DNA from: Octopus sinensis
Lineage: Eukaryota
Direction of reading: 5' to 3'
Length of the DNA: 64,000 nucleotides
NCBI RefSeq assembly: GCF_006345805.1
Contig: NC_043010.1
Span: 59,458,001 to 59,522,000, forward strand
Shown: positions 1 through 64,000 of the stretch, in pieces
How positions within the stretch are numbered: position 1 is the stretch's first letter
How the letters are laid out: the number at the start of each line of letters is the position of its first letter
Program-made: the position numbers and the translations under genes
Notes under the pieces: model-generated
Told to the model about the DNA's origin: nothing
The model's input: the letters and a program-made list of their open reading frames with translations, nothing else
The model's database searches: none

Positions 1-53
1 CTGACAAATAACAACTTCTACACTAACAACTACTGACCAGCAAGCCAACCTTG

Positions 54-462
54 GGAACTTTTCGGTTCGAACGGCAGTTTTTTTAAATAATTTCCACGTA
101 ACTAAACACTTTTAAACTTTGTATACTGGTAGAATGTGTTTATAAAACATCTTTTTCTCTTGGCTTTATTGAGAAAATTCGATAGTTTGTAAGATATTTC
201 TTGTTTTTTTCTTCAATTTCTGCAATTTCAACCAATCAATGACGTCTATTGAGGTGAAAACATTCTGTGCCGTATGAATATGTCCCTCGTTTAAGAAACA
301 GATTGGGTTTATTTACATTTCTGAAGAAAAAAAGATACCCTTCCCCCACCTCTAACCCTAAAACAGATTGAAATGCAATAGATCGATACTAGGGTTATGA
401 TTATGGGTGACAATTTCATATGACACCGCTAGAAAAAACTGCCGTTCAAACCGAAAAGATGC
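54..462. mobile_element. Non-autonomous DNA transposon (MITE), Merlin-like
   Basis: ~31-bp imperfect TIRs (GGAACTTTTCGGTTCGAACGGCAGTTTTTT / AAAAAACTGCCGTTCAAACCGAAAAGATGC) flanked by the 8-bp direct repeat CAACCTTG at 46-53 and 463-470; GG-start TIR plus 8-bp TSD fits the Merlin/IS1016 superfamily; no ORF. Confidence 0.65.
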
Positions 463-535
463 CAACCTTGTTGTCCCTATCGCTAGAACTGCTACTGTCT
501 CTTTAAATGCTTGTCGGGCAAACGAATAAATATAT

Positions 536-536
<1 letters not shown>

Positions 537-577
<41 letters not shown>

Positions 578-688
578 CATTGTGTACAGTGCTCAGGTGC
601 ACTACAACTCATCTAAAGTGCATATATAATCAGGTGTAGTTTCGACGGATTTCGGAAAGCATGAGGGCCTTAAGGATGCAGTGTCATG
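537..688 (-). mobile_element. Short 3' end of CR1-like LINE with (TAA)n tail
   Basis: 578-688 nearly identical to the 3' end of the CR1-like copy at 18713-18820; preceded on + by (TAA)n. Confidence 0.8.
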
Positions 689-1150
689 TAAATAATATTT
701 CCTTTGGATGCAGTGTCATGTAAATAATATTTCCTTTTCCTTGGTGTTGATTCTTCGATGTTCACTGGTTGCTCAGACGCGAGAACCTTTAGGCGTTACA
801 TCAAGTCGCTACATTCAGTAGAGGCCTACATCATATCGATCTGATATGGCACATCACTTTCAGCCCGCCACACACGAGATGCTGAAAGCAGAATCCCGCT
901 ACAAAGCTATTGTTTACCAATTTCTATATAAAACAAACATACTAGGGGCTGCTGAAAGGTTCCTTGCTTTGGATAAAAGAAAATATAGGAGAATCAGTTA
1001 ACTAAGCCTTGTGAAAGATCTCAGAAGGTTGGACCTCCAGCCTGGCCTTTCACGACAAACTAAAAACTAGGAAGTTTTTTAGCACATCCTCAACATAAGG
1101 TTGAAAATGGGGCATACCTACACAAGCGTGCTCCCCAAATTTATGTCCCA

Positions 1151-1605
1151 TAACTTCATGAAAAAGGGATATTTTTTAGTGAAAATTTCTACAAATACGC
1201 TTCAGATGGTGCAGATTCCGATTACATCGGGATTTGGGACGAAAACTTTTTCCGAGGCTGGAGAGAGGAGTTTCAGAAAATTCATACAACTCAGTCATGT
1301 TCCCTCATAACTTTCAGAAAAATTCTCTACAAATACTTTTCAGAGCGTGTAGATTGCGATAAAATCGTTATTTAATATGTAAAGAAAAAGAAAAAAGAAA
1401 AATCGGTGGTTTTGTGCAGATGCATAGGGACAAATCGCACAGATCTATATTGAAATTAAAACACGATATTTCGAAAAAAAAAATGTGATGTGTATCAGTA
1501 TGTATGTTTTTTTCGCTACAAATTTCGATATAATTGGAGTCTGCACCATCTGAAGCACATTTGTAGAAGATTTCCTTTTAAAGAAATCCATTTTTGTGGA
1601 AGTTA
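1151..1605. repeat. Degenerate foldback/MITE with ~80-bp inverted arms
   Basis: 1151-1229 is an imperfect reverse complement of 1526-1605 (core CTACAAATACGCTTCAGATGGTGCAGA / TCTGCACCATCTGAAGCACATTTGTAG). Confidence 0.55.
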
Positions 1606-1710
1606 GGAGGTAACGAAACAGGGAGGGGGAAAATATCTTGTGGGGGGAATAACGAAAACGGAAGTAGTTCTTGACAGGTTCTCGGTATTACTGAATGTCA
1701 TCCTTCACAT

Positions 1711-1979
1711 GTGAGGGCACATGGCTTAGCTGTTAGAGCGTCGGGCTGACAATCATGGGGTAGTGAGTGCGATTTACGGACTAGACTGGGTTGTGTTCTT
1801 GAGCAAGACACTTTATTTCACGTCGTTCCATTTCACTCAGCCGTAGAAATGAGTTTCAACGTCACTGGTGTCATGCATGGGTGACTGCTGGACTCCCATA
1901 AACAAACTTGCCGCGGGAGAGGTGGGGTAAATTTCTAGGTGCAAACCCATAGACACTCATGACCGAGGAGGCTCCTCCT
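1711..1979 (+). mobile_element. tRNA-derived SINE
   Basis: A-box-like TGGCTTAGCTGTTAG head; related copy at 34818-35122; 11-bp TSD ATCCTTCACAT at 1700-1710 and 1980-1990. Confidence 0.75.
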
Positions 1980-2146
1980 ATCCTTCACATACAGAAACAG
2001 AATTGTAGTTTGAAAATCGGAAATTAACTACCATTGCCTCGGTTAATATAAGAAAAAGTGTCCACGTAATCGAATTGTAGTCGAAGGGAGGCAACTCATA
2101 AGGTCCTAACTTTCTGCTACATTAACGTAGATATTATCCACATGTG

Positions 2147-2383
2147 CATATATATTTCTTTACTGCCCACAAGGGGCTACACACAGAGGGGACAAACAAG
2201 GACAGACACACGGATGAAGTCGATTACATCGATCCCAGTGCGTAACTGGTACTTAATTTATCGACCCCAAAAGGATGAAAGGCAAAGTCGACCTCAGCGG
2301 AATTTGAACCCAGAACGTAACGGCAGACGAAATACGGTTACGCATTTCGCCCGGCGTGCTAACGTTTCTGCCAGCTCGCCGCC
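2147..2383 (-). mobile_element. tRNA-derived SINE (GACTTTGCCTTTCATCC central-domain family)
   Basis: Reverse complement has A/B-box-like head and the conserved central domain; 13-bp TSD TTATCCACATGTG at 2134-2146 and 2384-2396. Confidence 0.85.
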
Positions 2384-2466
2384 TTATCCACATGTGTACA
2401 TAAACAAAATGTACATTGTGACTTGTCACTTGCTATTAGTGGTATATAGATGGTATACGATCTCTC

Positions 2467-2693
2467 GGCGAGCTGGCAGAAACGTTAGCCCGTCGGGCGA
2501 AATGCGTAGCTGTATTTCGTCTGCCGTTACGTTCTGAGTTCAAATTCCGCCGAGGTCGACTTTGCCTTTCATCCTTTCAGGGTCGATAAATAAAGTACCA
2601 GTTTCGCACTGGGGTCGATGCAATCGACTTAATCCCTTTGTCTGTCCTTGTTTGTCCTTCTGTGTATACCCCCTTGTGGGTAGTAAAGAAATA
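2467..2693 (+). mobile_element. tRNA-derived SINE, same family as 2147-2383, opposite orientation
   Basis: GGCGAGCTGGCAGAAACGTTAG head, GAGTTCAAATTCC B-box-like motif; near-TSD GGTATA(C/T)GATCT at 2452-2463 and 2694-2705. Confidence 0.85.
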
Positions 2694-3935
2694 GGTATAT
2701 GATCTATATGGGATACGGACAGAAGCTCCCTAGGACGAAAGGTGAAAAAGTAGACAAAAACCTCCACGGTTATATTTTTCGTTTTTTCACCTTTTGTTTC
2801 AGTCATTAGACTGCGGCCATGCTGGGGCACCGCCTTGAAGAATTTTTAGTCACAGAAAAATCAGCATTTCAAAATTTAAATTTAAAGTTTTTCGTTTTCT
2901 ACTCTCAGCACTTACAGATTAATGGGAATGAGCTGACCTTTTGAACTTTCTCTGGCCGTTGAAGGTCTAACAGAATTATGGGGCCCAAGACCTGTCATTC
3001 AAACGGACTTCTTATCGTTTTTATGGTTCTACACATTCCTTGAAGTAAATGCTTTTCCTTTTGTTAGAATTCAGGCAATATCTACATTGAGTAGTAAAGA
3101 GTCTTGTGTTCTGTTATTCTATTCTACTTATTTTTTCCGATTGAATATTTTTTTGTTTACTTAAAAATTGGAATTTTGGAAAATAAAATTTTTATTTTTT
3201 ACAAATGTAATTTCTGCTTTTGTTTACATGAAATCATAAAAAAGGTAATTTTTAAAGATTTGGCTGCTATTTCTAGCATGTGGAGATACCTTCTAGTCTT
3301 AATTTCATGCGCTGGTTGAAAACCATTAAAAAAATTTTGGGGTCAATACATTTGACTAAAAATTCCTCAAGGGCATGCCCCAGCATGGCCGCAATCTAAT
3401 GACTGCCACAAATAAAAAGAAAAACAAAACGAAACATATCACAGAGGTGGTTTTGATCAAACTTTAAAAAAATTCGGGGTTCCATTCAGCCCTCTAAGAA
3501 TTCTTCAAGGTGCTGCCCCTAATAACTGCAACAAGTAGAAATAAAAATAAAAAATTGTGGTGTCGATAACATCATCATCGTTTAGCGTCCACTTTCCATG
3601 CTTAGCATGGGTTGGACGGTTCAACTGGGGTCTGGAAAGCCAACTAAAAATTCTTCAAGAGGGAGCCCCAGCATGGCCACAGACTAATGGCTAAAACAAG
3701 TAAAAGGTGAAAAAAAAAAAAAAAATAACTGAAAAATATAACTGTGGGGCTTTTGTCCAAGGGGTTTTAGTCCATTTTCATACTTTAACTATGGGGTTTT
3801 TGTCTGAGGGGCTTTTGACCTACACTCAATCTATATAATCCAATTTGCAATATAACATTATTACTTAAGGTCAAACAGGTATTTTATATTTGTAAATATT
3901 TTCTATTTATTGTTACCTGAAAATAAAATTACATA

Positions 3936-4815
3936 TAATAATAATAATGAAATTATTGTATACAGTGCTCAGGTGCACCACAACTTGTCAGAAAGTGCAT
4001 ATAAAGTACATGCAGTAGTGTAGAAATGTCTGGGTGTATGGAGGGGAGAAAATCAAGTGTAGTGTTGGCGAATCTCAGGAAGTATGGAAGTCTTGAAGGA
4101 AGCAGTGCTCCGACAACTAACAACTGATGTCGGCAGTTTGTTCCACGCTTCAGCAACTCTCAGCGTGAAAAAATGTTTCCTGAAGTCATGGAAGCTGTGC
4201 TGCTTTCTTACTTTGTAAATATGTCCACGGGTGTTAGACAGGTGGAGTTTGAAGAGGTGCTCAGAGTTATTGTTTGTGCGATGGTTGATAATTTTATGGG
4301 TGTCTGCCAAGTCAGCTGCCAGACGTCGGAGTTTCAATGTGTCCATGCCCAGGGAGGTAAGGCGTTCAGGATATGGCAAATGCCTGATGGAGGGTATTCT
4401 TTTGGTTGCACGTCACTGAACAGCTTCCAGACGATTGATGTCCTGGGCAAGATAGGGGCTCCAGACCAGCGATGCAAACTCCAGGTGAGGTCTTAGCATA
4501 GCTATATACAGCCGCAGATGGATAGCCGGAGAGCGGCTCACAAAGGATTTGGTGAGTGATGCCAAGACACCCTCAGCCTTCTTGACAATTTTAGCGATGT
4601 GTTTTGTCCAACGCAAATCGCTGTCGACAATAACACCCAGGTCACGTTCACTTGAAGACTTTTTGAGACTAGTGTTGTGGAGGGAGTAGGTGGACGCTGG
4701 GTTTCTCCTCCCAAAATGCATGGTGGTACATTTGTCCACAGCCAGCTTGAGTTGCCAGTCCATGATCCACTGCTGCATTGTGTCCAGGTCTGCTTGCAAT
4801 AGAGATCCATAGTGT
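3936..4815 (-). mobile_element. 5'-truncated CR1-clade LINE (RT C-terminal part and 3' end)
   Basis: Minus ORFs 4413-4829 (ERDLGVIVDSDLRW...RPHLEFAS.VWSPY) and 4053-4379 (LRRL..DL...HKII, TRGH..K, HFFT.RV..AWN.LP) are the typical CR1/L2 ORF2 C-terminus; (ATT)n-type tail. Confidence 0.9.
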
Positions 4816-4831
4816 ATATCTATATACAAAG

Positions 4832-4876
<45 letters not shown>

Positions 4877-4910
4877 AAGCTAAATATATATTTGTATGTA
4901 TATATATATA

Positions 4911-6950
4911 TCATCATTATTGTTTAACGTCCATTTTCCGTGCTAGCATGGGTTGGACAGTTCGACTGGGGTCTGGGAAGCGAGGTGGCTGCACCAGGCT
5001 CCAGTCTGATCTGGCAGTGTTTCTACAGCTGGATGCCCTTCCTAATGCCAACCACTCCGTGAGTGTAGTGGGTATTTTTACATGCCACCAGCACAGGTGC
5101 CAGGCAAGGCTGGCAGCGGCCACGATCGGTTGGTACTTTTTACATGCCACTGGCACAGAAGCCAGTCAAGGCGGCTCTGGCATCGGCGACGTTCGGATGG
5201 TGCTTTTTACGTGCCACCGGCACAGGTATCACAACTACTATTTCCATTTGATATTTATTTCGATGTTTATGTACTTGACTCAATAGGTCTCCTCAAGCAC
5301 AGCAGGTCATGTACCACCAGCACAGAAGCCAGTGAAGGCAGCGCTGGCATCGGCCACGTTTTATGTGCCGCCGGCACAGGTGTCGTAACTACAATTTCCA
5401 TTTGATATTGATGTACTTGACTCAATAGGTCTCCTCAAGCACAGCAGGTCACTCTATGATCCACGGTAAGCGCAGCAGGTCGTTCTGCAATCCAAGGTAC
5501 TTTGAATGGGCTGGGGCTATGCGAAACTGGTGCAGGAAGCAGCCCGGGTCTTTGCAGTCACAGCATATCTCCAGAGATCTCGATACATATACAATTAATT
5601 AGTTGGGCTATGACCCTCTCCGTGACCTTCATTACTTGATCCAGCAACTTGATACCTCTGTAATTATTTGTATCTAAGGCGTCACCTTTACCTTTGTAGC
5701 AGTTGACTATTATGCTGCTACACCAGTCATTGGGTATGGCTCCTTCGTGTATCACCTGGTTAACTATATGGGTGACTAGGCTATAGCCGACACTGCCAGA
5801 TATTTTGAGCATCTCTGCAGTAATTCCTGATGGGCCTGGGGCTTTCTCTGTCTTCATGCTTCTAATTGCCTTAACTACCTAAGGACTGTCAACTCGGATA
5901 GCTGGTCCCTCTGTTGGGTCGACATTTTCCATACTCTATTTGGCATTTATAAGCAGCATTCTTATAAGCAGCATTCTTTCCCTTTTTCTGACGAGGATAT
6001 AGTCAATTTGGCTAGTGTGTCTGCCAGAACGATAGGTGACTAGGTGATGGGCGGGTTTCCTGAAGTTGGTATTGCAAACCATAAGATCATTTGCATCGCA
6101 GAACTCCAGCAGTCTGTTTCCCTCCTCATTGCGGTAACCAAAACCATAGCCTACATGTATGCCATGGAAGCCCCCTGCACATTGTCCAACATGTCCATTG
6201 AAATCACCAGCCACAAAGAGAAGGTCTCTATTGTTCGTCAACAAGGTAGTCTGCAATAGGGTGTCATAGAATCGGTCTTTCTGCCCCTCCGGTAGCCCCG
6301 GCTAAGGGGCATAGGCAGAGATAATGGTAACTGACCTATGGTGAAGCACTAATCAAATCTTAGGTACTCTGTCACATATTCTGACTACCTTGATTACCTT
6401 ATCAACCCATTTCTCCGCACGAAGTATACCCACGCCCCCGACCCCGTCAGTGTTCCCTGCCCAGAAAATCTTGTACCTGTGCTCTTTGCTTGTGAGGAAC
6501 CTAGCGGAACCTCCTCTCCACCCTACTTCTTGGATGCAGCATGAATCCATACATCTCCGCTCAAGCATCTCAACAATCTCACCAGACCTACCTTTCAGTG
6601 TGCCAACGTTGAATGTACCAACTCTGAGGGTGTGGGAGGTGTGGGCCTGTGAGACCCTGGGATGGGGGACAGCAGTGTCATGTACCTGAAAAGAAAGCTC
6701 GCATTTGGCAGAATTCATAAGAAACACTAGACTACAACCTACGGACACTACACCATTTTCATGCGCTATATGATAAAATAAACCCTACGTAGGTGTTGGG
6801 GTGGTATTTGGCTCTTAGAAGTGCTCGCGGGAGGTAAACAAGGAAGACATAGGTTAGGAACTTCCGGTTAAGGTGGAGGGGTGGGAGGGCAGGTGTACCG
6901 CGAACCAGGAAGTTTAGAGCATCGTCTTCTGCCCTTGTATACTATGGTTA
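4911..6950 (-). mobile_element. Internally deleted RTE-clade LINE (5' region, APE endonuclease, RT N-terminus, 3' end with (GAT)n tail)
   Basis: Minus ORFs 6353-6748 (VGTFNVGTL..CCIQE..W), 5936-6256 (AGDFNGHVG..G..LLEFC..NT.F..SQIDYIL) and 5558-5857 (KAPGPSGI.AEMLK..KGKGDA....NYRGIKLL); 3' end matches other RTE-type tails. The 5' boundary is approximate. Confidence 0.85.
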
Positions 6951-7205
6951 AAGAAATTTAGAGAGAATGAATGAACGAAATGAAAACTTTGATTAGGATA
7001 AATAAATAAAATATTGCGATTAACAGATATGCATGATCTTAAGACAAACGGGAAGATGAAGCTATCAGTACTATGTTTACGTGATAAAGAAATAGATAGA
7101 TAATAGAGAACAAATGGGGGGGGGTTACGATCTACGCATTTATATATATATATATATATCTATATATAAAATATATATATATATATACAAATCTAAATAT
7201 ATATG

Positions 7206-7352
7206 TGTATATATCATCATCATCATTTAACGTCCGCTTTCCATGCTGGCATGGGTTGGACGGTTCAACTGGGGTCTGGGAAGCCAGAAGGCTGCACCAG
7301 GCCCAGTTTGATCTGGCAGTGTTTCTACAGCTGGATGCCCTTCCTAATGCCA
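7206..7352 (-). mobile_element. RTE-type 3' tail fragment
   Basis: CATCATCATTTAACGTCCGCTTTCCATGCTGGCATGGGTTGGACGG matches the tails at 4911 and 35667. Confidence 0.75.
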
Positions 7353-7410
7353 GAACCCCTTCCTAACCCCATTATATATATTTATATATACAAATCTAAA
7401 TATATATGTC

Positions 7411-7461
<51 letters not shown>

Positions 7462-9366
7462 ATTATAAACAGTTAAGGTTTAATTTGATATGGGAAATCA
7501 AAATGTTATTCTATAGGATTGAGATTCAAATTGAATTTATGTTTTATAGGATTTAGAGGTAAGTTTTATTTTATTGACTGCTCAGTCTTCAAGTAAAATC
7601 ATGGAGTAGCAGACCACTTTGCCTTGTCACAAGACATTGTGTCACATCAAAGACCCAGGCAAAAGAGAATACAGTTTTATATAGACATCAGTCACTAACC
7701 CATAAAGAAATATCTAAATTATAACATTACCACATTAATGTGAAACTACTGGAAAGGAGTTAAAATGTTTTGTCCCATTTAAAGTAAGACTTCATTTTAC
7801 ATCAGCTTTTCTTGCTGGCACAAGGACTAGATGGGTTATCAGAACCCGAATCAGTTCTTATTTGGAGCTCCTTTCACACAAGAAGGCTAGGAAGACTATG
7901 TCTTGCTCATAGATTTTATTTTTTGGTTTAGTTTCTACAGTTGGATGCCCATCTCATCACCAGAATTTTCCAGAATGTACTAGAAGCAAATTTTACCATG
8001 GCATAGGCACTAGAGAAGTTACCAAGTCCTTGATAAGACTAAAGAGTCCTCTGAACTCTATATTGTCTCCACTATGTTCAACTGACCACTTAACTATGTC
8101 AACTGGATGGATTTTATAATGGTACCAACATCAGTGGAGTTGCCTTGGAACTTATAGGAATAAAGTGTCCTGACTATTTTATGGTGTGTTTGTTCACTCA
8201 ACGCTATATGACTGAGAAAGTAAATGAATAAAAGAGTGATGATGATAGCAGAATGGGCTGTTGAAGGGAGCCAGTGTATGATGGTAGAAATGGGATGAAA
8301 GGGTGGCAGGGTGAGAGAGAAATGGGATGGCTAGAAATAGAGATGAGAATAAATGACAGATGCCAGTCAGAAGCGGCTCAAGAATGAGGGGGGGGATGAC
8401 TGGAATTATAGAATGAGAAATGCTGAGTGCAAGAATTACAAGTAGATCTAATTCAATCCCTTATAACGTAGGAGAGTTAGAGTAATAAGAATGAGAGGTG
8501 GAAAGTGTCAGAAACATAAGTAAGCTAGACTCATAAAATGATATCCCAATTGCAGGGTTTTATTATTGAGGTTTTTGGCTGCAGGGTTATCAATGTCACG
8601 GTTTGGGTATTGGTGTCTGTTGTATGATTGTAAAAGGTGATGTCATTGCTGTATTAATTGTGATGTGAGATGAGATTATCTGTATGTATTACAGCAAAAG
8701 CAAACCTCTGAAGATTTAACAACTGGTTTTATTAAGGGAAGGCCAAGCAAGAATACATACATCAATTATCAAATCCCCACTGGTAACAAGGATGCAAGGA
8801 TTGACTGAACTGTATTTGCCCAGCCATTAATTATCTGAAAAGTGAGAGACAAAAAGACATGAGTCTGCTGAAACTGGTTAAGGTTTCTTTCTTGATTGGC
8901 CAGGTGAGAGCCAAGATCTGCTCTGCTTAAATGGCAACAGTGCTCTGGGATGATATAGGGACCAAACTGCTTAGTGAAAAAGGGCTCAAATTTCAAAAAC
9001 ATTTGAAGTGATGTTCACAACATGGATTGGTGAACAAGGCTACACAACATGGATTGGTCAAAGCGATGTAGATGCCTCTGATGAGTACCCAATATGATTT
9101 GAAAATTGATTAGGGTTGTTCATCATTTGGTGTAGTGCACCTGAGCACTGTATACAATAAGTTCATGATTATTATTTTCTTATTATATATTAAGCTGACT
9201 GATCAATTTTTAGGTTGTTTATGTGAAAATAGTGTGGTTCATTTATGATAGCAAACTGATAATTTTGCATTTGGAGTTCAAAGTTAAATGAAGAAGGGGT
9301 AAGTCACAGAGAGATGAGTGTCAGAAAAATAAAAGAAATGGTGGGATGAGTGATAGAGACATAAGA

Positions 9367-9367
<1 letters not shown>

Positions 9368-9416
<49 letters not shown>
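9368..9416. repeat. (GA)n microsatellite
   Basis: Direct inspection. Confidence 0.95.
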
Positions 9417-9418
<2 letters not shown>

Positions 9419-9632
9419 AATAGATTAAATCCCATTAACTTAAGTAATATCTTCCAATCAATTAAAAATATGGAATTTCTGGAATACTTTGAATGTACTA
9501 AATATATTACTGAAGTTTTTGTTGTTAGATCTATTCTCACTAATGTGCTGACTATCTTTTTTTTTTTTTTGTCCAGTTTGAATATTTGAAGTCATCTCTC
9601 CACTGGATACTGAATTAATATCAAGACCAGAG

Positions 9633-11899
9633 ATGTTATTGTGCCTCTGTATTTTACTGACTTTCTTCCACTGTTATCTAAGTGAAGATATCACATACCA
9701 TGTTGAAGAAGAGAAGAGTCCCTATACCTCTGTAGGGGACATTGCTACTGACTTACAGAAATCAAACAGCTCCTTCTTAAAGGATAAGGATTTAACATTT
9801 AGTCAACTGCAACAAAAGGGAGAACAGTTGTTCAATGTGACAAGAACAGGTAAACTGTACACTGTTGAGACATTGGATGCTGAGTCTGTGTGTAGTTATG
9901 AGAAAGAATGTTTTGAAATCGTTAAAGTTGCAGTTCACAAATCCAAGACATTTATGAAGATCTTAAAGATTAAAGTCATCATAGAAGACATCAATGACCA
10001 TCAACCTGAGTTTCCTGAGAAAGAAATCACACTAATCTTTCGGGAAGGTGACAGAGATGGAACGAAGAAACCCATACATAATGCCATCGACAAGATAAAG
10101 GTTATCAAAACAGCTTAATAACATATGAATTGATGAAAGATAATGGAAAGTTTTCATTAAATGTTTCCAAACAAGATGATGGATTATCAACACTAAGAAT
10201 TATTTTAGAAGACAAATTAGACAGAGAAAAGAAGGACAGTTACAATATTGAAGTCATTGCTAAAGATGGAGGAACTCCACCAAAAAAATCTGTTTTAAAC
10301 GTTAAAATAACTGTGGAAGATGAAAATGATAATGCACCGCAATTTTCTCAAAGTATCTACAATGTTTCTATAGAACATAAACATAAAAAGAATATTCCAG
10401 TAGTCACATTATCTGCCAGTGATTTAGACATTGGCAGGAATGGTAAAATATCTTTCTATTTCAGTCAGAAAACTGATGAAAAAATAAAAGAATACTTTCA
10501 TTTAGATGAAAGTACTGGGAAGTTATTTCTTGAAAAACCTATAAATTTTGGTAAGAAAGAATCATTTAAATTATATGTGAAAGCCAAAGATAATGGAATT
10601 CCTCCTCTCAGTTCCATTGCAATAATTCAGATAAATATCATCAACCAACACAACAATCCTCCAAATATTGATGTGAACTTTATTTCTACACAGAATCACA
10701 ACACAGCTACCATTCTGGAAGACATCAAAGTTGGTAGTTTCATTGCTTATGTGATGGTCACTGACAATGATATTGGACACAATGGACAGGTGAACTGTCA
10801 TATCAAAGATGACACATTCAAACTACAGTCAATGGGATCGAAGGAATATAAAATAGTTCTAAAGAAAGCAGTAGACAGAGAGACACAGGAACATTATCAC
10901 TTTACTGTGTCGTGTGAAGATAAAGGATTACCTGCTCTGAAAACTGATAAAGATCTGTCAATCCAAGTGTTGGATGTGAATGATGTAGAGCCACACTTTA
11001 CAAAAGACACATTCAAGTTCCTTACCTATGAGAATGACAAAGCTAATTTCCCTATTGGCTTTATCAATGCTACAGACCCAGATATTGGTAAGGGAGGTGA
11101 ATTGTCTTATTCTCTGAGAAATAAACAGCAATATCGTCTGCCATTCCAGATTATCAACTCTGGCTTTATTTCAACAAACCAGTCTTTAGACAGAGAACAC
11201 AGAGATTTCTATGAGTTTGAGGTTTTTGTGAAAGACAATGGAAGCCCATCTCTGAATAACACAGTGAATGTTGAAGTGGAAGTATTGGATAGAAATGATA
11301 ATGCTCCATATTTTACATTTCCTAGTGTTGACCCTTTCACTCTTAATGTCCACTATCATCCGCAAAGTAAGAACGACATCACAGTTTTGAGAGCTTCAGA
11401 CAGAGACAATGGAAATAACGCTTTTCTCAAGTATGAAATCGTTTCAGGTAACGAGAGACAGTTATTTAAACTGGACTTGTTCACTGGTGTGTTATCTTAC
11501 TCTCGCACAGTTTACCAAAATGATGTCGGATCATATGTGCTTGAGTTTGTTGTGAAAGACAGTGGTACTCCAGTTCTGTCAGCAACAACTAGCCTATTGT
11601 TGAAACTAACTATTGACAAAAAAATATATCCAATGAGCCTTACATTAATAATTATAATTGCTGTAGCATGTGTAGTTGTATCTTTGGTTGTCATAGTTTC
11701 TCTTACAATATGCATCTTTAAACATATTGAAGTCAAGCAGAGCTCGAGTGCCAGACCAATGCCTTCTATAACAGAAATGAATGACTTCTATAACCGAACA
11801 GATTCCCTGTCTGTATCCCAAATTGACAATATCTATAGAGAATTAATACCAGAAAGGTACAAATATAAACGGTCAACATCTAGTAGTTTCTCAACAGTA
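9633..11899 (+). CDS. Pcdh: Protocadherin gene A, ectodomain exon (signal peptide, EC1-EC6, TM, proximal tail); -1 frameshift at ~10092 in this sequence
   Basis: ORFs 9633-10118 and 10130-11998 join if one A is restored in GACAA(A)GAT (compare NAIDKD in genes B and C). Cadherin motifs DINDHQP, LDRE, DENDNAP, DRNDNAP; EC1 C-X5-C; hydrophobic TM; upstream acceptor at 9575-9576; phase-0 donor GTAAGT at 11900. Confidence 0.9.
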
Positions 11900-12074
11900 G
11901 TAAGTATTCCAATATTTTACAGTTATCTGCACAGACAAGTTCTTTTAAAATTTGATGTTAAATTTCATTATTTAGACACACTGATAATAAAACTTTAAGT
12001 TCTCTCCGACATTCCATGATAGTATTTTATCTCATCATATAATTGATTCATTGAACTCTCACTTCCTTTTAACA

Positions 12075-12491
12075 TGTAACGAAGGATCTGTTATCGATTC
12101 ACTGAAAGGGTGTCGATATCCGATCTGGTTACATACAATTTTATAAGACAATACAGACGAAGTCAGGTTGGAGGTAAAAAGACAGCAGTTCGTTTATTTA
12201 TTGCGATGTCGTATGTGTGTCTGATGGGAGAAAGACAGCCTCTGATATACAGCTTCGGGTTAGTTTGTTGAAGTTTGTTGATGGTCGTTGGCGGCTATGT
12301 CGGGAGGTTGTCAGAGCCTGGTGAATGTACGTCCGATCGCATGAGCTGACTTGCTGGAGAGAAAGATTTGAGTTTGGCGGGCTTGAGGGAACGTTTCCCA
12401 CACATGCGCAAGGGGAAGACTTCCGGTGGCCACCCGGAAGTAGTCCCATTCTGCGCATGCGCGCTGAACCCTACACAGTAGCATCACTACA
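12075..12491 (-). mobile_element. Solo LTR (417 bp) in intron 1 of gene A, antisense
   Basis: TGT...ACA termini with 4-bp TSD AACA (12071-12074, 12492-12495); AATAAA on the minus strand near 12195-12201; GC/CpG-richer than the flanks. Confidence 0.75.
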
Positions 12492-12849
12492 AACACATTA
12501 AAACTAGACGTTCACTTATAGGTTCCAAATCTGAAAGATCCACTGCCACACATTTTATATTAGAATATCACACATTCATATATTCTGTTTGTATAAGTCT
12601 GTAATAAATTAGATTTGTCAATTCTAGGCTGACTATCCACAGCACTATCCTTAATCACTTTCAGATAGCTAAATGAGAATCAGAAAAAATTTGAACCCTC
12701 CACATCTCAAAATCTGCATTACAAAAGGCTCACCTGATTTTGTACTGCAACAGTAAAACCAATGTCAACAGCCCACAGCACTTAGAGAATCACTCAGAAA
12801 GAGATACTCATTTCCAAGTGAAAATGTCTTCGTTTGACACCGCCTTGTA

Positions 12850-13815
12850 AGCTCTCACCAGGTCAAATAAAGCATGCATTGTTTCTTTTCAAAAGGAGCC
12901 ATGAAGAGGGAAAGAAGCATAGGTATGTTAGAAGTAGTGTTAATGAATTTCAGAAAGCATTGAATTTTTGGAGATTGCCGTGTCCTGACACCTAACAACC
13001 AATGCAGCTAGTTTATTTCATGCTTTGATAATTCTGAGTATGTAAAAAATATTTCAAAAAGTCATGGGTGTTATACTGCTTTTTTTATTTTATAAGTATA
13101 CCCATAAGAAGTAAAGGTGTTTAATTCAAAAAGGGGGCCAGATTTGTGGTTGGGAAGGTGGTGGATAATCCTGTGGGCTTCTACCAAGTCAGCTGATAAA
13201 CATTGAAACTTTAGTGTCAATGTCCAGAGAAACAAGACATACGAGGTATGGCAGGTGACTGACAGAGAGTATTCATCTGCTTTCATATCTCTGGACATCT
13301 TCTTGCAGATCAATGTCTTCAACAAGAAGTGGGTTCCAGACTGGAGATGCAAACTGTAAATGTGGACATACCATAACTATATTTAGCTGCAAACAGAAAG
13401 CTGATGAGTTGCTGACAAAGGTCTTACTCAGTAATACTATAGAGATTTTTAACCTTTTAGAAATATGGTTTGTTCAACATAAATAATTGTTGACAATAAT
13501 GCCTAGGTCATGTTCATCAGCAAACATCTTATGGAAGGAGTACATAAATTCCCAATTTTTCCTCCCAGTATGTATAGAGATGCGTTTGTATACTGCCAGC
13601 ATGAGTTGCCAGTCAGCCATCTATTGCTGCATTGTGTCCAGGTCAAATTAATAGAAAGATCTAGAGTGTATAGAGGCTTTTTAAAAAATTTTATCTCAAG
13701 GTACAGCTTTAATGTTTTCTGTATATTTTAATACAGTAACATGCTTCAAGTTGACAACTATTTCGTTGATATATGCAACAGACATCAGGGGACCAAGAAT
13801 AGATCTCTGTGGAGG
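12850..13815 (-). mobile_element. Degenerate CR1-like LINE (RT core to 3' part)
   Basis: Minus translation gives PPQRSILGPLM (PQGSVLGP-like) near 13790-13815 and LVEAHRII..KSGPLFEL...YKIKK at 13071-13352; similar to 3936-4815. Confidence 0.6.
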
Positions 13816-13816
13816 T

Positions 13817-14818
13817 TTAGCCTCAAAGGACATTCATGCTGATATGGCAGCTACACTAAAAGATGACGTTCCAGCTTTGCCAAAAGTGTAAAAGTGGACA
13901 ATTGAATTTAGGAGGGGAAGGGAGAGTCTTGAGGATGACCCAGTGTCTGGACATTCTGAAACTGCAAGGAGAACATTGATCATGATCACTACATATAGTG
14001 ATTGACTATAAACCAACCAATACTATTAGCATATCTTGTGAGAAAGTTGAGAATATTCTGCGATATGAACTTGGTATAACAAAAGTTTCTGCTCAGCGGG
14101 TGTTACCTGATCACATCATGGGGAAATTTGACATTATGTGAGGCAGACCCAGCTGATTTTCTTGAATGTTTCCTAACCCAGCATAAGTGCTGGCTTCATC
14201 ACTTTAGGCTAGAGTCAAAGAGATAATCCATACAGTGGAAACGTCCCTCCTCACCTGTTCCGAAGAAGGCCAAGGTCGTTCCATATGCAGGGACGGTGAT
14301 GACTTCAGTTTTGTGAGATGTGAAGAGTGTTGTATTTACTGACTGTCTTCAAAAGGGCTATACCCTAAATGGAGAGTACTCTGCCAAGTTGCTGAGGCAG
14401 TTATGAAAGGCTATCAAGACCAAATATCCAGAAAAACTGATGAAAGGGGTCTTGTTTCATCAGGACAATGCTCCAGCACACAACTCCTTGGTTTCAATGG
14501 CTGCTGTGCATGACTAACTGTGAACTGGTTGATCACCTTCCTTATTCTCCTGATTTGGTGCCATCTGACTGTCATCTCTTCCCAAACATTTGGTTGGGAA
14601 TCAGTAATGCAGTGATGATAACATTACATCTGTTGTTGATTAAGTTTTGATCAATAAGCTGAAAGCTTCTTCACCAATGGGATCCAAACACTGAAACATT
14701 GATTGAAGGAGAGTCTGTGTGCACAAGGAGGCAGGGATTATGTTGAAAAATAAAACCTTATTTGGTCAGTTACATTCCATGAGAGTATCTTGTCAGCCTA
14801 TGAACTTTCCAATGAACC
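13817..14818 (+). mobile_element. Degenerate mariner transposon (D,D34D type)
   Basis: Translated fragments KWTIEFRRGRESLEDDP, WLHHF..ESK, FHQDNAPAH and HLPYSPDLVPSD.HLFP, with stops and frameshifts; TIR-like end near 14793-14818. Confidence 0.85.
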
Positions 14819-14819
14819 A

Positions 14820-15400
14820 TCCCATTTGTGTGGCACAGAAAAAAAGGCTTTGGTGAAGTTGAGATAGATAATATCCATTCACGAGTCACCATCTTTGATT
14901 CAGGTGTGTTTTCAAGAAATTCTATGCATTGGTCACAGCAACTGGAATTAAAGATAAATCCATATTGTGAGGGTCAAAACGAAATGAAAATTCCCAAAAT
15001 TCCAGAGTGTCTCTCAATCATAGGACTCCACCAATGTGGTGATACAGCTAGTGAAACTGACCGGATAGTAGCTGATAGGTGATGTGCAGTCACTATTTTG
15101 AATGGAGTGATGACACTGGTAATTTTCCACTGTTTTGCAGTAAAACATTTGTTGAGGGTGAATTGGAAGAAAGCATAATTGTATATATATAGCATTGCAG
15201 AAGTAAATTGAAGAGATGTTATGGAATTTGATGTCAGTAGTGCCGAAGATGGTGCGTCTGGATTTTCAAAAGTCAAAATGCCAGCACAGAATTTGGCACT
15301 GTGTGTCCCCACACTTTTTGAGATCATCAGTAATCTGACCCACATGGGGATTTCAGAGTATACTGATTAGAGTGAGGCAACTGTTCAAACATAAATGTTT
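14820..15400 (-). mobile_element. Degenerate LINE RT N-terminal fragment (probable continuation of the CR1 at 12850-13815)
   Basis: Minus translation WKITSVITPFK.GD.TSP.SY.PVSFTSCI resembles the WK.A.V.PI.KKGD....NYRPISLTS motif. Confidence 0.55.
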
Positions 15401-15734
15401 GGTGACCATTTATACTGTTACTCCTATTTACCCCTGTGAAACTCATTGAAATTTCTATGAACATTTAATGGTTTAAATATGTTTGTCCAATTTTTACCTT
15501 GTAACTTTAAACTCTCCCAAATCCCAATTTTTTAATATATTTGTACAACTGATAAACAAAAAATAGCCGAAACAAGTTTGTTATATGAATAAATCTATTT
15601 AAAATCTACTACACAGTTTTTAGATTCAGGTGCATTTTCAAACCCCAAAACAAATTCTATATTTTTCCTGCATCGGAATACATCTCTTCTTTCCATATGT
15701 ATGTATGTATGTATGTGTGTGTGTGTGTGTGCAA

Positions 15735-15758
<24 letters not shown>

Positions 15759-15765
<7 letters not shown>

Positions 15766-16046
15766 GAAAAAAACCCACCTTTTATCAATTCAAAATGAAC
15801 TATTAAATTACATCATCCAGAAAATTACATATAATATAAAAAAAAATTAAAATTAAAATAACAATAAAATGTCAAAGATTAAGTAAATTGCAAAAATAAT
15901 AATAAAAACGTATATAATAGGTTTTTCTACCTATTATTTTATTGTTATTTTAATTTTAATTTTTTTATATTATATGTAATCTTCTGGATGGTGTAATTTA
16001 ATTGTTCATTTTGAATTGATGAAAGGTGGTTTTTTTCTTATTTTTT
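15759..16046. mobile_element. Foldback MITE with ~110-bp inverted arms, inserted in (TA)n
   Basis: 15759-15870 is a near-perfect reverse complement of 15936-16046; 65-bp loop; (TA)n on both sides. Confidence 0.85.
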
Positions 16047-16364
16047 ATATATATATATATTATATTGTGTGAGATTTGATTTAGTATTTCTAAATTGAAT
16101 TTTTCTTTTCCCTTGTAAGTTTGGATTTTATTCCCACAAATAATAATAATTAGAGATGCAGTACGGATTTTTGTCAGTGAACAGGTCGCAGATTTTAGCG
16201 ACGAAAATATTTTGACAAATTAAACTTATATGTTGAAGTGAATCGAACGGCTTTTGTGTGTTTCTTAAATGGCTTACAAACACCTTCCATGCTGCAATTG
16301 TTTTCATTCCAGCACACGATCTCAGATCAAATCACTTGCTATGCAAGTACATCTCAATAATAAT

Positions 16365-16395
<31 letters not shown>

Positions 16396-16926
16396 TGGCC
16401 TGCTCGCTTAGCCTGCAGGGTGGCGTCATTTGAAGGCTAAAACAATGTGAAGCGCATTGTGATCAGCGATGTGTAACAACATCTGACAGCCTGGTCGGTC
16501 ATGGTGATCATGGTGATATATGTATATATGAATTATATGTAATTTTATGAACTTACATATATACATAAGTGTACATATATACTCATGTAAACATCCTGTA
16601 TTGCACCCCAAGAGTCTTCGACTGATTCAGAAACATTCACTCACCAACTCATTTCAATCATTGGTTCATAAATGTGCTGCTTCTTCATCCGACCCCTTTT
16701 GCTTCTGCATCAACCTTGACTCCTCTGAAGTTGAGTAAGGATTGTTGTTGAGGTAATATAACTAGTTTAAAAACAAAATATATATATACATTTCTTTAGA
16801 AACCATTGTACATAACTAGCTTTTATATTAACATTTAGTGTATTACACATAGAAGAAATGATAAATGTATTTTGTTTGTTGTTTAATGCACTTTGCTGTA
16901 TAGAATGAAATATTTTATTTGAACAG

Positions 16927-17071
16927 CCAAGACCTTTTCCTATGTGCTCTGAAGAACTTAATGCTGCTGCATATCCACACTATCTGAACCAAACATTAGG
17001 TTACTATCATACGATAGAATCGTCGAGAAAAGGAGAGGCCCATCACTATGAAGAATTGCCAGAGACATTAG
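16927..17071 (+). CDS. Pcdh: Predicted cytoplasmic exon of Pcdh gene A (PRPFPMC...HHYEELPETL)
   Basis: Acceptor TTTATTTGAACAG, 145-nt open frame, phase 0 to phase 1, donor GTAATT at 17072; YEELP matches YEEIP in the gene B exon, with the same phases. Confidence 0.75.
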
Positions 17072-17877
17072 GTAATTTGATTCATTGAAGTACAAGAGAT
17101 TATTTCTCAAACTATCAGCCTCATCTTTACTCTGCATATCCACATCATCTACCTTTGGCACTACCTCTTTATTCATTTAAACTCATTCACTCACAACCAG
17201 ATGCCCCACTTCTGAATAAGTGTATATACTTCATGGATAAGGGAATTACTAATGTCTAGTTAGAAATAAAGATTCCCAGTGCATATTCAGGAATAATACG
17301 CCCAGCAATAAGAGATTAAAATTTTGTAATGTACTACAAGTGTAAATATTTAAGATATACACTCTAAAGATGAGGCTATAATCTTTTTAAAAAAATCATC
17401 TTAACAATAACTCACATCATAACTTTAGGAATTTAATGAGTATTTTTGTTGTTAATTGCTGAGGGAAGTGAGGAAACGACTTGTGTACAGAATGGAGGGA
17501 TTTATAATTGTTGCATTGACAATTTCATTTTCTTAAAAATATGTTTCATTAGTTAGATTATATTATTTGATTTTAAGATAAACTAGAAATATAGATGCAG
17601 TGTAAAACAAAATATGAAATAAGAGCAGAATAAACATGTAAGTCAACAGTAAATGCAGTAAAATGAACTTTTTAATTTTACTAAGATACAAAAAAAACAT
17701 GCAAAGTATTCATTTTCTAATGATGTATTCATTTCTTAAGAATAATTTCTTATATAGGAATAAGGCACATATTTATAAGGAAGCAGTATAAAAGATTAAA
17801 CACATAATATGTCCAGGAGAATGTTTCATTTAAATTTGAAATAATATTTCTAGAAATTGCACTTTTCTCTCTTTTAG

Positions 17878-18005
17878 ACTTGAACATCTGTGAAATACCT
17901 GCATTAATAAATGCTGACAAGGACGAAGAAACATGTGAAAGAGTAGCAGACCAGAGTGGCAGATATGGAATGAACTTATTTCGAAAAGATTCCTTTTTCC
18001 ATTGA
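17878..18005 (+). CDS. Pcdh: Predicted terminal exon of Pcdh gene A (DLNICEIP...KDSFFH*)
   Basis: Strong acceptor TTTTCTCTCTTTTAG; phase-1 entry gives an open frame to TGA at 18003-18005; no homology support from gene B. Confidence 0.5.
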
Positions 18006-18662
18006 AACATATTGTTCTTGACATAAATCCTTGGAACCAGATATTTTAGAATTTTAAATGATACATATTCATTAGAATCTATAAAAGAAAACTGTTTAAA
18101 CACACACAATTTTGAAGCATAAATTCTCTTACTTTGGTTTCTAAAATTACAGAACTAAAACAACTACACAGCTTCTTAACTTCCTAGCCCTACCACGAAA
18201 ATTATAGTCATTTGGAAATATTTTGTAACATTTTAATTAGATTTCATATGAATATTGCATTCCCATTTTGATATTTCAAAAATGAGCATAAGAAAAACAA
18301 CTTTTTCTTATATATTAAATATTGAGTTCATAATTTCTCTCAAAGTCCCTAATTTAGGGTAAGGGACACTTATTTTATTGACATCAGAAAGAAAAAAATA
18401 TCAAATTGACATTAATATGGTTTAAACTTTCAGGTAGAAAACTAACATTATAAGGCATTTCATCTGCAAGTTGAGCATCTTTACAGTTTGAAATATTAAG
18501 GTGCAATAGTTATGAATTTATAAAAATTGTAAAGTATCAGATAAAATATTCTGTGACATTTAGGCCAAGACACGCAATGCCTAGACAATAAGATAGGATG
18601 GTCCCAGCAGAAATGCTTTCACTTATAGGTCTGCTGGATCCAAACAAAACAAAAATAAATTC

Positions 18663-18666
<4 letters not shown>

Positions 18667-18712
<46 letters not shown>

Positions 18713-19352
18713 TGTGTACAGTGCTCAGGTGCACTACAACTCATCTAAAGTGTATATATAATCAGGTGTAGTTTCGGCGGATTTCGGAAAGCATGAGGGC
18801 CTTAAAGGATGCAGTGTCATGGCAGTCAACAACTGACGCAGGCAGTTTATTCCATGCTTCAGCAACTCTGAGCGTGAAAAAATGTTTCCGAAAGTCATGG
18901 GAGCTGTGTTGTTTTCTAACTTTGTAGGCATGTCCACGTGTGTTAGACACATGGAGATCAAAAAGGTGTTCAATGTTGTTGTTGGTGAGGTGGTTGATAA
19001 CTTTGTGGGTGTTTACCAAGTCCGTCGCCAGACGCCGGAGCTTCAGTGAATCCATGCCCAGGGAAACAAGGCGCTCAGAATATGGTAGGTGTCTGATGGA
19101 GGGTATGCGTTTGGTTGCACGTCTCTGGACAGATTCCAGGAGGTCAATGTTCTGAGCAAGATAGGGGTTCCAAACTGATGATGCGAATTCCAAGTGTGGT
19201 CGTACCATAGCTGTATACAGTTTTAAATAGATGGCTGGAGAGCGGCTAACAAAAGTCTTGCTGAGTGATGCCAAGACACCCTCGGCCTTCTCGACAATTT
19301 TAGAGATATGCTTTGTCCAACGCAAATCACTGCTGACAGTGATGCCTAGGTC
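18667..19352 (-). mobile_element. 5'-truncated CR1-clade LINE with (ATT)n tail
   Basis: Minus ORF 18762-19325 (RWTKHI..RPHLEFASSVWNP..RRATK..HFFTLRVAEAWN); paralogous to 3936-4815. Confidence 0.9.
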
Positions 19353-20706
19353 ATGAAAAACACACTCAGACTAAGTGAAAGTGGTGACCTATAGAGTCAT
19401 CAATTGACATCTCATCACCATGACTGCTCTATTTCCATGAAAAAATCCCTGCTACATCTCAATCCATTTACTTATAAATATATCCCCCACAGATACATTT
19501 CACAACTTTAATCAATTGATAGAATTTTCCATTCTCTTGTAATTATGGTTCCATATTCCTCCCTAGACTTTTAGACACCAACACTAAACTTTGCAATGTG
19601 TCTGTCCTTCGATGATTTTCCAAATACAAAGTCTTCAGGGATCCCTTTTCTACTGTAGCGACTTAGAATTGAAACCCTCATTTTCTGCTGTCAGGTCAGT
19701 ACCATGTGCAGACCACACTCATGTCATGTGGTTTGTTTTGATTATCAACTAATTGGTTTGCAGCAATACCATGCCATATCATGAACATCATCTACAATGT
19801 CTTCGAAGTGCCCCCACAATTTTTAGTGTATTAAGACGAAAGCCCAACTAAGATCAACAGCAGAGGTTGAAAGAGCTACCGGAGAACACACATCCTCATC
19901 TCTCACCTAATTCAAGCCAATGAGAGAGAATGGCTTACTAACATAGCAGAAACAACATCGAGTTTTTCTTTGCCTAATTTCAGCCCAGAGTATAAAGGAC
20001 TTCTTAAATAATGACGAGCCAACTCTTTCCTATCTCTCGAGCCTTACCAATCATTGCTGTGGATAATAATTACACCGAAGTTTGATCCTAACCTCCAACA
20101 TCTCTACCTGCCAGCATTAGAAATCTATGTAAGTACAATGAACTTTACAATAAACAGATTTTATTATGTTTGCCTTTGTCATGCTTGGATAAAGACGGAC
20201 AAAATGTCGCATTTTGTCCAACCTGCTAACGATTCTGCCAACACGTTGCCGAAGCAATAGCAAATATTAACAATATTTCTAAGGTCTACCAGGTTTCAAA
20301 CTGAGAATTGAATCAGTTACCAGAGAAGTTGATTTTGACGTTCGTTACCTTTTGCCGATGAAAAAGGCTACAACAACACATTTCATTCGCCGATTAGGTT
20401 TCGTATAGAAACATTGTGAATTGGTCACTTGGTACACAGAGAATAAATAATTTACAAACCTTTACTGATGATAATATTTAGATGGTCTGACTTATGTCAT
20501 CATGTTCAATTCTTGGCACATGTGGCTGTTCATCCCATCCGTGACTTTGCCTGTTATAATTTAAGACAGTTCGGTCTGGGCACCGTGAAGTCTTGTAAGT
20601 CTTGAAGGAAAAGAGAAAGCAAATAAAAAAAGTAAATAAAAATACAGAAAGAAAGAAAGAGAAGAGAGAAAAGGAATAAAAAAGAAATAAATAGAATAAC
20701 AAAATA

Positions 20707-21200
20707 GGGAAAGACTTCCGCCCCCACCCCCATTTTCTCCCAAATTTGTTTATTTTTTAAATATTTTTTGCCAAAAATCCCCGTTTTCGGACACACAGGC
20801 TCCGGAAAATTTCCAAAAATCGAGATTGTGAAATATTCCCCCCCCTTAACTTCTTCAATTTTGACTCCCCCCCCCCCAACACTAACCCTAAAACCCTGAC
20901 CCTAACCATAAAAACCCAAAACCCTAACCCGTAACCGTAAGTATAGAAATGTTTTGAAATTTTTGTCCGAATCATAATCTCCGTATTTTTCCGCATATTT
21001 AAAAAAAAAAAAAATTCTGAAAAAAATTTTAAATGAAGGAAATGGAGGTTGGGAGGGGGTAATTTAGAAATGTCGATTTTTACCAATTTTTTTGCAGATT
21101 CGTATTCCTCGTAACCGAAAAGATGGGGTTTGTGTCGAAAAACAAAAAAAAAAAATTTAAGAGTGTTATTTTGGTGGGTGGACGGGCGGAAGTCTTGCCC
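20707..21200. mobile_element. MITE with 17-bp TIRs and an internal degenerate (TAACCC)-like run
   Basis: GGGAAAGACTTCCGCCC (20707-20723) and GGGCGGAAGTCTTGCCC (21184-21200); no clear TSD. Confidence 0.55.
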
Positions 21201-21858
21201 AAAATCTCCACTACGACACATTCACTCGTCAATCACTCATAAAATCTTAATTCAGTTCTACAAGAAGTAACACTAGAGACTACCCGACATTTACAGACTG
21301 AGGGTACAGCCTCCACTTTTTATAAAATTCCTCTTGCTTCCATTGTATGATCTGTTTTCTTTTTTTTTTCAATTAGATATCTGTCGTGCACAAACTATTT
21401 AAAATGTTTGAAGCTGAGCGTGGTTTTTGACAATCAGCTTTTACATATAAAAAAAATTTTGCTAATAATATTAGCAAGTCAAAGGTGCCATCAGAAAATG
21501 TGTTTCTTCTCAACCTGAACAGAATAATCTGTGGGTCAAGTTTCATGTTGCGAACATGTATACACTTTTCATACACCAAATCTAAGAAGCATTGCCAGAA
21601 GGTCTGTACTCATTCACAATACCAGAAAAGGTGTCATACCGTCTCCACCTGACCTTGACCAAAAGTGCACAGGTTGCTTTCGGCCAATTTAATCTTGAAT
21701 AGTGGAGAATTCGTTGCCAGAATATTGTGCATAATTCTGAATTGAAACCATCGCAGTTTAGTATCTGTTGTCTTTATAGGAAGCAGACACTCGTCCCATT
21801 TGTGTTTGAATATTAAACAAGCATCAACATTGTTTAAAATATAGTAGTATCGTCTGGG

Positions 21859-22090
21859 GGTACTATGTGAGAACAGTGGTCCCGGTGCGCGCACTCGCGT
21901 AGTCGCGCTAGCTAGTCGTAACTAGTCGATCCTACAACGACTACCTAGCAAAGTAAATAAAACACAAAATAAATAATTCTTTTACACAAAGTAAATAACA
22001 CAAAAACACAAACTAAGGATCGACCAGTCATGACTAGTTAGCGCGGATGCGCGAGTACGCGCACCGGGACCACTGTTCTCAAGTAGTACC
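21859..22090. mobile_element. Merlin-like MITE
   Basis: TIRs GGTACTATGTGAGAACAGTGGTCCCGGTGCGCG / CGCGCACCGGGACCACTGTTCTCAAGTAGTACC; same family as 24104-24384. Confidence 0.75.
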
Positions 22091-23023
22091 ACAACATTGT
22101 CTAAAACATAGTAATATCGTTCGACTCCTTTCTTGACAGACATGAGCCTTTCGGATAGTTGTATTAACCTCTAAATGTTGGAGAACAGTAGATTTGCTTA
22201 TTTTAAACTTTGTTTCGTAGCTTTTAAATGGCCCTATTAAACCCATTATTATACTGGAGGAAATTTGTATCTGGTTCTAAAAAATTCTGGAATTCTTCCA
22301 GGGTGCGGCAAGATCCATCTAAATTGATAAAGTCACGAATCTGGCTAACACTTCTCTCAAACCACGCAGGAAAAACCATTGCCTCTTCACTGACACTTAA
22401 GTGTTTAATAAAGTAAATTGGTTCTGTTATGAATTCATCAAATGAATTAGGCTCTGTGTTATTTGTAAACTTGTCAAAGGCAGAAATACAATCTTACCAA
22501 GAATCATTCCTGATAGAGTTAGCGAGTTTGCTCGGAGAAACGTTACCAAATACAGCTAAATTTTTCAGTTTTGTGGAGGAGGCATTGCATAATTGTTTCC
22601 ATTCGGATTCATAGTGAATGTCCAGCAACTTTCTCGTCCAGAATAGCTTTAAAGAGCTGACGTAAGCGAAAACTTCGATCATACCAAGTCCACCATCTTC
22701 AACAGGCTTACAAGCAACAACTCTCTTAAGCTTATCAGGTTTTCCACTCCAGAGAAATTGAAATAATATTTTGTTTAGTTTCTGTAGAAATTTACTCGGT
22801 GGATTTGGGAGAGTTAGGAAGAGAGTTCAATTTTGAGATGAGTAGTGGTTTTATAACAGCAATTCTACTCGGTGGTGTAATTATTCTTTTCATCCATCTA
22901 TTTATTATTACCTGATTTTCAAATAATTTATTTTCAAAATTTTTTTTGGCCACATCCTTTAAAACTATTGAGAATATTAAACCGAGAAGCTTGAAGTGCT
23001 TTGGGTTCCATTTTATATTTAAA

Positions 23024-23413
23024 CTAGCAGTATCGCCCGGCGTTGCTCGGGTTTTTAAAACAGAAATTACTATATAAGCATTTTTAGAGAGTTATAGCCA
23101 AAAAAATGCATTAAAAATGGGGAAAAAATGATGGTAATTTTTTTTTTAAATCGTTGACTCATCGTAGACATTTTTAGAGAGTTACTTCCCTTATATAATA
23201 GCGAAAAAATGCATTAAAATGGAAAAAAATTATGGTAAATTTTTTTTAAAATCGTAGACTCATCGTAGACGCGCGCTAATACCCAGAAGGGCTCGATAGG
23301 AATCACGACTATAAGATACCCGGTTTTGGTTAAACTGCACAGCAAAATGTGGGAGTAGTTAGGAATCTAAATCGTAGGAGACAGACACACAACCTTACTT
23401 TTATATATAAAGA
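23024..23413 (-). mobile_element. Non-autonomous Helitron
   Basis: On the minus strand it starts TC, ends with hairpin CCCGAGCAACGCCGGG plus CTAG, and is inserted at A|T; internal ~100-bp duplication; second copy at 43537-43935. Confidence 0.85.
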
Positions 23414-24103
23414 TTAGTTAAGTATCTGACTGAACTACCCCTTCTTGAACCTATCCATATCACCTGAGACTTATCATAGTTAATTTTAAGTCCGGATATA
23501 TCAGCGAAAAAATCAAGGTGTCAACTGTAGCTTCAAAAAACTCTCGCGAACCGTCTAAAATGAACTCTGTATCGTCTGTATATTGCGCCAACAGATACTC
23601 CCCATCACAAACTGTAATTCCTTTAATATCTCGATTTTTTCTTATAAGACCAGCCAGGACCCCAACGCAGAGAATAAAAAGATATGGAGAGAGAGAAGAC
23701 CACCCTGTCTACAGCGCAACTCAACAGGGAACCAAAGAGACAAAGTACCGTTAATTGTCAAGCAAGATCTATCACCACTGGACAGAATATTGAACCACTT
23801 ACGGATGTCATAACCAAAAGAAGAAAAAAATATAATGTCTTGTTTATAAATGGCCATGAGACAGAATCAAAGGCCTTCTGAAAATCTATTAAAAACAACA
23901 TTCCTGCTATGTCATTTGATTCTGTGTCGTTCATATCAGATCATCGAGCAATCTTACGTTGTCCCCCAACATCCATGATTTTTCATGTAACCTACGTTTT
24001 CAATAGAGATTATTATTTTGTGACCCATCACTGACATAATTTTAAGTTAGCGAATGAGTAGCAATGGTGAAAATTGTACTTAATTTTTTTTTCTCCATTT
24101 CTT

Positions 24104-24384
24104 GGTACTACTAGCGAACAGTGGTCCCGGGGCGCGCATCCGCGCCTATGTTTGTATTTCAAGGCTGAATTACATAGCAAAAGAAATTAAAGAATATTTT
24201 TCGAACAAAGTAAATAAAACGCAAAGTAAATAATTTTTTAAACTGAGTAAACAAATTATTTTTATAAACAAACTAAGGTTAGGTTTAGGTTTAGGGTTAA
24301 GGTTAAAAAGTCGTTGTAGGATCGACTACTTAAGACTAGTTAGCGCGAGTGCGCGCACCGGGACCACTGTTCTCTTGTAGTACC
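24104..24384. mobile_element. Merlin-like MITE with 8-bp TSD
   Basis: TIRs GGTACTACTAGCGAACAGTGGTCCCGG / CCGGGACCACTGTTCTCTTGTAGTACC; TSD CATTTCTT at 24096-24103 and 24385-24392. Confidence 0.8.
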
Positions 24385-25594
24385 CATTTCTTTTTTGAAT
24401 TCCAGATCTTAAAATACGGGGATTACAATTGTGACAAAAAGAAAGAAATCTTTTCAGAATTTCAATTGTTTTGAAGCCGGTTCCGTTCTCTCTTCAGAGT
24501 TTCGAACCTCCCCCCCCTCAACCCGTCCAACACCGATCAACTCGGTCTGTTCGTTTGCGCATGCGTCAAAGCCAGCAGACGACACAAAGACACTCTTAAT
24601 ATAAGCTACTCGACATACTAGAAATAACAGCCAAATCTCCCACAAACAATATATGTCAAACGTCTTATAAAATGAAAGACACTCTGAACTTAGTCCAGGA
24701 TATACAAAAATACGGAGATTACGATTCTGGAAAAATAAAAAAAGAAACATTTTTTTCAAAATTTCAAATTTTTAAATCGTCCCATTCCCCGACTTTCGGA
24801 ATAACAGCCCCGACCCGAAAGAAATACAGTTGTTCTATCCTAATAAATACACTAATAAAATATCAGAGAAACTTTTGACCCCTTTCTCTTTATTAAGGTG
24901 AAAACAAAATAAAGTTTGCATATATATCAGCTTCTTTTCCAGGGTAGGCAGTCTCACACCCATGGGTGTATTATTACTGACATCTTTTCGTCTGTAAATT
25001 ATCCAAAATAAGATGAGATGACATAACAAAAGTAACATAAAATCCGTTTCGTGAATATTTTTCAGAAAATATTCTTGTAAAATGTGAAAAATGAGATGCG
25101 AAGCTTTTATTAACGAGTTTGAGTCGTCAGTATGTGTGTGTGTGTGTGTGTGCGCGAGAAAGAGAGTGTGTATATGTGGGTGTGTGTGTGTGTGTGTTAA
25201 TGTGTATGCGCACGCGCATACGTTTGTGTGTGTGTGTAAGTGCGCGAGTGTGTTTGCGTGTGTGTGTGTATAGTGTTAATTTTCTGTACGTGTGAGTGAG
25301 TGCATCTAACGCCTTTGCAAACTGTTACAAGGGACATAACTCTTTTTGCACATGAATTGCATTGTGCAAGGCGAGAGGCATTTTATACTACAGAAGTCTT
25401 TCAGTTCCAAGTCCGAAAAAAAAAAGCAAAATAAGGTTCATCACGATTGGAACGTGGTATATCAAGGGCTTGCTCGATATGGCTTAACTTGACACGAAAC
25501 AATAGCAATTATACCTCTCAGCGACGCAACTAGAGCTATCCAAGTTGTTTTCGTTGTCAGTAGGTGTTACTTACACGGTCACCCTATTGCCACC

Positions 25595-25671
<77 letters not shown>

Positions 25672-25896
25672 TTATATATATATATAGTTGATAAAAAGAC
25701 ATCTATCAGAAAGAAGCACCCTCTAAAAAATGTTGCAGTAATTATTACAACAAAATTTTATATCTTGGACATAGAGTTACCCAAGGTTTCGCACCCAAAA
25801 AGCCAAAGCTTTGTGGACAGCTCGTCAGACTATATAAAATTTTGTTGTTATATATATATACATACACACACACTCACGTATGTATAGGTGGAAACT

Positions 25897-26267
25897 AGTG
25901 GAGGCGCAATGGCCCAGTGGTTAGGGCAGCGGACTCGCGGTCATAGGATCGCGGTTTCGATTCCCAGACCGGGCGTTGTGAGTGTTTATTGAGCGAAAAC
26001 ACCTAAAGCTCCACAAGGCTCCGGCAGGGGATGGTGGTGATCCCTGCTGTACTCTTTCACCACAACTTTCTCTTACTCTTACTTCCTGTTTCTGTTGTAC
26101 TTGTATTTCAAAGGGCCGGCCATGTCACTCTCTGTGTCACGCTGAATATCCCCGAGAACTACGTTAAGGGTACACGTGTCTGTGGAGTGCTCAGCCACTT
26201 ACACGTTAATTTCACGAGCAGGTTGATCAACCGGAACCCTCGTCGTCGTAACCGACGGAGTGCTTCC
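25897..26267 (+). mobile_element. tRNA-derived SINE
   Basis: A box TGGCCCAGTGG and B box GGTTTCGATTCCC; 11-bp TSD AGGTGGAAACT at 25886-25896 and 26268-26278; minus-strand relative at 35345-35645. Confidence 0.85.
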
Positions 26268-26314
26268 AGGTGGAAACTGGGTGACAATATAACTGGATAA
26301 CACCTATTAACAAC

Positions 26315-26740
26315 AGCTAAAGATCAGTGAAAAAGAAAATACCTACGCTCAAATATTGAGAAATCTACAGCTACTCTATCCAGATTACAAGTTCAGGTTT
26401 ATACTTGTACTTATTGGACACTGAGATATGTATAACACACTGCCTAAATACTAATCTTGAGAAATTAGGCTTCTTAAGACCAGAAGGAAAAACCTGATTT
26501 GAAGACTACAGATCAAATCCCCCACTGGAACTGTAAAGTCTGTAAAACTTTCCAGAAGTTTATCACTAAAGTATATATGAGCATTTCTAGACATGCAACT
26601 ATATGCATGAAAATACATACATAAAACAAAACATACAAAGTTGTACATATACATGCATGTATACGAAAATACGCTGTTGATGTTGAAATTCCAATGAAGG
26701 AACTTTGGATGAAGGTTGGAAACCGATTCTTTCTCTATTC
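26315..26740 (+). mobile_element. 3' end of an RLE-type (R4/NeSL-like) non-LTR retroelement
   Basis: Homologous to 29680-30100. Confidence 0.7.
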
Positions 26741-26799
26741 TCTAAATTGATAGACAGATAGATAGATAGTTAGGTCTCTTTATCAGCCATGCAGGGCAG

Positions 26800-29460
26800 C
26801 ACATAGAAGGGACAGCACAATGTAGAATTTTTCTTTTTTGAAATTAATCAAAAGGGCAAGGAAACCTTTGATGCGGGGTGGATGTAAACAGGGAAATAAC
26901 ACAAGAGTCGTTGTTAAGTATAAAAGTTCTCAATAGGGGAGGAAATGTAACATTAACTAGGATTATCTGTGGAAAGAAAGACCTATGGAAAAGAACCATG
27001 GTAACCTTGGAAACGAAAAAGAAAAACATTAACCTGAGAGCAAGGTGCTCTTTCTCTCTTTGTCTTATAAGTTCATACTCAAGGTGGTTCCATCATTTAT
27101 TCGTACCATCCTTGCCACATTCACCCACCTCTTGTTGAACCTTTCATTAGACAAAATTTCTCTCTTTATTCTCACCTTCCTCTTCAAGTGATATTTGAAG
27201 TTGATGAGAGGTTGACCAGAGAGGAAAGTGTTTGTTTCTAAACCTTTTGTACGAGTCTACCACACACATTCTTTCACCTTAGCCACCAGTACAACGAAAA
27301 CTGCCTTGCTTTGCCTGTTAAAGGAAGGTGGTGAGGCAATATTCATGATAGATTTGGCCAACAACCGAATTCATCCCACACATGATAGCAGTCGTTTGAC
27401 ATATGCTGACAGGTCTGAAATGTTTGGACATTACACAAGTGCATGCAAAACATTTTCGTCGCTCTGACTGCATCGCGGGCAAGTTGGTCTAGTGTTTCTT
27501 GAACTGTGCTTGTAGAGCTTATCCTGAACAGGCAATGCTTCCCGGTAGCATATCCATAGATCCTGGCCTGAAAGTGGTCCTGAAGAGGCAGGCTAGATAT
27601 TCCTTGTCGACATACAGGGTCTCCCTAAGAACGTCGTCATACCTCTCCACCACTAATCCTCTATAGAACACCTTCATGGAATTGAAGTCACACAAGTTTG
27701 ATCTCATGGTGCCATTCGCCCAGTCTCAGTCTCTGATCCACAACTGCAGTTCGATCAAAGAGACCACAACATGCCCAGCCTCCCATTTAGTGGACATTGG
27801 CAGCAAATTGATCACCTGACCATCAGAATGCTTCCATTCCACAAAAAGCAGAAGAGTATGTATTCCAGTTTTTTGATGGTAGGGTCAGGACAAGGAATGA
27901 TGGTCAGACGGTAGTAGATGACAGATGTGATGTGACGGTAGTAGATAATGGATCTGACATTTAGAAATAGCTTCATCTCGGCCCATTGCTGGGTGAGAGT
28001 AGCCACCCTACTGGTTATCACGTCCCGGTTCTCCATTTAACTGAGCAATTTAACCAGTCTGTCGGTCCAGTGTCCCATGATGGAGATGCTGTTGGACAGC
28101 ATGGGCTTGCTTCTCCAGGTACCAAGTCGCAAGCCTATTGACTTTTCCAGGTTAATTTTCACTACCTTGAGCATGAATCTGGCGAAAGCTGTGTTTCAGA
28201 CACAAAGCGAAAACAGGTGAGAGAGAGAGTCACTGTTTCAAAAGTTGGGGATTTTCCTCCTCAGTTTTTGTATAGTTTTTTTTGACAAATGTCTTTGAAA
28301 TCTCCCTCCTGCCTTAGGGTAGAGAGATTTCATTTAGTTTATGTGTGTTTTGTGTGGTGTGTAGTATTTTAATGTGTTGTGCATGGGTGGTTGTTTGTTT
28401 TGTAACTGTTTTCAGTTATTCCGGTGTGTGACCCGATGTATTGCATTAGGTCTAAATTGTTTGTATTGATTGCTTTTAGCATTGCTGGTGTTTGTATGTT
28501 TGTAGAGTTGGTGTTGTTGTTGCTATGTGTGGGAGTTTTGTTGTCAGGAGTGTTGTATCTTTCTGCTTTGTTCGATTGAGTGGTTGTTCTTTTTCCTCTT
28601 TTTTCTTCTTCCCCCGTGGACATTTACCATTCCTCCATGTCGCCTTCATCGGATGACATATCGAAGGAATCAGAACAAGGGGTGGGAGGGTATTGAGGTC
28701 GATTTGTGAGTGTGTTGAAGCTGTTGCTGCTGAGATGTGATGTATGGTTTGTTGGAGATGAGGGGCTAGTCATTTCCCCCTTTTTAGACTTTGGTACTTC
28801 TGTAGCTGTTGTTGTTGTTGTTGGTGGTGATGGTGGTGGTGGTGGTGGTGTTGCTTCTGCATTTGGTTGTGTTGACTGGTTGGGTTGGTTGGGTTGGTTT
28901 GTTGTTTTGTGGAGCTCTTTCATCTGTTGTGCTGATGGCAGTGTGGGTAACAGTGTCGGTTTGCAGGTAGTGTTCTCGTTTTGTTGTTGCTGCTATTGTT
29001 GTTTGTTGTCCCTGTTGTTGTTGTTCCTTTATTTTTGGGCAGTCAGTTTTTAAGTAGTTTTTGCTGCCACAAAGGTGACTGCATGGTCTTCTGACTTTCA
29101 ACAGCCATATGTAAGGTGGTACCGTCCAGAAGTTTTATAAGATCTGGCACATTTTCTATCATCTCTTGATTGGTTTGAACCTCAAGTTCGAATGCCTAAC
29201 CTATCCAGTTTTGTTGTTCAAGGATGGCAATTTCCAAGATGTTAATAACTTCCTTCAAGTGTAGCAGATGGCTGACACCAGCCATTGTGGTTCTATTTCA
29301 GGGGGAACATCTTTAATTTTTATTATTGTAACCCGACGATCTAGGTATGTAGGAATCATTATGATTTCTTCACATTCTAGTGACTGTGGAGAATAAGCTT
29401 TTGTTTGCTCCTCTGTATCAAATCTGACTTCAACTATGGCAAATCTTTTGCCCCTCGTGG
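26800..29460 (-). mobile_element. Internally deleted L1/Tx1-clade element (ORF1 with degenerate zinc knuckle and T/Q/P-rich tract, plus ORF2 C-terminus)
   Basis: Minus fragments VTIIKIKDVPPEI and RRPCSHLCGSKNYLKTDCPK (CCHC-like), then IYYRLTIIPCP..KKLE.ILFCFLW; no EN or RT core found between them. Confidence 0.65.
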
Positions 29461-29461
29461 T

Positions 29462-30222
29462 GTATGTTCTGTGTACAAAGAAATAAGAACAAAGAAATAA
29501 GAACCCACAGTATGGTGGAAGCCATAACCACTCGTAATAAAAACAAGTACTGGTGGAATGTCCCAGTGAAAACCTCAATAAAATGTAAGCAAAACAAACC
29601 TGATATAATGATTTGGGATAGAGAAGAGAAACTGTGTACAGTTGTGGAAATTAGCTGCTCAGGGGATGTTAACATGAAACTGAAGATCAATGAAAAAGAG
29701 AACACCTATGCTGAACTATTGAGGAATCTGCAGTTACTCTGTCCAGATTACAAGTTCAGGTTTATACCTGTAATTATTGGGACACTGGGATATGTAACAC
29801 TGCCTAAATACCAATCTTGAGAAATTAGGCTTCTCAAAACTAGAAAGGAGAAAGCTGATTCAAAGACTATAGATTAAATCCATCATTGGAACTATAAAAA
29901 TCTGTGAAACCTTCCAGAAGTTTATCATATAAGTTTATATATGTGCATGTCTAGATATGCAAGTATATGCATGAGAATACATACATAAAACAAAACGTAC
30001 AAATCTGCATACATACATACATATCCTGTTGTTGATATTGAAATTCCAATGAAAGAGACTTGGGTCTAGGTTAGAAACCAGCTCTTTCTCTATTGAAAAG
30101 AAATCTTGAAATAAAACTGAATAATGACATCATACATACATACATACATACATACATACATACATACATACATACATACATACATACATACATACATACA
30201 TACATACGTACATACATACATA
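29462..30222 (+). mobile_element. 3' end of an RLE-type non-LTR retroelement followed by (CATA)n
   Basis: ORF 29464-29820 KPDIMIWD...VVEISC...K..Y..L is a PD-(D/E)xK restriction-like endonuclease motif; (CATA)n at ~30131-30222. Confidence 0.8.
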
Positions 30223-30249
30223 CAACTGAGGAAAGATTGTCGATGATGT

Positions 30250-30800
30250 AGAGAACATGTACATGAACGGCTTGTCTATCTTCCCTATCTCTAACGATGG
30301 AAGTTACAAGTACCTCAGGATCTATGAGACTTGTTTATGTTGGTGCTGTGACTAAAGCCAGAATATACGAAAGAGTACTTAAAGTTTAAAACAGCCACCA
30401 ACAAAAAAATATAACTGACCAGATATTGATGTTTTGGACCACAAAAAAACGGTTGGATCTGTTGTGGAAATCAGCTGCCCACTGGGCACCAATGGGGTTA
30501 GAAATCTACAAAAGAAAGCAGACATCTATGGACTATTGATAAGGAGTTTTCAAGTCCAGTGCTTAAGATCCACTTTCATCTTCATGCCTATTATTATTGT
30601 TATTGTTATTATTATATTATTATTATTATTATTATTATTTTGGGGGGCAACAGGATACATATCATCCCATATAGAGCAAAGTATGGCCGAACTTGTGTTC
30701 TTGGAGAGAGAACACAAATTCTTAATCCATACATTACAAATAATTGCAATATTTGGGGTAATGAAAATCTGCAAGACTTTAAGAATTAAAGGATGATGAA
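30250..30800 (+). mobile_element. Degenerate RLE-type retroelement fragment
   Basis: ORF 30434-30796 VVEISCPL...KADIY..L resembles the same endonuclease region. Confidence 0.55.
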
Positions 30801-31039
30801 CAAAACAATATGCGGTCCTTCACAACCTTGCTGTCAACCAGTTGGCCAGTCAAAATTTATTCTAAATTAAAAAGAGAAATAAGGTACTGAGCAGACAGAA
30901 TCGTTAGGATGCTGGGCAAAATACTTGACCAATTGAGCACTGGGGTCAATGTAATTGATTGGCACTCTCCCTCGAAATTGCTGGCCTTGCACTAAATTTG
31001 AAATCAAATTAAAAAGAGGCTGAGAACACACTCGTACAG

Positions 31040-31370
31040 ATAGGCTTCTCAAAATCAGAAAGGAGTAAGCTAATTCGAAGACTACAGGTCCAATCCATCA
31101 CTGGAACCGTAAAAATCTGTAAAATTTTCCAGAAGTTTATCATTTAAATATATATGAGCATGTCTAGATATGTAACTATTTGCATGAGAAGATGTACATA
31201 AAACAAAACATAAAAATTTGCACATATATAAAAAAAATACCCTGTTGTTGATGTTGAAATTCCAATGAAGGAGACTTGGATCTAGGTTAGAAACTGGCTC
31301 TTTCTCTGCTGGCAAGAAATCTTGAAATAAAACTAAACAATGACCATACATGCATGCATGCATACATATG
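31040..31370 (+). mobile_element. 3' end of an RLE-type retroelement (same family as 29462-30222)
   Basis: High similarity to 29822-30125, followed by CATA/CATG repeats. Confidence 0.7.
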
Positions 31371-33155
31371 AAAGCATAAATGAATGGATCGATGGAGAGA
31401 TAGGCAGTTAAATATGCACATTCAAAAAATGTTAAAATCATCTCTTTAAATTATATTTCCTAAGTAATTTAAGTTTCTCTAAAGATATTTAATACATATT
31501 TGGTTGACATAAATTTCAAATTTAAAAAAATGCATGTGTAATTTGTCATGTTTCAAGAAAACTCATGATCACCCAAGAAATGGATAAATGACAAAAAATG
31601 CATATTTATACAGCAGTTTGAATTTAATTACAGCAAGAGGACAAACAGGATTGTAAGCAACAACATGGATAGACATGTTCGCTATTTCACTATGTGAGAG
31701 TGAAGAATACATAGGTTTGAAAGCAAAACCAAATATTCATTTAACAATTTTAGCATACGATAAAGTTGGGTAAAGAATATAAATAGATGAAATGTAATTA
31801 GCAGTTCATCAGTTGGATGTGATTTGAGGAGAATTTTTCTGCTCTTTCCATTAGGACGAACAACTATGCAAAATTCGAACAGTTTTCAAATGATACAAAA
31901 GTACAAGAACTATTCAATCATTATTACAGAGAAGTTAAACTCACTAGAGCATTGGATAAAATTCCTCAACAAAATGATATTTAGTTACAGCTCATTAAAG
32001 TGAGTTCAAATCTCACAAAGGTTAATTTTATTTTTCCATTGTTCTGTAGTCGCTTAGATGAAGTACCAGTGAAGTATCGGGATCGATTTAATCAACTTTC
32101 CTTCACCGATTATACAAGGAATATCGATTTGTGCTAATATTGGCAATCAATTACAGAATTTAAATTGAAAGAACAATTAGCAATTTCAAAGAACGGCAAT
32201 GTCATTTGGATCGATGCTTCCAAGTAGATGCAATATTTACTTTTATACAAAAGTGCTTCCTAAACCTGCTTCCTTCTTGACCACCTTTTATCATTCTACA
32301 CTTGCCTTACAAGGGCCCTACAAACAGTCAACACAAATATTCCTCCTATTACCCACATCACTTCGAAATCTTACCCAAGCCCTAATATTTTTTATCTTAT
32401 ATTCAAGAATGGAAAGCAGTGCTCATCGGCCGTTAGAGATTCTTCAAAACGAGTTGAAGGGAGGAAGGAAAGTATCCTCCAACTGAATGTTGACCTTCCA
32501 CATTTGACCGATCCATTTAAAAAAAGGCGGAAGTGATTGCCATCTGCGCAGTAATAACTGTCGGTTCTAGATTAGTGAAACTTTTAGAGTTAATTCCCTT
32601 GCATAATTTTAAGCTCTTTTTAATTAGAGTGATGTCCCTTCGACTAGCAAGGCTAAGATGATTTTAGAGTGATTTCCCTTGTTCATATTAAAACGGGTAT
32701 TGATTCGAATTGGACCCAGTTGTCAATAGTGTACCGACCAATATCTCTCTACACAAGTAGTTCGACATGCTAGACATAACAGCAAAATTCTTCTACTAGT
32801 TTTAAAATAGTAAAACTCACCAGAATAATGTAGTCTAAAATATTTTTAGTTGGGTTGGTCATAGATGGAAACGTTTGGATAACTGGTTAACTTGATGAAG
32901 ATTGGCCTGGGGCTAAACAGTAACAAGACCTTTTCAGCAATGACGGCCACGGAGGTTTCGCTGTTAATTCCAGTCACTGTAGATCTGTTTTCTTACAGTA
33001 ATTATCGACATCATTTCAATAAACATCCTTTGCTCACATCATCTGCAATTTATTTTTATTTTTCTTGCATTATAAAAATAGTTCTACTTCTGTAAATGGA
33101 TAAAAGTAATTTAGATAATTACACATATAGACACACACACACTCACGTACGCACA

Positions 33156-33196
<41 letters not shown>

Positions 33197-34675
33197 ACAC
33201 ACACACACACAAAGACATATCAATACTAAATTTTCTATTAGGAAAATGAATTGTTATTAAATAACTTATTAATATTATTAATGTATATATTAAGTACAGA
33301 AATGAGACTTATATGACATTTTCTGGTCAATCTTGTAATGATATTGCAATCTGAAAGTTAATTGAATATAAAAACATTATGACTATTAAAAACCTAGATT
33401 TTCTCTAACATTTCTGATATATGAATTAAATCCTCTTTGTTTTAAAAGTTTGTCTCACGGCATATTTAAAGATGGTATCTGTTGTGTACAAAAAAGTTTT
33501 AAATCATAAAAACTAATTCATGTGATAATAAGAAATAAGTAACTGATGTATTTTTAGAGAGGAAAATTTGTGTATATTTGTGGTTGTCATTGTTGTTGTT
33601 GCAGTTATCGTCTAGCATCTAACCCCAAGTTATCCCTTATTATGACGAAAAACATTGAAAACATGACCATCTCCCTTTTTTTATGTGCAGGGAATCCAGC
33701 TTGCACTATGTTTTGTTCTAAGATGGTGAGGTGTAATTTGAGAGTAGCTGTATTTCTAACAGGTCATGCAGCAATGTAGAAGCTGAAATTTTTATCTTTA
33801 TCTGAGTTTAGAGAGAAGTGTTGATGTTCATAACTCTTTTGATTGGGTTTTCTAGATTGCTGTTTAGGGCAGTTAATATTTACTGATCTTTTTTTGTTTA
33901 TTACTGTTGTTTAATTTGTAATTAGTTTTAATTATTGAAGATTAATTAATGGAGGGAAAACATTGACAAGCAAAGATTCTCACAAGAATATGACGGAAGA
34001 TGATTCATGTAAAAAGTCCATCACATTCAATGGCATGAAGTAAAGATGACACTGAAGTGGCACAGAAAGCAAAATGAAGCAGAGATGTTTTCAAAGACCT
34101 CTGCCAACCTTCAGATCTTGCTGATCTGTATTGATGAACAGTTTTGAATTAACATGGAATGCATGTATGAAAAGTAGAAGATGGCTGGCATGTCATGTAC
34201 ATAAGAGCATGTATCATTAAATATGAGAGATTAGGAAATGAAAATAGAAAAGTAAGATATGGGGGAAATAGCTCTGCTGAGTTAATGCTCTGATGCAAAT
34301 ACTATCAGAAAAAGAGGCCATTTGATCATTGAATTAGTCATTTAGCCACCAAGTCAGGAGAAAACGATTAATGTTGTGTAATAATAAATGTTGTATCTAG
34401 TGGTTCCTGCTCTATCACACTTCATCTGGTTGCCTTGAGGAAGTACAAAGACTCAAAGTAGAAGATGAGTTCAAATCTTACTAAGAACAACTCTGTCATT
34501 CATCCTATCAGGGTTGACAAATAAAGTAGTGGCCCATCCAGGGTGGTGGATTGGTAATATTGTGGAAGTATGAGATTATCTGAGGTATCTGTTTTGGTTC
34601 TGCATTTTTTGAGTTCATAAGTTTGTATAGATAACTATTATAGATATGTAACCTCTATGGAGATTAACAGTGATG

Positions 34676-34795
34676 GCATCATCATCATCATCATCATCAT
34701 CCTCATCATCATCATCATCATCATCATCACCATCACCATCACCACCATCACCACCATCACCATCACCATCATCATCATCATCATCATCATCATTA
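34676..34795. repeat. (CAT)n/(CAC)n microsatellite
   Basis: Direct inspection. Confidence 0.95.
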
Positions 34796-34817
34796 CTAAT
34801 ACAATTTTTAGGGTTAG

Positions 34818-35122
34818 GGTTAGAGCGTCAAGCTTACGATTGTGAGGTTGTGAGCTCGAATCTTGGACTGGGCTGCATGTTGTGTTCTTGAGCAAGACAC
34901 TTTATTTCATGTTGCTCCAGTTCACTCAGCTGTAGAAATGAATTGTGACGTCACAGGTGCCAAGCTGTATCGGCCTTTGCCTTAGATAATGCTGGTGGCA
35001 TGGAGAGGGGAGGCCGGTATGCATGGCCGACTGCTGGTCTTCCATAAACAACCTTGCTCGGACCTGTGCCTGGGAGGGTAACTTTCTAGGTGCAATCCCA
35101 TGATCATTCATGACCGAAGGGT
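34818..35122 (+). mobile_element. tRNA-derived SINE (family of 1711-1979)
   Basis: Shared TTGTGTTCTTGAGCAAGACACTTTATTTCA...CACTCAGC.GTAGAAATGA core. Confidence 0.75.
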
Positions 35123-35344
35123 GTCACAATATGACCTAGTTTAATGCAGTCACCCTATAACAATTCTATAGCCTCTATTTTACATTAAATTGAAGTTTAT
35201 GATAGAATAAAATTGTGTTAAATTTTATATAAATGCTTTGATATTCTCTAAAAGACCAAGGAAGTATATAAACATATTTTATGAAGACTTGAAGATAGCA
35301 TTTCAATTAATTTCTGTGTGTATATATTTGAGCAAGTACTTAAA

Positions 35345-35645
35345 ATAAGTACTAGCTCATTTATTACCGTGCAAGTGGCTGAGCACTCCACAGACACATG
35401 TACCCTTAATGTACTTCTCAGGGAGATTCAGTGTGACAAGGCTGGCCCTTTGAAATACAGGTACAACAGAAACAGGAAGAAAGAGTGAGAGAGTACAGCA
35501 GGGATCGCCACTACCCCCTGCCAGAGCCTCGTGGAGCTTTAGGTGTTTTTGCTCAATAAACACTCACAATGACCAATCTGGGAATTGAAACTGCGATCCT
35601 ACGACCGTGAGTCTGCTGCCCTAACCACTGGGCTATTGCACCTCC
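35345..35645 (-). mobile_element. tRNA-derived SINE (family of 25897-26267)
   Basis: Reverse complement matches 25901-26200. Confidence 0.8.
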
Positions 35646-35666
35646 ACAAACTAGGTCATACACACT

Positions 35667-36277
35667 GTCATCATCATCATCATCATCATCGTCGTTTAAC
35701 GTCCGTTCTCCATGCTAGCATGGGTTGGACGGTTCGACCGGGGTTCTGGGAAGCCAGAAGGCTGCACCAGGCTCCAGTCTAATTTGGCAATGTTTCTACA
35801 GCTGGATGCCCTTCCTAACGCCAACCACTCCGTGAGTGTAGTGGGTGCTTTTTACGTGCCACCTGCACAGGTGCCAGGCGGAGCTGGCAACGGCCACGGT
35901 CAGATTGGTGTATTTTATGTGCCACCGGCACGGAAGCCAGTCGAGGCGGTGCTGGCATCGGCACGAGTCGGATAGTGCTTTTTACGTACCACCAGACCAG
36001 GGATCCTGGCTGGTTCAATTCGATTTCGATTTCGCTTGCCCCAACATGTCTTCACAAGCAAAGGGGGTTGGCAAGGTGCCTGTCGTACGGTCGCATTGGG
36101 GTATTTTACGTGCCACGGCCACGAGTCGGATAGTGCTCTTTACGTACCACCAGACCAGGGATCCTGGCTGGTTCAATTCGATTTCGATTTCGCTTGCCCC
36201 AACATGTCTTCACAAGCAAAGGGGGTTGGCATGGGTGCCTGTCGTACGGTCGCATTGGGGTATTTTACGTGCCACTA
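35667..36277 (-). mobile_element. RTE-type 3' region with a 158-bp tandem duplication
   Basis: (GAT)n tail and body match 4911-5230; 35962-36119 is repeated at 36120-36275. Confidence 0.75.
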
Positions 36278-36894
36278 AGATTTAAATTATTATTTTCATA
36301 CTCACCGTTAATACCCTCGCTATCAATAATTCCACCATCAAGTATGTTACGTTCACATCTGTCACTTTCCAACTTCACTTCAATCACACTATCATACAAA
36401 ATCACCTCAGCATCATCAGGCATACAAACAGTTTCCATGCCCGTACATGTACTGGAACCACAATCCATAACCCCAGCAACAGTGTCTAAAGCATTTAACT
36501 ACAGTACTACATGATAAGATTTACACTGTTCCACTATCAATGGTCCGCTAGTGGGCCACCCACTCAATTGTCAGCCAACATCCTGTTTCAAGCTTTCCCC
36601 CACCAAACCTCATGATATTGCTTATAACAAATCCTGATCTTTATAACTATACCAATCATGACGTCTGTCTGCTCCCTCAGCCCCACCCCCAACAGACACC
36701 GCCCCCCTGTTCCCTCGGCATTATGATATAATTGTTATTTACATCTAATGATTTTATTAATAATCTAATATTGTTTTAACTATCAAATCATAACTATGAA
36801 ACTATCAAATATAGCAATAATATATATGAACATATACCAAGCAAAGCATGGAACGGTTTGTCATTTTCTGTTGCATTAAAGATCAATAAAACTT

Positions 36895-36925
<31 letters not shown>

Positions 36926-38529
36926 TATAATATGAAGAATACACATGTAATGATTTTATAATAATAGTATAACTATCTATAATATAATTTGTATTCAAAA
37001 CTGTGTAAATTATTATTTTTTTTTATAAAAGAAATTGTTGTATCATCAGACTGAAATATCTGCCAATGAAGTGGAAATACATCCTCCAACACCTTCCCCT
37101 ACACACCTGCACTAATAGCATCAAATGTTCAGAGAGGAGTTTGAATGGAATTGCTAGTTCTTACTGACTCATGTAACACACTTCATTGACATGAAATTAC
37201 TCTCACACTCATAGCAACGGAATATTGATAGCCACAGAGGATTTTACAATACAGATCTTATATACATTTCTGTTTTTTCCCCAACATTTCTCTGTCTTTC
37301 TCTCTCTGTCTCTGTCTCTGTCTCTTTCTTTCTCTTTCTCTTTGCATACATATATACACAAGCATACACACACACTTGTGTGTATGTGTGTGTATACCCT
37401 TTTACTCTTTTAATTGTTTCAGTCATTTGACTGCGGCCATGCTGGAGCACTGCCTTTAGTCAAGCAAATTGAACCCAGGACTTATTCTTTGTAAGCCTAG
37501 TACTTATTCTATCAGTCACTTTTGCCGAACCACTAAGTTGCGAGGACACAAACACACACAGAACAGCATAAAGTAGTACAGTAAACCACTCAGCGAGAAA
37601 GCTTGAAGTGAAATGGCCACGAGAGAGAGACAAGTGAAGATGCTACGGATCTGAGCATCGGTCAAAGCACCAATCACAGGCCAGATTACAATACAGAAAG
37701 CTGTGTTTCATCGTCTCTCTCCATTGCACCAATCACAGCCCGTCTTAAGTTCAAATAACCCTGTATATGCTGTTTTGCTATTTTACGCTTGTTTTGTTGT
37801 TCCTAGACTAGGAAATACTATTTATTATTAATATTTTAATGGATTTAGTGAAAAATGTCATATATATTTTAAAAATCTGTGAAGTCGTAAATCCGTGATA
37901 GTTGAACCGCAAAGTAGCGAGGGATCACAATAATTTGTGTATTAAACTTTCTTCAACATAATATTCTTATAAAGTTCAGTAGATGTAAGGTTATAATACT
38001 TAAACTATTATTAAATATTCGTGTTACTTTTTAAGTAATGATTTAATGAACGAGTCAACAAAAGAGAACCTGTAAATGGTTCCTGAATGTGTTAAAAATA
38101 GCAGTCAAGTCACCCTCAAATGAAAAGGAATGGAATGTTGGATAATGTATGCCAGTAACATAACTGCCATGATAGGTATATCTTTGAGAATACAGCTAGA
38201 AGACAGCTGAACTGTAATTAAGCAAAAAGAATAATAATTAAATATAAAAATATGAGCAATACTTCTTTATTTTCTTTATCATGTCACTTATACATCAAGA
38301 TGGAATGACAACATTATTCTTTCAGCTAACATTTAAGGAGAGGAAATTCAATCAATATTTTTAGTGATAAAAGGTCTTAAAATGTATTATATTTGATCTT
38401 TTCTTCATAATGTGGACATAATTTGGTGAAAGGGTAGATGAAATAGTTCAAATCAAGAGAAAAATTTAGAAAAAGTCAACATTATGTAATTAACAAGTAA
38501 CACTGACTGTAAGGTTACAGTAGCTATTT

Positions 38530-38905
38530 GATAATTTTTCCAACTTGAAAATTGCTGTGGTTCAGAAGTTCACTTCAAAACAAGATGGGATCAAAGAGAA
38601 AGAAGAAGATAAAATGAACAACTATGACAATTTGAAGTGGGAAATATGCAGGATGCGGGCAAAGAAGAGAGTGGACAGGATACCAATAGTAATTGGTGTG
38701 CTTGGAAGTATCAGCACTGAACTACCAACATTACTCAAAGGGATTGGTACAAATATAAAGATACAACACCTATAAAAATCCTCATTGCTTAGGACTGCAA
38801 GAGTTCTCCACAGGATTCTTGAAGCATGATCAAAAGACAAATACCACCTCAGTCTGGTGGCCATGGCCAGCAGACACTTTCCATCACAGCCAGCAAAAAC
38901 AGGCT
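38530..38905 (+). mobile_element. 3' end of an R4/Dong-like retroelement
   Basis: ORF 38545-38775 NYDNLKWEI..IPIVIG.LGSI; paralogous to 42823-43100. Confidence 0.7.
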
Positions 38906-39093
38906 GAAATTTGGGGGAGGAGTAAGTTGATTACATCGATCCCATTACTCAACTGGTCCTTATTTTATGAATCCTGAAAGGATGAAAGGGTAAAGTTGAG
39001 CTCAGTGGAATTTGATATCAGAACATAAAGATGAATGAAATACTGCTAAGCATTTCACTCAGTATGATAAGAGTTCTGCTAGCTCACCACCTG

Positions 39094-39118
39094 GATAATA
39101 ATAATAATAATAATAATC

Positions 39119-39164
<46 letters not shown>

Positions 39165-39192
39165 TAATAATAATAATATAATAATAATAATG

Positions 39193-39223
<31 letters not shown>

Positions 39224-39225
39224 TA

Positions 39226-39264
<39 letters not shown>

Positions 39265-39282
39265 TAATAATAATAATAATAA

Positions 39283-39328
<46 letters not shown>

Positions 39329-39360
39329 TAATAATAATATAATAATAATAAATAATAATG

Positions 39361-39418
<58 letters not shown>

Positions 39419-39426
39419 TAATGATA

Positions 39427-39457
<31 letters not shown>

Positions 39458-39547
39458 TATAATAATAATAATATAATAATAATGATAATGATAATAACAA
39501 TAATAATAATAATAATGATAATAATAATGATAATAATAATAATAATG

Positions 39548-39587
<40 letters not shown>

Positions 39588-39616
39588 TAATAATAATGAT
39601 AATAATAATGATAATA

Positions 39617-39669
<53 letters not shown>

Positions 39670-39837
39670 ATAATAATAATAATGATAATAATAATGATAA
39701 TGATAATAATAATGATAATAATAATATAATAATAATAATAATAATATTAATAATAATGATAATGATAATAAATAATAATAATAATAATAATGATGATAAT
39801 AATAATGATAATAATAATGATAATGATAATAATAATG

Positions 39838-39886
<49 letters not shown>

Positions 39887-39986
39887 TAATAGTAATAATG
39901 ATAATGATAATAATAATGATAATAATAATAATAATGATAATAATAATAGTAATAATGATAATAATAATAATAAATAATAATAATAA
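39094..39986. repeat. ~890-bp (TAA)n microsatellite interspersed with TGA
   Basis: Direct inspection. Confidence 0.97.
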
Positions 39987-41500
39987 AATCATTTTGTGTT
40001 TGGTGCATTCCGCTGCATACACCAAATGGGAATCCTTACAGGTCCCTCCTGTGTAAATCATAATATTTCTGTCATAATTTTTGATGGAATTAGTCTGACT
40101 CATGTTATGGCACAACAAACAGGGCTTACCTCTCTTATGGGCGTTTTTTGGGGTGCAGCGTCCAGAAATTCCAATGGAGTTTTTGTTAGAGGTACTGGTC
40201 AATATTTCTATAATATTTCTATTACAGCTAAAGGCTACAATAGGCAGAAGAGGAAATATTTGTTGGAAATACTTTCTGAAAAATGGTGGTGCTGTCATGC
40301 AATGCTTTTGAAATGCTAGCAAAACTTCGGTGCCACTTAATCCCTAAAGTAATTCAGTCATAAGCTCTTATCTGACCGCTCAAACTAGACATGAAAGTTT
40401 GATTATCCTTACTAATTTCAGCTCTGTCATTTGCGATTCCCTTTAATCTTGGTTCTTTAGAACTGCACTTTACAAAACTATTTGCATGTTTCCAATAATC
40501 CCCAATGTCTGTGCAAATACATCTTATTCTCAAAAACTGGGACTTTGGATTTGATCTGATTGTATGATGTGGGTGATCAGAGCAGTGGTGGAAATGAATA
40601 TGAGATGACATGGGTTTGTAAAATAATTCTGTGACTATTCGGCCTTCCAAAAACTTGAATTTTGTGTCCATAATTACAACGCTAGTTTTTGAAAAGCTCA
40701 ACGGGAATTTTATTTCGGATTTAGTCTTCTGCGAAGCAGTCACAGAAATGTAAAAATTTGACTAAACTATCCTGTGTTCCTTTCCAGACAAAAAAGATGT
40801 CGTCAATGAACTGTAACCAGAGTATAGGTTCATGACCATGCAGGGATTTGACTGTCTCCATTCATTGCATTTCAAATTTTGTCATGAAGACTTTTGTGAA
40901 ATTAACTGCCATAGGGGTACCCATGGTGCATCCCTTGATCTGATGGAAAATGTTTCTCCAAACTTCATGGTGTTACTTTATAACACAAATTTTAATAAGT
41001 TACAGGGAAACTTTGAGGGAATACTTTTCCTTGACCACTTTCCAAAGACTTTCATACATGCTTCCACCCTGTCATCATGATCGATGTTAGGGTATAAGGA
41101 AGAACATCCCTAGTTGCCAAAAACAGTCTTTAACAATACTTTGGTGTTTAGAAAATTTGTTCAATTTGGAAACAAAATCAAAAGTATCCCGAATGTAAGA
41201 ACTTGATCTTTTAGCTACTGCAAGCAGGAAACCATCCAGCATTCCAAAATTTTAGCTGTGCAACATTCATACCCACTGCAAATTGGGTGCAATGGAGGAA
41301 ATTTTTCAAAAAATTTTTTTATTTTTGGAAGACCATAAATACAGTTGTTCTTCTTTCTGAACATAATAGCTTAGATTTTATGTCATTTATGAAATTGTTT
41401 TCCTCCATTTCAAAAATTATTTTATCAAGTTCTCTGTAATGGGGGTTTGGATCTACAGGTAGATTTTAATAAGAAGTTTAATCGTGACATTTACCAACAT
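39987..41500 (-). mobile_element. Degenerate Penelope-like element (RT and GIY-YIG region)
   Basis: Minus fragments PMGTPMAVNF (GTAMG-like RT motif), LFYKP..H..S.HP.H..RS.PKSQFLRIR.IC (PLE thumb) and C..S.LVY..EC (GIY-YIG start). Confidence 0.8.
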
Positions 41501-41520
41501 ATTTCAGAAAAATATCTTCA

Positions 41521-41735
41521 TTTCTGACAAATATTTCCTCTTCTGCCTATTGTAGCCTTTAGACATAATAGAAATATTAGAGAAATATTGACCAGTACCT
41601 CTAATAAAAATTCTATTGGAGTTTCTGAATGCTGCACCCACAAAACCACCCATAAGAGAGATAAGCCCTGTTCGTTGTGCAAAAACATGAGTCAGACCAA
41701 ATCCATCAAGAATTATAACTGAAATGTTATGATTG
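41521..41735 (+). mobile_element. Inverted partial copy of the Penelope-like 3' region
   Basis: Reverse complement of 40054-40270 with scattered mismatches. Confidence 0.7.
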
Positions 41736-42681
41736 TCAAAGTACAAAGACCTCAAAATTGAAGTATTCAAGATGTGGAGCATGAAGGTGTAAACAATACC
41801 AATAATAATTGGAGCATGGGATATGATAAAAATGCATATGAACAAAAATGTAGAAGCTGTACCTGGATCCTCAACACTACACATTATCCCAAAAATAGCC
41901 CTATTATGAACAGCCCATATCCTATGTAAGACACTATCAATTCAATAATACAACCTAAACAAAACAATCCACAAGCACAAGACACACTCTATACAGCAAA
42001 TGTCCAATAAAATAAACTACCATCAACAGGCTAGATACCCAATGCAATACACACACAACACTCAATAAAAACACTGTTACTACAAAAAATCTGCACCACA
42101 TCCCATAAAAGAAAGAAACTGACACTATACAATACAAGGAAGAGTTTACACACTCCCAACAACTAAACAGAACACAATACTGCACACAGCAGCAACACAG
42201 AGGTGTAGCAGGTGCTGATGCAGTGGAAATTTGCCTGAAACTATCAAATGTTGAATAATAATAAAAACCACAGATTTGCTTGTCAGTTGCTTGACCTTAA
42301 TCAGTTGACCATGTCCTTTCGTGGCTGGTGATATATGCATCTTTGATCATGAGCAGAAGTAGTTGGGGAGCATCATAGCCATGTGTTGAGAGGAATTCTT
42401 TGGGGTTTGAATATTTCACTTCTTGAAATAAGGGTGCTTCATTCATCATCCTTAAACAAACCTTATTCAGGGATCTTTTGAGTGGGATGGACTACTTGAC
42501 CTGAAGAAAATTCTAACTGGGCCCCACCTGCAAGGTCATGCACTGTTTATCTTGATATTGGATCACCATGTCATGCACATATGGTTGTGATGCATGTGCA
42601 TGGTGTATCCTTATCAAATGGGTAGTCATGATGGGCTTCAAATATTTGTACCCCAGTGTCACTTTGATGGCATGCACTACT

Positions 42682-42741
42682 CTCTCACTCAATGATGATG
42701 ATGCTGATAATAATAATAATAATAACAACAACAACAACAAC

Positions 42742-42797
<56 letters not shown>

Positions 42798-42822
42798 AAT
42801 AATAATAATAACAATAATAAAC
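42682..42822. repeat. Compound (GAT)(AAT)(AAC)(AAT) microsatellite
   Basis: Direct inspection. Confidence 0.9.
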
Positions 42823-43100
42823 TATGACAATTTGAAGTGGGAGATACAAAGGTTGTGGTCAATGAGAAGAGTAGATGATGCACTTGGAAGTATCAGCACT
42901 GAACTACCAGCATGGCTGAAAAAGATTGGTGCAAATGTGAAGGTAGAACACCTACAAAAATCCGCATTGCTTGGAACTGCAAGAGTTCTTCACAGGGTTC
43001 TTGAAGCATGACCAGTAAACAAGTGTCACCTTAGTCTGCTGGCTGTGGACAGCTGACACTTTCCATCATACCCAGCAAAATGAGCTGTGAGGTTTCATAT
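42823..43100 (+). mobile_element. 3' end of an R4/Dong-like retroelement flanked by (AAT)n
   Basis: NYDNLKWEIQRLWSM..LGSI...KVEHLQKSALLGTARVL; (AAT)n on both sides fits TAA-repeat targeting by Dong-type elements. Confidence 0.75.
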
Positions 43101-43536
43101 AATAATAATAATAAGAGCACTCAGAGAGTGTAAACCTCTGCCAAGGCAACACCAACGTCCTCTCAACGATTAACCAGAGATGATTTTTAAAATGAGAATA
43201 TCCGAAATAAACTCGGCTGCTCTCACAAATGAGAATATTAAAAATTAAGTAAAAAAAAAAATGGAGAAATAATCCCGAATCGTCGTCCAGTACCTGATCG
43301 ATCACAATGGTACTCATGGAATGTGAAGGTGGGTGTAGAAAATTTAGTCACAGTAATAAATAGTTTATTCTTATCTAATAAAAGCCAAATTTCTTAATCC
43401 ATCAGTTTCTACTAAGATAGAGATGTGAGTAAAATCAATAATAGAGAAACGAAAATACAACTTTGGAAACATCCTAAAGGAATATAATTGAGAAAGAATT
43501 GAAAGTGAGTGTGAGATCATAATCATGTTTAGTAAA

Positions 43537-43935
43537 CTAGCAGTATCGCCCGGCGTTGCTCAGGTTTGTAAGGGAAATAACTATATAAGCATTTTTAGAG
43601 ATGTAAAGTATAATAGCCATCTCAATATGGCTAACCACAAAGGGGGGGGGGGGGTTACTGTGGCTTTTTACATTCTGAGATTTAATAATACATTTTTAGA
43701 GAGTTACTTCCCTTATATATGCCAAAAATGCATTAAAAATGGGAAAAATTGATGGTAAATTTTCTTTTAAATCGTAGACTCATCATAGATGCGCGCTAAT
43801 ACCCAAAAGGGCTCGATATGAATCACGACTATAAGATACCCGGTTTTGGTTAAACTGCACCGCAAAATGTGGGAGTAGTTAGGAATCTAAATCGTAGGAG
43901 ACAGACACCACACAACCTCTCTTTATATATAAAGA
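43537..43935 (-). mobile_element. Non-autonomous Helitron (family of 23024-23413)
   Basis: Same termini (TC start; hairpin plus CTAG end on minus) and body. Confidence 0.85.
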
Positions 43936-44562
43936 TATAACAAATAATCCAGAATCCTTGTCTGGTACTGGATTGATCCCAAAATCTAATCAGTTTGTGC
44001 CAGTCGTGAGGCCAAACATCCCTGAGAGTTTCATCAGAATCCATCCAGTGGTTCTTGAGATATCTTGTCCACGGACAAACAAACAAACAAGCAACACTGA
44101 AAACAATACCCTTGCCTTCACTAAGGCAGAGTCAATGATAATTCTTTCTTCTATAGACACAAGGCCTGAAATTTTGGGGTAGGGAGCTGTTCAACTACAC
44201 CAACACCAATGCTCAACTGATTCTTATTTCATTCACCCTGAAAAGATAAAAAGGCAAAATTGACCACAGCAAAATTTGAACTCAAAACATGAGATGGAAA
44301 AGTTACTGTAAAATTTTTCCTGGTACCTGATGATTCTACCATATAATATACCTTATATACACTATATACATGCATACACACACACACATACAAATAGATA
44401 GGTATGTGTGTGTGTGTGTGTGTGTGTCCATATATGTATTTATATCTATATATGTGTTTGTGTATATGCATGTATGTGAAATCTATGCATGTGTGTGAAT
44501 ATGTATATGTATATTATATGTATGCATGTATACATATATATGAGTATGTATATGTAATATTA

Positions 44563-44632
<70 letters not shown>

Positions 44633-44968
44633 CAACAATTGAGGGCAAAATTAATTAATTATTAATCAATTTCACCAAGTGTTCAGTATGCAAAGGGACC
44701 ATTCAAGGCGAATTCAAATTATTACATTATATAAACATGATAGAAATGTTGTTTTGACTAATCTTGAAACGTACGTTCTCGAATAACCTTAGCATTTGAT
44801 TTTTCGATGTCCTTACCCCCAAACTTTTGTGAGTTGAATTAAGCAAACACTATATATGAGAGAGATTTTCTTTAAGTATTAGAAATAGCCTTAAAAAAGT
44901 TTTTTAGCTGCTATTTCTAATGAGTTCAGTATGCGGCAAAGTAATTTATTTTACTAAGCCCTTTTATA

Positions 44969-45015
<47 letters not shown>

Positions 45016-45220
45016 TGGCATCATAAGAATGGAATGAATAATTCAAAAGGTTGCTTTGGTACAATGATGAAGCACCTGTTGTATTTACAGATCTGGGTTC
45101 AACTCTCACAGGCAGCCCTCACTTTTTGTATTAAAAAGGTATTTTAACCCAATATTTACATGCTATTTTTCACAGCTTCATCTGCTTTAAGATCCAATGT
45201 TCCCCCACACCCACAAAAAT

Positions 45221-45254
<34 letters not shown>

Positions 45255-45279
45255 GATAGATAGATATACACATATATAT

Positions 45280-45441
45280 GTTTCTTTACTACCCACAAGG
45301 GGCTACACACAGAGGGGACAAATAAGGACAGACACACGGATTACGTCGACCCCAGTGCGTAACTGGTACTTAATTTATCGACCCCGAAAGGATGAAAGGC
45401 AAAGTCGACCTCGGCGGAATTTGAACTCAGAACGTAACGGC
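45280..45441 (-). mobile_element. SINE fragment (family of 2147-2383)
   Basis: Near-identical to 2153-2320. Confidence 0.8.
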
Positions 45442-46601
45442 AAATTATATATATACACATATATATATACATATACATATATATACATACACATATATAT
45501 ATATGCATGCATGTATGTGAGTTCTTATATTCTTTGTATAAGAATTTAGAAACATCAAGAGAACAAGAAATAATTTGTTTTTTAACAGTTTATCTATAAC
45601 AGCATATAAATACTGGTTTAAAAATTTAGAAAAACTAGAAGGGTAGCTTTTAACTGTTTCTATCTAAATGGGTTTTACATGCTATTATTTATAGCTTTAT
45701 CTACTTAGAAACTATACACGGATCCTCATCAGCACACACTATCCAAAAAAAATAGCCTACATCCTACACAAGTTTAAAAAAAACATTGTATATATATACT
45801 TTTCTACTCTAGGCACAAAGCCCCAAAATTTTGGGGAGGGGTGGCTAGTCGATTAGATCAACTCCAGTATGCAACTGGTACTTAATTTATCTACCCCAAA
45901 ACGATGAAAGGCAAAGTCAACCTTGGCAGAAAAAAACATTGTATATGTTATTACATATATATGTATGTATGTATGTATGTATACATGCATGCACACACAC
46001 ACAAAAGCACTGAACAGCAACGAAACCATGGGAGATGTGTAAAACAGCCTGATATCATAAATGCATAATTACATCTAAGCATATATAAACATCACATAGT
46101 AAAGAAATTTACTATTTCATGATAAATTTTCATTTGAAAACGTGGCTCTTGCATCTAGTAGTGTTTTTCTTTCATTTTCAAGTACAATTTATATTTGTTT
46201 TTAAAATAACAAAAGTATATAAAAAATAAATAAGAAGGAATAACAATGTTAATAAACAAAACTGTTTCTTTTGCAATTATGCGTTATTATATATAATTAC
46301 ATTTTAATTAAATGAATGGAACTTTTCTATTCCATTTATTTTTCTAATTTTTTAAGTGAAAATGATGAATAAATTTTTACTAACATTTAGCATGTATCCA
46401 CTTCCATTAGAGAAATACTGAAGAAATAGGTCACAGGAAATTTCAGTCCTGGCCATAGCTAGTCTATTTACAAACCTAATTTGTTTTTTGATATCTTTAA
46501 TTTGGATTTTATTTCATCTTCAATGTTCTGGATATGTAACAGATGAAATTGCCTGTGGTATAAATTTTGCTAGCTGAATTATTTTGTAAAATATATGTAA
46601 A

Positions 46602-46659
<58 letters not shown>

Positions 46660-47854
46660 CAGCCAGTTTAATATGAAGAACAGCCAGTTTAACTGACTCA
46701 TTCAAAAAACTACTCCTTGTATATGAAGCTCATAGCAACCTTAAGCAGCAGACAAGCAATGAAATCTGATGAGAAAATATATTATAGCTTATGATAAGAG
46801 AGTTCAAATAATGAAAGTAAGTATCTAATGTTTTCACTGATTTTTAAGCACAAATTGTGTCTAGTGATTATTTTCATAGCGAAAATTATCCATTTGTCAC
46901 ATGCATTTTGAAGCCATATTGTTTCTGCAACATAGTATACAAGAAGAATTATTATCATAGCAATTCGATGTTTTCACTCTTCAAAAATTTTGATTTCACT
47001 TTGGTATTTTTATGAATGATTTGTTTCTTTCATATTTGTAGTTTGGTACCAAATTTTTTGGTATTGTTGAAAATCTAACAAATCAACTTTCATCATTTAC
47101 AAAGCTTATAATGCTGTTGAAATTATTTTCTTAAAATTCTTTTATGTTAATGAATATCATAATAATGTTATAACTATAATTATTAGGTAAAAGACATCAC
47201 TTAATGGTAGGTTCTTTGAAATAAAGAGATATTTGAAATTAATCAATAATAAATTAAAGTATTGTTAACTTGAACATTTTTATTGAAAATTGTTTATAAC
47301 ATTAACAAAGAAAAATCATCAAAATGATGATGAAGCCACAAGGACATCCATTTTAACTCAAAATATTATTAACTCTCAGAAAATTAAGAATTAAAAATTT
47401 AACAGTGATTAAAAAGAGAATATTAACATCTGTAGTATTTAATTTAATAATGCCTGAAAGGTTTTCAAATAATTTTCCACATATATCTTGAATTTAAAAC
47501 AAAATATGTTCTTTTACTGAGACAAACACCCTATTAAATCAAGATGGTGCTTATGCACAACTGTCTGTACTACTACTAAATATAGCAAGGAATATAATCA
47601 TATTTCAAGGAATTGCAATCATCAGTATATTATTGTATATAAAAATACAACTACTTCCATGTAAGTTTATAATTTTCAGAATGTTTTAACATGTTTCATG
47701 TTAGTGCAGATGTTTCCTGAAAAAGACATTTTGATTTTTAACATACGTAGTATCTGACAGCAATACTCATTATCACATATTAAAGTCCAACCTTAGTCTT
47801 AACTATCTTTCATTTTGATAATGTCTCCTTTTACTCCTTTGTTTATTTTTAATG

Positions 47855-49040
47855 TTACAGTGTAGATTTGTAGTATCCTACAACTAGTTGATGTAAATAC
47901 AAAAGGCATTGGTAACTGATCAATCAAATGTTTGACTGTATTTGTAGTACTGAGTTTGTTAGGGGTTAGCAAATGATAAGTTTGTTTATCAACTATACCT
48001 CAGTCCAGGCTCTTTCAGTAGAAACAGTGTAAGCAATATACTGTGACAAATGTCAAATATTTGATATCTGGTGTTGTTTTTGTTAGAGTGTAATGTTTAA
48101 CTGAAGTTCACTTGCTTTTCTTAATAACAACACACCTTGTCTTATTAACATTCTTTAGTCAGAGTTTCAAATTTATTTCTAAAAAGTCTGCTCATTTCTA
48201 ACAGAAACATCTCAGATAGTTTGATGTGGTAATTAAATGCTAGTTGATAATTAATTAAAATATTTCTATTTGTTAAAAATATCCCCATTTGTAAGATTAT
48301 AAGCTATTTATTATTTGATATTAAGTTTAAGGAATAATTCAATTTTGTTTAACAATTCAGTAAAATAAAATCATTAGTCAATTAATTTCTGGCTAATATA
48401 GACAACTATTAATCCTCTTAGGTTTTAATGTTTCACTTATAGCCTTTCTGTTTAACAATTCAATGGGAGATTATAAAGTTTATTTAATTTTTTCATGTTC
48501 TGATGAATCTATAATGGCTGTTGCATGAAACTCAGTAAATTTAATCATGTCCATTCACAGTAATTTATTCTTATTTTAATAATGCATTTACTAGAGATTG
48601 CATTGAGTGGTCTCCAGATAAATGTCTCAGAAAAGGGATTTAATAATGGAAACAATTATTCCTTAAAATTAATTTCTGTAAGGTGACTGGTGTTAGGAAG
48701 GGCATCCAACCATAAATACCCTACCACAACAGACAGTAAAGCCTGGTGCAGTCTTCTGCCTAGCTAGCCCCTATCAAACTGTCCAACCCATGCCAACATG
48801 GAAAACAGACATTAAATGATGATGATGATGAAATTTCTTATAATCTTATGGAGGTATTTTTGATAAATGAGAGTATTTTGATTAATTATCAACTAGCATT
48901 TAATTACCACATCAAATTATCTGAGATGTTTCTGTTAGAAATGAGCAGATTTTTTAGAAATACATTTGAAACTCTGACTAAAGATCATTGTTACCAATGC
49001 CTATTGTATTTACATCAACTAGTTGAAGGATACTTCAAAT
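47855..49040. repeat. Nested inverted-repeat (foldback) element
   Basis: 48152-48262 pairs with 48874-48984 and 47873-47916 pairs with 48990-49033; an RTE-type tail (48680-48830) lies in the loop. Confidence 0.7.
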
Positions 49041-50933
49041 ATACTGACAACAAAAGCATTGGCAATAAATTTTGCCTAGCCTATGATATAGGTAATTTTC
49101 AGTGATTCTGTTAGCACTTATGAAAGGAATCTAGAAAAAGCAGAAATGCATGAGTTTTACAGAGTGAAAATTCATAAAACTGATGCTGAAGTGGATATTT
49201 TGAATTGGTAACATTGTAGGGATGGGAGCAGTGTCTTCCCTCAGATAGACTACAAGAGTGTTTCTTGCAGTTTATATTTCCACACAATTGACATTTGTTC
49301 CAAATGTGGTTGAACTGAAGCAGATAGAATTAATTTTCAATCTCAAAGACATGCAAATAAAAAACGTAGTCGCAAAGGTGGTTGTTTAATTTCCCTTTTA
49401 AACTTTATTGTACAACTAATGTGTTAGGCATTTGTACTTTGTTGTCAATCTTATGTCAGATACTCATAAAACCTTGTTTCGAAATTTGGTCATCTCACCT
49501 TACATACTGTTCTTATTTATGATATTTATGATAGAGAGGTATCATTTAAAAGTAAATAAAAGAAGCTACACAAACTAATGGCAGCAAATAATAGTGATGG
49601 TAGATAAAAATATAGTGGATAATATTATTATTTGCTTGTCAGGACGTGATTCAGTGTTACGCTTTTAAGAACTTTAGTTACGTAACGAAATGAAAGGCAC
49701 GAAATATTTGACATAAAACTAGTTCGTGGGTTACACTTTCAATCATCTTCGAAAAGGGAAAAAAATTTAAAGAGAATGAAATAATGTTATGGAGATCAAT
49801 AAATTTATACATCAAAATAAAAAGACAATTTTTTGAAATGCATAATAATTTCCATTTGTCTAGGTAGTCTGTATAAATTTTTCTTTCACTCATCGATTAA
49901 TTGCTCATGTTTCGAAATATAATTGTTTTAGTATTCTACGGCTTTCTTTTTCTCTCCGTGAGATTAAAACGTAATTCTCCATTTTATCGCTATTAACACC
50001 GAGAGAATAGAAGAAAGCGCACAAAACGGACACAGTAATAATTGCTTCACAAATAATCTGGCAGTTTTACTTCAACTTATATTTTATTTCAAAGAACATT
50101 GAAAGAAGCTTTCAGGCACCAACAAAAAAAAAAACAAAACAAAGAAAATAAACTAAGTTTTGGGTGTTTTTAGTAACAAATTTCGTCAGATTTAACTAAT
50201 ATTCATAAATCAGAGAAAATTCCTTTGATTTGTATTAGTCGGTGGTAGAGTTAAATAAAGTATTGTTTATTGGAAGACTTGTTTTAAGATAAAGCAGACG
50301 TTGAGGCGGGATAAATCAACTGACAGACGATCCCCATTCAAAGGGAGGTAACTTGCTTCCTTCGTTCAAATCAACTTCGGCGGCAATTTGCAGAACGGAA
50401 CATTTCTGGCCGGAATTTTGTGGAAAAACTCAAACTCAATCCGAAAAAATGGAGAAAAAGTGTTCTGTTTTACCAAATATACATGTGTATGTAATATTTT
50501 TATATTACTAATGTAATTTAATTCAGGTTTGAATTAGTTGAATAGTTAAAATAAATGTTATTGTTGTTTAACCCCGAGTTGACCCCGTCTTCGCCGACCC
50601 TCTGATTAAAGGTATCCTGTTGGTGAGCTTTTCGCCTGTTTAGAGGTGTAAAGGGTTACATTATGTTGGGCCCTTTCCTTATTTGAGATGTTAGGGAAGG
50701 ATTCGATGACTGTTGGGCTGTTATTTTTACAGTGGAAGACGACTACATGTGGGGTTACCTCGTAATGGCCGGCGGGGAAGGCTTAGGTGGTTTTTACTAA
50801 TTAAAGGTGCGAACCAATACGAATGTAAGACTTTTATTTATTTATGGAAATAAATTTGAGAATTTCATTTTTAAAATAAAAATTAGACGTTTAAAAGTCG
50901 GTAACATTCCAAATACCTGATAAAATGCTCCAG

Positions 50934-51070
50934 GTAAGTTAGAATCAGATTAAAATGATGGTATCGCTTGTGATAACGATTAGTGTGTTGGGTATTGCTG
51001 GAAAATTAAATTATCATTGTTCCATAATACCTTTTCTTTTTACATTGATAATTGCTGTTTTTCTTTCCAG
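50934..51070 (+). other. Predicted 5'-UTR intron of Pcdh gene B
   Basis: CAG|GTAAGT donor at 50934 and TTTTTCTTTCCAG acceptor ending at 51070, 41 nt before the ATG. Confidence 0.5.
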
Positions 51071-51111
51071 GATCTTGGTCATTTGTAATCATTTGAACGA
51101 TAACATCTACA

Positions 51112-53472
51112 ATGACATTACTAATTCTGATGGTAATAATATCTTTCTTCCTCCCTGGGGCATGTATAGACATTACAGTTCGTTTAAAAGAAGAAAATAG
51201 TCCCAAAAGCTATGTGGGGGACATCACTGCTAATTCACAAAAGTGGCTCCAGGACAAAGAAGATCTCAGTCAGATTACATTTAATCAACTCCAACAAAAG
51301 GAGACAAAATTATTCAATGTCACCCAGTCAGGGAAACTGTACACGGTTCGGACAGTGGATGCTGAGTCACTATGTAGATATAATACAGAATGTTATAAAA
51401 CTGTGAAAGTTGCTGTTCACAAAGGAAAAAACTTCTTGAAAATCTTGAAAATTAAAGTAGTTATAGAAGACATCAATGACCACCAACCTAAGTTTCCAGA
51501 GAAGGAAATCACTTTGCACTTTGGAGAAGGAGATGGCAAAGGAATGAAAAAGTCCATTCCAAATGCCATTGATAAAGATGTTGGAGTTTTAAATAGTGTA
51601 ATTAATTATCATTTAAAGAACAATGAGGAAATGTTTTCATTATTAGTTTCTAAAAGAGCTGATGGAATATCTCGACTAGAGATTGTTCTAGAAAGTAAAT
51701 TAAATAGAGAAGTGAAAGATATGTACAGTGTACAAGTTGAGGCTGAAGATGGAGGTTCCCCTTCTAAAAAGAGTGTATTAGATGTGAAAATATTAGTAGA
51801 AGATGAGAATGATAACTTACCAGTATTCTCACAGAATATTTATAATGTTACTATAAAAAGTTATTTTCAAAATGATGTACCTGTTGTCACTTTGTCAGCT
51901 ACAGATTCCGATATTGGCAATAATGGGAAAATAAATTATTATTTTAGTCCCAAAACGTCAGAACTTGATAGCAAACATTTTAGACTCGTTAAGAAAAGTG
52001 GTGAGATATTTTTGATTGATAAAATTGATGCTATCATTGACAATGAAGTTTATACATTATACATTGAAGCCAGAGATGGGGGCAACCCTCCTCTGAGTTC
52101 CATAGCAACTGTTATGGTAAATGTCATCAACCAACACAACAATCCCCCAAATATTGATGTGAACTTTATTTCTACACAGAATCACAACACAGCTACCATT
52201 CTGGAAGACATCAAAGTTGGTAGTTTCATTGCTTATGTGATGGTCACTGACAATGATGTTGGACACAATGGACAGGTTAACTGTCATATCAAAGACGACA
52301 CATTCAAACTACAGTCAATGGGATCGAAGGAATATAAAATAGTTCTAAAGAAAGCAGTAGACAGAGAGACACAGGAACATTATCACTTTACTGTGTCGTG
52401 TGAAGATAAAGGATTACCTGCTCTGAAAACTGATAAAGATCTGTCAATCCAAGTGTTGGATGTGAATGATGTAGAGCCACACTTTACGAAAGACACATTC
52501 AAGTTCCTTACCTATGAGAATGACAAAGCTAATTTCCCTATTGGCTTTATCAATGCTACAGACCCAGATATTGGTAAGGGAGGTGAATTGTCTTATTCTC
52601 TGAGAAATAAACAGCAATATCGTCTGCCATTCCAGATTATCAACTCTGGCTTTATTTCAACAAACCAGTCTTTAGACAGAGAACACAGAGATTTCTATGA
52701 GTTTGAGGTTTTTGTGAAAGACAATGGAAGCCCATCTCTGAATAACACAGTGAATGTTGAAGTGGAAGTATTGGATAGAAATGATAATGCTCCATATTTT
52801 ACATTTCCTAGTGTTGACCCTTTCACTCTTAATGTCCACTATCATCCGCAAAGTAAGAACGACATCACAGTTCTGAAAGCATCTGATATAGACAGTCACA
52901 TGAATGCTTTTCTCAGGTATGAAATCGTTTCAGGTAACGAGAGACAGTTATTTAAACTGGACTCTTTCACTGGTGTGTTATCTTACTCTCGCACAGTTTA
53001 CCAAAATGATGCCGGATCATATGAGCTTGAGTTTGTTGTGAAAGACAGTGGTACTCCAGTTCTGTCAGCAACAACTAGTGTGTCTTTGACACTGACTGTT
53101 AGTAACAAGACGTCACCAATGTTCACAGCTGTGCACCTACCAAGTGATAACACAATAGATGCGACATTGTTGATTATCATTGTAGTAGCAGCTGTGATAG
53201 TATCTATAGCTATTGTGGTTTCTATAACCCTGTGTATTGTGAGATGTAACAATGTGAGAAATAGCTCATCTGAAAGAACAGCAGAAGAGAAACAGGCATA
53301 CCAATGTCGCAATGAGATGAGACAGTTGATCTATCAAGGTAACAACAGTGTACCTGTGATGTCAGGTAATCGAGGAGAAATGTCTGACAGATATGGTCAT
53401 TTGAGGAGCCATTACTATCCTGAAGACTGGAAGACATCGACAATGAGCAGAACACTTCAAAAGTCCACAAAG
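51112..53472 (+). CDS. Pcdh: Protocadherin gene B, ectodomain exon (signal peptide, EC1-EC6, stalk, TM, proximal tail), intact
   Basis: 805-aa ORF with signal peptide MTLLILMVIISFFLPGACI, six cadherin repeats and TM LLIIIVVAAVIVSIAIVVSITLCIV; phase-0 donor AAG|GTAAGC at 53473. Confidence 0.95.
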
Positions 53473-53551
53473 GTAAGCACTATTTCAATGAATAAACTAT
53501 TAAATTATGTTCAACTGAGAATGTTTTAGCTGAATGTTTTATATTTTACAG

Positions 53552-53557
53552 TTACTT
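53552..53557 (+). CDS. Pcdh: Candidate 6-nt microexon (Leu-Leu) of gene B
   Basis: TTTTATATTTTACAG|TTACTT|GTAAGT; phase 0/0; 79-nt upstream intron. Confidence 0.4.
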
Positions 53558-53972
53558 GTAAGTTATTTGATGGCAAATGATAATCTGAGAAGATTCTACC
53601 AGGAACATCTAACATGAAGTCATACATTGCCATCAGGCATTTCTACCATTTGTCAGATTCCAGGCAAAATTGTGGAAACCCTTTCTTAGCAAGAATTCTG
53701 ATTGTTCTGTGAGCTCTACTCTTTAAGACAAACTGCCAAATTTTTTATTTCTTTTCTACCCAACATTGCACTACAAACACACAGTTAAAACATTTATTTT
53801 CTCCAAGAAAAGGTATGGCTCTTCTCTTAGAAAAAAAGCTATTTTTTATTTAAGTTGTACTGGATAACTCTTCCAGAATATGATGGAAAATCATCAGTCA
53901 TGAAGGATCTATAAGATTAATGCTTTCATGGACATTGGTCAGATTTGTTGGGAGGAAATATTCATATATCTA

Positions 53973-55000
53973 TGAGGTGGTATCAAAAAACTGATTATGT
54001 TTAATAAAATATAACTTATTTACCTAAGTTTTAACATCGTCTCCTTCAAAGTAGTCATTTTGCACAGGAATACATCAGTCCCAGCATTCCTGCCGCTTTT
54101 GGAATCCGGCCTGGAAGTTGTTTTCAATGAACGAGTCGAGGACCTTCTGCAATTCATTGTGGATCTTGAGAACAGTATTAAAATGGTGGTCTTTGAGCTG
54201 CCTTTTCATCTTGGGGGAAGAGATGGAAATCCACAGGTGACTAAATCTGGTGAATAGGGCAGGTGCAGAAGTGATACCATGTTGTTTTTGATGAGAAATT
54301 CACAAGTAAGGAGAGCTTTGTGACAGGGTGCATTGTCGTCATGAAGAATCCAGTTCTATGTACTCCACAGATATGGTCACTTTTGCCAAACATCCTTGCT
54401 TAAATGCTTCAAAATGTTGCAGTAGAACTCTTGATTGATGGTCTGGCCCCAGGGGATGAATTCTTGATACACAATGAGGCCAACGTTGAAAAAAAACGAT
54501 GAGCATGCTCTTGATTTAGCTGCAGTTCTGTTGTGCCATCTTTGGTTGTGAAGATGAAGAGTTTCTCCATTGTGACAACTGTTTCATCTCAGGGTCGTAT
54601 CTGTTGACCCAACACTTGTCATCAGCGAGGATCCTTGGATGGGTCATCAGTGGCACATTGACAGAGATCTTGACAGATATTGATACAATGTCCTTTCTGC
54701 TCAGTGGTCAACAAGTGGGGGACAAACTTAGCAGAGACACACTGTATATTCAATTTAGATGTTAGAATTACCTGCACAGACCCATACGACCTCAGCAATG
54801 TTATTGATTGCCCTCTGATGATCTTCATGCACAAGCTGATGTATTTTCTCCACATTTCTGGGTGTGATGCTCTTAGCAGGTCTTCCAGATTGCTCGTCCT
54901 CCAGGGACATTCTTCTGCTTTTGAAGCACCCATGCCACTTGAAACATTACATACAACCCATTGCCTCATCGCCATAAGCTTTCCAAAGCTTGTTCAGAAT
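53973..55000 (-). mobile_element. Degenerate mariner transposon in a gene B intron
   Basis: Minus fragments VSAKFVPHLLT.EQK, DECWV..YDPE, HHDDNAPCH and HLPYSPDL; TA plus TIR-like end at 53971-53990. Confidence 0.85.
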
Positions 55001-55363
55001 TTCGCATTGGCTCAAAAATATATATTTTGTAAGCAGTATATTACTATCTTTTAATGTATATATCAACTTCTTTTATAAGAGTGACATCTTGTTTCATTAA
55101 GAACTTATTAGTGTTACAATTTATTAACTTTTAATTGGATATATTATCTGTTGATATTTCAAATTACTTTCCACGCGTGTGCTTGTGTGTTATATTGTTC
55201 TTAGTCAGTTGATATAATATATAAGCAGCTGTTTTACCAGTCATGAATTGAGCCAAAATTGGTAATCCATTAAACAAGAACTAATGTATTTCGTATCAGG
55301 TGTATCACCGTCAGTCATAAATGATATCTCTATACTGTACCATGTTGTTACTGTATTTTATAG

Positions 55364-55517
55364 CAGAAATACAGCCAACCAATAGAGGTGACATCTTATG
55401 GAGACAACAGACCATCCTCTAACTATCCCACTGACACATTGACCAGTCGTAAGAGCAGTGGACAGTGCTGGAGTGAGCGGTCAAGCAGACAGTATGAAGA
55501 AATACCAGCAATGTCAG
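55364..55517 (+). CDS. Pcdh: Predicted cytoplasmic exon of gene B (QKYSQP...SGQCWSE..QYEEIPAMS)
   Basis: Tandem acceptor TAGCAG (55361-55366), open phase-0 frame, phase-1 donor CAG|GTAAAA at 55518; YEEIP parallels the gene A exon. Confidence 0.8.
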
Positions 55518-56089
55518 GTAAAACAATTTCATTCATTCATGTTTTGTTATTAATTCTGTTCATAGTTTTTACTTGAGAGATTAATCAGCTCTAAATCTCT
55601 AATTTACTAATGCTTTAAGCAACATGAATCATCTTTAGATGTTAAAAGTTGCTTTTGCTATTTTATCATGATGGAAATCAGCACAAATATAGATATGCTT
55701 CCAACCTAGATGGGTAGGGTTACTTTATCACACTTGCATTTCATTCTTGGCTGGATGCCCTTCATAACACTAACCACTTTACAGAATGTACTGGGTGCCT
55801 TTTTTGTGCCACCAGCACTAGAGAGGTGTTATGCCCTTCACAAAGTGTACTGGGTATACTTTTTATGACACCATCCCTAAAGAAGTAGCTATTTCTTCAA
55901 CCTCACCAGCCATTTCACAGAACGAGAAGCATAAGTCAGAGGCTTAAATGATAGTGATATGAAGGATGTCTGAAAACAGGTGCTGTGGTAGCAGTGCTTA
56001 GTATTCTGAGATAGGTGTACAAAGTGTTTGGGCTGAATTTGACAGATTGCATAAAAGAAAAAGAAACCACATTAAAAATAAAGTATTTT

Positions 56090-56560
56090 CTTTCAAAAAA
56101 TCAAAAACTATCAAGTAGATTATGGCTGGGAGATATCAGTTTGCTCAAAGTAGCTGCCCTCAGCTTCCACCTTGGCTCTGGAACTTGGTGTATGTGTCCC
56201 TCACTGTGTCCTGGTAAGATCTTCAAATGCTTCCTTTACTATGGCTACCAGCTCGGCCTTGGTGTTGCAAGCAGAGTGGTTGGTGCTTTTCTCAATTGTG
56301 CCCTGTACACAGTAATCCAAAAGAATTAGAAGACCAAAAATTGAGGCTGGTGAAGTCATAGAAATTCTCAGACAACCATCTCTGATTCTTTCCGGAGGTA
56401 TGGAAAAGAGCCCAATCCTGGCAACACACACAGGCTTCCCAGCAGCAACCCTCTCCAGCCAGGGTTTGACCACAGTCTTGAGCAGCTTCACATAACCATC
56501 TGAATTAAACCTAAGGCCCCGTTCATCAGTTGTTGGGAGAACACCTGCTGTGTCCCTTCC
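56090..56560 (-). mobile_element. Degenerate Tc1/mariner (maT-like) transposase fragment
   Basis: Minus ORF 56201-56491 VVKPWLERVAAG...DY..QG.IEK.TN...CNTKAEL. Confidence 0.65.
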
Positions 56561-57779
56561 TGCTGACCACAGCTACATAGTCTCCATTGCAGCTTAGGAT
56601 GTGTGGAAGATAAGGAACAAGAGGATACTGGCAGGAGTGATGGGGGTGATAACAGGAAGTAAAAGAGGTGAAGTTGAAGGTAGAGTGAACTGGGTATGAA
56701 TGGTTCAATTGGTCTTCGTATACATTGGCTAAAAGACCAACCAAAGGTGTCAAATGATCAGAGTGGTGTCAGAGGAAATGGAAAACAGGTGGGTTCTGTG
56801 AATGGCATAAAGGAATGTTTGGGGCAGAGTCAGAACAGGTGCAGTGATGTCTGTAGTTACAATGGAAGCCATGTACAGCAAAGTGAAGGAATATATTGCT
56901 ATCCTCACTCACATTGGGAAGAGGAGTGAATGGTTGAAAGATGAGCAATAGGCATGGGTGAAAAGAAGATGAAGGATAAAAGCATAGAGGGGAGAGTGCA
57001 ATTTGTGATGAACAGAAGAGGTGTGCTGCTATCGTCAGTCACACTGAGTGCATAGTATAGTGAGATTGGGAGATTGAGAAGAAGAAGAGGAAACGATTAA
57101 GAGATGAACATTAGGGGCAGGAAGCTAGGGTGAAAGAGATATGGGTGACAGTAGACTGATGAGTTATAGAGAAGTGTAATGCAAGGAATGAGAGATAGAG
57201 GTGTGAGTGACAAAGAAAGTGAGTAATATTGGGTGAGAGACTTATCAGTAAGCAGACGTGTACACATACATATACATATGCTTAATGATACATGTGTGTA
57301 TGTATACAAATATAGCTAACATTGTTTTAGTGTGTTTTGCCACGCCTAGATGAGAAAGCAGATCTCTCACACTGTGTAACTGGTCACTGCAGGCCTTTGT
57401 CATCGTCTCTGTGGTGTGTTATGGTTTCTGATCTGTCTTCACCATTTCACCTTTCTTGTATCTCTCTCTCTCTCTCTTCCACAGGTTCCATTTCCTTTGG
57501 GAAAACATGCACAATTAGTTGTTCATCTGAATAAATATGTAATTGTAGTGTGGTTTCTAGTGTGTTTGGAACAAATAGAGCAGAACTGTATTAGGAAACG
57601 ATATGGTGTGCATTTAATTGAAATAAGCTTCTTAGTTAAGGACACTTAAAACTTGATCTTTATTTTATATTATAGCCCAGTCATTGTAGCAGACTAGGAA
57701 TTGATTACTAACATCAGTAAATACCTATTTATTATATAAACTGTGTGATAAATGTAGTTGATATATGTGTGTGTTTCAG

Positions 57780-57901
57780 GAATCTATGGTGGTGCCCCAC
57801 CGGATGTATCAAGCACCAGTGAGAGAGACCATTACCAAGACAGATATGTGAAACCTCCAGAGAGACAGTTACCTTCAACACCAGATGTTGTTGTCAGTTA
57901 A
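57780..57901 (+). CDS. Pcdh: Predicted terminal exon of gene B (GIYGGAPP...KPPERQLPSTPDVVVS*)
   Basis: Acceptor GTGTTTCAG; phase-1 entry gives an open frame to TAA at 57899-57901; Pro-rich C-terminus. Confidence 0.75.
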
Positions 57902-58242
57902 GTGAGACTGAGAAATGAACACAACAGAAATAATATCTCACCTTCAACATTCACACAACATTTAAAACAACAGAAATATATTAGTTAGTTAACAATATTT
58001 CCCCACATGTGACTGTATATTTTTGTATGTGTCTGAGAGAATATTCATTTTATATATGCTTTGGAAAAGTTTGCACAAATGTAAAACAAAAGAGGAGCTT
58101 TAGAGATGAGTTATAAAATATTGCAGTTAGATAAGGCAAAGTTAAGGAATGATAAGAAATTATAGTCAGAGATTTTTCTTGGTGCAATACAATTTAAAAC
58201 TGAAAATGTAAATTGAATTTTACTTTACATACATAATTAGAA

Positions 58243-58256
58243 AATAAATAAATAAA
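58243..58256 (+). terminator. Overlapping AATAAA polyadenylation signals, candidate 3' end of gene B
   Basis: AATAAATAAATAAA ~340 nt after the stop codon; AT-rich context lowers specificity. Confidence 0.35.
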
Positions 58257-58539
58257 TTGTTAAGATTTGAGAAAATTTATTTCACAGAGTTTTAATATCA
58301 CCTTTAAATTTCCCATTTATATATCCTGATATAAGAGAGTTAGTTTAGAATTAGGTCAAACACACACTAACAGTTATTGTCAATAATATATTTACATTTT
58401 AATTACACCCACATTACACACATCAGCCATATTGTTAATATAACCTTCTGTTCTAAGGATTTCTACTGTCAGTCTCTCTCCACATCAGACATGTTGGGTG
58501 TTATATAGACTTATCATGGCTGACTGTTAGTGAGCGATT

Positions 58540-58835
58540 GTGTGTCTTCTCTCTCACTACTCTCTCTGTCTTTCTGTGAGGGAAACATAACATCTAATCT
58601 GAGTGAGGCGGAGTAAGCATCACCCATCCCTCACTTGCACACACACACACATTATACACCACACATCCACAAAGGAAGACTGAAGGGAACTGCTGGTTCC
58701 CACTGACTCACCACCAACACTATTCCATCAACATGAAGCCATTGTCACACCATAGCAGCAGTGACACAGACACCATTAAGCAACAGAACATTGGGACCAA
58801 GTCACAGTTTATACAACAGGATTTTACACATGAAG
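58540..58835 (+). promoter_or_regulatory. Candidate promoter / non-coding first exon of gene C
   Basis: GC-richer, non-repeat-like segment with CT/CA tracts ending in GAAG|GTAAGT at 58836; gene C has an unpaired acceptor at 63265-63266. Confidence 0.3.
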
Positions 58836-61819
58836 GTAAGTTTATTGTTAAATATTATTTGTGCTATTCTGTGAAATAATGATTTCATATATAGCTCTAT
58901 TGTAACATCAAAAATGTAATATTTTGATGGTAGCCATATTAGATCTGTGTTAATTTTAATCCAATGGTGAAAATCTTTTCTAATATGGCTGTCATGCATT
59001 TAGTTAATTTTGAGAAACAGTTTGAGAAGGAAATGTATGTGCAGTTCTACTTTTATATAATGTATTGTGTTATTTGCTGTTATCTTTGATATATTCACAG
59101 TATTAATGTTGTTGTTTATTATATTTTAAAACTGTGCATCATTTTAGTTTTAGCTGTCCACTCAGTCAGCCATTGTTTGGTCTTACAGAAGCAAAGTAGT
59201 ATTAATCTGTGAGTTCATTACATACTTCTGTGTATAGATATATTGATGACTAGCTTCATGTTGAAATGTCTTAATAATTTGATTTCTATGAATTTTATAA
59301 ATGAGACCAAATTTACCAAATATGTACGAATTTTGAAGAGTTAAAGATTGTATTAAACTTACCTATTTAACTATCAAATAGACACATTTATGATATTTCT
59401 ATAATTTACATTGAAATTATTTAGATATCTTTTAACAGAAGAATGAGGAATCTGGCCTCAAGGCTACATGAAGAATAGTGATATAGTGGCCTTCTGTCTA
59501 TTATGAAGTCTTAATCATTTGCTTATTAGTTTTGTAGCACCAAGTGGTGTCTATGTATGAAAAATGTGAGGCTTTCATAATTAAAACCGTTTCAACATAT
59601 GTCTGATGGATAAGACCTGATATAGATCTAAATTTGATCGATCTTGTTGATGCTCTTTGTTTCTGTTCTAGGCTGTACTGCATATCAGGCTATCCTTGGA
59701 TGGATGGTTGTAGTAGTTCTTTAGGTTTTCTATGAGAAGATGTTGGTAGGCATTTGCTCAAATCTTTTCCATTTCTGGAGAATCAAATTCTGTGAATGGT
59801 CCATCATGATCCTTTATTCATGCAATGTAGCCAATTCTACAAGGAGAAGTGGTCTCAGTGCTTGACTGATATGTTATTGATTATAGAAGGATGAAAGGTA
59901 AAGGTAACTTTAGTGTGGTTTGAACTCATAAAGATCTGGGACAAATCCTGCAAAGCATTCTATCTAACACTTGAATAACTCAGTGTGTTTGTCACTTTTA
60001 ATAGATCTTAGATGACAAATATTCCTTCTGACAACCTAGTAAAAGTACCATTGGTAATGTTGTCAAATATTTGATTCTTATTTAAGAATTACTAATTACG
60101 AATTTATCATGGATTTGTTTCAGACTTATACATTTATTTGTATATGGTCCCCTTCTGTACAGTTTTTCTGTCAATTCATTTGTGGTGTCTCACTCATGCA
60201 TTACACATCCACCTCTTTTCTTTCTGATCTTTCCTCTGCATTTAATGCTTATGTTTTATTACTTGGCAATATCATACTTTGTACACAAGCAACATACAAT
60301 TTACCTTTTTCTCGGACAGAGAGACCCTTTGCTGCCTGAAAAGTTAATATCTCTGAACTTTTCTTGCACTCTGTTGTACCCTAGCTTCTATACTTTTGGA
60401 ACTTTTACCTTCATTGCTGATTAATTTGTCCAGGTAACAGAAGCCATTGGCTCCTTGTTGGGACTCTTCCAATCATTTGAACGATTTCTTTTCATGGATA
60501 TCATTACTACTAACTACTCTTGTGCATTTGCCATATACAGTCCTTCTCTGTTAAATTCTCTTTAATATCATTGACCTTGTGCATCCATAATTTACATTGG
60601 GTGTATAGTAAAGAATTGTAGCCTGGCCACTTTTCAGATGACAGTTGAGTTCTATATTTTTCCCTGCTAACTAGGATTTTTGTCTGTGTTAGTTTTATTT
60701 TCAAACCTCTTGAAACTAAGCTCTGCTTCTATGTTTGGAATTTCTCCTTGAATTTTTTGACTATTTCAGCTATGAGAAACTGTCCATACAGTTCCCAGAA
60801 GCATCCAGTTTTGAACCTTTTTATTATGACGTGAAGAACCCTAAGGAACTATAATAAGTCAGCAAACGAAATGTCATTAGTGTTTAATATGAATGCTTGT
60901 GAACTGTTTAATTCTCTTCTTAGTCACCATCTTGGTTATTATGCTATTTTCCACTTCATCTTTTCAAGAAGTTGCAGTTCTCATCACAGGAATTGATGTT
61001 CTTATCTTTCTGCTCTGCTCCTTCTCATGGCATGTTAAAATTAGCCATTACTCCAAGTATCTTAGAAACAATGAAACCCATTCACTCACTTTGTTAGCTA
61101 ACCACTCATACCACTGCCATGGAGATTCCCTGCTCCATTAGTGCTATGAAGATGGACTCGTTCCAATCATCTGCACCAGACTGTGGGGCAAACTTCAATA
61201 TTTTCCTACTAGTTGGTTGTTAAATACTTTACACCAAGAAACTAAGATGTGGATTTAACTCAGCTGCAAACAAGGTAACCCATTTAAACTCTAAATTAAA
61301 AATTCTGTAGGGGTGACATGGGTTTCACAAGCTGCACAGAAGGTAACCCTCTAGGATGGAGATAAGTTAGAATAATAATCTGAAGAGAGGAAATGTAAAC
61401 TCCATATCTGCAGCTAAAATGACTTGTCTCAGAGAAAGGCAACTCTGTATAAAAACTGATATGATGGAGACACTTCAGTCCTGTCAGAGAACCTCATTAG
61501 TGTGGCTGGCACAATATATTTCATTTGGTCCACACTCTAGTTGTTTGTGATAGGAAGGATAGCCATCTGTAAAAACATGATCATCAACCTAAATTCATAT
61601 ACATAGGGCTGAGACTTAATATGTTTATGCTGTGTATGGTAATAGGGTGGCCACATAGGAACATGCAGAAAATAGACACCAAAACAGCTAAAATACCAGC
61701 AGGTGAGTTTTTTGCTGTAAGTTCAATGAGGAATTTAGCAAAGTTTAGTGTCCTTTGGTTCCCTTAATCATAACAGAAGTGTTCAACATGAGTTGTCTGT
61801 AGGAATTGTTGCAAGACAA

Positions 61820-62310
61820 TGGCATAGTTGTTTTAGTTGAATCTGCCAAAGAATTACATAAAAAATTCATAATGCAGATGCAAAGTCTAGAATTATGAAG
61901 TTTTAAAGTAAATCTAGAAAAGACTAAGATTTTATTAACAGGAAACAGAACCATCTTGGAATTGGTCATATTCTCCATATACAGAAAAGGAGGATGCAGG
62001 AATGGTGTTATTTATGGGTGCACAAACGATGTATTGAGACAGCATCAGAGTTATAGAGTAGGACTCAGTATACAGCAGATGTATGGGAGTAGTTAGCGTT
62101 AAGAACAACCATAAAATATACTCTTTCAGATGGTTGGAGATTTTAGAAGTTGCTCATAGCTTTTGGTACCTAGATGACTTAACAAGCTGTGGAGGATCGT
62201 GTTCTGAAAGTATGGTAAGCCAGAGTAAGAATGGAATGAAAGAGATGGTGAGACACTGTGCTGGTGAAGGTTCTTCTAACCACACAAACCCGGGAAAGAT
62301 GAATGCAAAA
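61820..62310 (+). mobile_element. Highly degenerate RTE ORF2 C-terminal fragment
   Basis: LEVAHSFWYLDDLTSCGGSCSES resembles the RTE LEVV..FCYLGD.I...GG motif. Confidence 0.5.
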
Positions 62311-63314
62311 TGATGATGACAGTATAACTTAGGATTTGTTAAATATTATGTAGTGTATTTACTGGTGTGTAAGAAGTGGCTTTTTTCTTTCAGAAATTAC
62401 TATAGTTGTATCCTATGACTAATGAACCAAGGATACGGATGCGAGACTGAGCATCATAGCTGCAAAGTACGTTGCTTGGGTTAAACTAATGACATCAGTT
62501 ATTAGCTGTCAGGACACTGCAACTTAGGAAAATTCATAAATTTGCTAATGCTACACCTTATGTTTCATCCTGTGTACTAAGCTCTTATTACTGTCTTTCT
62601 TTACTTGACTTTTTACTGCTTTCTGTCCCCTCTTTTACTCTATTCTGATGCAATAAGCACATTATTTAAAAGTTTGAAAAATAATTTTACAAAGCCATAC
62701 TATTTCAATTGAATCATTTCTGTTCCAATAATTACCTGTTTTAGTATTTTCCATTAAAATCTTATAGAATTAATAGTTACAATCATTTGTTCCTACATAA
62801 AATACAAAACTTACATGTGGTTTGGTTAAAATTACTTGTAGAAATGCATCAAAATTTAGTAACTACTATCTTGTATGTAGTTACAATTTAGGTGATCTAT
62901 CTTAGTACTAGATATTAATGTGTTCACTTCAGAGAATTTATTGCCACTGCAATCTTAAGCATCATAATATATAAATAGTGCAGTTTTGAATCAGTTGGCC
63001 ATAATATGAATATCTAAGCTAAAATGAATGTGAAACAAAACGAAAAACAGACTTATAATAATATTGCATGATACTGTTAATTGGTCAGAAAAATCAAGTC
63101 CATACCTCATATTAATAATTGTGTTATACCTATGTTCTTTTCTAAGCGACTCTTACAATATGAACAATTTGATATTGTAGTATTTTGTTTTCATGAAAGG
63201 AAAGCAATTACTGAGTTTACTGCACTATATTCATTATTTCTTAATCTAAATAATTTTCTGTTTCAGATAAGAAGATATATTTCCCATTATCCCTGCATAC
63301 TGCCAAGGACAGAA

Positions 63315-64000
63315 ATGTTATTCCTATATGTTTTACTGTCTCTCTTTGACTGTTATTTAAGTGAAGATATCACATATCATGTTGAAGAAGAGAATAGCCC
63401 CTACCTATAGGGACATTGCTACTGACTTAAGAAATCAGACAGCTCCTTCTTAAAGAATAAGGATTTGATTACATTTAGTCAACTGCAACAAAAGGGAGAA
63501 CAGTTTTTTCAATGTGACTAAAACAGGTAAACTGTACACTGTTGAGACAATTGGATGCTGAGTCGTGTGTGGTTATGAGAAAATGTTTTGAAATCGTTAA
63601 AGTTGCTGTTTTCACATCCAAGACATTATGAAGATCTTAAAGATTAAAGTCATAATAGAAGACATCAATGACCACCAACCTGAGTTCCCCGAGAAAGAAA
63701 TCACCCTGCAATTTGAAGAAGAATATGGGAAAGGAAAACAAAATCCTGTACCTAACGCTATTGACAAAGATATAGGTTATCAAAACAGTTTAATTAGATA
63801 TGAGTTACATGGTCATACAAATCTTTTTTCATTATTTGTCTCTAAACAAGCTGATGGATTATCAACCTTAACAATTATTTTAGAAGAGAAATTAGACAGA
63901 GAAAAGAAGGACAATTACAATATTGAGGTCATCGCCAAAGATGGGGGAACTCCACCAAAACAATCTGTTTTAAATGTTAAAATATCTGTAAAAGATGAAA
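63315..64000 (+). pseudogene. Pcdh: Protocadherin gene C, 5' part (signal peptide, EC1, EC2), frameshifted in this sequence; pseudogene or assembly error
   Basis: High nucleotide similarity to gene A 9633-10325; about 8 small indels in 63400-63630, then an uninterrupted frame 63628-64000 (DINDHQPEFP..NAIDKD..LDRE..KDGG); acceptor at 63265-63266. Confidence 0.8.

Follow-up and report, generated by a model that had tools for sequence, protein, structure and literature searches.

The locus raises the question of why two protocadherin genes with strongly diverged EC1-EC3, stalk, TM and tails share a nearly identical tract of 955 bp, and what process keeps the tract alike. The window, a 64,000-nucleotide stretch of Octopus sinensis chromosome CM016872.1 (~59.458-59.522 Mb), contains gene A, gene B and the beginning of gene C (Table 1). 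Pfam matches and translations identified A and B as six-EC protocadherins of single-pass, clustered/delta2-like architecture, with Pfam Cadherin in five stretches plus Cadherin_2 and with the ectodomain and TM in one large exon. The whole ectodomain aligned to EC1-6 of Pcdh gamma-B4 (6E6B; query 63-660) and to delta2 protocadherins (6VG1, 6VG4). A 309-aa ORF at 39079-40008 was rejected as a gene, as it is an (ATA)n microsatellite without a Pfam match.

Table 1. Coordinates of the features in the window
Feature	Position	Strand	Basis or remark
Gene A, protocadherin ORF: signal peptide, EC1-EC6, own stalk, TM and short tail	9633..11998	+	three-frame translation; Pfam Cadherin and Cadherin_2
Gene A frameshift site, 1 bp lost	10092..10094	+	comparison with B, C and the consensus of intact copies
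Gene A tract, part 1 (EC4, EC5, start of EC6), fully homogenised with the array	10638..11386	+	copy alignment, breakpoints
Gene A EC6 patch, unconverted or alternative-haplotype	11387..11430	+	copy alignment
Gene A tract, part 3 (rest of EC6)	11431..11592	+	3 private differences
Gene B exon 1, 787 codons: signal peptide, EC1-6, TM, proximal tail	51112..53472	+	translation; donor AAG/GTAAGC
Array-wide constant block in gene B, EC4 to most of the exon-1 cytoplasmic part	52118..53400	+	3' limit approximate
Gene B partner of the gene A tract (EC4-EC6)	52124..53078	+	gap-free alignment
Gene B exon 2, own copy	55364..55517	+	acceptor TTTTATAG/, donor CAG/GTAAAA
Gene B exon 3, including stop codon	57780..57901	+	joining of own exons
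Gene C exon 1 start, runs off the window	63315..64000	+	EC1-2 84% to gene A, 71% to gene B

Recomputing the gap-free alignment of 10638-11592 in gene A with 52124-53078 in gene B (offset 41486) gave exactly 23 mismatches in 955 bp (97.6% identity), in agreement with the count of about 23 in the initial annotation. The 384-bp identical run that it had placed at 11003-11386 was also recovered. Thirteen of the 23 mismatches are grouped at 11387-11419. The tract statistics were an in-house permutation test and maximum chi-square. When the A-B mismatch positions were shuffled 10000 times, identical runs reached at most 75 bp, compared with the 384 bp observed. The maximum chi-square breakpoints fell where an abrupt loss of identity had been reported, at the EC3/EC4 boundary (A 10632 / B 52118) and at the end of EC6 (A 11593 / B 53079). 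At the same offset, A-B matches were 25-30 per 50-bp window by 10500-10550 upstream and 23-27 per 50 bp by 11600-11650 downstream. The reported divergence outside the tract was borne out, with 66% identity in EC1-3 and ~49% (unalignable) in the stalk, TM and tail.

The A-B pair is not special, and the tract is one piece of an array-wide pattern. Our array sample comprised at least 17 tandem copies (A-Q) spread over at least 369 kb (59.467-59.836 Mb of CM016872.1), and all 17 lie in a single orientation on the + strand. The EC4-6 DNA identity was 98.5-99.6% among copies B-N. The tract described in the initial annotation is real, and EC4-6 of gene A is 96.2-97.1% identical to all 13 copies compared. 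In EC1-3, the DNA identity was 66-94% among the 14 aligned copies and 55-94% across the 17 sampled copies, which form at least three deep classes. The EC1-3 of gene A is typical of the class that it shares with C-N (83-89%). Copies O, P and Q, ~310-330 kb downstream of gene B, make up a third class, with 53-80% identity to B and F in EC1-3; from EC4 to the tail, their identity to the same two copies is mostly 97-100%.

The 5' breakpoint lay within ~25 bp (A 10632-10655, in the EC3-EC4 linker) in every pair tested. It was the same in 14/14 aligned copies, and the three further copies switched in the same 100-column window. Downstream, windows of 100 columns show 95-100% identity between the constant block of gene B and copies C-Q. 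The block runs on through the stalk, the TM and most of the exon-1 cytoplasmic part in every copy except A, and the last ~25 codons of exon 1 are diverged again. Gene A, whose stalk, TM and tail are unrelated to those of the other copies, exits the block where EC6 ends, and its identity to every other copy drops sharply at 11593. Since gene B in turn carries an old EC1-3 lineage, the overlap between A and B is limited to EC4-EC6. A second, shorter homogenised block covers the EC1 core, and old divergence is kept in two islands, in EC2 and late EC3 (alignment codon columns ~121-200 and ~281-340), and at the signal-peptide end. The nearest neighbours change along EC1-3 in a mosaic. This mosaic, together with the island at 11387-11430 in gene A, points indirectly to individual conversion tracts.

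The synonymous divergence followed the same division. The dS profiling proposed by the initial annotation showed a trough in EC4-6. The Nei-Gojobori dS between A and B was 1.32 in EC1-3, 0.052 in EC4-6 and >2 in the tail, and the mean dS for copies F..N was 0.41, 0.030 and 0.069, respectively. The homogenised segment (0.03-0.05) is thus far below EC1-3 (0.4-1.3). In a 20-codon profile, pS was ~0-0.1 across alignment codon columns 345-780, and dS peaked in EC2 and late EC3. The EC1-3 dN/dS was ~0.25, and window-level pN/pS in EC1-3 was nowhere >1, with a maximum of 0.61 at codons 301-320. The initial annotation had described a distal module that diversifies; the retained divergence of EC1-3 was upheld, and positive selection in EC1-3 was unsupported by the window-level pN/pS (<1).

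We compared O. sinensis with Octopus vulgaris (GCA_951406725.2) and Argonauta hians (GCA_054771915.1), as the initial annotation had suggested for related octopods. These between-species comparisons are identity comparisons rather than bootstrapped trees; proteins were used, together with DNA in which B and F were set against two A. hians copies. The same pattern and the same boundary were present in all three separate assemblies (in O. vulgaris, proteins P0027, P0028 and P0035). The EC1-3 protein of gene B was 76% identical to A. hians P0002 and at most 61% identical to any O. sinensis paralog, whereas its EC4-6 protein was 99.8% identical to its own paralogs and 94% to P0002. The B-type, F-type and P0030-type EC1-3 were each closer to relatives in A. 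hians than to any within O. sinensis. The DNA of A. hians locus L005 gave the same contrast, with EC1-3 grouping by orthology and EC4-6 by species. The constant-region nucleotides were 91-98% identical between species versus 98-100% within. Four fixed and eight nearly fixed differences between the species were found in EC4-6 and none in EC1-3; for example, all paralogs read YEIVSG in one species and YEIMSG in the other. By these identity comparisons, the relationships are not congruent across EC1-EC6.

Each unit has its own downstream exons. The NCBI model P0001 ('protocadherin beta-15-like isoform X1') spans 29.7 kb and joins gene B exon 1, which is 100% identical to the first 787 aa of P0001, to exons 2-3 of gene E. 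This model suggested shared constant exons, which we rejected: an own exon 2 and exon 3 are present in each of units B, C, D, E and F, and the three exons of gene B joined together give a complete 878-aa protein. That product differs from P0001 in one residue (N807 instead of H), because the model takes exon 2 of gene E. Exon 2 of gene B is ~90-98% identical to exon 2 of the other units, with an alignable flank of only ~20-40 bp. The arrangement of vertebrate type, with variable first exons spliced to one set of constant exons, was not seen here, and the earlier statement that the units do not share exons was confirmed. The NCBI gene models at this locus are fused or cross-spliced. The start of gene C within the window has many 1-2-bp indels; its full copy is L001 22204-24543.

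Gene A ends with a stop codon at 11996-11998, and its reading frame is interrupted once, by a 1-bp deletion. The site reads GACAAGAT, whereas B, C and the consensus of intact copies have GA(C/T)AAAGAT (A3 to A2). True pseudogenisation and an error in the long-read consensus are equally likely, and gene A may be a pseudogene or the carrier of an assembly indel. Its tail is 100% identical to that of O. vulgaris P0035, an intact 789-aa protein. A protein search with the gene A tail gave no match, and it also missed P0035 with its identical tail; a search with the gene A EC1-3 gave matches to short proteins only. No exon 2 or 3 for gene A was found downstream of it within the window. Frameshifts also occur in C, D and E, and nearly all of those in the four genes are 1-bp changes, many in short base runs. 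Conversion into dead genes was considered for these copies and not built on, as assembly error is at least as likely. The many 1-bp indels in the O. sinensis assembly here mean that single-base details are not fully reliable. In the first part of the tract, gene A has two private differences (10772 and 11002) and three polymorphisms common to other copies. The EC6 patch that follows has 14 private differences per 44 bp and codes RASDRDNGNNAFLK rather than KASDIDSHMNAFLR; the same peptide is present in O. sinensis P0036 and O. vulgaris P0035.

We consider it very probable that the 955-bp tract is the visible part of gene-partial concerted evolution in a tandem array, brought about by repeated interlocus gene conversion. 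From the sequences, we infer that the homogenising process is gene conversion and not another exchange mechanism. Repeated interlocus (non-allelic) conversion would keep one block near-identical in all copies, and occasional whole-unit duplication or unequal exchange would accompany it. The homogenised part would comprise the EC3-EC4 linker, EC4-EC6, the stalk, the TM and most of the exon-1 cytoplasmic part, with the shorter EC1-core block in addition. The boundary may be held by selection for EC1-3 diversity, by a divergence barrier to heteroduplex extension, or by both, and the constant block may serve as a common module for cis-interaction and signalling. The initial annotation had proposed that ectopic conversion keeps a membrane-proximal module near-constant. 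Four observations support that proposal: dS dips in EC4-6, the copies share one breakpoint, the flanks of most pairs are unalignable, and the domains disagree between species. Conversion templated by cDNA, suggested by the confinement of similarity to exons, is disfavoured, as the similarity reaches 13-24 bp into the intron flanks.

If recent tandem duplication were the background, EC1-3 would be the anomaly, through very fast divergence or swapped cassettes, and no conversion of the EC4-tail would be required. The pairs C-D, D-E and P-Q fit such a history: their non-coding flanks are 94-99% identical and parts of their EC1-3 only 75-85%, and they look like recent unit duplicates. The switching of nearest neighbours also implies exchange inside EC1-3. 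From these three pairs, it follows that there is a further contribution, either from duplication of units in the recent past or from conversion tracts that flank EC1-3 on its two sides. For most pairs, however, the 2 kb upstream were unalignable and exon 2 alone aligned in the 3 kb downstream. Non-coding flanks less similar than the block were seen in B-F, B-C, E-F, F-H, G-J, H-I, M-N, F-N and F-P, and in A against the others. Introns and upstream DNA are unalignable in most pairs despite an EC4-tail identity of 98-100%, which makes the constant block, and not EC1-3, the outlier. The divergence of EC1-3 is equally high at synonymous sites, and three EC1-3 types have their nearest relatives in A. 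hians while EC4-6 is species-specific. We therefore regard duplication as the sole background as unlikely. Very unlikely, in our judgement, is a one-off chimeric gene A, in which a piece of an array member, starting ~70 bp before the ATG and ending with EC6, was copied beside a foreign stalk, TM and tail, the A-B tract being a remnant and no exchange continuing. Such an event agrees with the confinement of all sharing between gene A and the other units to 9561/9622 to 11592/11635, and with its ordinary EC1-3. The tail and 3' breakpoint are common to O. vulgaris P0035, and the junction may predate the species split. It does not explain why gene A is ~99.7% identical to the array consensus in 10638-11386 and only 83-89% in EC1-3, nor does it explain the island at 11387-11430. 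The chimera accounts for the 3' limit of gene A rather than for the tract, which still requires conversion at a later time.

An assembly artefact, in which collapse, chimeric joining or short-read polishing made the O. sinensis paralogs look identical, would be in keeping with the fused or cross-spliced gene models and with the 1-bp indels, which, often in short base runs, are typical of an imperfectly polished long-read consensus. Yet private substitutions are kept, with 48 variable columns among B-N, 37 of them singletons, and with the 23 differences between A and B; the same variable and constant pattern, with the same boundary, recurs in the other two assemblies. We hold this to be highly improbable. 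We give almost no credence to purifying selection on the nucleotides themselves, by an exonic regulatory element or RNA structure that would keep the EC4-tail identical. The block is confined to exons, and the variable exons of vertebrate clustered protocadherins contain regulatory sites. Nonetheless, ~1.3 kb at 97-100%, with nearly all synonymous sites included, is far beyond the needs of known elements. Species-specific differences carried by all paralogs require exchange between copies and not constraint alone, and the lower nucleotide identity between species than within speaks against constraint as well. Repeated gene conversion remains our preferred reading of the array.

In classical concerted evolution of tandem families, a gene resembles its paralogs in the same species more closely than its orthologs in another. 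EC4-6 of the octopus array behaves in this way, but only part of each gene is affected and the remainder keeps the orthology signal. The variable exons of the vertebrate Pcdh alpha and gamma clusters are spliced to three shared constant exons. The octopus genes likewise join a common membrane-proximal and intracellular part to a variable recognition part; in contrast, their sameness is kept by recombination, with own exons 2-3 in each unit. In the vertebrate model, EC2-EC3 undergo adaptive diversification, with dN/dS >1 at specificity sites, and the membrane-proximal EC5-EC6 of clustered protocadherins mediate promiscuous cis association. By analogy, the octopus constant block possibly has a role in cis-multimerisation.

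The process in the octopus array is already known from the clustered protocadherins of vertebrates, to which it is convergent. According to PMC4978886, which summarises and re-measures Noonan et al. 2004, gene conversion in those clusters is domain-restricted; dS is lowest in EC5/EC6 and highest in EC2/EC3, which is read as conversion sparing the specificity domains. Both systems have tandem variable units with low membrane-proximal dS and high dS in EC2/EC3. The octopus expansion is independent, however, and its block also takes in EC4, the TM and the proximal tail, is 97-100% identical over at least 17 genes with one sharp common 5' boundary, and belongs to units that are not spliced into shared constant exons. 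Cephalopods are described as lacking shared final exons (Albertin et al. 2022). As described by Albertin et al. 2015/2022 and Styfhals et al. 2019 (Albertin 2015 via PMC6339937), their protocadherin genes have several exons and stand in tandem and in one orientation on a single chromosome, and some fragments may be pseudogenes. For the similarity within these arrays, 'recent duplication or gene conversion' was suggested, as was 'homogenization through gene conversion'. In the accessible papers on cephalopod protocadherin arrays, conversion serves as a general explanation of similarity, and we found no domain-resolved analysis, breakpoint or dS profile in them.

Protocadherins have expanded independently in cephalopods and vertebrates, and the joining of variable to constant exons is said to be absent from cephalopods. 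The octopus array nevertheless combines a variable distal half with a half that is constant, membrane-proximal and intracellular, most probably through recombination between full genes. This offers a testable hypothesis for the way in which mixed cis-complexes of octopus protocadherins might arise and share one output, and the exact EC3/EC4 boundary can be used in the design of domain swaps. It is possible, although we consider it rather doubtful, that the EC3/EC4 boundary is actively maintained, the same boundary in three species reflecting function and not a passive divergence barrier, and that the islands are selected. If so, homogenisation would sweep the remaining coding sequence and, in young units, the non-coding flanks too, and selection would keep the EC2 and late EC3 islands diverse. 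Octopods would then have a genome-encoded 'variable plus constant' receptor design, independent of vertebrates and without constant exons. The constant EC4-EC6, TM and tail would let any isoform pair in cis and signal alike, and EC1-3 would set the trans specificity. In practical terms, trees of whole genes, quantification from short-read RNA-seq and gene models are all confounded in such arrays by a block of ~1.3 kb that hardly differs from copy to copy.

The base composition at third codon positions also varied along the genes. GC3 was 0.35-0.38 in the homogenised blocks versus 0.25 in codons 121-340, values uncontrolled for codon and amino-acid usage. With that usage uncontrolled, the direction of the difference is the one expected from GC-biased conversion.

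The alignment of A 10638-11592 with B 52124-53078 was gap-free, as the initial annotation had described, with mismatches at exactly 23 of the 955 bp (97.6% identity), and the 384-bp identical run reported at 11003-11386 was present. Across 10000 random permutations of where the A-B mismatches fall, no identical run exceeded 75 bp; 13 of the observed mismatches were clustered inside 11387-11419. The abrupt loss of identity was reproduced as well: in a same-offset comparison, the background level was reached within ~100 bp on each side, and a maximum chi-square scan placed the breakpoints at A 10632/B 52118 and A 11593/B 53079. The dS profile that the annotation had proposed as a check gave A-B Nei-Gojobori values of 1.32 for EC1-3, 0.052 for EC4-6, and >2 for the tail. 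The tract is real, and the constant block to which it belongs (the near-identical segment from EC4 on) is array-wide over 17 copies.

These 17 exon-1 copies (A-Q) were taken from loci fetched around annotated paralogs, and all are on the + strand at 59.467-59.836 Mb of chromosome CM016872.1. In EC1-3, B was 66-68% identical to the rest, and identity among A and C-N was 81-94%. In EC4-6, identity was 98.5-99.6% among B-N and 96.2-97.1% between A and each of them. The stalk, TM and tail were 95-99% identical among B-N and unalignable for A. Some 310-330 kb downstream of B, the copies O, P and Q formed a third class by EC1-3 (53-80% identity to B and F); from EC4 on, their identity to these two was mostly 97-100%. 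The switch to near-identity occurred at the EC3-EC4 linker (…INQHNNPPNIDV…) in 14 of 14 aligned copies, at ~A 10632-10655 in every pair tested, and O, P and Q switched inside the same 100-column window. Synonymous diversity returned in the last ~25 exon-1 codons (alignment codon columns 781-808, ~B 53400-53472; pS 0.3-0.4) and exons 2-3 were just ~90-98% identical between units, indicating that the constant block also has a 3' edge in the cytoplasmic part.

The A-B tract is the constant block as common to A and B, and the pair is not special. Its limits arise from the old EC1-3 of B on one side and the foreign tail of A on the other, so that the tract is the overlap. Compared with the other aligned copies, A had only 2 private differences in 10638-11386, indicating that it is as homogenised there as any other copy. 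The island at 11387-11430 of A carried 14 private differences and encodes RASDRDNGNNAFLK, a variant found also in the proteins P0036 (O. sinensis) and P0035 (O. vulgaris); 11431-11592 carried 3.

The mean Nei-Gojobori dS of the nine intact copies F-N was 0.41 in EC1-3, 0.030 in EC4-6, and 0.069 in the tail. The dN/dS in EC1-3 was ~0.25. In the 20-codon profile of F-N, pS was ~0-0.1 across alignment codon columns 345-780, with a second trough at the EC1 core (columns 61-120) and peaks at columns 121-200 and 281-340; the maximum pN/pS over all windows was 0.61. GC3 was 0.35-0.38 in the homogenised blocks vs 0.25 in codons 121-340, with codon and amino-acid usage uncontrolled, which is the direction expected of GC-biased conversion. 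In most pairs, the 2 kb preceding the ATG was unalignable, and within the 3 kb that follow exon 1 only exon 2 with 20-40 bp flanks was alignable. Given these flanks and the limited span shared by A, the constant block is an outlier on a diverged background. The exceptions were C-D, D-E and P-Q, whose flanks were 94-99% identical, yet 75-85% in parts of EC1-3. These pairs, together with a change of the nearest-neighbour copy along EC1-3, indicate that whole-unit duplication and exchange within EC1-3 occur too.

Comparison with a related octopod, which had also been proposed, revealed the same pattern in the DNA of the A. hians locus L005. Two neighbours there were 48-73% identical in EC1-3 and 94-100% from EC4 to the end of exon 1; for B and its A. 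hians EC1-3 counterpart, the values were 62-84% and 85-98% (mostly 91-98%). The EC3-EC4 boundary of the two species fell within one common range of residues. EC4-6 protein identity was 99.7% within O. sinensis, 97.8% within A. hians, and 94.7% between them; no species grouping was seen in EC1-3 protein identity between the two species. The EC1-3 of B was 76% identical to A. hians P0002 vs ≤61% to any O. sinensis paralog, and its EC4-6 was 99.8% identical to its own paralogs vs 94% to P0002. The proteins P0030 (with P0026/P0021) and O. vulgaris P0028 (with P0033) behaved likewise. Species differences common to all paralogs were 4 fixed and 8 nearly fixed in EC4-6 (e.g. YEIVSG vs YEIMSG), and there were none of either sort in EC1-3.

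These results show partial-gene concerted evolution with a single common 5' boundary. The ectopic conversion suggested in the initial annotation is supported by the dS trough, the common boundary, the diverged flanks, and the grouping of EC4-6 by species. An assembly artefact is a very unlikely explanation, because the variable/constant pattern recurs in three separate assemblies. The agent is probably interlocus gene conversion, whose tracts would initiate within the block where the copies already resemble each other and end where similarity stops. The boundary may be held by selection against homogenising recognition domains, by the 15-35% divergence as a barrier to heteroduplex extension, or by both.

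In vertebrate protocadherins, EC5-EC6 serve cis-dimerisation and the constant exons serve signalling. By analogy, we propose that the constant half could provide common cis-interaction and signalling and the variable half trans-recognition, and the exact boundary makes this hypothesis testable. In vertebrate clustered protocadherins, dS is highest in EC2-EC3 and lowest in EC5-EC6, a pattern attributed to gene conversion sparing EC2-3 (Noonan et al. 2004, as cited in PMC4978886, where dS was re-measured). The octopus array is therefore a convergent instance of this known process, not a new process. We found no domain-resolved description for cephalopod arrays in the literature examined; the octopus locus offers a quantified example of a constant region that recombination most likely maintains in an array of invertebrate protocadherins.

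Features of the window and of the overlapping O. sinensis locus L001 (window positions unless L001 is stated)
Feature	Position	Strand	Remark
Gene A	9633-11998	+	ectodomain layout as in B; stalk, TM and short tail unrelated to B's
Gene B ORF	51112-53529	+	signal peptide, six cadherin repeats, TM segment, tail
Gene B exon 1 end	53472	+	donor AAG|GTAAGC
Gene B exon 2	55364-55517	+	B's own copy
Gene B exon 3	57780-57901	+	B's own copy
Gene C	63315 onward, past window end	+	5' part 84% to A, 71% to B
Broken copy C	63315-64000; L001 22204-24543		19 frameshifting indels
Broken copy D	L001 29050-31401		2 frameshifting indels
Broken copy E	L001 35894-38247		1 frameshifting indel
Model P0001	51112 onward; L001 10001-39688		B exon 1 with gene E exons 2-3
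(ATA)n microsatellite	39095-39986		~298 units
309-aa ORF	39079-40008		spurious
Repeat pair	4051-4644 with 18760-19353		
Repeat pair	26317-26739 with 29680-30094		
Repeat pair	23020-23414 with 43533-43936		

Gene A is similar to the other units only from 9561/9622 through 11592/11635, and no exons were recognisable downstream of it. Its frame has a single break, a 1-bp deletion at 10092-10094 (GACAAGAT instead of GACAAAGAT). The O. vulgaris protein P0035 (intact, 789 aa) carries A's island, A's 3' limit, and A's tail (100% over 134-140 aa). It was 98.4% identical to A in EC4-6, 100% in the tail, and just 81.5% in EC1-3 (window 9633-10637). At that last value, P0035 is too different from A to be its sister-species ortholog, which leaves two readings: more than one gene of the A type, or an EC1-3 exchange that followed the species split. 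The O. bimaculoides protein P0034 (1102 aa) has two successive EC1-3 units, residues 11-346 and 529-864, which are 79% and 75% identical to the EC1-3 of gene A, and is probably a fusion of adjacent units.

The ectodomain of B aligned domain-for-domain with EC1-6 of Pcdh gamma-B4 and with delta2 protocadherins, and its first 787 codons were identical to O. sinensis P0001, 'protocadherin beta-15-like isoform X1'. The claim that no exons are shared held, as B's own exons 2-3 finish an 878-aa protein. The NCBI model P0001 instead takes the exons of gene E, 27 kb downstream, and passes over copies C and D as well as the exons 2-3 that belong to B. The array has other models that are fused giants, of 1786, 2561, 3535 and 4439 aa. 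These models reflect either real read-through splicing across units or an annotation misled by the near-identical block.

The window corresponds to about 59,458,001-59,522,000 of chromosome CM016872.1 in GCA_006345805.1, and its part from 41112 on matches L001 with zero mismatches. The O. sinensis sequence here has many 1-bp indels, so that single-base features, including A's frameshift, are provisional. The indels of C, D and E are nearly all 1-bp, many in short base runs, and the same T5 run is T6 in D vs T4 in E; they resemble long-read consensus error more than decay.

In A. hians, exon 1 of the B counterpart has a ~655-bp interruption (L005 10555-11209) at the site matching B nucleotide 557; the annotated P0002 reads across it, so that an intron is possible, as is an inserted element. 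The constant block was 91-98% identical in DNA between A. hians and O. sinensis, and A. hians proteins were the closest non-Octopus matches (84%), with O. bimaculoides ranking behind (67%, fused model). Taking the species label and the O. bimaculoides annotation at face value, this similarity seems high for members of two distantly related octopod families.

The 39-kb A-B gap (window 12000-51000) contained no protocadherin exons. The 309-aa ORF was rejected as a gene, being produced by the microsatellite. The gap has dispersed repeats that recur elsewhere in the window and in the array and are probably transposable elements.

Follow-up and report, generated by a model that had tools for sequence, protein, structure and literature searches.

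YEE[IL]P, a strongly conserved motif and candidate phosphotyrosine docking site in the cytoplasmic tails of octopod protocadherins

Most octopod protocadherins carry in their cytoplasmic tail a short linear motif, YEE[IL]P, that on comparison of the tails is under strong purifying selection, within a fast-evolving segment that is predicted to be disordered. One copy lies in gene B, which is an octopod clustered protocadherin by its cadherin repeats, transmembrane (TM) segment, large ectodomain exon, place in a tandem array and identity to a RefSeq protein. Gene B belongs to the window, the whole stretch of 64,000 nucleotides of Octopus sinensis chromosome CM016872.1 that was analysed (Table 1). 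Our best explanation of the whole, which we put forward tentatively and rate at slightly under an even chance, is that YEE[IL]P is a candidate phosphotyrosine docking site, accompanied in the gene B subcluster by a class I proline motif.

Table 1. Coordinates of the features discussed, counted from the first letter of the window.
Feature	Position	Strand	Details
Gene A exon 1	9633..11899	+	1-bp deletion in an A run near 10094 breaks the frame; phase 0 donor GTA/GTAAGT at 11899
Gene A exon 2	16927..17071	+	Encodes PRPFPMCSEELNAAAYPHYLNQTLGYYHTIESSRKGEAHHYEELPETL; phase 0 in, phase 1 out, as gene B exon 2
Gene A YEELP	17047..17061	+	HYEELP, with the preceding H, is 17044-17061
Gene B exon 1	51112..53472	+	Codes for the signal peptide, the cadherin repeats, the TM segment and the tail's juxtamembrane part; phase 0 donor AAG/GTAAGC
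Gene B exon 2	55364..55517	+	51 codons + 1 base; phase 0 in, phase 1 out; family profile E = 7e-22
YEEIP motif	55493..55507	+	QYEEIP, with the preceding Q, is 55490-55507; three codons 5' of the exon 2 donor
Gene B exon 3, coding part	57780..57902	+	GIYGGAPPDVSSTSERDHYQDRYVKPPERQLPSTPDVVVS, then stop TAA at 57900-57902
YVKP, second conserved Tyr motif (Y[VLMAI][KQN]P, YxxP type)	57845..57856	+	Just 5' of the proline motif
RQLPSTP, loose class I SH3-type motif [RK]xxPxxP	57863..57883	+	Contains PSTP, a Pro-x-Thr-Pro site
Gene C, next protocadherin unit, start	63315..64000	+	tblastn matches with in-frame stops, broken ORF; cut by the window end

The evidence for selection comes from 120 tails, those of the closest octopod protocadherin matches, drawn from O. 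sinensis, O. vulgaris, O. bimaculoides and Argonauta hians. YEE[IL] is present in 82 of these 120 tails, whereas 200 shuffles gave 0.34 on average and never more than 4, and the commonest 4-mer and 5-mer among them are YEEI (77/120) and YEEIP (71/120). The earlier note that drew attention to the motif had made its proposal depend on YEE(I/L) being conserved above background across paralogs, and this conservation is what the four species show. The motif persists, moreover, across two octopod families, and its Tyr is seldom replaced even by Phe, the 120 tails containing one HFDDLP and one QCEELP. When column conservation was measured over 33 lineages that are less than 50% identical outside the motif, the expected residue was found in 29 of 31 for Y, 29 of 30 and 27 of 30 for the two E positions, 28 of 29 for I/L and 23 of 29 for P. 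The motif columns carry 3.2-4.1 bits, compared with 1.2-2.3 bits at positions -5 to -1 and about 1-2.9 bits in the other well-populated columns, and are the most conserved of the tail. Constraint begins at Y and extends to +4, with none on the N-terminal side. Past the juxtamembrane helix, the whole-tail alignment (A4) is invariant only at the Y, the second E and the I of the motif, and the rest of the exon that encodes YEEIP is only about 20-30% identical among diverged tails, leaving the motif as its one strongly conserved block. AlphaFold2, run with the tail alignment, predicts coil, with a pLDDT of about 50 beyond residue 41 and about 50-60 around residues 131-135, where the motif lies.

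The gene B model on which these positions rest has three exons and is identical, residue for residue, to RefSeq XP_036365172.1 (protocadherin beta-15-like isoform X4, Octopus sinensis) in an exact-sequence look-up; in this RefSeq model the exons are spliced as had been predicted. Their boundaries are AG/GT and their phases compatible (0, then 1). Exon 1 is a single ORF of 805 aa with five stretches of Pfam Cadherin (1.7e-67), as well as Cadherin_2, and a 100% tblastn match to residues 1-787 of P0001. Exon 2 has a tandem NAGNAG acceptor at 55364/55367, which isoforms X5/X6 use. The sequence around the motif Tyr reads QYEEIPAMSGIYGG..., and QYEEIP is encoded on the + strand as proposed, except that the span given for it, 55493-55507, starts at the Y and the hexapeptide begins one codon earlier; the coordinates given for RQLPSTP, on the same strand, were exact. 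After the hydrophobic segment the tail is 173 aa long, and a Pfam scan of the tail (about 170 aa) at E up to 10 returned nothing relevant. PF28399 and PF28393, precomputed families carried by the matches, were rejected as tail motifs, both being ectodomain Ig-like cadherin folds (Ig_CLSTN and Ig_Cad99C_N). The introns of gene B hold minus-strand ORF fragments, at 54409-54975 in intron 1 and 56201-56491 in intron 2, that resemble decayed transposase; neither fragment has a Pfam match.

Genes A, B and C of the window and units B-F of the array all lie head-to-tail on the + strand. Apparent frame breaks occur in A, C, D and E. A single shared set of constant exons, vertebrate-style, is absent from units B-F, each of which carries exons 2 and 3 of its own, and RefSeq isoforms X1-X3 join gene B exon 1 to the tail exons of downstream units. 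The tail exons of these tandem units are 95-100% identical, with flanking introns at 27-67%, and the exon 3 copies of units C, D and F have 98-100% DNA identity with that of gene B. Genes A and B share, in exon 1, a gene-conversion tract about 1 kb long. The earlier note had described the pairing of an SH2-type with an SH3-type motif as a property of gene B; the pair is indeed present there, but it is not confined to gene B, since the whole subcluster with near-identical tail exons has it.

Exon 1 of gene A, 92% identical to O. vulgaris P0037, is divided between ORFs 9633-10118 and 10130-11998 in different frames, and the deletion is seen against gene B as GAC-AAGAT aligned to GATAAAGAT. HYEELP does lie in an exon homologous to that of gene B, with the same splice phases, although the hexapeptide starts at 17044 and not at 17047. 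A family profile built without gene A returned this exon as the second-best match (E = 2.6e-4) when the whole window was scanned in six frames, and its flanks, which had been called unalignable, are therefore weakly alignable. A protein search with the cytoplasmic region plus exon 2 found no annotated protein that carries the exon, which is thus without confirmation from an annotated protein. Neither a search with the last exons of those motif-bearing matches that run on for 15 residues or more beyond the motif nor a phase-1 acceptor scan with Y..P gave a credible candidate for a third exon, and read-through past exon 2 would yield ...HYEELPETLGNLIH followed by a stop. The suggestion that genes A and B differ in signalling strength (SH2 only against SH2 plus SH3) is unsupported because exon 1 of gene A is frame-broken in this assembly; its exon 2 is also unannotated and its third exon was not found.

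RQLPSTP is kept only within the near clade of gene B, inside a longer invariant block of 20 residues, YQDRYVKPPERQLPSTPDV. In that clade, Argonauta included, it is near-invariant: 31 near-clade tails have RQLPSTP itself (the string PERQL is in 32 of the 120), there are a few single substitutions (RQLPTTP, RQLPATP, RKLPSPP, KQLPITP), and two sequences, RQLSLTP and KQLSLTQ, have lost prolines. The loose class I pattern [RK]xxPxxP is found in 49 of the 120 tails against 9.0 expected from shuffles, and a single such match is unremarkable because about 7.5% of shuffled tails have one. By these counts, what appears to exceed chance is the conservation of the motif within the clade and not any one match. 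RQLPSTP fits both [RK]xxPxxP and RxLPxxP, with T at the second Phi, where strict class I wants a hydrophobic residue; the strict pattern +xPhiPxPhiP is in 14 of the 120 tails against 0.6 expected, in other clades (KPLPAVP, RRLPPVP). Each of three separate clades has a class I-type motif: RQLPSTP, KPLPA[VLI]P or RRLPPVP. The PSTP within RQLPSTP could instead be a site for a proline-directed Ser/Thr kinase.

Near-clade tails have a variable stretch between YEEIPAMSG and HYQDRYVKPPERQLPSTPDV, and both of these blocks are fixed. A second tyrosine motif, Y[VLMAI][KQN]P, occurs in 40 of the 120 tails against 2.1 expected. The YxxP site aligns as YVKP, YMKP, YLQP or the P-less YLKH in several clades, and a separate long-tailed clade has YAKP/YSKP/YTKP. 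We rejected a WIRS reading of the NSFTSY block of another clade, the residue at -3 being basic and not hydrophobic.

As the most conserved piece of the tail across octopod protocadherins, YEEIP is a good candidate docking site for a Src-type kinase. Gene B has YEEI from Y to +3 and gene A has YEEL, as in a Src-family-type SH2 ligand, and the segment is predicted to be disordered. Once the motif Tyr was phosphorylated, an SH2 domain would read E(+1), E(+2) and I/L(+3); the Src-family type would be the best-matching partner, and Tec or Fes/Fer types are also possible. In the gene B subcluster, the block YQDRYVKPPERQLPSTPDV would add a class I proline motif about 37 residues downstream of the Tyr, for which we infer a role more weakly. 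That motif could bind the SH3 domain of the kinase whose SH2 domain reads the Tyr, in the way that FAK engages Src through linked SH3 and SH2 sites, phosphorylated Y397 being the Src SH2 site. The invariant C-terminal block would add the YxxP tyrosine as well.

YEEI also matches the YxxPhi adaptor-sorting pattern and the LC3-interaction core. The motif might therefore act unphosphorylated, as a sorting signal that a clathrin adaptor mu subunit (AP-2, AP-1 or AP-3) binds and that controls endocytosis or endolysosomal trafficking, with phosphorylation of the Tyr, if any, only switching it off. We consider this unlikely. Its two best-kept features, the Y and the bulky hydrophobic +3 residue (I or L, seldom V), do speak for it, as does the predicted disorder, and hence accessibility, of the tail, and trafficking to intracellular compartments is extensive among vertebrate clustered protocadherins, whose cytoplasmic domains control it. 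However, mu-subunit binding barely constrains +1 and +2, yet both E positions, and the P at +4, are kept at the frequencies given above. Moreover, decapod homologues keep [DE]E-Phi-P without the Tyr, a loss that a YxxPhi signal would not tolerate. The pattern of constraint and the predicted disorder appear to fit an SH2 ligand better than a plain YxxPhi signal. The same homologues lend themselves to another reading. In squid and cuttlefish (decapodiform) protocadherins the homologous block lacks the Tyr (HIDEMPD, HSEEVPG, HREEMS), these proteins sharing DSGHGWSEGDTGH-IDEMPD, -SEEVPG and -REEMS, so that the acidic-Phi-Pro core can persist without phosphotyrosine. It is conceivable, if decidedly unlikely in our estimation, that the coleoid block is an older acidic motif that binds some partner independently of phosphorylation, and that the Tyr was either added in octopods alone or is tolerated without being the key determinant. 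The restricted distribution of the block, D-S-G-x-G-W-S-E-G ... [DE][DE]-Phi-P-[GD], would agree with this: a profile search of 1.84 billion representatives found it in 22 proteins only, the nameable ones being octopod apart from one Acanthosepion pharaonis protein. Against it, the Tyr in octopods is the joint best-conserved residue (29/31) and is invariant in A4.

Coupling of the receptor to autophagy-related turnover, through YEEI as the core of an LC3/GABARAP-interaction motif (LIR), strikes us as highly improbable. The LIR core is [WFY]xx[LIV] with acidic residues favourable at the x positions, and YEEI fits it; but positions -1 to -5 are variable, with no conserved acidic or Ser/Thr run upstream, and the Pro conserved at +4 does not belong to the LIR pattern. 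That the motifs have no function at all, and are shared through recent duplication and gene conversion among tandem paralogs, seems to us barely credible. The near-identical tail exons of units B-F, the conversion tract between genes A and B, and the fact that conservation of RQLPSTP falls largely within one recently expanded clade would all be expected on that account. Gene conversion would, however, homogenise flanks, yet YEEIP persists in an exon that has otherwise diverged, and within the near clade the blocks on either side of the variable stretch are fixed while that stretch varies. For YEEIP, these comparisons already disfavour a reading without function.

pYEEI is the optimal ligand of Src-family SH2 domains. 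Src SH2 domains from choanoflagellate to mammals bind pYEEI at 140-200 nM, and the standard probe is printed as GEPQpYEEIPI (PMC5876402). Its core, Y-E-E-I-P, is identical to the octopus motif, in which constraint likewise lies C-terminal of the Tyr, as in SH2 ligands; the probe, however, is a synthetic phosphopeptide with measured affinities, whereas the octopus motif is a candidate drawn from sequence comparison. A Src2 of molluscan origin functions in the growth cones of neurons (PMC6727743). In the FAK linker, the Src SH3 site ERALPSIPK (363-375) adjoins the Y397 region (PMC6528292). FAK and gene B are alike in placing two linked sites in one disordered stretch and in having E-R-x-L-P-S-x-P in common, gene B as ERQLPSTPD. 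They differ in order, the SH3 site preceding the Tyr in FAK and the proline motif following it by about 37 residues in gene B, in the I of FAK where gene B has T, and in setting, a cadherin tail instead of a kinase linker. In ITIMs and ITAMs, too, a receptor tail has a Tyr followed by I/L at +3. For gene B, we rejected an ITIM, which needs I/V/L/S at -2, where gene B has R and the family is variable, and an ITAM, because the next Tyr (IYGG) is without L/I at +3. Squid and cuttlefish relatives carry Y[QER]EI elsewhere in the tail, at the exon 1/2 junction, and this decapod junction motif, [VI][IV]Y[QER]EI, fits the ITIM pattern.

The published analysis of octopus protocadherins found none of the vertebrate cytoplasmic motifs (PMC6339937). 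Styfhals et al. 2019, following Albertin et al. 2015, list as octopus-specific motifs only EC1, EC5, EC6, TM and PP1 [RK][VI]xF; theirs is a comparable analysis of this gene family, of motifs conserved across octopus paralogs, and the list is without YEEIP or the proline motif. None of the papers listed by our full-text search for YEEIP concerned protocadherins, although a logo in the supplement of Albertin et al. 2015 may show the motif, and searches of the literature on octopus protocadherins together with Src, SH2 or tyrosine gave no report of it. It has been suggested that cephalopod expansions might shed new light on intracellular-domain signalling (PMC7339444). A near-invariant motif of five residues, the same as the core of the best-characterised ligand of Src SH2, offers a concrete mutation target for the study of cephalopod protocadherin signalling.

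An association of vertebrate Pcdh-alpha (CNR) with a Src-family kinase (Fyn) has been reported (cited in PMC6339937), and the convergence with it that was proposed for the octopus genes is best treated as an analogy. In a fuller scenario, which we think unlikely, an invariant putative pYEEIP site, carried on the near-identical, quasi-constant tail exons, and the class I motif linked to it in some subclusters would as a pair recruit and activate a Src-family kinase on homophilic engagement, and the separately expanded decapod arrays would reach a similar solution through Y[QER]EI elsewhere in the tail. If true, octopods would have converged in function on the way in which the vertebrate constant region is coupled to kinases. 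How octopods differ from decapods, and the repetition of near-identical tail exons behind each variable exon, bear in any case on convergence between independent protocadherin expansions. In octopus and vertebrate clustered protocadherins alike, tandem arrays contain a large variable exon for the ectodomain and, behind it, small exons through which many isoforms come to share one tail; but the vertebrate clusters use one shared constant set, whereas the octopus units, the product of an independent expansion, have their own copies of the tail exons.

The commonest 4-mer and 5-mer in the cytoplasmic tails of the 120 best matches to gene B (at least 50% identity; O. sinensis, O. vulgaris, O. bimaculoides and Argonauta hians) are YEEI (77) and YEEIP (71). 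YEE[IL] occurs in 82 of the 120 tails, whereas 200 shuffles averaged 0.34 and never exceeded 4, bearing out the earlier note's expectation that YEE(I/L) would stand above background across paralogs; the homologous exon-2 block is present in 97. After redundancy reduction to 33 lineages less than 50% identical outside the motif, its columns hold Y in 29/31, E in 29/30, E in 27/30, I or L in 28/29 and P in 23/29. Column information is 3.2-4.1 bits in the motif, 1.2-2.3 in the five positions preceding the Tyr and about 1-2.9 in the remaining well-populated columns, in a conservation profile whose seeds were sequences that carry the motif; neither the k-mer nor the shuffle counts rely on that profile. 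In A4, a whole-tail alignment of octopod protocadherin tails, nothing past the juxtamembrane EM[RK]QLIYQ helix is invariant except the motif's Y, E and I. With flanks that have drifted apart to 20-30% identity, gene conversion cannot account for this conservation. We consider it very probable that YEE[IL]P, a short, accessible motif constrained from the Tyr to position +4, is functional.

The only helices that AlphaFold2, run on A4, predicts are the end of the transmembrane segment and a juxtamembrane one (residues 24-41); the remainder of the gene B tail is modeled as coil (pLDDT about 45-68) and is predicted to be disordered. The near-invariant juxtamembrane EM[RK]QLIYQ (tail residues 35-42, window ~53300-53340), predicted to be helical, is a second conserved Tyr-containing block in A4. 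Upstream of YEEIP, D-S-G-H-G-W-S-E-G is common to octopod and decapod (squid and cuttlefish) tails (A4; proteins P0131, P0133, P0138 and P0140) and loosely resembles a DSGxxS-type phosphodegron, being one residue longer.

The window belongs to chromosome record CM016872.1. Three protocadherin units follow one another head to tail in it: gene A, gene B and the beginning of gene C. A further stretch, L001, adds units D, E and F to the array, and each unit has its own private exon 2 and exon 3. Canonical boundaries surround all three gene B exons, and the assembled product (878 aa, with Pfam cadherin repeats) is identical at every residue to XP_036365172.1, "protocadherin beta-15-like isoform X4" of Octopus sinensis. 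The exons predicted earlier are therefore confirmed, and gene B is already annotated. The position first given for RQLPSTP also stands; the ranges for YEEIP and YEELP are correct but begin at the Tyr, leaving out the Q or H.

Gene A exon 2 has an AG acceptor, a GT donor and phases equal to those of gene B exon 2, with YEELP three codons before the donor, matching the place of YEEIP. Its flanks had been described as unalignable. When the whole window was scanned in six frames with a profile of 28 diverged octopod exon-2 segments, gene A left out, this exon was the second-ranked match (E = 2.6e-4), behind only the gene B exon; it is therefore a diverged but alignable homologue. A protein search found no annotated protein containing it, and no third exon was found at the gene A locus. 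A 1-bp deletion in a run of A (window ~10094) puts gene A exon 1 in two frames relative to gene B, and units C, D and E likewise have exon 1 broken into several frames in this assembly, with intact tail exons. These broken frames are either pseudogenes whose tail exons are still used or homopolymer assembly errors.

Exon 1 of gene A and exon 1 of gene B are 95-100% identical in DNA over ~1 kb of the membrane-proximal half of the ectodomain (10626-11600 vs 52112-53090) and 55-80% identical elsewhere; the tract looks like gene conversion between paralogs 41 kb apart. Elsewhere in the window, an (ATA)n microsatellite accounts for a 21% GC trough and for a spurious 309-aa minus-strand ORF. The ORF fragments in the gene B introns, for which no Pfam match was found, look like decayed transposase remnants.

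Positions of the motifs, exons and other features (window numbering unless L001 is stated)
Feature	Position	Strand	Details
QYEEIP	55490-55507	+	gene B exon 2; translation
RQLPSTP	57863-57883	+	gene B exon 3; translation
HYEELP	17044-17061	+	gene A exon 2; translation
Gene B exon 1 donor	ends 53472	+	AAG/GTAAGC, phase 0
Gene B exon 2	55364-55517	+	tttatag/CAG...TCAG/gtaaaa; phase 0 in, phase 1 out
Tandem NAGNAG acceptor	55361-55369	+	atag/CAG/AAA; exon 2 start
Gene B exon 3	from 57780; stop TAA 57900-57902	+	acceptor tttcag/GAATC
Gene A exon 1	9633-11899	+	frame split near 10094
Gene A exon 2	16927-17071	+	AG acceptor, GT donor; phase 0 in, phase 1 out
Gene C start	from about 63315	+	cut by the window end
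Frame-broken exon 1 of units C, D, E	L001 22204-24543, 28993-31401, 35837-38292		
(ATA)n microsatellite	39095-39986		about 890 bp, 298 copies
ORF fragments, gene B introns 1 and 2	54000-55000, 56200-56500	minus	

Units B-F share 95-98% DNA identity in exon 2 (window 55364-57902, L001 14253-48053), and units B, C, D and F share 98-100% in exon 3; the exon 3 figures for unit E are unreliable, its acceptor having been misassigned. Intron sequence within 200 bp of exon 2 on either side, and in the 200 bp leading into exon 3, mostly aligns at only 27-67% identity (reaching 98% for C-D); past exon 3, the next 200 bp are about 75-77% identical (C-D and E-F 95-96%). The proteins encoded by exon 1 in units C-F are about 56-80% identical to that of gene B over most of their length. 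Six RefSeq isoforms share gene B exon 1. Isoform X4 uses the tail exons of gene B itself, X1 the unit E copy (residue 807 His, not Asn; the model spans 29.7 kb) and X2/X3 the unit C or unit D copy, so that X1-X3 splice gene B exon 1 to downstream-unit tail exons up to about 27 kb distant; X5/X6 use the NAGNAG acceptor and lack the encoded Gln. The near-identity of the tail exons and the X1-X3 joins therefore make the YEEIP and RQLPSTP pair, put forward in the earlier note as a feature of gene B, a tail module of the whole subcluster. In this respect the array seems to stand midway between private tails and constant exons of the vertebrate kind.

RQLPSTP is near-invariant only in the near clade, the octopod protocadherins closest to gene B, which spans Octopus and Argonauta; it is exact in 31/120 tails, with single substitutions in a few more, and prolines are lost in two relatives (RQLSLTP, KQLSLTQ). 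It lies within a fixed 20-residue block, (H)YQDRYVKPPERQLPSTPDV, preceded by 15-17 variable residues. The block also holds YVKP, of a Y[VLMAI][KQN]P family found in 40/120 tails (2.1 expected), along with the Pro-x-Thr-Pro site PSTP. A loose class I SH3 pattern matches 49/120 tails against 9 expected, from three clades with differing motifs and places: YVKPPERQLPSTP; SFTSY-x-KPLPA[VLI]P[KR]; and RRLPPVPQ, the last two fitting the strict consensus better than the gene B motif does. Since the block carries these other sites and other clades fit better, an SH3 reading of RQLPSTP is plausible as one among several. Long-tailed octopod proteins (P0082, P0091, P0095, P0096, P0101, P0102, P0106 and P0114-P0116) end in NSFT[ST][YF]-x-KPLPA[VLI]P[KR], a much better class I consensus than the gene B motif, and several have YEEL or YEEV upstream.

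Outside the octopods, the exon-2 block profile gave 22 matches among 1.84 billion representative proteins, the identified ones being octopod save one from Acanthosepion pharaonis. One of the matches, P0131 (1001 aa), was the query for a decapod set of cuttlefish (A. pharaonis) and transcript or contig proteins. Where the spliced form of a decapod tail can be seen, its homologous block is DSGHGWSEGDTGH-IDEMPD, -IEEMTD, -SEEVPG, -REEMS or more diverged, and Tyr is absent from the octopod position; either octopods gained this Tyr or decapods lost it. At the end of exon 1, 42/117 decapod-set proteins have [DE][VI][IV]Y[QE], running on in spliced transcripts as YQEI, YEEI or YREI, in the place of octopod KYSQP[IV]xVTS. 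The junction-spanning form, [DE][VI][IV]Y[QER]/EI[GED] (carried by 42 of the 117 in the set P0131, P0159, P0164-P0277), is of the ITIM-like or YxEI type.

The residues that SH2 domains read follow the phosphotyrosine on its C-terminal side. If the Tyr of YEE[IL]P were phosphorylated, it would form a docking site whose following residues an SH2 domain could read. We suggest this because YEEIP is identical to the core (Y-E-E-I-P) of GEPQpYEEIPI, the standard probe for Src SH2, because pYEEI is bound by Src SH2 from choanoflagellate (140 nM) through mammals (200 nM) (PMC5876402), because molluscan neurons use Src2 (PMC6727743), and because the E, E and P would be superfluous to a plain YxxPhi sorting signal. 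A phosphorylation-independent acidic-Phi-Pro function is an open alternative, with which the Tyr-less decapod block is compatible. Action through phosphotyrosine and an SH2 domain is a tentative reading, at slightly under even chances, and bipartite SH2 and SH3 engagement of a Src-family kinase in the gene B subcluster is rather unlikely.

Styfhals et al. described octopus-specific motifs (EC1, EC5, EC6, TM and PP1), YEEIP not among them, and found vertebrate cytoplasmic motifs absent from octopus protocadherins (PMC6339937). Among the papers listed as containing YEEIP none deals with protocadherins, and, Albertin 2015 aside, targeted literature searches gave no report of the motif in octopus protocadherins. 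The pair is a sequence-based candidate SH2/SH3 docking module in a protocadherin family; as a hypothesis it is precise and inexpensive to test. A known counterpart is FAK, whose Src SH3 site, printed as ERALPSIPK, adjoins the Y397 region (PMC6528292): the gene B sequence ERQLPSTPD is close to it, but the order of the two sites in gene B is opposite to that in FAK.
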